A stretch of DNA of 64,000 nt from Aplysia californica. Its lineage: Eukaryota. Below the pieces are notes generated by a model. The model saw only the letters and a list, made by a program, of their open reading frames with translations. It made no database searches and was not told the origin of the DNA. A program made the translations under genes and the position numbers. This document shows positions 1 through 64,000 of this stretch, piece after piece. Numbering within the stretch: position 1 is the stretch's first letter; every line of letters starts with the position of its first letter. The stretch covers positions 156,080 to 220,079 of the forward strand of contig NW_004797872.1 in assembly GCF_000002075.1 (NCBI RefSeq), read 5' to 3'.

Positions 1-3000
1 CAATCCCCCACCATTTTTGCCAAAATATAAACAACATTAACAACAGACAAAACGTCTGTCAACTAGCAGCTACATTTCCCTCGTTTTCAAACGTACTGGC
101 TTATTTATGCAACATTTATGGTACAGACATAGGTCAGCATAAAGGAGAAATATAACTAATGACCGTCTAAATGTCGTTAACTCAGGCCCTTCCCTCTATT
201 GATCTGAGCTATTTTTGTCATCAAAAACACCAAAGTGCTCTGCAGTACACAGAACTCTGACTCTGACGTCACAAAAATACTCGTATTCAGGAGATACGAC
301 GCTTCGACACGCCCATTTATAACTTTTATCAGTGAATGAGAAATCGAGCACTCGCTTTCTGAAATTTTCTTTTCAGAACGACCCTACCTTGTATGACACA
401 AACCTTTTCATAATAGTTTTACCTTGTTCGACCTTCTTTCTTTTCTTTTAATTCACACCTACAGTATCTTATTCAACCCCTGACAAGGCGACATCAACAG
501 ATAGGAGTGCAAAACTGTAATCTTATCCTAGAGAAGCTAAAAAGACAGCTGACAGTTGTAAATACATAAGTATTTGAATGCTTAACTTCACAAGATGTTA
601 AATAGAGAAGTGACGCACTCACGTCACCTTTCCCAGGCGCACAATCACCAGTTTGATAAGAACGTAAACAAGCTATAGTTAGACACGAGAGCTAGCTTTG
701 AGAAATTGGAACAACGTTCACACCTGGTACAGCTGAGCAACTATAATTTTAATAATCGTCTCAACAGAAAAAGCAATCATGGGGTACTTGGGAACCGTAA
801 AGATAAGCGAATACAAAACATTATGAGCTCGTTAGACAGGAAGAAAAGAAAGTACAGGTTGTCCTTCTTTTTTTTTTTCTTCTTTGCTTTCTCCTTCTAG
901 ATCTCAGGGGTAGCTGACTGCTTGTTCTTCAACCTGTAGTGCAACTGGTTTTCACATATCAAGTGGCCGCTTTCCCTCAGACTTATACTGGGAATAAAAT
1001 GACATTCATTTGCTAAGAAGCCTCTCTCGCTATACCTTAGAATCCAGCTTGGCCCGCAACTAATACTGCAAAAACATTGGGGNNNNNNNNNNNNNNNNNN
1101 NNNNNNNNNNNNNNNNNNNNNNNNNNNNNNNNNNNNNNNNNNNNNNNNNNNNNNNNNNNNNNNNNNNNNNNNNNNNNNNNNNGTGGGAGAAAGTCATGGG
1201 CCAGACACGACCTCTCCAAGAAACCTCTGTAGTAGGTATGCGAGGCCCGACAGCCAAACTAATCAGACAAGACAATATACAAAACCACACCAGAGCACCC
1301 GCCAACCATGAACGAAAGATACTAAATTTGGCAACCCACACATCGACTTTAGAAACAATCACCACAATATGACTATATGACGAATTTCAGAGAACAATAT
1401 CAAGACAAAAAACACCAAGACACAGAATGATATCATGACAGACGTACGGCCCCACGTGGATCCGAACATCCCTCAGACCCCAAATATATTAGAAAGACAT
1501 CACAACAATGAAAGAAGATCTATAGTCTCAGCCTCAACACCCCTCCCTAAACGAAACACCCTGGAGACAAAGACCCATGTGCCGAATGGTAGGGCCTATA
1601 CACTCCCAAACGATGAACTTATGCCCCAGGGCCTTTGGGGTCTTCGAACGACGAACTTTTTGTAATCGAAATTTGAAATAGGTACATGCACTTAAAATGA
1701 GCCTAGACTGCTTGGCCAAAGACCCTTTACAACAAGATGGTTCACTCAGCCAGAGCATTCGCGCAAATTCTCAGGTGGCGCCATCAGCGATTTTGAGCAC
1801 ACTTTTTTATGTTGCCCAAATAGAGGAGTGAACCATCTAGTATAGGTTAGGATCTTTTTCTTGATGAAAGAACCTATAGTATAAGACCTTTGCCTTGATA
1901 CAGAGACAACACATCTGTTTGCTGACTGATTGCTGAACACGTACATCGACACCACTGTAGCATCATTCAACCCCAGCATGTGGCCTTGGCAGTGGCAGTC
2001 TGTCACTGTCACAACAACAAACGCGTACGGAATTTTTCACAGACACTTTCCGTCTTACTTTGGAGTAATCAAGCAGGAACAGCTTACGTAATTTTGAAAA
2101 CCTCTTGAAATGTACATTATTTCCAGACGAAAAAGAAACTCACCAAAAGAGGTGACCAAAGCCAAGTTGTCATCCCAGTATGTTTCCAAGCTAATAACGC
2201 AACACTATTTCATGTCTCCGGTGTATCTGTATGCTGACTCCAAAATTATAGAATGTTATCAAGTTTTAACGGTTTTTAATGTCCATGTACAGCTTCAACC
2301 TCAACACAATACGGCCATATCGCTCAAGGGAGGGTCAAACTTGCAATGAAATATGAACTTAATGTGGCTAATATATCCCTTGTTTGCAATGCGACAGTCC
2401 ACAGCCTGTTAAACGCTGATGGAATATGTTGAGTTTAGGCGTTAACTTCGCCTAAATACCTTTACAGCGCCGAAAATTGAGTAATGGAGCAGATCTATGA
2501 GAAAAAGTGAGTACATTCTTCCGTTCCATAAATCTCAGTTGAGACATTATTGATTTTAACTTTGGCAACGTCGTTGTTTTCTCTCAAGCGACAGCCCAAT
2601 ATCCACCGACACAATCGCTCCCACAATAATACATGTAAGCGACAGCGAACTGATCTCGCGGAGACGCCATTTGTGTTTGCGAAACACTGCCCAGCTCCCC
2701 ACACTCTCAAATCATTTTTAGTTTTTCCCTCAGCCACTCGAACTTGGTGGATTAAGTTAGAAAAGTATTCCAACATCCAAATGTGCTGAAATGAGCCGAT
2801 AGGTGAAAAGCAGACCGGACGCTTACATATTATTATTGCTCAGACTGTTTCTATCAGCAAGTGCCTTGCGTTTCGTCGCAAAAAATAGACAATTGGAATC
2901 AAGCTCCTGTGATTCAGCATAACGTATGCATATTAACAAAGCCCATAACCATAAACATGAACAAGTGTTTATTAAAAATTTTATATTAAATCTTATAGGA

Positions 3001-4885
3001 GGGATTTTTTGTTGGTATATAGCGCAATACTTATTACTTTGAGGACATTTTGATTACTTATGATTTCGTCGGTTGAAGGTTTTCAGCAAATCTAAGATCA
3101 AAAGGGATCTGAACAATAGATTTGTCGTTTGAGAGTGCTCCCACACCGATGAGAAGATCCACGAGTTCACCGACGGCTTTGCCATTTTAGGCACTGCCAT
3201 AATACGAAGAAAATGCACCCATTACCCGTTGGTTAAGTTGTCAAAATACAGAAACCAAAAGGCGCACGAACTGAGAATGCAATATTGAGCAGGGAAGTAA
3301 CATGTTGATATTAGCCTACCGTCCGTAATACAAGCTATCCTCACACTTTACTCAGAATATATGACAGAAATAAGGAAATCGCTCAAGAAGCAATTAGAAT
3401 ATACTTTTTTCCATTTCTTGTTGCTGGCTGGGGGGGTTTTTTTTTTTTGGGGGGGGGGGAGGATGGGCATGGTGACAGATCAAAATATACCAGATTATAA
3501 ATAAGATAGAAACCTAGGAAACGTTCAGTGAATGTTTCATTTTTAATGGGTGTTTAACCACCCACATGGAACCCCGAGAGAGTTTTCTAAAGTGCGTTGG
3601 GATCACTGCTCTAGCTCTGATGCTCAAGTCGCTATCATAGAAATAGAACTGAATCACTTGAAAACACGTTGCACAACGTATTTCCATCCAATTCCCAAAG
3701 GGGAGAGACCTTCACAACAGATTCCATGTCAGTCCAATGTGAACTTGAACTTGAACCAAAGAGCAAGTGAGAATTGAAACAAATCCTTCTTTGCGATAAA
3801 GAGACGTCATTTGGCATTGGATTTATAGTATCTCCGACATTCCACAAATCGACAGCAGCCAAACTAGCTAAAGAGGGATTTCAACAAGCACAGCAACAAC
3901 ACCTTCAGCACCATGAAAAAGATCACCAGATCCAACAACAAACAGGACTGGCTAAACTGTTGCACGTTAGCTGTTGAATTATTCCAATAGACAGCAGCTC
4001 CAAACCTCACAGACAGTGCCGACTACCATCTTCTTTTGCCTGAGCTCAACAAGTCATTCTTAATCAGCACTTGCACCAAAGAGGACCTATATATAAGAAT
4101 CAGGGTGGCACATGTTTGGACACCTGGAAAAGAGTGTCAAATACCACTTGTTTGACTGCCATGCCCCAAAAGACCTCAGAGGTCAACCTTTTCCTTTGCA
4201 GTCACACACAACAGCAAATAGAGTGGAGTCCGCTTAAACCGAAATCTGTGGAACCCCCAGATTTCCTTTAGTTTAGCCACGTCTTTATGGCTTATAGAGG
4301 TTGTTCAAATGGAAGGAAAAACATTGGGGAATTTATTTCCTTTCAGTAAATTGCTCTGCTTTCAGATTAACACCATGTTCAAGTTAAGCGGACTCCACTG
4401 TATTATTTACGGGAAAACTCAAAACGGGCATTGTAGTGCTGATAGCAGAATATGTCAATGGGCTGAAGGACGAAAGTAAAAGCCACTGAGCTCCTTGATC
4501 ATTACAATCAATGCAAAAAAACTTTGAACCTTTTTCTACTTTCATCCCTCCCTCCCCCAAATTTTTTCTTGATAAACAAAAACGCACACAGAGTTTAAAA
4601 AAAGAAAGCAACTGCAGTAGTTTAAAAAGAGTTTGAAAGAAAGAAAACACAAGAGACAGGTAAATAAAGAATAAAAAGATCAAGAGTTTCATGCATGTTT
4701 TTCTCATGTTGGATGTGTCTGCTACCTTGATATGAAGGAAGTGTATTCATTGGTTAAGTTGTTAAATGCAAAGTAATTATAAAGCGTAACTGGACTGCGA
4801 ATATTGTGCTAGAGCAGCACAGCATAACATTCCTCTTCTTTTCACATTACAGATTATAAACATACTTGGGGGGGGGGGGATTGGT

Positions 4886-5380
4886 AAGTGTTTTATGGCG
4901 CTCCCAACTGCATAAGGTCATATGAGCGTGTGGGACACACCAAACTTTTTAGTTGGTAGGTAATTTTAAATTTTGCCTGGGTGGTGGCAGAAGCCTACTC
5001 TTATTGATTTTGGACCACCAAGGGATCTTTAACATGCCCAACTTGCACACGGGACCTCCAAGAGATTTTTCGCCCTTGTCCAAGAAGGCCAGGGGCAGAT
5101 CATACCGACCATAAGACCAGGAATGTTTGCTGAAAGACAACAGTAAAAAGGAGCCAAGGAGAAGCAGTAGAAAGGCGGCAGAAAGAGTCAGGAGCCCACA
5201 GGAGGGGGAAGAGGAGGCAAGGGGGTGGGGGCAGAAAGTGGAGATGAAAGCAGATGACAGAATATTGTTAGAGACCAGGAAAGGATGTGAAAGTAGAAAA
5301 TTTTCCGTCACTATCCGGATTCGAACCCGGAATTACTGAATGAGAGGCGAACACCTTAACCTCTAGGTCACTAGAGCCCC
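4886..5380 (-). mobile_element. tRNA-derived SINE family A (Meta-domain-like core), full length
   Basis: tRNA-like head with A and B boxes (GGTTCGAATCC), core gaggtcccgtgtg...gcatgttaaagatccc, 3' tail cgctcatatgaccttatgcagttg..agcgccataaaac. Homologous to 6037-6495, 51285-51620 and 57570-58080. Confidence 0.85.
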
Positions 5381-6036
5381 ATACTTTATCCAGATCATAC
5401 ATAAGCAGAGTGCTAAAGAGACAAAGAGAGTAACATTTTTTTCTTTTGTTGTTGAAGTGGCCAAAGTGGCACACACTGATCTTTCATGTTTAGCCCAATT
5501 CGATTTTCGCAAATGTTTTGATTTTGCGAAATGAGTCGCCAGTGTCATGTATGAATTTGGCTTCCAAAGCAGTAGCACCCCTTCTAACATTTTGTGTACG
5601 ATTTGTTTTAATGAATTTCTAAAAATCGAAAATTCAAATAGGAGGAAAAAATAAACAAACACCACCCCCCCATAAAACAGCCTGTATGCAGTATATCTGA
5701 TCATAAATTAAATAAACACATGGTCAACGGTTCACTTTTAAATTCGTGGAGTACATGATTCATCACTTCAGGGGATGCCATTTATGTTCAGCTTTGTAGA
5801 AACAATATATGGGTGTTTTCTTCACTATACATAATTTAACTCACACATGGAGGCATTGTAAAAGTCAAACACATCACAAATAAAAAGCATAGTGACACAG
5901 TAGCAGATGTAGGAAAAAAAAAAGAAAAGAAGAAAGCATCATAAAAATCAGGATTGTCTCGTGAAATATAGTTTTTTCCCTGTCATCCTATCTATACACT
6001 CTCTTAACAAATGCCAATGGATTATTTTTCTTTTGC

Positions 6037-6495
6037 AAGTGTTTTATGGCACTCACAACTGCATAAAGTCAAAAGAACACGCCGGACACATTAAGCATAT
6101 TCAGTTTGGTAGGAATTCATTTTGAATTTTGCCTGGGAGGCGGCTGGACCTTACTTTTATCGATTGATCACCAAGGGATCTTTAACATGCACAACTTGCA
6201 CATGGGACCTCCAAGATCCTTTCGTCCTTATCCGAGAAGGCTAGGTGTTCGCTTTTACCTACACTAAGATCAGGATTGCTGCTGAAAAACAGTTGTAAGA
6301 AGGAACCAAGGAGTAGTAGCAGAAAGGCTGCAGAAAGAGTCAGGAGTCCAGAGTAGGGGCAGAAAGTGGAGACGAATGCAGATAACAGAACATGGTTAGA
6401 GAGCAGGAAAGGAGGTGAGAGGAAAAAATGTTAGAGAATAGAATTTTTCTGTTGCTGCCAGTATTTGAGCCCAGGACTTATAGAATGGGAGACAA
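6037..6495 (-). mobile_element. SINE family A, more diverged copy
   Basis: Colinear similarity to 4886-5380 with a degenerate B box. Confidence 0.8.
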
Positions 6496-6734
6496 AATAT
6501 AGAAGCTGCAAGCCATTTCAAACTTTAAAAATAAAAAAGTAAACGCCTTCTAAGGACAAAATTTCAACTAGTTTTGCTCTTCATAGACTCAAATGTGACC
6601 TATTTGCTATTATCAAGGCAGTAGCTCTTGTAATTTCGCATTTTTTGGACATTCATAAATTCTTACTTGTAAAGCGGAGTTGAAGAGATTAAAACTGAAA
6701 GCCAAATGAAAACAAGAAGAAAATTATTATTTAC

Positions 6735-6929
6735 CTGTACCTCGGTTGCAACATCCACAGTTTCCCTAGGAACTTCGGATCTGAAACTTTTCCGCAGCAT
6801 CAAGTGATCAGGATCCCCTACCCATCCACCAATGCAGAAACGTGCTTTGTGTTTCTGCAGCAGGCTAGGGTTTGTGAATGTCATGCTACAATCATGACAT
6901 TTCCAGTTCATGGACATTATGTCCTCCAT
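6735..6929 (-). CDS. CCDC17: First coding exon of a CCDC17-like protein (N-terminal zinc-finger-like motif); downstream exons not located
   Basis: gccATGG start at 6929. Translation MEDIMSMNWKCHDCSMTFTNPSLLQKHKARFCIGG resembles the recalled CCDC17 N-terminus (CxxCxMxF...LLxxHxxRFCIG). Acceptor ttttccccag puts the exon start at 7013 and CAG|gtaaat the end at 6735. A probable non-coding exon 1 ends at 7909 (AG|gtacac). Confidence 0.7.
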
Positions 6930-8057
6930 GGCTGAATATTGCACTGTACTGGTACGAAATGGTTTTAAAGAAATGCGAAATCCTTTGCTTCTTATGAGCT
7001 ACATGTTTCTGATCTGGGGAAAAAAATGAAAAAATTAAATAAAGATACTTGTGCTACTGAGATCATAATGAAGGCATTTGAGGAGAAAGTAACATTGAGA
7101 GTGCATGGAGTTTAATATGAGTAATTTTTTTTCATAAGTAGGCCTATAATTTAATAGGTCATCTTTGTCTTTAGAAATTCACATAAAAAAACCTAAACAA
7201 TATATAATTTAATGTACTAAATTGTAAAACTCAGAAAATCTACAGAAGCTGTACCATTATATCCAAATGATGCCCTAATCCCGTAAGTCCTTAAAGCCAC
7301 ACCACCATATCAAGTGACTAACAAAACAAACCAGTTCGAATCAATTGGTTTTGGCTTTGCATTTATTCTTAAAAATCAGATTGTCGAAAAATGAAAGCCT
7401 TGTGCGAATGAAAAATAGGGAGGTGGAGGTGGGGGTGCAGTGATGCTTCCAAATGAACAACCCCCCTCCCCTCCCCCCAAAAACAACAAACTAACAAAGA
7501 AAAAAACAATAAGGGGAAATCTGATCTGCTGGAACCTCGGTTGATTTCTTTTAAAAATTAATTAGCAGGTGCCACTCAATGGCCAAGCACACTTGAGCTT
7601 CACTTTAGAAGATATAATGATCAGTAAATTAATTTAGTAGCCTACATAAATGATAAATAAAAAGTTTTCAGAATTCAATGTCCTAACCCTAATCTAAATT
7701 TAAAAGATCTAGAATCTAGGCCTATTATTACTATTATTAGTAGATCTATACTAGCCAAACGCCAAATAAAATACTTTTTATAATTTGTTATGATAAATGA
7801 AGTTCATTCTACGAAGGAGATGCAATTATAAAAGAGGCCCTGAACAAAAAAAATAAATATTTTCTAAATGAAAAAGAATAACAAAAAATATGAAAGGTTT
7901 AAGTGTACCTCTTAACTGTGTTAAATTTCTTTACTTGAAACGATGCCATCACTCCAGCACACCCCAGCCCCGACAAACACCTCAAACTTCTCACTTAAGA
8001 CTGCGCCATTGTGATCAAGCAAGAGTCATGTGAACACACCGCCCGCGTTCATTGGAT

Positions 8058-8071
8058 GTGATCATAGCAAC
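8058..8071. promoter_or_regulatory. RFX X-box-like motif GTGATCATAGCAAC with adjacent CCAAT box (ATTGG 8051-8055) in the CCDC17/TECR divergent promoter
   Basis: Near match to X-box consensus GTNRYY-AT-RGYAAC, just upstream of the inferred CCDC17 exon 1. Confidence 0.55.
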
Positions 8072-8289
8072 GCGTCCATCATGGCCGATCATGTTGAGTT
8101 AGTTTATAAGTTTTCCTTCTTTAATGTATGATTTTAAAAAAATAGAGAATAAAGCCTCTCTCACATCTCTTTTATTTACAAAAGAGTATTTAAGTCAAAG
8201 GCTGCAGAATAAAATGATTTTCTTAAAGAAATATAACTTTTCCACAAAGGAAATGATATCAGATAGAAAACCATTATGAACACCGTAAA

Positions 8290-8302
8290 TGACCTTTGAA
8301 CC
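8290..8302 (-). promoter_or_regulatory. Nuclear-receptor DR1-like element (GGTTCA-A-AGGTCA) upstream of TECR
   Basis: TGACCTTTGAACC on the + strand, about 370 bp upstream of the TECR ATG. Motif match only. Confidence 0.35.
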
Positions 8303-8671
8303 TTTACTGTTTGTCTTCATTTAAAAGTATAAGTTTGCTCTTAATAGTAGAACAAATTTACAATACTATAGCTCTCTTCTTTCAAATTGCAGTATAAATA
8401 TGGAAGAAAATACGATGATATGCTGACAAAATATTTAGTTTGTTTTTTTCAGAAAGATAAATGTTCTCATCGAGACAATGAATTTGCTTTTCCCTTCCAG
8501 CTTTTTAATCAGGTAGTCATATCATCTCATCTCAAGGGACTGCGGACTGCGGACTTTGTGAACCTGGGCCGATGACCACCGGCTTGCTGTGTGAAGATCA
8601 TCTCACAACTTTGCATAATAGGCCTGCATAAGAAATCTGTTTAAATTGCAGTCAATTTTAAACTGTATAAC

Positions 8672-11600
8672 ATGGAGGTGAGTATTTGCCATATCCTGCT
8701 ATCGTAAATGGAATCTCTCATCTGCCGAGGGCATTAAATTGCAGCTCATTCAGACTCAGACTCAAGTCTACTCAAGACTTTTTCGCCCTTATCTAAGACT
8801 TGGCCACCTCTATTCTCACCCGGGATGAGAATAGTGCAGGCTAGTCTTTTGGCTATTCTCACCCGGTGCGCGTTCACTGTTATAGCCTAGATCTAGATCT
8901 AGGCCAACAAATTTTGCGTTCACCCTAAACCACAGAATTCTACACTGTGATAACAGAAAAATTGTAGCCTACTAAAAGCGTACAATTTTGTATCATGTGG
9001 CATGTGGGCAGTGGAGAGAGAGAGAAAGAGACAGAGAGAGGAGTAGCGTGAGAACTTCCGGTCAAAACAAAATGGCGACCCGCGTAGTTCTGCTCGATTC
9101 GAAAAGTTAAATAGCCGTAGCATCTTTGTAGACAACCAAATTAATTTACTTTTGTGTTTTAACATCATTTTTTAACTTTGTTTTTGTCAATTTGATCGTC
9201 CACACTGATAGACAGTATTCAGAAAGAGACAGAGAGAGAGAGAGAGGGGAGGAGTAAATCTTGCGAGAACTTCCGGGCAAAACAAAATGGCGACCCGCGT
9301 AGTTCGGCTCGATTCGAACAGTGAAATAGCCATAGCATCTTTGAAGATGATCAAATTAGCTTACTTTTGTGCTATAACGTAATTTTTTCTTGGCTTTTAT
9401 CAATTTGATCATCCACACCGATAGACAGTATTCCAAAATGAGGAAAAGCAGGTCTTGTTTCGCACCGGATGAGAATAGCCTACGCTGGCAAGTCTCACCC
9501 GGGGTGAGAGGTAGATCGTTTTTCTATTCTCACCCCGGATGAGAATAGCCACTTCCCTAAGACTTAGGCTCACCACTGCCTGCTAGAGTAATATTACCAC
9601 TGGTTCGGTCAAAATTTGGACGAAAATAGTGTGTCGACTTTAAAGCTTTATATCTCCCAGATGTATCTGCCTTCCCCAAGAGGAAAACCGAAACTTGCTA
9701 CAGGAAGCCCTGTAATTTGATGAGCCCATAAATGCACTGTTTCAGCTTGTTCCCACATTATGAGATGACTATATTTGAGTTTGAGGCCCTAACACCTGTC
9801 ACTGACAGGGTGCGAACATGATGCCAGATGTATTTTCGTGTTCAGTCTCAATTTTTTTGTATTCTCATGGATTCGGGCTGTATTTTGGCATTTGGTCGTT
9901 TTCAATTATGATCACTTTTGTTTCTTTGCAAGCTTAATAACATGATTAATGCTTGTTATCAACCCTTTGACTTTGACACAATAATGATAGTGCGTCTAAA
10001 GTGGTTTTCACCATTTTTATAGCTATTTTAATGAGTATGTATCTGACTCACTCTACTACACTTCTTGGCCATTCTGCAGTCTACAGTACAGTGAGAAAAG
10101 AAAGTTTGCATTATAACAGAACTTGGTCCACATCAGCAGCGGGATTTTTAGCTAAAAAACAATGTTCGCTCTTTTTCCTGTACGTGGTAGGATAAGTATG
10201 AATGGCTTACGGTGAGCTTGTCCAAATAGAAATTGTATTCTTCCCATTGTCTGCTTTTTACTGATCGATCAGACACTGACAANNNNNNNNNNNNNNNNNN
10301 NNNNNNNNNNNNNNNNNNNNNNNNNNNNNNNNNNNNNNNNNNNNNNNNNNNNNNNNNNNNNNNNNNNNNNNNNNNNNNNNNNNNNNNNNNNNNNNNNNNN
10401 NNNNNNNNNNNNNNNNNNNNNNNNNNNNNNNNNNNNNNNNNNNNNNNNNNNNNNNNNNNNNNNNNNNNNNNNNNNNNNNNNNNNNNNNNNNNNNNNNNNN
10501 NNNNNNNNNNNNNNNNNNNNNNNNNNNNNNNNNNNNNNNNNNNNNNNNNNNNNNNNNNNNNNNNNNNNNNCAAACAAACAGACATACATAGACTCGCAGA
10601 AAGCAATAGAAAGAACACGACTACACCAGGGCGCCCGCCAATTCTAATAGTAGTTAGTAAGCCTATTGCCCTTTTGCTCACTTTCCAATTATGCACCACC
10701 TTATCTGCAACCCAAGCGACACCACTGGTGATGATGTAGAGTAGATTTAGATTTTCATCTAGATCTAGAGCTTGTTCATTCTCGTATGTCCTCGTTAAAA
10801 AAATTGTAGATTTTCTAGCTCATTTATTAATTTAGATCTAGAATCTAGACCTAGATTAGATGTAGACATTAGGATAAAGATAGAAAAGTTTTGAATTTGT
10901 AGATTGCAGAATGTATATGATGTTTTTACTTTTAAATGTAAAGAAATATGCTTTGATCATTTGGTGTGATATTTTTGAAAGCCAACAGATTTGTTTCGTT
11001 ATGATTTTCTTATTAACTTTTCTATGTTCTCTCTTTTAGGTTAACGTGGTTCACGCCAAGTCTGGGAAAGAACTGGCCGTCATTGCAGGGGTAAGAAATA
11101 GATAAAATTTGTGTAGGCTTGTCCACAATGATGTACCCTTGAAATTCTGATCTGTTTATTGTTTGATGCTTACTACTGGAGACCCTTTTCACTGAGAACT
11201 TTGGGTTGTTTATTGGCCAGTCATAGTTAAGTTTTATTAAAACTTTTGGTATTAGTATGTTTACATTGGGAGGGATGGGGTGTCAACGGAAATTTTAAAA
11301 AATAGTGAGTGGGGGGGAGGGGGATTGATCTGTATTGGCATGAAAGTGCTTTGTGGTTGAATGAATTTGAAAGTGAACAGAGCTGTGTCTGTAGAACATA
11401 TATAATTTCTCTTTGTTTTGAAGGACTTTTAATAATTAGTGTCATTGCTAACTAGCCCTTATACAGGGAATTCATGTGTCACACAGCTCATTGCCAGTGA
11501 CCTTTTCAATTTCCTCTTGTACTTTTTTGTTTGCAGCTGCATCCTAAGTCAACAATCTTGGATGTGAAAAATGGGCTCCGAAACATTCGTAAGTGTATTT

Positions 11601-14600
11601 GACCTTAAACGTATTGTTAAAAATATTTGTAAATTTGTTTTTCGAAAACTGAAATGGCCAGAGATGGGTTCTTGTTGCAGTCCTTAATTCTCACAGGCAA
11701 TTGTGGGTGATGTATGTCTTAGGTTAGCTTGAAAAATCCCCCTAGTGGGCAGATTTCTTTGACTAATGAACAGAGATAACCTTTATTTCTTTAAAATGAT
11801 TGTAAAAAAAAGCTGAATTCATGGAGATAACAGGGCTCGTCACTGTGAAGTGTTACCTAACTTTCTCTTCTTTTATGATAGCAGTGAACTCATAAAATCA
11901 ATATTTTTTTTAGAATGGCACCTTGTAGATGTACTTATTAGCTGACATGCCCTTTGTTGATTTTTAATATTTTCTTCCTTTTTCAAGTTTGATGATGTTT
12001 TATACTCCCTACAACAACACTATTTTCTGACAAATAAAAAGATTTTCTATCATGTATGCTGTTTAAATCCTGGACATGGTATGAGAGTTTTAACTGTACC
12101 CCCACATTTTTTTATACTCATTCCTTGATTTTAATCTCTTGAGCGTTTGATGGAATCATTTTTATGTATGCAGGGGGGGGGGGGGAGGAGCCGAAATAAA
12201 TTTCTTGTCGAGATATGTTTTCAGCATTTCTTGTTGCATTGTTTTTCAAGAAGATAGTCTTTTGTTGATCCTTAAGTAGATGTAGACCTGATGTCAACAT
12301 TTTGTTATTTTAAATTTTCAGAACCCAAGTACTATCCTGACCGCCAGTCCTATAAAGTTGATCCCCGTAAGTCATAAACATTTTGTACTTGTGTGTGGCA
12401 GCCCATCTTCTCAACATGAAATAGGGATATTAATTGAACATGTTTATGTGGCAAATATCCATATATGGTTTTCTTTTGTCTTTCATCTATCTGTTCTGTG
12501 TTATTACAGATCAATGAATAGTGACACTGTTAATCACCAAGGTGGTTGAAGAACCGTCTGGTAAAATTGTTTTTCTTTTTCTGTCTTATTTTGCCTCTTA
12601 GTCCTCACACTATTAAATTATTTATCATAAAAGCGTGTCCTAGCTCTGCAAAAGAACATCAATTTAAGAACTACCTTCTAGTCCAAATTCCAATATGCTT
12701 TTGTCCTGTTGTATTGTGCTTTACTGGCACTGGAACAGAAATGTGAAGGTATGGGGTTAGTGATTGATGTTAAAGTTGCTATGATTATCACTCCAACTGC
12801 TATCTCCTGTCCTCTTGGCTGCATTTTCCTAATTTACGTGTATTATCTGTACTATGGTTATGCTGAAGTTGTTTGTGTGTACCTAATTTTCAATAAACCT
12901 GAGTGTTCTTCCCTTGAATCAGAATGTCATATAAAAAAAACTTTTATAGTGGGTGGTTGGCGGGTGCTCTGGTGTGGTTTGCTTCTTCTTTCCTATGAGA
13001 CGTCTATCGTCCTTATCTCCCCTTCTTCTTTTTTATGTTTGTAACTCTCTTCTAACAGTAACACCTTTAATCTTCTGGCGCTCATATGATCTTATGCAGT
13101 TGCGAGCGCCGTAAAACTCTTACAAAAACGAAAAAAACTTTTATACTCTCTTTCATTAAATGTAAAGAAAAGATGTATCAAGTTTAGTTTTGTTAAAAAT
13201 GGAAAGTGGTTAGAAGGATTCAAATGGTGCACTAGACGAGCTAAGAGTACATGAAATGAGACTGAATCATGTTGGCAGTGATTGTGTCCTCTTGTCAAAG
13301 GTGATACAGTCAAACGTGTAGAACAGCCACCCATTGTCATGGAGAAAAGTTTGCCATTTAGACAGGACTGATCAAAATGAAGAAAGCAAATCATTCTCTT
13401 CTGAGGTCCAAACTGGGGCTGATCTCAGGATTGGGACTGCCATAAGGTGAATTCAAAGGGATTTTTGTTTTTTTTCAAAAAGGGGGGGTGTGTGATGTAA
13501 GATGGGTTTTTTGTTTTTGTTGGCTTTTTTTAAAATTAGCTTTCTTTTTATTACTGATTTTGTGCGAGGGTAAAATAAACAAAATATTATGCAAATGATG
13601 AAGGTCGAGTCCCATGGTAAAACAAACACATGGGTTGCCACCACTCTGAGAATGAAAAATGCTGCTGTCGCAAGTTCACACCAACCTGCATTATAACTTT
13701 GTTACAGATTAGGTAAACAAAACAGTGACCGGTCACCTCACACACAATTTGTGCATGAGTTACGGACGGAGCTTATAGGTTATGACGGATCACGCTTCCC
13801 ACACCAGCTGTTGAAAATTTATTGCTAGGCCTACCCATTGGTCAACTTGGGTAAACATTCATTGGAGGGACTAACATTAATGACAGGTGAATTAATTATG
13901 ACGGCCCGTCCACTGCGTGAGGGGCCGATTCAAAATTTATGAGAAAGCGTCGGGAAATGAGTGACCACGCCTGGCGGCCTGAGGCAGGTAAATATGACAG
14001 AAAGAGGGTTGATAAAATAAGGTGGCCGTGGCTGTGTTGGACAGGGGACCATTTGATTTTACACAATGAAATTATGTAGAAAAAACGCAAGGGGGAAACT
14101 GGAAAGTGGCCTTTTATACTGGTGGCCGTCGTGGCAGGTTCGACTGTAGTTGTGTCCGAGATGGCAGTGGTTGTAGGGGTGGCTATTGGTTACGTTTTCT
14201 ATGTTATTGTCATTCTCATAATCTGCTTTCATTTTTCCCTAATGTCAGGCGGAAAGATGGTAAAAGATGGAGACTCTTTAGAAAGTTTGGGTATTACTAA
14301 TGGAGGCAAACTCTACTTTAAGGACCTTGGGCCACAAGTTGGATGGACAACAGTAAGAAAACTTTTTTTTTTTAAAACTTATAACATACTGCTTTATATT
14401 TAGTTTGGTCATTGAGCGATGGTTGTAAGGTACCTCCTTCCATCTTTTTTCAAGGAACTAAAGATAAGAGTTGTGTAGACAATGTTTTACTTTATCTCAA
14501 ACATACAGTTCCCCTTGGTTGTCTGAAGATTGTTATCTTTGCATGTCTAATATAAACCCTGAAACACCTTTTTTTTTATTGAGCGGGATATTGGAATTTA

Positions 14601-17600
14601 ACCATCGGTGGATCTCATGTCTTTGTTTTCCTAAAGTAACCAGTGCCCTGTGAATGATACTCTGTTTTAAAGATCAAACTATGTCTGTATTCATCAGAAA
14701 TAAAAAGAAGGACATGATGACAAAGTATTATCTTTGAGAAAAGTCCTTTGATATTTAGTGTTTAATAACCAGCGATAATAATGCCAAGTTTCTCCTTCAC
14801 TATGTATAAAAGTATAAAAAGAAATCACCAGCAGTTACAGTCTATTTTCGCTTAGGTTTTATCACCGTTTGTGAGTGGTACCGTTGTTCAACTAGTTTTG
14901 TGTCATTGTTCTTGTTTTACAAGATGTCCAATTTCAGCTTATTATCCGATTCACCAGGTATTCCTGACAGAGTACGCGGGGCCTCTGGTGATCTACTTAA
15001 TATTTTATTCAAGACCTTCCCTGATCTACGGCGCAGGAGCTGCTTCCAAACCAATTGCTCAAGTGGTTCAGTAAGTGCCTCAGTTGTTGCTCTATGTATG
15101 ATGAAGTGGTTACTTTTAAGCACAAGGGGGCTGTCCCGAAAAATGCTGTTTTGAGAAAATAGAAGGTAAAGTTTTTGCCCCTTGTTCAGTTTCTTTAAAA
15201 GACAAGGAGAGTTTTCTCTATAACCAAACAAATATGCACACCAATGAAACCAGACTTCCCTACTTTTGGTGTAGGTCAAGATTTCTGGAAGCCCCTGAAA
15301 TCTGGGTTAGCCTGCTTGTCATTAAAAGCGACCAAGTAATCTTAGACTTATAAATGTTTAGTTCTTGTCAGTTTCTTTTAGTCTTCAGATGAAATGGTTA
15401 GGCTCAGAATTTGTTGTTTGTAAGTAAAAAGGAAAAGGTAAAAAAAAAAAAAGAAGCTAGGAAAACAGCACTACATAATAATACTCATTAGGACATTATT
15501 TATTTACTGGTTAGTTTCCCACACTTTGAGCTGTTTGGTTACAATTTGGTTAATTAATTATGTGCATATATTCAAATGAGTGCATAATCAAACATTTAAA
15601 ACCTTATTTGTCACATTTTTTAATTCGTCAGTTTGCAAACACAGATTTGTATACATCCACATGTAACAGAATGGACATATATATGTCTATTATGAAGCCA
15701 TATGTTGGCTTATTTTTAAAAGTAATTATGCATATTTAATTATTCATTTGCATATAATTAACAAAGTATTGAGACTACAACGTTAATTCTTTCATTTTTA
15801 ATTTTGTTGCCCTAAAAACATAAACTCACCTATTTTCAGCTCTTTTCTTTTATAAATATGAAAGTTCTGGTTTTTTCATGTTCTGGTACCGTTTATTCTT
15901 CTTTATTCTTCTATAGGAATTTCCTTCGAGATACCCACAATTTCTAACACGGACACAGCCATAGCTTTTTTATTTATGGACTGATTTTGTTTGAAAAAGT
16001 AAAGAGCATTTTACTTCTGGATTATTGATCTTTGTACCTGTGTTGTTTATACGTTAGTAGTACCCATCTTTAAAAAAGTTGTGATTTTGCTATATAGAAT
16101 ATTTAGCCATCTTACAATTTTTTGAATGACCAAGACATCAGTTACGTAACATTTGTCTCTGTCTTTTTCCTCAGTTTGGCTGCAGGATGCTGGACATTCC
16201 ATTATGCTAAACGTCTGTTGGAGACTATTTTTGTTCATCGTTTCTCCCATGCAACCATGCCTATTTCCAACATCTTCAAGGTAAAGGGAATTTTTATGCC
16301 TCCCCTTTTACATTTGTCTTACTGATGCCTAATTTTTTGCAATTCAACACTTCTAAATTTATCTTCATTTTTGCTTCATAGAAAGTTTTATGAGTTTGGG
16401 TATAATTTTTTTAGTCATGGAAAATTTTTTTTATGAAGTGGTTGTTATTTACAGTACAATATATTAATTTCAAGTTGTTTGCTGCCTTGAGAACTTACTC
16501 TGAGCTGCAGTTTTAAATTTAAGTGGAATGAGTACGAATTGACCTTTGCATGAACAATTTGAGGCTTCTGTTTAGGTTTGTCACTCTTTGTAAGTTACCA
16601 CTCCCTCTTGAAGTAAGCATTATACGAATAACCTTGTAGTAAATACAATTTGTATGTCCCCAGAATTCAATTTACTACTGGGGCTTTGCTGCCTTTGTGG
16701 CTTACTTTGTGAACCATCCTCTGTACACTCCGCCAGGTATGTGATTCTATATGGCTAGTGACAACTCAAAATAAAATGCTGCCTTTGTGGCTTACTTTGT
16801 GAACCATCCTCTGTACACTCCGCCAGGTATGTGATTCTATATGGCTAGTGACAACTCAAAATAAAATGCTGCCTTTGTGGCTTACTTTGTGAACCATCCC
16901 CTGTACACTCCGCCAGGTATGTGATTCTATATGGCTAGTGACAACTCAAAATAAAATGCTGCCTTTGTGGCTTACTTTGTGAACCATCCCCTGTACACTC
17001 CGCCAGGTATGTGATTCTATATGGCTAGTGACAACTCAAAATAAAATGCTGCCTTTGTGGCTTACTTTGTGAACCATCCCCTGTACACTCCGCCAGGTAT
17101 GTGATTCTATATGGCTAGTGACAACTCAAAATAAAATGCTGCCTTTGTAGCTTACTTTGTGAACCATCCCCTGTACACTCCGCCAGGTATGTGATTCTAT
17201 ATGGCTAGTGACAACTCAAAATAAAATGCTGCCTTTGTGGCTTACTTTGTGAACCATCCTCTGTACACTCCGCCAGGTATGTGATTCTATATGGCTAGTG
17301 ACAACTCAAAATAAAATGCTGCCTTTGTAGCTTACTTTGTGAACCATCCTCTGTACACTCCGCCAGGTATGTGATTCTATATGGCTAGTGACAACTCAAA
17401 ATAAAATGCTGCCTTTGTAGCTTACTTTGTGAACCATCCTCTGTACACTCCGCCAGGTATGTGATTCTATATGGCTAGTGACAACTCAAAATAAAATGCT
17501 GCCTTTGTAGCTTACTTTGTGAACCATCCTCTGTACACTCCGCCAGGTATGTGATTCTATATGGCTAGTGACAACTCAAAATAAAATGCTGCCTTTGTGG

Positions 17601-20600
17601 CTTACTTTGTGAACCATCCTCTGTACACTCCGCCAGGTATGTGATTCTATATGGCTAGTGACAACTCAAAATAAAATGCTGCCTTTGTAGCTTACTTTGT
17701 GAACCATCCTCTGTACACTCCGCCAGGTATGTGATTCTATATGGCTAGTTTTTCAACCTCACTGCGCGACTGTTTTTCTCGTATAAAATTTTACACATAT
17801 GCATTTATATTATATGTATAATACTTTGTTTTACGTACACACTTGTCGATTAATTTTTAAGATGTGATGTCTTTTTCATTGTAATGCGCAATGAGCATCT
17901 TTTAGGAAATGGAAATGCGCAGTATAAATGCTATTTATTATTGTTATTATTATTAGTGACAACTCAAAATAAAATGCTGCCTTTGTAGCTTACTTTGTGA
18001 ACTATCCTCTTTACACTCCGCCAGGTATGAGTTTCTATATGGCTAGTGACAACTCAAAATAAAACTTAAGACACGGTTTCTATCCGAGATATCAGCTTAG
18101 AAAAACTGCTGGGGTCAGATTAAGACTCGGCATATATGTTTTAGAAATGAGCCTAGAAAAACCATTGGGTTCAAACTGGCACTAAATAATGTTATAGGAT
18201 TTGTAGATGAATTTTTTTGTACAATAGTCGGATTTTGTAAACATGTCCCATTGAACTGTAGCGCTCACATGACCTTATGCAGTTGCGAGCTCCATAAAAA
18301 CTCTACTAAAACGAAAATAAAATTTAAAAAATGTTATTAATCTTAGAACTAAATATTTAAAGATGTTATTAATCTTAGAAGTAAATATTTTCCTCCACAG
18401 CACATGGAGATATGCAAATGTATGGTGGACTAGCAGCATTCATTGTAAGTAAACCATGTATTGCAGATTTGTCATTTTTATTTTGCAGCTTTTCTTTAAA
18501 AAGTTTTTGCTTTGAATGTTTCCCCATTTGTGGGCCCTCCTCTCCTTGTCACATTTTCATTTTTTACTGCATTTTCTTTTCTTGAAGTGGGTGGTTGGCG
18601 GGTGCTCTGGTGTGGTTTGCTCCTTCTTTCCTATGAAACATCTATCGTCCTTATCTCCCCTTCTTCTTTTTTGTTTGTTACTCTCTTGTAGCACCTCTAA
18701 TCTTCTGGCGCTCATATGACCTTATGCAGTTGCGAGTGCCATAAAACCTCTACTAAAACTAAAACTTTTCTTGAACCAACAAAAGCAATTGCTTTTCTCA
18801 TTTAAGAACACTTTTTTGAAGAATCATATTTACTTGATGACGACCAGGTTAAAGAAGGCTTAAATTGTTCCACAAAAGTCGTGAATTCTGCTGCTGCTGC
18901 AAGTTTTACTTTCTAGATTGTTCCCAGGTTGACTTTTTTCAGAAACCTGTTCGTTTTTGTATCATACAGCATTCTCATTTTGAGATTTTCTGAAAAATTA
19001 AAAGAAGTTAAATTGACACATTTTGTCAACTACTTTGAATCAAACAGACAGTGGGAGGGACGACATGTTGCCATTCAGTATGTTTGGATTGATGGTTGTT
19101 CTTTTTCTGCTATTCCAGCTGGCTGAGCTCGGTAACTTCTCAATCCACCTCGCTCTCCGAAATCTCAGGCCTGCAGGTAAATATTGTTTGTGTTCAGTGG
19201 AACATTTAGTAGAAGTTGGAAATGATTATCTGTATTGCAAATGACCATGCAATGGTGTATCAGAAATTGAGTGTGATATTTTTCTTTTTTTTTTCAAAAT
19301 GGAACAGATAAAACAGATAGATATTGTTTTTCAAAGGACTTATTTGTTAAATCTGATCCTTAATGAGAATAGGGTTTTTTTTTGGTCCCTTCAATCAAAA
19401 AATATCCAAAAATTTTGGCATTATAATTATTTAAAAGTGATTTCTATTTTCTGATTCTGATCGCTCAGCAATGTATTCAAAGTTGCTTTTAAAAAAATTA
19501 ATTTTGGTGATCATAAGGAAACCAGTAATGCTTTTTGTTTATGTTTGTAATGCTTATATTTGCATTCTTGAATACTGTGTGCGTAGGTGGTGTGTCCTTG
19601 CAAACATATCCATACGCCTCTCCCCCCCCCCACTCACACACACACTTTTTTTTTACAAATTTGATGAAAGAGCTTTTTTTTTTCATCATGCATTTGTGTT
19701 TAGACTTAATTTGTTCTTTCTTTCCTTCACTAATAGGATCAAAGGTGCGAAAAATTCCTTATGGTTCAGCTAATCCATTCACCTGGATCTTTGGCCTCGT
19801 GTCTTGCCCGAACTACACATATGAGTCTTTGGCTTGGATTGGATTCACCATCATGACACAATGTCTGCCAGGTAAGCATTTATGGCCTCTATTTTGTCAA
19901 CTGTTTTTTTTTTTGGGGGGGGGGGGGGTTCACTTTTTAATTTGTCCACGTATAGTACCTGTGAAGTAATCTGTCTTTTTTTGGCTTGACCTTTCAGGGA
20001 TATCTGATGTGGTTTATTCCGTCTCTTTTTTTCCTCTCAGAGCGATAGTTCCTTTACCCTTGTATCTGACTCTCACATGACCGTGTGTAGTGGTGATCGC
20101 TCCTTTCGTCTTTCAGCCTTCCTTGCTGTCCATTTTCTGCACTTGTGGTTGGTGGGCACTCTGGTGTGATTTGTTCCTTATTCGTCTTTTACATTCGTCA
20201 TCATCTGTTACTTAGCATTATCCACTCTCTGCAGTTTTCTACCATTAAGCTTAGAGTTTTCTGTTGCTGAGATACATCTTGGTTACAGTGGCATTGAACT
20301 CTTGTTAAATATTAAAGTTGCGTTGATTACATACTGTCTTGAGTGTGTGTGTTTCTCTGTTGTAAGCATATTGCCATCCTGGTGGGTGGTCTGGTGTGGT
20401 TTGCTTCGTCTTTCCTATCAAACACCTATCGTCCTTATCTCTCCTCCTCCTTTTTTGTGTTTGTTACTCTCTTGTAACACCTCTAATTTTCGGCACTTTT
20501 ATGACCTTATTGTGTTCCAAGTGCTGTAAAACACTTATTAAAACTAAAACTTAAATCATCAAGGACGAGTAAATTTGCAAGCATGAAGACGGCCTGTTTT

Positions 20601-21189
20601 GGCGTACTTAAATAAAAGATGCATTGTTTCATTATTCTTACTGATATTCAACTTCGTATTCTTTATCTGAAACTTTAAAAGGCAGGTAACAATAATATGC
20701 ATACAATAAAGTATTCAAATTCATGTTTCTGGTTTGTGTATGTTGAATTAAAATGTGTTGCAGCATTGCCATTGGTCCTCTGCTGATCGAATATGTCCAG
20801 CTACATCCTTAAAGAATTAATTAAGGCATGCCGTTATTCAAATTGCAAGTCTCTGGAACTAGGTGAGGGTTATACTTGTGTTCTAGACTTTTTGGTTATA
20901 GAGGTTGTTTGGAGTGATTTTTGAGAATCTTCTTTCTGTTCTGTCAGAGGTCATGTTTTGATTGAGATGATGCAACCCACGTATAGTTTACATAATGTTG
21001 AAAGGGGAAATTGAGAAGTTGACTGATGGTAATTTTTAAAAATTGGTTTGTTTTTTTCCAGCTGGACTTTTTTGCTTGGCCGGCAGCTACCAGATGTTGA
21101 TGTGGGCACGAGGCAAGCACCGCAACTACCTGAGGGAGTTCAAGAACTATCCTCGCTTCAGAAAGTCCATGATCCCTTTCTTGTTGTAG
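8672..21189 (+). CDS. TECR: Very-long-chain trans-2,3-enoyl-CoA reductase, 12 coding exons, 304 aa
   Basis: Exons 8672-8677, 11040-11090, 11537-11588, 12322-12366, 14249-14352, 14958-15070, 16175-16280, 16664-16736, 18401-18444, 19119-19176, 19737-19871, 21062-21189. All GT-AG, phases consistent, 915 nt. Motifs [77 protein letters not shown]. The 6-nt first exon (ATGGAG|gtgagt) is the least certain. Candidate AATAAA at about 22223. Confidence 0.96.
8802..9556. mobile_element. Non-autonomous DNA transposon, MULE/Mutator-like, in TECR intron 1
   Basis: 9-bp direct repeat CTAAGACTT at 8793-8801 and 9557-9565. GG...CC termini. Imperfect TIRs contain the palindrome CTATTCTCA-CCCGGGA-TGAGAATAG. 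Internal tandem duplication of about 215 bp (about 9015-9230 and 9230-9435). Confidence 0.7.
12949..13135 (+). mobile_element. Retroposon family B (about 180 bp); other copies at 18587-18765, 20380-20552 and 32610-33185 (split)
   Basis: gtgggtggttggcgggtgctctggtgtggtttgc...tatcgtccttatctcc... ending in the same 3' tail as family A. Confidence 0.75.
15121..15335 (+). repeat. Unclassified dispersed repeat (about 215-235 bp); second copy at 55353-55586
   Basis: cacaagggggct.tcc...aaatgctgtttt...accaaacaaatat.cacaccaatgaaacca...tttctggaa.ccc..gaaatctg shared by both copies. Confidence 0.75.
16687..18064 (+). repeat. 90-bp tandem array (13 units) made of the 3' 50 nt of TECR exon 8, its donor and 40 nt of intron
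   Basis: Units start at 16687, 16777, 16867, 16957, 17047, 17137, 17227, 17317, 17407, 17497, 17587, 17677 and, after an insertion, 17975. Unit: tgctgcctttgt(g/a)gcttactttgtgaaccatcc(t/c)ctgtacactccgccag|gtatgtgattctatatggctagtgacaactcaaaataaaa. Confidence 0.97.
17750..17957 (+). mobile_element. 5'-truncated L2/CR1-type retroposon 3' end inserted in array unit 12
   Basis: Ends in gtaatgcgcaatgagc...atgcgcagtataaatgctatttattattgttattatt, similar to the tail of the SINE at 61515-61859. TAGT on both sides, and the array resumes in register. Confidence 0.65.
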
Positions 21190-22359
21190 ATTTTTGCTAC
21201 TTTTGACAAATATTTTTCGGTCATGCCACTTTTCTGGATACTTACAGGAGTGTTCTTTCCTGTGTGAACGTCCTGGCTGTATTTTATAGGATGTTATACC
21301 AACAAGTCTTTTAGGGTTCAGTTTGATGAATTTCAGAATTCCTTTGATCTCTTGGGGACCCATCAGTGTTATTGTGGCATAATCCTACCATGATTTGCAA
21401 GGGATTTTTTTGTATCTTAGACTGCGGTTGAACACTTCGTCTTTGCCTTCATAGTTCAGCTCCATTCATGTATTTTCATGAGCATAGTCTTGTCAAGAGC
21501 AGCTGAGTCGAAAAACTGCATAGTAGCAGTTGCTGTGTTCAGGAAGGTTTTAAATTTCTCTTTTATTTTATTTTTGTTTTAAAATTTTTTATGAAGTTAT
21601 AACAAAAGGAATTAGCATATTATCTTTTCTATATTTTTGCATTTGATACAGACATCTTTGGCAGTGAAACCGTAAGCTAGTGATTCCTTAGTAAATCAAA
21701 TTGTATAAGGCATTGGTTCTTAAATCAAAGAATGGATGTTTAGCTTTGTTTCACTAAGAGTATTTGTGGACTCGCATAGAGTAAGCAGCCATAGATATTT
21801 GGATGACTTTGTCAATTATAGTAAGGGCTGTCAAGTATGTTGAATGGTGATTATGATGAGATATACATCACTAAGTTATAAGACAATGTTGCTATTTATA
21901 TTTTTGTGTGTAAGGAGAAAGTTGTTATTTGTGTTAACATGTTTTGTTTAATAACTCAAAAGTACTCATTTTACTACTTGCTGTAATCTTTTAGAGCAAT
22001 TGATGAACATTATGACATGTTTTTTCAGAAGTATTTTTGCTCATCCTTCCATTCTTCAGAGGTCAAACTGATACCTGAGTGAATGTTTGTGCATCTGTTC
22101 TAAGTTACTTGAAAAGATTTTTAATACGCTAGGGATTTTAATTTCTCTTTTTCACATCAGATTTCTGTTTTTTTGTTTTTTTCCTTCTTGTGGATGGAGT
22201 CGTTGAATGTTTTCATTCCCAGAATAAAGTTTTTCACAAATATTTTTTACAAAATGGGACTTTCTTTGTTTGGTAATGTTAAACTCTGGACTGAATATTG
22301 TCAGAAAACAGTATGTGACGTTTTCTTAGATTACTGTTGAAGCCTGGTATGTTTTTGTT

Positions 22360-23059
22360 TAGAGTTGGGTCGTGCTCGCTAAATCAGCGTCCGCAAGTAA
22401 CGAACTACTCGCTGGCACTACCCGCAAATGAGCGGACGGGTAACGAACCATCCGCTTGTGAAGAGTAGTTCGCTACTCGCTACACGTCGGACGGAGATAA
22501 CAGTTCGTTTAGCGAGCGGACGGACGGAGAGCGAGTCCTTCTATTGCATACTACTTACACACCCCCCCTAAAAAAAATATAAAAATTCTCCCTCCTGCCC
22601 CACACTGTTACTAGGCGGCGTTCATGGCGGAAATTTATCTACCCCCCCCAAATGCCTTTGAGAATTCTTTAAGCTTCGATTTCCCGACGTAAACAGTGTG
22701 CCCACACACTTAGTACTACGTCACCAGCCTCTCTCACTCCCTGTGGTACCGCTAGTGGTTTGAAACATTAGGTCTAATTAACAAACAATAGACGATGGGT
22801 CTAATCTCGCGTCGAGTATCTCGTCTGCTAGAGTTCGTCCGTTCGCCCGCCCAATCAGTGAAAAAAATTGTGGAACGGACCTAAGAAACGAACTGGCTTG
22901 AGGTCTGCAGTCCGCTCGCTGAGAGAGTCAAATTGTGGAGCGGGCCCAAAAAACGAACTGTCTTGAGGTTCGCAGTTCGCTCTCATGGCCGTTCGTTACC
23001 CGCTCGCTCAGACTCAGTCTGCGAGTAACAAACCCGTCCTTCCACTTGCCCCAACTCTA
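22360..23059. mobile_element. Non-autonomous hAT-like element (700 bp)
   Basis: TIRs TAGAGTTGGG / CCCAACTCTA. 8-bp TSD TTTTTGTT at 22352-22359 and 23060-23067. Repeated subterminal CCGCTCGCT and ACGAAC motifs. Related copy at 60491-60715. Confidence 0.85.
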
Positions 23060-23800
23060 TTTTTGTTACTTTTTCGTATACAGTAGTCTGTAGCTGTAGG
23101 TTGTTTTTTTTTAGCCTAGCGCTTAATGCTATACCACAGAGGCTATTTCCTTGTTATGAAATAGTTGCATGTTCAAATATCTTTGGTAATTTTTGGTAAT
23201 ATCTTTAGCACTTTCAATGAGTTGACATAATGATCACCACTTTTTAAAAATAAGACAACAGTGTCACGGAAAAGAAGTACCAGCAGTGGAGTCAGACCAC
23301 ATGAGAGCATCCCTACCCCCACGACCCCACAAATGTTGGGAAAGATGAGAAGACAAAAGGAAAAAAGAGATGGTAAACTTTGGTTCAAGATTGTCCCTTT
23401 GCTAAACGCCTGTCCAAAGCTGACATGATTGACCACATACCTGTCATCTACTGCCGTAGTTTTATGTGACGAGGACCTATAACAATTTTGAAAAGGTATT
23501 CTTTGGCGGGTGCGAAGGGTTGAAAGTTGGCCTTTGTGCAGACAGCTCAATCTGAAAGAAGTCTTAATAATGTTGAGATGTGTAGGTCCACATCAGTATT
23601 AAGCACAAAACAGTTGAAAGGGTAAATGATCCAATATATTTTTCCTCCCAAATCATGTTTTGTCTGCATTCCCAAATAGATTCTTAAACCCAGGTGCAAT
23701 TGATTTTTACATACTGAACCCTCTGATTTGCCAGTATCCCTGGTCATAGAAGTGCTTCATCGTTCAAACAGGATTCATTTACTGATTTTGTTACTTTTTC

Positions 23801-23937
23801 GTATACATCATTGACACCAGTGCTTTGGTAATCAGTTGAAACAACAAAAAAAGCAAACCTTTTGTAGTTACAAAGCAGGTTTGCTTTTTTTTGTTGTTTC
23901 AACTGATTACCAAAGCATTGGTGTCAATGATGTGTAC
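23801..23937. repeat. Near-perfect 137-bp palindrome / foldback
   Basis: gtatacatcattgacaccagtgctttggtaatcagttgaaacaacaaaaaaagcaaacct... is followed by its reverse complement, with only a few mismatches or indels and almost no loop. Confidence 0.92.
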
Positions 23938-37700: not shown

Positions 37701-40700
37701 TCAGAGTAAAATGGTTAACGAGCACATGTTCATAAGGAATGTTCAACAATGCCATATGGTGACCACTTTTAGATGGCTGGTCACTTGGATGAGTCCTTGA
37801 GCGAAACATTATGCTGATCTTTAATTTAAAAGAACAAGGTGATGCAATACCATGATCAACATTGAAAATCCCTGGCAGAAACCACAAAGTAGTTTTGTCT
37901 TGTGCCAGAGGCAAAAAGTAATGCCATAGTTTACCTGTAAAGACATCTCTGTGCTAAACCTCAAAGAACAGTTTATCAGATGTACACACCGCTGGTTTTT
38001 CATCTAAAAAAGAAGGGGGGAGCGCATTCTGCAGAAATTTTCTAAAAGTTTGAAAGTTCTCATAAAAAAGGAATCCAAACTGAAGTGTCTGACACTGAGA
38101 CAACACAACTTGCCTTCTCTTCCAAGTCGCTTTTAGTGATGAGGATCTCCTCTGCCCAGCCGACCTCCTTGTCTCTCTTCAAGCCACGACCTTCCTTGTC
38201 CTGGATCTTCCACAGGATGATTGACGCGTCCTCTGCTATACTCACCAGAAACTGGTCATCGTATGTGATTTTCATCTGACCACAGAACAACAAAATAATA
38301 TCAAGGACCATTCTATCTTTTTTTTACAGACCACTCTAATGTATCTTATCAACTTCTATATCAAAATGATTTGCTAATGAGAACACAATATTTAAGAATT
38401 ATGAAATATTTTTGCATTTCGATGTTTTTAAATTTGTTCAGCTGAAAACTAGGTTTCATGGATGTATTTCTACAGGAAGAGACTGAAACAGCAAGTAACT
38501 TCAATGTTTTTCACTCATCCTATCAAGTAGAGTCAAACTGAGTCTCTCATTTGTCCTTGTGACAGTGACAATATTCTTCACCTTATTTCTTTTCAGAAAG
38601 AGCAGCGATGTAAATAAAGTATTTGGTCCAGTTAAAAATTTAAAAGCAGAATCACTAGTATTTTGGCCTCATCCACATTCATATCATCAGTTTAGTGCAT
38701 AGTTATCTCTGAATATGAGAGAGTGACTGCAAATTGGCCAATCTGTTGCCAAACATGATTTTGATCCTCAATTTTTGAGCAAGTTGGCAAGATTTTAAGG
38801 TGTTCAACCCTGTCCTATCAGACATGAGTGATCTCATTGAGGCTACACTTCTCCATAACCCAAAATTCAAATGAAAGGTGGATTATAACTCAAAATCAAA
38901 CATAAATGCAGCACAAATTTGCTTAGAATGATGGTAAAATACAAATTGTTGAGTAGTTCTTTGTCATACCTTGACAATAGGAGCCCCATGACCTTGTAGT
39001 TCTGTCCAGTCCCCGGGCACTGCTAGGGGATACTTCAGTGACCATAGGGTGCCTTTCACGGTACCAGCGAACAGCATACGGCCTGAGTGTGACAGGGCCA
39101 CAGACGTCAAGGTCATGTCACCGGCCGACACCTCTCGCAGGATCTGAAACGAAAGGCGATGACTCGGATGAGAATAGATCTTGTCAAATACTACAACTGA
39201 TATGGCAATGCTAATGTCTAACAAGAAAAGTTTTCCCATGGATCTGTTATATAGGACTTGAAATAACACTTGTAGTACAACTCTTTTCAAGACACCATGT
39301 CAAGTGTCTTGTGTCAATATTTCAAACAAAGAAAATCTTTTACTTATCTTCTTTCACAAATATCAAGGGTTAACCTACATGCAAACTTCATATAACTTTT
39401 CATTCAATGTAATCAGGGATCTAAAGGATTTTTTCTGTCACAGAAACACTATTTTCTCTTATATTTCGGAAGAAGCAAGTACAACTCATTGAAAGTACAA
39501 AAGCTGCAGTAACCTGTGAATCAGCAATTTCTTTCAAAGTCTTGTCAGAGCCCGCGGCAAAGGTTGTCTTTCCGTCGGGAGTGACAGTGACTCCCGTGTA
39601 GCTGCATGACTTGAGCACACTCTCACTGGTCCTCTTCCCGGTGGATGTGTCCCACTCATACACAGCGCCATCCATACCACATGAGATAAGCTTGCTGTCA
39701 TCAGCACTCCACACAACCGATCGCACTTTTCTGTAATGAGCATTTAAAAAATGGAGGTTCAGAAAAGAGAGCGATAGGTAAAATACCTATTGTACTGGCT
39801 TTTTATTCTGTGATTATAATCACTTACTATGCTTCAACTGACTTATTTCTCAAATATCAAATAATTATTTCCCAGAACACCCCATGATGTGAAGTACTAA
39901 TCTTTTCAGGAGGACAGTTAGCATAACACATTTTTAAGACATAATCACAGTAGACCAGCAGCAGCATAATTTCAGAGCAATACCCTTTGAATGAAAAAAA
40001 AAAGAAGCTTAATACCCCTTTCATATTATGCTAAAAACTTCAGACATAAAATTAAGGCAAAAGTATTAGAATATACTACTTCATAAAACTCAAAGTCTTA
40101 TCCAAGGAAAGACGAAACTAAAATCTCATGCTTACAGAACAATTTTGTTGAGCAATTGCAATTTAATCAGGGTTGGATGAAAAAAAAGAAACAAACCCAT
40201 TACAAAAGCAACGTCCTGCACATAAAAATCTACAGGAAAGAGAAGAGAGAACTGACTGACCCATTGTGACCCTTGAGGTTGTTGATGTTCTCAAATGTTG
40301 TGGTAGAGTACAACTGGATTACGTTTCCCATCACAGATGCAAACATATGACCGCCATTGCTGAATGAACACTGAAGAAAGGGGAAAGAAAAAAAAAAGAA
40401 AACGGCACGATTGAATACATGCTGCCTGGTGGACTTTAAATCATGATTTTAGAAACACGAATGACAAACATGGAAACATGCAATATATGTTGAATCCAAG
40501 TCTTTTGACAAAAAAGTGCATAGTTCACTTCTGAGTACAAAACGCCTTAAGACAATTAGTAATTCTACAAGCTTGAAGTATTTCCTTGAATGCCTCTATA
40601 TATATCATTTGAACCTTGATTAAACACATAGCAGATTTTCCAAAGCTTATCAACTGATACAAACTATACATCTTTCATACTTTGTTTTAGTTTAAGAGGA

Positions 40701-43700
40701 AATAATGAAACACTGGAGCTAATGAAGGAGGCACAAAAAGGAAATGACATGAAGGAAGACAGCTAAAAAATATCAGAATTCAAAATCTCACTGCAACAAA
40801 ATGGCAAAAATTTGAGCAGATCTTCCATTACCTCCCTGCATCCACGCACTGTAAATTCTTTGAAAGTGCGGATGTCGTCAATGAGCAAATTCATCAGTCT
40901 CAGCTTGTCACTAAAGCCCACCAGTATGTAGAGGCCTGACGGGTGCAGGGCAATGCTGTACGCTTCCTCAGCAAACACTTTGTACAGCTCCAGGTTGCTG
41001 AAACATATTGAAAAAAACCCAACTCAGATCTTCTTAACATCTGGAAGAGGATTTTTTTTTTACATGGGCTTGACAGTTCTGCAAAACACAGGCACACGTT
41101 ATTTTAATTCATTGCAAAAGAAAAATCTTTAATGAAGAACCAGAATACTTTTCTTCAGGACCTTGAGCCTTTTTCATTTTTGTCTCATTCATAACCAACA
41201 GCTATCTTTCTTATTCTTTCAGCATACAGGTAACATCACATTCTTTTATTACCTGTATTACCTGTCCTGGGCAACAATGTCATTGCACACCGGACAGGTT
41301 CATAAGTGCTCAGTTCCCCCCAGCACCAAAGCCCGCAAGGTATCCATACTGATTGTCACATTCTTTTATTTGCAATAAGAATGCTTCGGTAGCTCACAAT
41401 CCATACTACTGTTAAACCACATCGTATTAGGCAGTTCAAAGGAAAGGATGAAATCAGAAAGTCATTAACAAATATCAAACACTTTTTAAAAAATACCATG
41501 ACAGCAAAGGATAAACTAACGTCCTTGCACTTCAGCTCTTTCTGTAAAAGGCAACAAGACTTGTTATAATCATGAATGCAGTCAAATTGTGTATATGAAG
41601 TTATCAAATTAAGGGCTAAGGAAAATTAGATCAAGTCTTACCAGGTTTCGTAGTTCCACACGCGGACAGATCTGTCAAGTGAACAAGTGGCAATCAGAGG
41701 TTTCCGGATACAAACATCTAAACCTGTGATTGGTGCATTATGAAACACTTGCGACAGGACCTCAAACTGTGCTTGATCGCCCTGGAGAAAAAGAAAAATC
41801 ATACCACAAGAGACGTCAATATTAGTTCTTTGCTACTATGCTTTATATAGGTAAAACTTTGGAAATTATTGTTATTCATAGAGCTACAAAAAGTCAATTT
41901 GTGCGAAATAGCTTGTAGGAAATGCTGAAAACAACCCATTAAGCAGTCCATCTGCCCCAGTTCGTATGTGACCACCTGGAAATATGGAATATATATAAAT
42001 ATTCACAGGGGCAATGAACAATAAATCCTACACAGCACTGAAAGGAACAATGAATTAGTTTATGAGAAAAAGAAATTAAGACTGACTTACCTTGCTGAGG
42101 TCGGCGCTGGACAGTGTAAGATAATAGAGCTGAGCCTGATCAGTGCTGGCCACCAGAGTCTCCTCCGAGGGACTGACAGTCAAGCAGTTGATGAACTGCT
42201 GCTGGGACAGGGTTGGGTCCTGGCTGTTGCAGCTGTCTGGAGGAATCTGTAAATAGAAACAGAAAAACAGATTGATGAACATAAAGTGTTAGACTTTTCC
42301 ACGGATATGATAATCATAATTATAAGAAACATGCTCATTTCAAGTTTAAAACGGTAAATGTTGCTTGTTTGTCATATCAAAATCACTTTCATAGTTTTCA
42401 CACTTTCACAGAGAGACTAGTCTATGAAAGAATATACTTTTGTAAATGAAAGTAACTGGAGAGAAAGAAAGCATTTTCAGAGTCAATAAAAGTTAAAAGG
42501 TGAGAAATACGAGGGGAGTGCAAGAAGTCTTGGATCTAAATATGAAGGAATAAAGCAAGAGCTTTGTAACTCGGCACACATACTTTCATTTCTCTACATT
42601 GTCACCATGCAGAGTAACACATTTCTGCCACCTCTCTTTGACCTTCAAAAGTCCTTGAGAAAAAAATGACTTAGAATGGGCCCCTAACCAGTCTTCCACA
42701 ACTTCAATGGCATCCTTGTTGTTACGGAAACGACGTCCTTTCAGTGATTTTTTAAAGATTAGGAAACAGAAAAAAGCAAGAAGAGGTTAGGTCAGGTGAA
42801 TAAGCTGGGTGTGGCAGGATTTCAAAGTCACACTGTTCTGCTGTCTGAACTGTTTGTTGTGCCCTGTGCACAGAGACCTTGTCACACAGTAGGACGACCC
42901 CATTACGGAGTTTTCCACGCTTTCTTCCCTCCAGATGGCACCGCAGTCTTATCAAAAAACCCTGAGATTGTTTTTTCCATTTTCCAGGTAGTCAGTCATG
43001 ACGATACCTTCACAATCCCAGAAACACGACAGCATGACCTTTCCACTTGACAGTGTTACCTTTGCCTTCTTTGGTGAGGGAGAAGACGGGGTTTTCCATT
43101 GCATGGAGGACATTTTTATTGTGGATCAAAATGATAAATCCATGTTTCACCTATAATCACCAGGTTTTTAAAGAAATTTGTGTCATTGGACTCAATTCGC
43201 AGGAGAGTTTTGCAGGACTCAACCCTCCATTTCTTTTGCTCACTTGCCAAAAGGCGGGGTACCCACCGCACAGACACCTTGCTCATGTTAAGATGTTCAT
43301 GGAGAACCATTTCAATTGATCCTACACTGATTCCCGTTTCAATTGAGAGCTGTTTAACAGTTATACGTCCGTCTTGTAAAACCAGTTTCTTCACTATATA
43401 GATACATTCTCTTCAGTTACCACAAATGATGGGCGCCCTTCATGATCTTCATCCATCACCGACATGAATCCAGATTTGAATTTTCCAGTATGTCACAGTA
43501 TAATAACGAGGACATTTGTCACCATAAACTTGGACCATTTCCTGAAAAATGTCCGAAGGGTATTTTCCTTGTAAGTGTAAAAACTTTATAACTGAGCGAT
43601 ATTCAACAGGCTCTATGCACTGCTATAGCAATGTAAAGTTACCTGGCGGTCCGATGCGTTGGGTCTGTCAGGGGGCCCCCGTCCAAGATAGGTGTTGTCT

Positions 43701-46320
43701 CGTCGTGGTCCTGAGTTCGACTGACTACCTCCGTGAGTCTCTCAGACGATCTCTCTATTTTTCGCACCAAGCTCTTGACGTCATCCAAGGGCGTGCTACT
43801 CCCCTAATTATCTAGTTCCCACAGTAAAGATAAGAGTCATGTCCCTTGACATCACATAGCAAAGAAAAACCAAACGGTTTTGTGCATGGTTTCATCGAAC
43901 TCGCTGACTAGTGCCTTATTATTGTTGATTTTTCCCGAAAATTAGCGTGGCGTGTTCCAAAGAAATTGTCTAAAGGCTGGCCAAATTTCATTACTCTACC
44001 ATGATTACTTCATACTCAGACCAAAGACTTATTGAACCCCCTCGTATTGTGTTGCTAAATGAATGAGAATCTGACATACCACAAAGACTCACCATAATTT
44101 CTCTAGCTTTTTTGAAGAAGTCCTTATCATCTGTCTTCTCAAAGAGGTAGACTGTGCCTAATCCAAAAGCACATGCAAATCCTTTGGAATACGACACAAG
44201 AGAAGTGACTTGAATGGGGTTGAGCGAGCTGCCTTCCTCAGATGTTGTCTTGCTACTGCAAATTTGAACAGAATTACGAAATATCAAACTCTTTTAAAAA
44301 CAGGGGCTTCCATTAATCTCATCAGCTGTCAATTTATAAATGTACAGCTATTGTGTATTGCAAGACTAATTTTTAGCAACATGTCCATCAGAACCCTTTT
44401 TCACTACTCCTAGCTGATATAGTGACAGAAATGGTGTTAAAAAAGCTTGAAACTAGGTTTTACTAAATCAATGAACAACATCTTTGAAATTAGATCACAA
44501 ATAACTGCTCTGATGCTGAGACATCATATGCACAAAAAAAGCAAGGTAAAATAGAAATACTTTAATCTGAAAAAAGAGTCATTTTTTAAAATTAACATTT
44601 TTATAAAATGGAACTGAAGATAATTCTCGTATTTTATTTGACCAGTTATTCTCTCAAAGGGCACAGGACTAAACTTACTTATCAGCATTTGGGGCCAGGT
44701 TGAATTCATTTCTCACTTCACCAGCCTCAAAGAGCAGCAGCTTGCCATTATCCGTGCCAACTATGATTCTCTCCTCAGACACCCAGGCATGACACAGGTA
44801 GTTCTGTGGCTCCATCTTCTGAAAGTTGAAGGGCTTTAGGTTTCCCTCACTGTAGCGGAAGTGGCGGAATACTGTGTTCCCAACAACGCACAGCTGGGTG
44901 TTGTCTTGAGGGTTGAAGCTCACCTGGTAATGACAAATGTAGAAGAAAAAAAAGATGAAGCATTATCTGTTACCCATCTAACTGCATCTTCTGTAATCAT
45001 AATGTTACAAAAAACCAATGGCATGTGTGGAGAGTTTCAATATATGAGACACCAACAAAACTGTATGTCCTCCCCACAACGGTTGGAAATAATGAAGAGA
45101 GGAAGGTACACATTTCCTTCAGAATGTAGCTCCACACAAAGATATGAAAAAAAACCCTCAACCAACAGCCGGGCAGAACCATAACGAAACTTCATTTTTC
45201 AATCCTCAGTACGAATAAGTACTGTGATGTCAGTCATTTGCTTCATTCTTCAAGATGTCAGCGATATATCTTTAAATCGACAAGCAGAATTACAGTCTAA
45301 TTTCATAGAGACAGCGAGCACTTTCATCCTGTAGCTTTTGAGTATTCTTTGTTAAATCTTTACCATTATTTTCATGAAAAGTAAGTATGCAAATTCCTTT
45401 GTTCTATAAATACAATGAATAAAAAATTGAAAGTTAACTTCCATTACTGAGGATACTTTGTTTAACTATTTCAGCTATCCTCAGCTCATTTACTGTCTTA
45501 CCTGATAGACTTCAGAATTGGGGTTTTGAGGATTTGAGGTCTTTGTTGTGGCCATTACTTTAGACTTCTCCCATGTCCAGTAAAGGAGAGTCCAGTCTGG
45601 CTTGCCACCTTGAGCCACCAAGTATTTTGAATCAGGTGAGAAAGCCAGACTGATGTATTCTCCCGACTGCACCTCTGGGGAACTCAGCACTTTCTTCTTT
45701 CGTAGAGAGTGCAGGTCATAAATGGTAATGGTAGGCTTCTCTCCTTTCTCAGCAATTGCAACATAACGTCGATTTGGACTGACAGCCAGTGCAGTCATTC
45801 CTTCACTTTTATCCGTGCCTAAAGAAAAGTTTATTAAAAAGATTGTAGAGTTGGTAACATATAAAATATAACAATAAGTGTCTATTGATCTAAGGTGGAT
45901 TTAGAAAACAGACAAAAAATAGAAGTAGAATGATAATGATAGGCAACATACAAGGCATTTAAAAAAAAATCATTTAGTTTCTCCATACATACATTTCTAA
46001 TTTGAAAGTAAATAAAAAGTGTAAAAATTTACATTCTGAAAATACAAATTAAAAAGTCATTCTTTTAGTTTTCCTATTATGTAACTGATAAAGACAAAAA
46101 ATCAATAACGTGCATCATAAAGAGCTCAGCATAATCTACACAACATATAAAAATGTTCCTTACCTGGGATAAACTTCTGTGACTTCTGGTCAATGTTGTA
46201 CAGGATGCAGTTGGACCCAGCAGGGTACACAATTGTTTGCTCGTCATGGTAGCAAGTATTCCCAGACACTCCACGTTTTACGCCAAATATATAGCGCTCC
46301 TGCGCTAGTGCAATAGACAT
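25792..46320 (-). CDS. CFAP57: Cilia- and flagella-associated protein 57 (WD repeats plus C-terminal coiled coil), 22 coding exons, 1209 aa
   Basis: Exons (high-low): 46320-46164, 45818-45502, 44923-44679, 44255-44093, 42246-42091, 41781-41642, 40997-40832, 40370-40261, 39730-39514, 39143-38970, 38275-38114, 37544-37389, 36908-36815, 36089-35899, 35423-35250, 34173-34015, 33648-33505, 32567-32451, 31605-31474, 29793-29650, 27712-27506, 25896-25792. Total 3630 nt in frame, gccaccATG Kozak. Motifs [33 protein letters not shown] and [26 protein letters not shown]. Non-coding exon 1 ends at 47536. Candidate AATAAA at about 24167-24162. Confidence 0.97.
27030..27190 (+). mobile_element. RTE LINE extreme 3' remnant
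   Basis: [23 protein letters not shown] resembles the terminal finger of the RTE at 28584-29600. Confidence 0.55.
28584..29600 (+). mobile_element. 5'-truncated RTE (BovB-like) LINE, frameshifted, in a CFAP57 intron
   Basis: RT motifs [34 protein letters not shown] and a terminal [21 protein letters not shown] finger, split across frames. Confidence 0.9.
30756..31146 (-). mobile_element. Retroposon family C (about 390 bp); other copies at 27790-28180 (-) and 63040-63530 (+)
   Basis: Three colinear copies sharing a body (cactcttgtgacccgctatttccggg...gagcagagtaag...ctctgttgaca) and the common 3' tail. Confidence 0.8.
31182..31337. repeat. Compound microsatellite (GA)n-(GACA)n-(CA)n
   Basis: Directly visible in the sequence. 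Confidence 0.95.
32714..33136. mobile_element. MITE with approximately 35-bp TIRs and TA TSD, nested in a family B retroposon
   Basis: ta|tgtgaggcagcgtggttgaatcaggctctcgtcaa ... ttgacgagagtctgattccaccgcgctgtctcaca|ta. The flanks rejoin as family B body plus tail. Confidence 0.85.
34293..34822 (+). mobile_element. 5'-truncated RTE-clade LINE with target-site duplication
   Basis: [28 protein letters not shown] and [27 protein letters not shown]. (GA)n tail. 9-bp TSD ATATCTCAT at 34284-34292 and 34823-34831. Confidence 0.88.
42510..44044 (-). mobile_element. Full-length decayed mariner transposon
   Basis: TA-flanked imperfect TIRs (ta|cgaggggagtgcaagaagtct and reverse complement ta|cgagggggttcaataagtct). 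Transposase remnants [35 protein letters not shown] with stops and frameshifts. Confidence 0.9.
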
Positions 46321-47619
46321 GGTGGCTGCTCTAAGTTGTCACCAGTTCTGAAAACAAAAAAGTAAAATAATTTTGAATACTGTTGTTATTAACATGTATG
46401 CAAAGAGTAATTTGTAATATATCCACACAACAAAAAGATAGCTTTTGAAAGTGAAGGACTATTATAATATATGTGTGTCTTTATTTTGAGTGAGGCAATT
46501 TAACATCTTTTACTTGATAGACTGTGGTACTTCGTTACTACAGAAGAAAATATGCTAGTGTCACCACAAAATGACAATAATATTAGCATTTATATTGCGA
46601 ATATTTAATATAGGCAGATTTAAGTCAAAGCACTTATACGATCATGGTCGATTACGTTTTGACAGTTTTATGCACTCTCACATTAACAATATGACAGATT
46701 CATACTCTCCAGGGCACTTCTTTAAAGGGTTGGGGTTTTTTTGCTTGTTTGTTGTTGTTCTTTTTGGTTCACACAGCCCATGTAACAATACTCGAAATTA
46801 TATTCTATTTGGATGACCAAACCAGAATATAAAACGATTAGCTTTATTTTTAGATCTATACAAAAATTTTGAAGCCCAAATCATAAAGTAAACAGACCAT
46901 CAGACGGCATAATATATATTAAAGAGTGTAGTCCAGAAATTCTAATTATGTGTTTGGTTACCTTAATTAGAGCCTTAGGCTTATTACAGGTGTGCAGACT
47001 GTACTGTTTTTAACTTTAAGAAATGATAAAATTTAATGCAAATTGGGTAATAAGTTGAATCCTTACAACGAATTTTTACAGGTAATATATACCTGCTTAC
47101 TAAATTTAGGCATTTGATCAGCCTGGATGAATGATGTAGATACTTGGGATACACTTACACAGACAGGGGACACTGTCAATTAAAATAACTAAATAACTTT
47201 AAATAAAAGAGCGCCCTTTAATTCTGCATTAAGCTTCTACACTGCAAAACATTTTTTAACTATCCTTAAAAGAGACTGCAATGAAAATAGTGTATAACAA
47301 TGTACAAAGTTCATACGATTGGCAGGGGTCGCACGTAACAGTTAGTGTTGAGTGTATCCAGTAAACATGGCATGAACCTAGTTGTAAAGTTATCTCAGTG
47401 ACAGTGAAAAAAGGCGGTCTCAATAAATGCTTGCTTTCAGTTCACCACATCATTCAAAATACATAGACACTAACTATTGTAAGAAGCACTTTTTAGAAAT
47501 ACATCTACCTTTTCTTTATAGTTGACTGCACTTACCTGAATGTGTTTTAGAAGTGAACTAAAACAGAAAACAAAAATAGTTGGAGCTACAACACTGCCAC
47601 CATTTGTGCGTTGGTAAGT

Positions 47620-47633
47620 GTTGCTAGGGTGAC
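47620..47633. promoter_or_regulatory. RFX X-box GTTGCTAGGGTGAC in the CFAP57 proximal promoter
   Basis: Strong match to the X-box (GTTGCY-NN-RGYRAC), about 85 bp from the donor of non-coding exon 1 of a motile-cilia gene. Confidence 0.75.
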
Positions 47634-48190
47634 CATTACCTCCCTTGATGGGATCTATGTCGCGGTGAATGATATTGTCCAGGTAAAACCTTTACTGCTT
47701 TTAATTAATATACAGACCAAATGCTAAACTTTTGAAAGAAATAGAAACAAAAATAGGTAAATATTGATTAAATCTGTTAAGATGCCTTCAATAAACTGTT
47801 TTCTTCAACCGCGTGATAGAATAATGCTCAGCTTCCGGGTCATATAGATTTTGACCTGAAGTTGACCCCAGCGACTGTTGATGTTGATTTCGAAAGTAGA
47901 ATGTTGAGCTTTTAGCGATTTTTGTAGGTTGTTGAGATGTCGTTGTTCTGACAGTTTCTAGGTCCTGGGGAGTTTTACTGAGGCAGAGTCCTTGAGGGGA
48001 TTGCCAGCTACCTTTATCTGCACGTCACTAGATCTAGATAGATCTAGATATACATCTAGCTGTGTCTACGTGAGGACATGCACGTCTGACGTCTACTTTA
48101 ATTACCACCACCAACCACCAGACAATTCGTGATATTAAATAAATAACAATTGCACGGAAGTGCGGTTTTCATTTTATAAATGTATTAATT

Positions 48191-51100
48191 ATGTCAAGAA
48201 AGCTCATGATTTTCCAGCGTTGTTTTCTGGTTCCTCACCACCGTACCGCCTGGGCGTCCTGGGCCTGGGATAGATGTTTATCCCATTCACCTGTTTTGAA
48301 GCCATTTCTGAATGGAACAGTGCAGGCAAAGAATACATCTGCCTCTGGCATTAACAGGCAAATCTCCTCTTATTCTGGTATAAATATTGCTGCTACGCAA
48401 AAACAAACTGTACCAGAGCCTAGAAAAGCACATACACACCACAGGTATCTCCTACCATATTCTGCCTCTGACAGAACGTACAGTCCTTTTCAAAACCTTC
48501 TGTTTCGTCTCTCAAGTTCAACTAGTGGTACCGCAGCTGATCGTGAAAAATCTTGTGACTACCTTGATGCAACAGATAGTGCGATATATGACATCCTGGC
48601 GGAACACATGACTGTGGTGAAAGACTTTCTTTCAGAGGATGAGGAAAAATCACTGCTTGATGAAGTAGACAGCTACATGAAAAGACTGCGATATGAATAT
48701 GATCATTGGGATAATGTAAGTTGTTTCACTGAAATCTAGATGTTATTGAATGATCTCACAAAAATTTATTTCTAATCATGTGCCTTTGCCTGCATGTGTG
48801 GAATTGCATAAAATGTCTTGAAGTACAAATGCAACATGATTTATAATTAACCACTTTGTTGCCTTTGAAATGACATACCAAGTATGTCATGAAAATACAT
48901 ATTTAGAGCTGTGCCATACCATTACTCATGTATGTCATGCAAGTTGGCAAAATTTGCTGCTCCTGCATGGTTACCAATGACGTTACATACACACGTAACG
49001 CTAATGACCTCATGGCTATTATTCTTCTATTCGGAGTTTTAGCCACAAGCGTTGCATAGATTCGTTTTTGGGAATAAAAGATGATATATATATCGGTGCC
49101 ATTGCTAGGCTTGCAAGTGATTGATAAACACTGATCTAGGATTGCGGGCGGCCATGTGCTATCATAAAACGTACACATTGAAATTACTTTAAAAAGGCAA
49201 ATAAATTCACTTTTTGACTTAGATTACAGGTTATTCAAAATTATGAGTAAGATGGGAGGAAACGGAATAAAAAAGTGAGAAAAGTTACAAATCGAAGACG
49301 CGGTGTCTGAAATATGTCACGAGCACGCTAGATATAGACCGCGCGTCCATTAACACTGAGTCAAGACATTTATAAAGCTGTCCTGGGTAACGAGCTCAGC
49401 TGAAAATCAGTGATGACAGTAGGAAAACATACCCCCTGGCTATGAAAGGGTTAACGTGAATAATGGTCAAATAGTGCTGCATGAGTAACAATTACATGTT
49501 ATAATTAAACATGCTTTATGTATGGCATATTTATGCCGAAGTGTGATTTAATGTTGTAAGAGTTGAATTAAGAAGGATAAAAATCTATTTTGTAAATGCA
49601 ATAGAATATGACTATAGTGGCACCCGCTGCAGCGGGCTTTGTAAACTCAATTACCTGTGCTTGGGCAAGAAAGACCCGAACTTGGATATAGTGGGAGAGA
49701 TCCAGCGAGCTTTAGCTGGGGGCTCCTAATGCTCCTCCCCTTTGCTTTACCTAAATTTATAGCTTTCCATCCCTGAGTTCCTAGCTGAATGTAATCATTC
49801 AGAGTGGGATCTTAGGGGTGACTTTAGTGTAGCAAAAAAATTTTTTTCTTAAAAGAATGGGATCTTAAGTGAATCAGGATCAAAGCTATGATATCTTAGA
49901 TGGAGACTGCTGTAACATATTAAATTAACGATAATTATTGTTTTATCAAACGTTCTTTGTAAGATTGTATCAGTTAAGATTTAGGTTGGAGGCAGGGAGG
50001 CTCAGACTAAGATATTATTATTAAACAATTATCAAACATCACTGAGAAACATCTTATTCTTATGTCTCAGGTTTGAGGTGTCTTAATATTAATCTAATCT
50101 CTCAAAGTCGTAAATGTTGATACTGCCACTGGTCATCTGATGATGAAGAGTAAAATTGTTTTATCTTTATCTATTTATATTATTTTTTTAAAGTTCGTTA
50201 CTTTGGTCACCTAAAACTTCCGAACCACTTAACTTTCGAATTTGAAAAAATTAACAGTGGTTCAGAATCATTTAAAGGGTGCACAGTTAAATTAAGGAGT
50301 CTGAAGTCACTGTAGCTTAATTTTCAGCTTGTCATTAGTATTGTTTGGATCTAATCTTGGCAAAGTCCGTCCTCTAAGACGCCATTGTTAACAAGTGAGA
50401 CTTCCGTTCACATGCATTGCGCACTGATCCCACAATGACTTGATGATTGATTCTTTTGAGTCCGTTCATCAAACGAGGGTACCTAGTTAATTATTCATAA
50501 TTTTGGTGTCTATTTCAATACAATACATGGTATATAATTCTCTTCTAATTGTTAAAAAAAAGTTAATTATATATCATATTTTTAGCCCAAATGCAAAGTT
50601 CCATTTTTGCTTATTTGCTTGTGGTATTTTTTCCATTATGCTTCAGGCTATTCATGGCTACAGAGAGACGGAGAAAAGGTCGTGGAATGATGCCAATTCT
50701 CAGATTCTGCAGCGTGTCAAGGATATTGCATTTGACGGAGGAGTGTCTCCCCTTGCATATGTCCATGTTTTAGACATTGCTAAAGAAGGCTACATAAAGC
50801 CACACGTGGATGCGGTTCGGGTAGGTGATTATGAACAGCAGACTTCAATTTTAACATCCTTAATAATTAGCTTCTTTTTATTTTCTTGGGCGACAAGCTA
50901 ATATGTTCTGATGACATTCTTGCAGTGAAATAATGTAGGTTCGTCGCTGAAAATAGCTAAATGGACACAGATGTTAGTTTCTTCTCATCTTAAGCTTTTC
51001 CTTTTTTTTCCAGTTTTGTTGTCTTTTCGTCTTTCCATGAATCAAAATGCTCATAACACTGGCCTTATTTGGAAATCTGTGACAATACAATGTTTTATTT

Positions 51101-54100
51101 TAAGTAAAGCACTTTCCTCTGTATTGCATTTTATTTACATCGTTTGAGGCTACATGTTAGGTTTATGATACTAAGACAGGTATTAAATATTTTATCAATT
51201 TTCCCAAGGCAGCTTTAACCAAAATTTGCAAGACAGCCGAATTTTCTACAGTTTAACTTTGTTATTGGTTTAGAGAGATAGCTAGGGGCTCTCATGGCCT
51301 AGAGGTTAAGGTGTTTGCCTCTTGTTCTATAGGTCGTGGGTTCGAATCTGGAGAGCGAAGGAAAATTCTCTTCTGTAAATTTTTTTTCTTTTCACATCCT
51401 TTCCTGCTCTCTAACAATGTTCTGTTGTCTGCATTCGTCTCCACTTTTTCTCCCTAGCCCCTCATCCCCTTTGCCCCCTTCTCTGGGCTCCTAACTATTT
51501 CTGCAGCCTTTCTACTGCTACTCCTTGGCTCCTTCTTACTGCTGTTTTTCAGCCACACCCCTGATCTTATGGTAGGTAAGATCTACACCTAGCCTTCTCG
51601 GACAAGGGCGGAAAATCTCGAATGTATTTGTATTCAACTAATTTAATAGATTCTGTCAACAATCATCTATCACATTTAATAGTGGAGCAAAAATTTGAGG
51701 ACCATACCATACCCCTGCTGATGATCCAGGCAGAGCATGCTGAAGCCCCCTCCTAACACACACATGCATCCTTACCACACATAAACTGTTTGTCTCTGAC
51801 AGGTCAATCATAGAGTACAGTGGTATCTACTCTATTTTTTCTCTTTTTGACTTCCTAAATACATGTACAAAGCAATCGTTTACTGTGCTGCCAAGCTGAC
51901 GATGTCCTAGACAAGGGCTAGACTAAAATGCTTTGCTTAAATGTGTGTCCATGTCTTATAATAGATGATAGCAAGCTGATAAGTTTGTAATATATGATCC
52001 TAAGTGTAAGATGTTGGTGTAGGATGATCGAGATTCCTTGGGATAGAGTAGACAAAGTTGGTAGTGGGAGAAAAATGTTCAAAGCCAGATCAACGGGGTC
52101 TGTTCATGCAAGTGACTTAATTTAATCTGAGTTTGTTAGTTTAAGGGTCTTGTGAATAAATTTGATTGATTTTAGTGAATTTAAAAATGGGAAATTATTC
52201 TTCTTTCGTTGAGTGAAGAGTTTTTATTGATTCTGAGTTTGCTGAACGTGAGTTTCACTGTAATTTGATCTTCTCATACATGCGGCAATATAATTCTAAG
52301 TTTTCAGTTAAAAGTTTCCTGCATTTATTTCAGTTTTGTGGAGATACCATCGCCGGGATGTGCTTGTTGTCTTCATGCGTCATGCGACTGGCACTAGAAA
52401 AAGACAAGACAAAATTTGGGGACATACATTTGCCCCAGAGGTGTTTGTATATCATGAGGTAATGATGCAGGCAGTTAAACAAAAAGAATATTCATATTTT
52501 ATCCCTTTTATGGCCATATGTACCGACCATTGAGGTAGTCTTTGCTTCCTTCTTGAATTGGACAAGTTTTCTTCCCTTTTTATTTAAATGCTGCTGTTTT
52601 CTCTTGTCCTGTAAAAGTATAATGAATGTTCCAGTTCTAGTTCTTAAGTAACGGTATACAGTGAAGTGTGCTTAAAACAATCACATTTAATCTGTAAATA
52701 CTGGTATACAGAAAGAAAATGGAATCCCCAATTTTTTTCTTCGTTGTCTTTGTAAGAAACTATTGATAAGCTGAAATACCCTTATAATTTCTAAACTGAA
52801 AATAATTTTTAGGGTTATGTAATCTAACTTTCACTAGCGACCTTTAAGTAATGCAAGTCATTAAGTGTTATGTACTTCAAGATAGCGAAACAAAAGAAAG
52901 AGACAGGAGAACATATGTGTGTCGATTATGGGTGAGAGAGAGGCATCGCCAGTGGACTGTTTGAGTATTTTTATGGCACAGTATGTGTGACTTGAGGATA
53001 GCGAATGTACATTGTCACGTGACCTTTTTTGGTCATGACCTACTGTTTCTGCAAAGCTAGTTCACATACTCAATAGTATGTGATGGCATATATGATGTAT
53101 TTGATGATCTCACTTGTCTATCCTAGCGCCGAGCAGAGTTCAATGTTTTATTCAAAATGCTGATCTACTCTTTCGTTTGTTCTATGTGGCTATTTGGCAG
53201 ATTAAGAAAGCAATGTTAAAGGGAAGGAACAATGTGTAGAGCCTGCAGCTCAGATTGCTTTTATTGGAAGAGGTAGATGAGAAAAAAACTTTCGACAAGT
53301 GTTGCCGCAAGTATGGCATTCCCAATTCGATTCTGTCAACAATCATCGCTATTTGAGCAACCCTTCTATACTAAAAAACATATTTTGGTTTAAGGGGAGG
53401 AGCGACCCTTGATTTTGCCGATTTGGGGTCAGGCTATGCACATTGAGATGTTGGCTGATTTTTTCAGATCAACCAGTTCTTTGTCTAAAAATAGCATGGA
53501 AACAACTGAGAAAGTCTTTTTTTTCTCCTCGTGAATTGCCTTTGAAAACACGAGGGTGGGTTAATTTGGTGAATTTTCAAAATAATTGTCGTTTTTCACA
53601 AAATGTCATTTGTTGGCCACATGATTTTTAAGAATGGTCGAAAAAGATATTAGACATCTTTTCTTTTCGAGTTGTTGATTGATTTGTTGTGAAGTTGGTT
53701 TACTGGCGTTGTTTCTCTGGAGGGAAACAACATTCCTACTGAACAGTGCCTAAATGTACGGAAAAGTTATTTTAGTTTTGCTAGTCATTTTCATTTTTCT
53801 TATTGTTTGCTATGATCCTTCTTTTCTGTTGCTGTCATATGACCAGATACATCAGGTCTCAAAAGAAACACCTTAGCCATCATATGACAGTAACTTGGTA
53901 CAGCCCGTGTCATTGTTCAGTGTTCATCTGTCTCAATAATGTAGAGTGTGCTAGCAACTGAGGGCTTGTGAATCTTTGTAGGAGGGTACCTATTTTGTCC
54001 CTGACAAAAGAAATGCTTTCTGTAGTAACTCATACACCGTAATCCTAATATGGTGCTGTTTGCCAAATGGCTTTATACATGAATAGGATAGACGCCCTCC

Positions 54101-54735
54101 CCAATTTTTGAACAATATATTTGTTCAGTATATTAAAGCAATATCTTTACCCAAAAATCAAGATTGAAAATTGGATAAATCATGCCTTGTTATTTTTCTT
54201 GTGGTTTATGTTTTCTTAACTCTTTATCTCTGAGGGGGGTAAGCCCACTATGCCGGGGTCCTTTTTTGGTGCTAAATCTAAAAATTACGAAATTGTCACT
54301 TAATTGGTCATTAAATCAAAATAAGTGAACCTATTTTAAAAGCTCTTCAACTAATGAATGAAATCAGGATAAAAGAGACCTGTTTGCTGAAAAGTAATTT
54401 GATGTCGAAGCCGTAGTAAAGGAATGTGACCAGGCCGCTGTCAGTGGCTCAGCGGCACAGTAGTTCTGACCGCATGCTGCTGGGAGCGGCTTGCCGGAAA
54501 TAAAGAGTTGAGAAACTCTTTTAGTCGGCATTATGCTGTTGTAGTCAAATTGAGTTTATTATCCTTATTTTTAAAATGTTTCTTCTCTTCTTTTCTCAGA
54601 GGAAAGGCAAGGTACGACTTCACACATGAAGTGTTAAAAGAGGAGGAATCCATTTTCAAGGGTCAAACTATCCCCCGTGACAGACGGATGTCAGTGATCT
54701 GTCGGAATGAACCTGATCCAGCTGATCAAGAATGA
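48191..54735 (+). CDS. ALKBH7: Mitochondrial Fe(II)/2-oxoglutarate dioxygenase AlkB homolog 7, 4 exons, 319 aa
   Basis: Exons 48191-48715, 50647-50820, 52334-52458, 54600-54735 (960 nt). Motifs [42 protein letters not shown] (HxD), [26 protein letters not shown] at about 54845. Confidence 0.96.
48851..49450. mobile_element. Possible piggyBac-like non-autonomous element
   Basis: TTAA|CCACTTT ... AAAGGG|TTAA ends. The TIR match is short and imperfect. Confidence 0.45.
51285..51620 (+). mobile_element. SINE family A, 3'-truncated copy
   Basis: Head ggggctctcatggcctagaggttaagg...gggttcgaatc; body is the reverse complement of the copy at 57570-58080. Confidence 0.85.
52658..53350 (+). mobile_element. 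Tigger/pogo-like transposon 5' remnant
   Basis: TA|CAGTGAA start. [29 protein letters not shown] at about 53261-53347 resembles the psq-type HTH of Tigger transposases. Confidence 0.5.
54274..54428 (+). repeat. 155-bp direct repeat; second copy at 56022-56176
   Basis: The copies differ at only about 2 positions by eye and bracket the last ALKBH7 exon. Confidence 0.9.
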
Positions 54736-56689
54736 CACCCACATTGTTAGTTCTGATTGTCTTTCAACACTGTAAGCTTTTATCTGAAAGGGATTGTGAG
54801 TTTCTGAAATACTGCTCTCATAAAGTATTTTTATGCTATGTCGGAATAAATGTTCAGAGACGCCTGTGGGTGTTTTGCTTTCAGGGGCAGGTGAAGAAAT
54901 CTGGAGGATGATGAGAAGATTGACATTTGTGAATATAATATATTAATAGGAGTGAATGTTTCAAATATACATATGCCACTAACTGTTGTATGAAGTGCTT
55001 CACCCTAAAGTTTAGGACCTTTTGCATGAATATTTTGTACTGAATGAATGATTAAGTGAAGACTCCTTTTGAAATATTATGCAAAAATCTATATCCTACT
55101 GAATGCTAATTTTTCATGAATAAAAATGCTTATAACATATATTATGTCTCATGGCATCTTTGCTTCAGAATATTTACACAATTTGTGTCAAGAATGTATG
55201 TGGTCTAGTTTTGTCCTTATTGTCCTGAATTCTTCACTGTCATTTTCTGTTCATATTTTTTGTCTTACTTTTTCGTTTGGACTGTCATTGGAACAGTGCT
55301 CCTTCCTCTCATTAGATCAAGTAAACTCATGACTTTGATGTACATTTGGTGACACAAGGGGGCTATCCGGATAAATGCTGTTTTGAGAAAAGCGAAGTTA
55401 AAGAATTTGGATCCTTATTGAGTCTCTTTAAGAGACGAGGAGAGTTTTCTGTATAACCAAACAAATATACACACCAATGAAACCAAACTCCTATAGGTAG
55501 GGCAATGACCACTTTTGATGTAGGTAATGATTTCTGGAAACCCCAGAAATCTGAGTCAGCCCGCTTGTCCTTAAAAGCAGCCATGTGTATTTGTCATATT
55601 ATGGTGCCTTATGACTTTTTCAGGCTTAACATTAAATATGCCCACATAATTCCTACTTTATTTTGAGGTAGTGGAATTGTTTATTGAACTATTTTGCTGA
55701 AAAAGAATGGGTTTTGTGTGATTCATGAGACTAAAATCTGCCTTATGCACTGTATTTGAATCGTGAAATCCCCACACGCATTACTGTGCACGATTGTCAC
55801 AGAGCGTATTTTGAGAATCTAAACTACTGTTTAATCCAAATACATTTAGCTTAATATGCACAATAATGAGCAACACCTGATATTATTTGCACAGGTGGAA
55901 TGCCGGTAGTGAGGGGGGGGGGGGGGGGGTCAAGAATCAATCTGTGTGGAAGGAGAAAATAGATCTGCCCTCTGAGCTTGTGTATAAATCATAAATGTCT
56001 ATTTTAGTGCAGTCTGATTCAAAATCTAAAAATTACGAAATCGTCACTTAATTGGTAATTAAATCAAAATAAGTGAACCTATTTTAAAAGCTCTTCAACT
56101 AATGAATGAAATCAGGATAAAAGAGACCTGTTTGCTGAAAAGTAATTTGATGTCGAAGCCGTAGTAAAGGAATGTGCCCTGTCTCTCAATCTTCACACAT
56201 TGTGGTAATACTAGTTACTTCTGCTTGCAGATGAGATGTTATGCAAGGCTAAACTGCCAGCCTACCTCTCTGATTCTATACATAGTTTGGACACTTTTTG
56301 TGTTCATATTATATTAGGGGATGCATCTCAGTTACCCAATTTATTGCAACACTTGTATTTTTCCCTTTGTTCAATTGGAGGATCAAAACATTTTAATGGA
56401 AGACTCCACATAGTTGAAGTGTATGGACTTCTGTCTGAACTTTTGATTGCATCTATTTCATGTTGATGCAATTGAGGGATATCTTGAACTGATATAATGT
56501 GCATGACTTTACTACAATGGGATTTCAGGGGTTCATTTTTTGCCAGACCTTACCTTCAGTTGACTGATCAGCTTAACAAAAGTACTGGACAGAGGACATG
56601 ATTTTTGTTTAGCCCCCAAAATATAGCAAAGAAATATTGTAATAATTAAGTGCTTTTACACTCTCTCATTAACACAATTTAGATTGTTT

Positions 56690-57110
56690 TGGAGACTGTC
56701 TACTCCTACACGACCTGTTAGTCAGTGACTGGAGAGTTTCCATTGTAAAAAGCACCTCCTAAGAATTACATGGGTGTTCTGCCCTGGTCAAGCCGGGGTG
56801 CATGGAAATGAATGTGCTGATGAACTTGCCAGCAAAGCAGCACCCAATGGCTGAATCATGCTCGACCCACCAATGGTGATCACCAGATGCAAGGAGAGTC
56901 TTCACAACCAAGAGGAGACAGACTCCCACACACTCAGCACAATAAAAGAAAAGTGTGTGCGGGGCACAGGGAAAAAAAGTTTGCTCCGAGGAGTGGTCAG
57001 GCGTGTCTCAAACCAGCTCCTCCTGGAGATAATTAGCAGGAAGACCCAGGGGTGGACACTGGAAAGGAGAGATGAGCAGCTATGGACATGTGCCACCTGC
57101 TATGATTCTA
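56690..57110 (+). mobile_element. Degenerate non-LTR retrotransposon fragment with an RNase H motif (I/Ingi-like)
   Basis: ITWVFCPGQAGVHGNECADELASKAA at about 56766-56843 matches the RNase H W.PGH.G..GNE.AD.LA motif. Confidence 0.65.
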
Positions 57111-57294
57111 GTTGTGGATCCAAGTAATCCTACTGTGATCCTCACCATTTTCTATGCTCTTCATGCTTATGTTTGAAAATTAAAACAAGAAGAATACTGT
57201 TAAAATCATTTTGTATGTTTACATTCTAAAAATTGTGTCATCATTGTTTTGTTTTTGTTTTTGTTTTTTTGTTTTTTTTGTAAGTGTTTTATTG

Positions 57295-57570
57295 GGACGC
57301 TCAATGTTAAAAACAATCAGGAAACGACAAATGCAGTTTTTGGGACACCTGAATAGACATAAGGGTCTTGAACCTCTAGCTCTCACTGGCAAAATTGAGG
57401 GCAAGCGAGGCAGGGGTAGGCCCAGAACAACATACTTAGGGAACCTAAACAAATGGGTAACAGGGAAAAATCAGGGAAACGTAGTTTTTCTGAGAGCATC
57501 CGAGCAAAGGAATGAATGGAAAATCATGATCGCCGATGTCTGTCGCAGATCTGGCACTGGATGATGATGA
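57295..57570 (+). mobile_element. RTE-type LINE 3' fragment; relatives at about 28350-28570 and 25975-26062
   Basis: [31 protein letters not shown]-terminal signature followed by a (GAT)n tail. Confidence 0.8.
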
Positions 57571-58080
57571 AGTGTTTTACGGCGCTCGCAACTGCATAAG
57601 GTCATATGAGCGCGCAGGACACGCCTAATATTTTCAGTTGGTAGGAAATTTTGAATTTTGCCCGGGTGGTGGCCGAAGCCTACTCTTATCCATTTTAGAC
57701 CACCAAGGGATCTTTAACGTGCGCAACTTGCACACGGGCCCTCCGAGATTTTTCGCCCTTGTCCGAGAGGGCTAGGTGTAGATCTTTCCTACCAGAAGAT
57801 CAGGGGTGTGGCAGAAAGACAGCAGTAGGAGGAGTCAAGGAGTAGCAGTAGAAAGGCTGCAGAAAGAGTCAGGAGCCCAGAGAAGGGGGCAAAGGAGGTG
57901 AGGGGGTGGGGGCAGAAAGTGGAAATGAAAGCAGACGACAGAACATTGCTAGAGAGCAGGAAAGGAGGTGAAAGTAGACAATTTCTAGAGAAGAACATTT
58001 TTCGGTCGCTACCTGGATTCGAACCCGGGACCTTTTGAATGAGAGGCCAACACCTTAACCTCTAGGCTACGAGAGCCCCC
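57570..58080 (-). mobile_element. SINE family A, full length
   Basis: A and B boxes, core ggcccgtgtgcaagttgcgcacgttaaagatccc, shared 3' tail. Abuts an RTE 3' end. Confidence 0.88.
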
Positions 58081-59181
58081 CATCATAGTTTTGTCCGAAA
58101 GAATTTGACTGGATGTTATATAACGCTGCTTACAGAGCTTAGCATGCCATCTGCAGGTTTGTATACATGTTTGTGTTGTAGAAGGAGATATACATGAATA
58201 GAAAAATTCAAGTAAAAACGTAATATTACAAACTTTGTCATCAACCCTCTGTGCTACATTTTAGGTACCCACCTATTGGCGAAAGCTCATAAAGTGGCGG
58301 TTAAAGCAGGTTCGGTTGTGTTATTGCTATATTCTAGTGTGGTCTATACTAATTTGATAATTTGCAAAACTGAAATATCCTCACTTTAGTTTATTATTCA
58401 CATTGAATCTTAAGTACAGTAACCCTCCCTCACCTCAAGCTCAACATGAACTCTCTCACAAGACTGTTCCTTCGTTCTCCTTTACCAAGCACCAGCTTAT
58501 GTCAACATGATGAATGAATTAAAGATTGCTTAGATACTGCAAATATTTTGATTGCTTGCCGATGGTTTTCTTTTTAACATCTCCCCTTCACACCCTTCTA
58601 TTTTAAACCCAAAATTGCAATGAAGAACTGGTGGTTCATACACTTTTTAAACTTGTGTCCTAGCACAATTTGAAGAAGGATGAAAGCAGAAAAAGTAAAA
58701 GTAACTGAGGGACATACTACCCTCCCTCTCCCTGTGTTTTCTTACTGAACCTAACTTCTGAGACCTACATTTTTGGGTGTTACTCCTTATTCTAAGCTTG
58801 CTTTAAAGATTAATCAACATCATATATTTGAAATATAATATATGGAAGGATATAAAATGCATACAGAGAGAAAATAGGAAAAGGCCAAAATTGTAGTCTA
58901 TATATAAGATATGCGTTGTTCAAGTGAATTTGATTGCATTCAAACAATTGAAACTACGCGCACAGAACGTTTATAACGCAGAGAAAATTATAGCTCTCAC
59001 GCTGAAAAAGACTGCTCTTTTTAATATCATGTAATACATCGGTTGGCTATTGTAATTTCTTTTCATGAAGGGCGGTAATTTTCATGTTCTCTTATTTAAA
59101 CTATTCGTGGGTCACGTCCCCTGATTCATTCTGTTTGTGAAAACGAAAGTTGTCTTTCTTGAAAAGGTCACCGCTGACAAA

Positions 59182-62100
59182 ATGGCGGAGGTACAGAATG
59201 TCGATCCTGTCATGGAAAAGCCATGGCAGAGAGCGAAACGTTTTCAAAAGTATGATTTCTTCAGGAAGTCAGCGTTTCCTCCCATGCAGATCGAGCCTTT
59301 TCAAGATGAACGAGCCAGACTTGCTGGGGAAGGCATGACACCCGAGCAGAGAGCTTTGAGAAAACAATGGGTGAAGGATCAAATTCTGCATCATGAGCCT
59401 CGGAGTGTACCCCAGCTTCAGCCTTACAATATCTTTCGAAGAATTTACAGATTCCCAGCCGATGTTCTCATTTACGGTCCAGCACAGAAATTTGTGGTGA
59501 GTGTTTCAATTTTTCTTTTTTTAGGGTCATCATGAGTCTTCAACTGCAGTGGAGTCCGCAACTGAACATGGCGGCTAATGTTAATTTTGGAAGGACTTCC
59601 GTAACGAGCGACCACCCCATCAAACACAATAAAGAAGAGGCCTAGAATCTAGACATAACCCTACCCCCACCCCTACCCCTANNNNNNNNNNNNNNNNNNN
59701 NNNNNNNNNNNNNNNNNNNNNNNNNNNNNNNNNNNNNNNNNNNNNNNNNNNNNNNNNNNNNNNNNNNNNNNNNNNNNNNNNNNNNNNNNNNNNNNNNNNN
59801 NNNNNNNNNNNNNNNNNNNNNNNNNNNNNNNNNNNNNNNNNNNNNNNNNNNNNNNNNNNNNNNNNNNNNNNNNNNNNNNNNNNNNNNNNNNNNNNNNNNN
59901 NNNNNNNNNNNNNNNNNNNNNNNNNNNNNNNNNNNNNNNNNNNNNNNNNNNNNNNNNNNNNNNNNNNNNNNNNNNNNNNNNNNNNNNNNNNNNNNNNNNN
60001 NNNNNNNNNNNNNNNNNNNNNNNNNNNNNNNNNNNNNNNNNNNNNNNNNNNNNNNNNNNNNNNNNNNNNNNNNNNNNNNNNNNNNNNNNNNNNNNNNNNN
60101 NNNNNNNNNNNNNNNNNNNNNNNNNNNNNNNNNNNNNNNNNNNNNNNNNNNNNNNNNNNNNNNNNNNNNNNNNNNNNNNNNNNNNNNNNNNNNNNNNNNN
60201 NNNNNNNNNNNNNNNNNNNNNNNNNNNNNNNNNNNNNNNNNNNNNNNNNNNNNNNNNNNNNNNNNNNNNNNNNNNNNNNNNNNNNNNNNNNNNNNNNNNN
60301 NNNNNNNNNNNNNNNNNNNNNNNNNNNNNNNNNNNNNNNNNNNNNNNNNNNNNNNNNNNNNNNNNNNNNNNNNNNNNNNNNNNNNNNNNNNNNNNNNNNN
60401 NNNNNNNNNNNNNNNNNNNNNNNNNNNNNNNNNNNNNNNNNNNNNNNNNNNNNNNNNNNNNNNNNNNNNNNNNNNNNNNNNNNNNNNNNNTATGCAATAG
60501 AAGGACTCGCTCCCCGTCCGTCCACCCGCTAAAATGCATGGTGACTCTCCGCCCGCCCGCTCGCTAAACGAACTGTTGTGTCTGTCCGATGTGTAGCGTG
60601 TAGTGAACTACTCTTCACAAGCGGACGGTTCATTACCCGTCCGCTCGTTTGCGGGTAGTGCTAGCGAGTAGTTCATTACTCGCGGACGCTGATTTTGCGA
60701 GCCCCACCATCTCTACAGGAAACAGCACAGAAATACTCACTGAAAAATAATACAGCAGTGGTCCGAATGCAAAGGAGTTTATGGAGGGCGAAGGCAGGCA
60801 CAGCAAATCAGCCGCGGTCGACAAGGCCTGGCTCGCTCAGCGCGCTGAACACGAGTTCAACCCTCTACCCGTATGCAGACGATCATCGTCCGAAAAAACA
60901 TGGAAAATATAAGTGAAAGGGAAAAGAATAGGGGTTGAAGTGAGCAAGATCATCTTTCTTAAATTGCAAACTACATTCAGGGCGCCATGAACGTAGCCTG
61001 CAAACTATGTTCGCATCGCCATGAACGTAGTCACTGCGATTCCGAAAACATTAAAGACAAATAAAATAAAATCATAAAGTATCTAAAAAACTAGAGTAAT
61101 CGTACCGGGTAGCCCGGTTAAGATCTCGCTGCTACTGATGGGGTTGTCTTACTTCTTTCATGTATATGTTGTTTGTTTCGACTAATTTTTGTAAATACTC
61201 ACCACCTGCCCTTTCATGGTTTTATCATCCATTTAACATTGAAGCAACGCTGAACAAACAGCAAAGACACAGCACAGCATTTCTTTCAGCTGCTAAGTAC
61301 TCTAGTTTACTCTTCTATAGTTGTATACAAATGTCTATTTTTGTTTTTCAGTCCAAAACTGCTGCCTCAGTTCTACGGTACACTGTGCCAAAGATGCTGA
61401 TGACATTTGGGGGAGCCTATTTACTATGGTATCATCTCAAGTATAACCAAAATGTAAGTTTTTGTTATGTTCATTTTCATATGTTTGGTTCTATAGTGGA
61501 TTGTCCGTTATATTTAATAATAATAGATAGCATTTGTATAGCGCATATCCCCGCTCAACAGCAGGCTCTATGCGCTTTACACTATATTATTACCCCAGCA
61601 GACCATAGAACTCTCCGAAACATTCTCAGCTTCCCGGGAAGCACACAGTGCAAGCAGCCGATGAGGTGCTCAAACACTAGCAAACTGACAAGATCTTTCG
61701 CTGTCTATAGTCGGGTACCCATTCCCACCTGGTGAAGTGAGGAAAATTTGTGTAAAGTGCCTTTCCCAAAGACACAATGTCGGGCCCTTGACGGGATTCG
61801 AACCCACGACCTTACGGTTGCGAGTCCGAGAGCCTAACCACTAGGCCACAGACGCCACCAATTTTTCACTTGCATGGACACAGATGTATGTATGATCCTC
61901 TGCTATGTTTGCTGTGTAAAAAAGAATTGCATGTAAATTGATTCAAAGTTATTTCGGCATCAGTGTACAACCAGGACCCTATTTTCTGGGTAAACTATGT
62001 TACTATGGTGAACATGTCTTGCTCAAGGGCATGCTTCAGTCAGTGACCACCAAAGTTTGACATAAAACTTGGAGGTCAGACCTCACTAACAACAAGGTCA

Positions 62101-62247
62101 CTGGAGTGCGCCCCCCCCCCCCCCCCCTCTCCAATGTTTTATTCCTTGTATTATTAATTTAATTTATTTTGCACTCTTTATTCTCAGGACTGGACAAGAT
62201 CTGGAGGATGGGTCGTCTATTTTGGAAAACCTACCCTTGTTGGAGAG
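59182..62247 (+). CDS. NDUFB6: NADH:ubiquinone oxidoreductase subunit B6 (B17), first three exons; no stop found, presumably continues beyond the window
   Basis: Exons 59182-59496, 61352-61453, 62188-62247, all phase 0 GT-AG. Motifs ERARL..GMTPEQRALRKQWVKDQILHHEP, NIFRRIYRFPAD, WYHLKYNQNDWTRSGGW. A YY1-like AAAATGGCGG overlaps the ATG. Confidence 0.9.
59682..60490. other. Assembly gap; other gaps at 1083-1182 and 10283-10570
   Basis: Runs of N. Confidence 0.99.
60491..60715 (-). mobile_element. hAT-like element end related to 22360-23059; remainder lost in the gap
   Basis: Reverse-complement similarity to 22360-22550; terminus TAGAGATGG. Confidence 0.75.
61515..61859 (-). mobile_element. 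tRNA-derived CORE-like SINE with L2-type tail
   Basis: Head tggcctagtggttagg...gggttcgaatccc, then ttgtgtctttgggaaaggcactttac...ttcctcac...aatggg (CORE-like), tail gtaaagcgcatagagc...atgcgctatacaaatgctatctattattatt. Confidence 0.85.
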
Positions 62248-63039
62248 GTATGCTAGAAGGCTTTTTATTTTTATTATTTTTTGTTGTTGCATCTTGTGAA
62301 TGTTTTAAAATAGATAATAGTCGCTTACCATAATTTGATTAGGCTCAAACTTTCCCTCTTTCCTTTAGACCTAGCAAACATGGATCTGAAAATGGGACAA
62401 AGTGGAATATTGGGGTTGGGAATAGTGGTCATAATGAAAGAATGAGAAAAAGTTGTTTCTTTGAACAGAAAGAAAAAGTGGTTTTTATGTTTGTTTTTAT
62501 TTCAAATGGGATGATAGTAGAATGTTGTTCACTTACTAATTAGACCACTTTCATTTACTGACATCTCTTTCCCGAGTTAATTAAAGACTTTGTTGAGAAT
62601 GGAGCCTATAGCACAAGAATTGTTACTACATGTTAAACCATAAGGCCAAACAGAGAAAAGGAAACTTGACTTGTATGATCGTTCACTTCATAGATCGAAA
62701 TTATATGTTGAAAGGGATGATCAAACTTGACTTCGTTGTTCTAAAGAAATTAAATGACTTAAGTGTTTTCTTTATTGCTATCATTAAATGGGTAACTGGT
62801 CAAACTCAAACATGGTATTTTTGTTATGACTACATTATTAATTTGGAAGTCATGGGAATGGGCTCCCCCTCTCATTGTGTATAAAAGTATGAAATAAATA
62901 CTGTGCAGGTATTGTAGAAACATATACTTTTCCAGTTAGCAGAGCTGCAAATCTTTAGGCTACTTTTTGGGGGGAACGAGTGTATTTTCCACACTTCTGT
63001 TTTCACAGTCAAATACTGTTGAGTAGTCTTAAACTGAGA

Positions 63040-63530
63040 TCCCCCCCGGGCGGTGCTATTGACTGAAGTGTCTTTAGGCCATTCCCTAAGGAGGGACATT
63101 AACTTGTTTGTATGCGCAGTCTTGTTTGTAAATGGGCTGATTCATCGATGTCATGCTCTTGTTCGTATGCGCAGTAGAATTGTAAATGGGCTGATTCATC
63201 GATGTCATGCTCTTGTTCGTATGCGCAGTAGAATTGTAAATGGGCTGATTCATCGATGTCATGCTCATAACTGTGCCTGCTGCTTTTTCTTTCCGAATCC
63301 TTACTATCGTCATTTTCCTCTACTTCTTTTGTATGTTTGTCACACTCTTGTGACCCGCTATTTCCGGGATGCCTTGATAGTCGAAGCAGATTTTTTTGCT
63401 GTTGAAGCCAGAGAGTTGAGCAGAGTAAGTCTGATTCCCTGTAAGGACTTCTCTGTTGACATCCACCCCTTGGCGCTCATATGACCTTATGTAGTTGCGA
63501 GTGCCGTAAAACCTCTACTAAAACAAACAA
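63040..63530 (+). mobile_element. Retroposon family C copy with an internal approximately 3x 54-bp tandem repeat (about 63110-63270)
   Basis: Unit gtatgcgcagtagaattgtaaatgggctgattcatcgatgtcatgctcttgttc is repeated here but single in the other two family members. Confidence 0.8.
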
Positions 63531-64000
63531 AACTGAGATCTGTGAAACCGCTGGATTTTCTTTCGTTTAGCCGAGTTTTCAATTTAGAGAGGTGGCTCAA
63601 ATTGGGGAAAAAAAGAAATCTGGGATTTTATTTTATTTTGGTTTTCTGCTGGTTTTGGATTAGAATCTCTAAGCTTGTTCTCTTTAAGCAGACTCCACTA
63701 TATGTTTTATGTACCTTTGCCATCATCAGGGTTCACAAAAGCAGTTTGTCGAGAAGCAGGCCACAGATTACTTTGACAGAGGATTCAAGTCTAGGAAAGC
63801 CCTCATGTACCAAGACCCAGAGCCTTAGCCAGTGAAGGAACCTACTCCCAAACCGCCATCAGCACCACGCTCCCAGTCATGGTTTTTCTGATGCTATTGC
63901 AATTATCAGTTGAGCAGTTGAAGTTCACGGTTTACTTTCTTCACCTGTTAAGTGATGGTAATGTCTGGTGTTTTATGAAGAAAATAGAAAATAACTGATT

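What the first reader, a model, noticed from the sequence alone, without database searches (positions are those of the whole stretch)
16687..18064. Thirteen near-identical 5' splice sites compete at TECR exon 8, and extension to any downstream one is a poison choice
Seen: twelve units repeat CCAG|GTATGT with the same 50-nt exonic context, and unit 13 has CCAG|GTATGA. Reading through the first donor gives GGT ATG TGA, so extending exon 8 to any later donor introduces a premature stop. Known: such transcripts are typical NMD substrates. Inference: array copy number could tune TECR output and hence very-long-chain fatty acid elongation. The locus is also a natural test of how exon definition chooses among identical donors.
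Basis: partly seen in the sequence, partly recalled or inferred. Interest (0 to 1): 0.7.

Follow-up and report, generated by a model that had tools for sequence, protein, structure and literature searches.

The report
Splice-donor minisatellite in sea-slug TECR
In the sea-slug gene for the fatty-acid-elongation enzyme TECR, the end of exon 8 with its splice signal is repeated 13 times head to tail; the one full-length transcript contig uses the first signal, so the extra copies are likely mostly silent, as in similar repeats already studied in human and lancelet genes.

Summary
In detail: 13 copies of a 90-bp unit (last 50 nt of exon 8 plus 40 nt of intron) in a 12-exon, 304-aa TECR gene identical to a named Aplysia californica protein; read-through gives GGT ATG TGA and a 185-aa stub. 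The array is real (two DNA-type runs carry it) and likely length-variable (about 5 versus 10-11 copies by contig depth; rough). The gap before unit 13 is a 204-nt retroposon-like 3' end inserted in unit 12. 'Competition' is not shown: one unbranched 2055-nt RNA contig joins exon 8 at donor 1 to exon 9. A second RNA run holds unspliced array sequence of unknown origin, so minor leak is not excluded. This is a known kind: human F7, LMNB2, PDGFA (first donor only), CBS, 6-16 (two extra donors used), amphioxus 'mirages'; the F7 work already did the proposed test. This scan noted the kind before on other DNA (46 notes, at least 24 genomes). One twist: every junction is also acceptor-like, so mis-splicing might be repaired by re-splicing, not poisonous (about 8%). 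Interest low.

The parts
8672..21189 (+). TECR coding span, 12 exons, 304 aa
   Evidence: identical to P0001; Pfam Steroid_dh on exons 11 and 12 above cut-off, TECR_N on exon 5 below cut-off
16175..16280 (+). exon 7
   Evidence: joint to exon 8 (GT..AG, 383 skipped) in X14 and X15
16664..16736 (+). exon 8 (73 nt); its last 50 nt are the exon part of unit 1; encodes the conserved NHPxxT motif
   Evidence: N176, H177, P178, T181 invariant in 23 of 23 aligned homologues
16687..17749 (+). 90-bp array, units 1 to 12 (50 nt exon end + donor + 40 nt intron); donors at 16737+90k
   Evidence: present in runs X1, X2, X14
16734..16742 (+). donor 1 (CAG|GTATGT), the one joined to exon 9
   Evidence: X15 contig leaves at 16736 into exon 9
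16742..16744 (+). in-frame TGA met by any read-through of donor 1
16770..16775 (+). first of 13 AATAAA in the array (one per unit); inside the array each is followed by U/G-rich exon-derived sequence
   Evidence: use as a poly(A) signal not tested
16794..16826 (+). acceptor-like end of unit 2 (branch-point-like CTTAC at -33, 75% pyrimidine but only 25% T, CAG); the same in the following units
   Evidence: use as an acceptor not tested
17750..17953 (+). 204-nt 3' end of a young high-copy repeat with an (ATT)n tail, between TAGT copies at 17746-17749 and 17954-17957; likely a 5'-truncated retroposon inserted in unit 12
   Evidence: 40 of 40 scored matches, the 39 others 97-98% alike, of 1182 candidates; 7 of 7 other copies looked at extend upstream with shared sequence; TAGT copies
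17954..17974 (+). remainder of unit 12 after the insertion
   Evidence: 100% to unit positions 70-90
17975..18064 (+). unit 13, 94% to unit 1; donor at 18025 (CAG|GTATGA); abuts unique intron
18401..18444 (+). exon 9
   Evidence: its first 30 letters are the loose end of X15's contig

Best explanation
This is a young minisatellite whose first unit spans the exon 8/intron 8 border of the TECR gene; the full-length transcript contig splices at the first donor, and the 12 downstream donors are likely mostly silent passengers removed with the intron. Shown: the 13 units, the stop on read-through, the array in two DNA-type runs, donor 1 joined to exon 9 in one RNA contig. Inferred: (1) a 90-bp tandem duplication started the array and slippage or unequal crossing-over keeps changing it (depth ratios about 5 in X1 and 10-11 in X2; different unit types in X1, X14, X15); (2) unit 13, at the edge and cut off by the insertion, escapes homogenisation; (3) donor 1 wins because it is nearest the exon 8 acceptor (73-nt exon against 163 nt or more) and is made first, the mechanism shown for human F7; (4) rare extended forms would carry a stop 82 nt or more before the next joint and would be decayed, which makes the array cheap to tolerate, not a control device.
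For: X15: one 2055-nt contig, no other letters, exon 6 tail - exon 7 - exon 8 - exon 9; length fits the canonical mRNA to 22229, AATAAA at 22223. Database protein identical to the donor-1 model. Predicted accessibility of the 9-nt donor is equally low (0.004 or less) for 13 of 13 donors, so local folding does not set donor 1 apart, which leaves position. The intron part of units 1-11 has no variant and both exon-part variants are synonymous; X14's spliced exon 8 carries one other letter, read from the contig limits as the -17 change that the reference has only in units 3-6 (inference), as expected if variants move between the coding unit and its copies. Precedent: F7 (37 bp, mutational proof), LMNB2 (100 bp x 10-15) and PDGFA (81 bp x 16-18) use only the first donor (PMC1557585); amphioxus mirages splice normally, vary in length and leave edge units out of homogenisation (PMC3087553). 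One genomic match only for the exon 11 peptide, so heavy loss of transcript would likely be selected against (inference).
Against: RNA evidence is thin: 2 of 6 RNA-type or unknown runs laid gave spliced contigs, and only 1 spans exon 8 to exon 9. X14 holds a 113-nt array contig that reads through a donor at depth 12.6 beside an exon 7-8 contig at 11.7: about 1.1 unit passes per spliced molecule, which fits 10-20% unspliced RNA or DNA spread over 5-11 units but also real extension. Contigs drop rare forms and decayed forms are under-counted. In CBS and 6-16 two extra donors are used (as cited in PMC1557585). The scanning rule was shown in mammalian cells, not molluscs. Depth of contigs is no copy number by the tool's own warning.
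Confidence: 0.74

Rival explanations
1. Leaky donors as a dosage dial: a real share of transcripts uses donors 2-13, is decayed, and longer alleles give less TECR.
For: Donors 2-12 are identical to donor 1 over 17 nt or more upstream and 23 nt or more downstream; the stop lies 82 nt or more before the next joint; X14 holds array RNA or DNA at depth like the exon contig; copy number likely differs between X1 and X2; CBS and 6-16 use extra donors, and the title of a cited paper links the CBS repeat to lower enzyme activity (papers not read).
Against: X15's contig is unbranched through donor 1; no contig joining an intronic unit tail through the exon part to exon 9 could be seen; LMNB2 and PDGFA, the cases with unit length nearest 90, use only the first donor.
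Confidence: 0.12
2. Self-correcting array: each CCAG|GT junction can act as acceptor as well as donor. Donor 1 spliced to junction j would rebuild an identical donor on a shorter array (a ratchet), and an exon extended to donor j could be trimmed by splicing donor 1 to the CAG now abutting exon 9 (intron of 90 to 1288 nt), giving the normal mRNA. Extension would then not be poison.
For: Junction has CAG, 75% pyrimidine (higher than 5 of 11 true acceptors; 13 of 229 decoy YAG reach it) and CTTAC at -33; repair introns 90 nt or longer. Duplicated AG|GT segments were spliced at 15.9% and 5.9% in two human cell lines (PMC3265369). The end product is the normal mRNA, so X15 does not exclude it.
Against: The tract is C-rich: 25% T, below 11 of 11 true acceptors of this gene; the branch-point motif is common (124 of 229 decoys). 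The features are set by conserved codons, not shaped for splicing. The exon junction complex blocks such rebuilt splice sites in flies and mammals (PMC8184009). No read shows it.
Confidence: 0.07
3. Intronic polyadenylation: the repeat places exon-derived U/G-rich sequence right behind each AATAAA, making up to 11 poly(A)-like sites that end the transcript early (185-aa product, not decayed), more so on long alleles.
For: Each inner unit has TGTA 48 nt before AATAAA and U/G-rich sequence after it; unit 13's AATAAA lacks that downstream context. One sense read over a whole unit in poly(A) run X22.
Against: AATAAA occurs in about 8% of 90-nt stretches here by chance; every site has a U1 site 34 nt upstream, and U1 binding suppresses nearby cleavage (recalled); one read proves nothing and A-rich priming explains it; X15 runs to the normal 3' end.
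Confidence: 0.05
4. Assembly artefact: one unit wrongly multiplied.
For: Near-identical units are hard for short reads; the window has N stretches elsewhere, whose origin cannot be told.
Against: Four unit types in a non-random order; X2's loop contig is 9.9-11.5 times flank depth and X1's unit contigs 4.1-5.4 times; X1 shows the same 40- and 51-nt variant contigs that a multi-unit array predicts. The exact count of 12 may still be off.
Confidence: 0.02

Closest known systems
Human F7 intron 7 37-bp VNTR (Borensztajn et al. 2006, PMC1557585; read: abstract, introduction, discussion, passages)
   Same: First unit spans the exon/intron border; identical donors repeated into the intron; length varies; first donor used.
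   Different: Unit is 90 bp with 50 nt of exon (F7: 37 bp with 4 nt of exon); 13 copies against 5-9; here every extension carries the same early stop, while F7's fifth and sixth sites would not; each junction here is also acceptor-like.
Human LMNB2 (100 bp x 10-15) and PDGFA intron 4 (81 bp x 16-18) minisatellites (seen only as cited in PMC1557585)
   Same: Nearly the same unit length and copy number; only the true donor reported as used.
   Different: Different genes and phylum; no insertion splitting a unit is mentioned in what I saw.
Human CBS intron 13 31-bp VNTR and interferon-inducible 6-16 minisatellite (seen only as cited in PMC1557585; PMC306954 not held)
   Different: Use of extra donors is documented there and not shown here; shorter unit in CBS.
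Amphioxus 'mirage' repeats, Adh3, BflGb6, BflGb9 (PMC3087553; read: abstract and passages of section 16)
   Same: Invertebrate tandem copies of an exon/intron border; normal splicing; haplotypes differ in copy number; edge unit left out of homogenisation; Rogers-type intron-gain idea raised.
   Different: Mollusc; donor side with 13 copies; a retroposon-like piece marks the edge of the homogenised block.
Intron birth by duplication of an AG|GT segment (Rogers model; Hellsten et al. 2011, PMC3265369; read: part 1 of 4)
   Same: A duplicated segment holds CAG|GT with pyrimidines and a branch-point-like motif upstream, so donor-to-copy splicing is possible in principle.
   Different: There the duplication is inside an exon and must be spliced; here it lies in an existing intron, so such splicing would be optional and leave no trace in mRNA.

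Membership tests
Exon/intron-border minisatellite (F7-type VNTR, 'mirage') | Head-to-tail array of 10-160 bp units | tested here: met
   period 90, 11.8 copies plus a 13th unit
Exon/intron-border minisatellite (F7-type VNTR, 'mirage') | First unit spans a real exon/intron border, so the splice signal is repeated | tested here: met
   exon 8 ends at 16736 in X15's contig and in the 304-aa model
Exon/intron-border minisatellite (F7-type VNTR, 'mirage') | Copy number varies between alleles or individuals | tested here: inconclusive
   depth ratios 4.1-5.4 (X1) against 9.9-11.5 (X2); points to variation, but contig depth is no copy number; no long reads
Exon/intron-border minisatellite (F7-type VNTR, 'mirage') | Normal mRNA is made from the border unit | tested here: met
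   1 of 1 contig spanning exon 8 to exon 9 uses donor 1
Exon/intron-border minisatellite (F7-type VNTR, 'mirage') | Concerted evolution inside, diverged edge unit | tested here: met
   units 1-12 are 97.8-100% alike, unit 13 94.4%
Regulated poison splicing (AS-NMD) | Alternative form carries a stop more than 50-55 nt before a later joint | tested here: met
   82-1280 nt
Regulated poison splicing (AS-NMD) | The poison form is made at measurable level and rises when decay is blocked | tested here: inconclusive
   no extended joint seen; X14's array contig cannot be phased; no decay-block data
Regulated poison splicing (AS-NMD) | Conserved across species or under regulation | not testable with these tools
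   no relatives' genomes held; near-identical units argue for youth
Recursive splice site (ratchet point) | AG|GT with upstream pyrimidine tract and branch point | tested here: inconclusive
   CAG|GT, 75% pyrimidine, CTTAC at -33, but 25% T, below all 11 true acceptors
Recursive splice site (ratchet point) | Lariats or intermediates show use as an acceptor | not testable with these tools
   intermediates would match a shorter allele; needs lariat or long nascent reads
TECR / steroid 5-alpha-reductase family | N-terminal ubiquitin-like domain and C-terminal PF02544 domain | tested here: met
   P0001 carries PF21696 and PF02544 and equals the window model; exons 11 and 12 pass the PF02544 cut-off

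The most novel reading that the evidence does not exclude
The array is a self-correcting splice ratchet: each unit junction serves as both donor and acceptor, so wrong donor choices are re-spliced to the same normal mRNA, and a length-variable run of 13 would-be poison donors costs an essential single-copy gene nothing. This would be a natural, polymorphic case of recursive splicing born from a minisatellite and a general reason why donor-side repeats ending in CAG|GT are tolerated.
Probability: 0.08. Interest if true: 0.62.

Novelty: new member of a known kind. Interest (0 to 1): 0.24.

Why it matters
Modestly. It adds a mollusc case, in a gene with one genomic match, to a known class, with likely natural alleles of different length in a common laboratory animal, so one could ask whether first-donor choice holds outside mammals. 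The retroposon-like insertion gives a marker for the order of events in the array. If re-splicing repair or a dosage effect were shown it would matter more, but nothing here shows either.

Tried and rejected
No RNA holder was on record in the run search; 8 of 24 listed runs were laid. Raw poly(A) runs X21, X22, X23 gave 0, 2 and 0 reads on 16120-16800: no test. X13 gave none. X14 had no contig over intron 7 while it had one over the array; a part without cover is no evidence, and a 5- to 11-fold repeat lifts background over the assembly threshold. Only a stretch with one unit was laid, so the insertion, unit 13 and joints from later donors were not seen directly. X1's contigs lack the breaks that the reference allele's insertion and unit 13 would force (56 nt unbroken over 16721-16776 against three pieces predicted), which hints at an allele without them, but X2's loop is unbroken too, so graph cleaning can erase such breaks: not claimed. 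A hairpin over the donor is predicted but is no better than shuffles (z -0.09 to -1.41, 4 of 4 folds) and covers donor 1 as well. Synonymous-only variation (3 of 4 exon-part sites; chance per site 0.26-0.35) is too few sites to show selection. In-frame coding use of units was rejected: all three frames of a unit hold stops. Exon 10 was mis-parsed and fixed; the decoy count was wrong for that reason and was redone. Paper searches gave no report of copy-number-tuned decay or of re-splicing in such arrays; 'Aplysia' with 'TECR' gave 3 papers, seen as listings only, none about this locus by title. PMC10078293 (passages) added nothing direct. No supplements were read; subscription papers are not searched, so absence from print is not shown.
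Full report
The observation. Tandem Repeats Finder gives one 90-bp array at 16687-17749, 11.8 copies, 99% matches. Thirteen CCAG|GTATG sites lie at 16737+90k (k=0..11) and 18025. Units 1-12 differ only at -38 (G/A) and -17 (T/C); unit 13 has four more changes, one of which turns His to Tyr in the exon frame, and reads GTATGA. The host gene has 12 exons, 11 of 11 introns GT-AG, and gives 304 aa, letter for letter the database protein P0001 that its source names very-long-chain enoyl-CoA reductase of Aplysia californica. A search of the genome with the exon 11 peptide found one match, and the unit was found at this locus only (7 of 7 matches; such counts are lower bounds). Any extension of exon 8 meets TGA at 16742-16744 and gives 185 aa, losing the parts that match PF02544 positions 76-150; the stop lies 82 to 1280 nt before the exon 8/9 joint.

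The gap before unit 13 is a 204-nt insertion (17750-17953) between two TAGT copies; without it unit 12 is whole. It is the 3' end of a young repeat: 40 of 40 scored candidates match (of 1182 found), the 39 elsewhere at 97-98%, and 7 of 7 other copies inspected run on upstream with shared sequence and end in ATT repeats. I read it as a 5'-truncated retroposon (inference; the family was not identified). Unit 13, beyond it, has drifted, while units 1-12 stay nearly identical: the usual pattern of a homogenised block with an excluded edge, also reported for amphioxus mirages (PMC3087553, passages).

Is it real and variable? I laid 8 of 24 listed runs on 16120-16800, a stretch with one unit. In X2 the unit is one 120-nt loop contig at depth 209.7 against flanks of 18-21, a ratio of 9.9-11.5; X2 may be the assembly's own source, as the tool cautions for the best holders, so it is not independent. 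In X1 (another study) unit contigs stand at 4.1-5.4 times the flank, including an invariant stretch where the reference allele predicts 11-12; 8 of its 10 contigs were displayed. The tool warns that contig depth is no copy number, so 'about 5 against 10-11' is a rough inference, but a one-unit artefact is excluded. Unit types differ too: X15's exon 8 equals the reference, X14's has one other letter and its array contig two.

Which donor is used? X15 holds one 2055-nt contig with the exon 6/7 and 7/8 joints that leaves the stretch at 16736 into the first 30 letters of exon 9. Its remaining length ends at 22229, just past AATAAA at 22223: the whole canonical mRNA, unbranched at donor 1. X14 is spliced at exon 6/7 and 7/8 but breaks at the exon end and holds a 113-nt array contig at depth 12.6 beside 11.7 for exon 7-8. 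That is about 1.1 unit passes per spliced molecule; it fits 10-20% unspliced RNA or DNA over 5-11 units, and it fits real extension; contigs cannot phase across a 50-nt repeat. This is the main result against my reading. The three raw-read runs gave 2 reads in all.

Mechanism. Donors 2-12 have the same sequence and the same predicted (low) accessibility as donor 1; the hairpin over them is no better than shuffles. What differs is position: donor 1 closes a 73-nt exon, donor 2 one of 163 nt, and donor 1 is transcribed first. For human F7, 50 constructs showed that downstream copies work when the upstream one is disabled but do not compete with it (PMC1557585: abstract, introduction, discussion). 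The same paper cites LMNB2 (100 bp x 10-15) and PDGFA (81 bp x 16-18) as first-donor-only, and CBS and 6-16 as using two extra donors (those papers were not read, PMC306954 was not held). I therefore put 0.74 on a tolerated minisatellite with mostly silent copies and decay of rare errors (decay in this animal is assumed, not shown), 0.12 on a real leak with a dosage effect.

Two further routes. First, each junction is acceptor-like: CAG, 75% pyrimidine (13 of 229 decoy YAG reach this; 5 of 11 true acceptors fall below), CTTAC at -33. Splicing donor 1 to a unit's CAG would rebuild the same donor, and an extended exon could be trimmed to the normal mRNA through a 90-1288 nt intron. Duplicated AG|GT segments do splice at 6-16% in human cells (PMC3265369, part 1 of 4). 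Against it: only 25% T, below 11 of 11 true acceptors; the branch motif is in 124 of 229 decoys; the sequence is fixed by conserved codons; and the exon junction complex blocks rebuilt sites (PMC8184009, abstract and section 9). Second, each unit has AATAAA with U/G-rich sequence behind it, a possible early poly(A) site; chance per 90 nt is about 8%, and there is no evidence of use.

Novelty. The arrangement is a known kind, the proposed experiment has been done in F7, and this scan has 46 notes of the kind in at least 24 genomes, among them an octopus and a mussel (unchecked AI notes, 8 shown, used only as a lead to the amphioxus paper). Nine paper searches found no report on this locus or of re-splicing repair in such arrays; the library lacks most subscription papers and no supplements were read. 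Verdict: observation confirmed, interpretation partly supported, new member of a known kind, interest 0.24; boldest open reading, a self-correcting splice ratchet, 0.08 likely and 0.62 if true.

Noticed in passing
window 17750-17953; L008-L014: 3' end of a young, abundant repeat (1182 candidates in the genome, best copies 97-98% alike, ATT tail); other copies extend upstream, so a longer element exists; family not identified.
   Followed up: partly
window 12946-13135, 18586-18764, 20380-20549; tails at 18261-18317, 4881-4928, 30743-30805, 57570-57613, 63471-63530: A second dispersed repeat of about 190 nt occurs three times nearly whole inside TECR introns (80-88% alike), with shorter pieces elsewhere in the window.
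   Followed up: no
window 9021-9433: Two tandem copies of about 205 nt (84% alike) in TECR intron 1, each with AAAATGGCG and CTTCCGG motifs that recall YY1 and ETS promoter sites (recalled).
   Followed up: no
window 6700-8040 (- strand) and 8572-8677 (+): A neighbouring gene appears to start head to head with TECR within about 600 nt (exon-like stretches on the - strand); a shared promoter is possible. TECR exon 1 holds only two codons.
   Followed up: no
window 63103-63266: 54-bp tandem repeat, 3 copies, 94%; no splice-border link looked for beyond reading it.
   Followed up: no
window 16687-16736: The duplicated exon part encodes the conserved NHPLYTPP motif; a human TECR disease change, P182L, lies in this motif (recalled, not checked). 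The unit 13 change His to Tyr hits a residue invariant in 23 of 23 homologues, a sign that unit 13 is not read as exon.
   Followed up: partly
window 16344-16614: Run X1 differs from the reference in intron 7 by three letters and a 4-nt deletion; X2 is heterozygous at four places in 16530-16580: markers for phasing array alleles.
   Followed up: no
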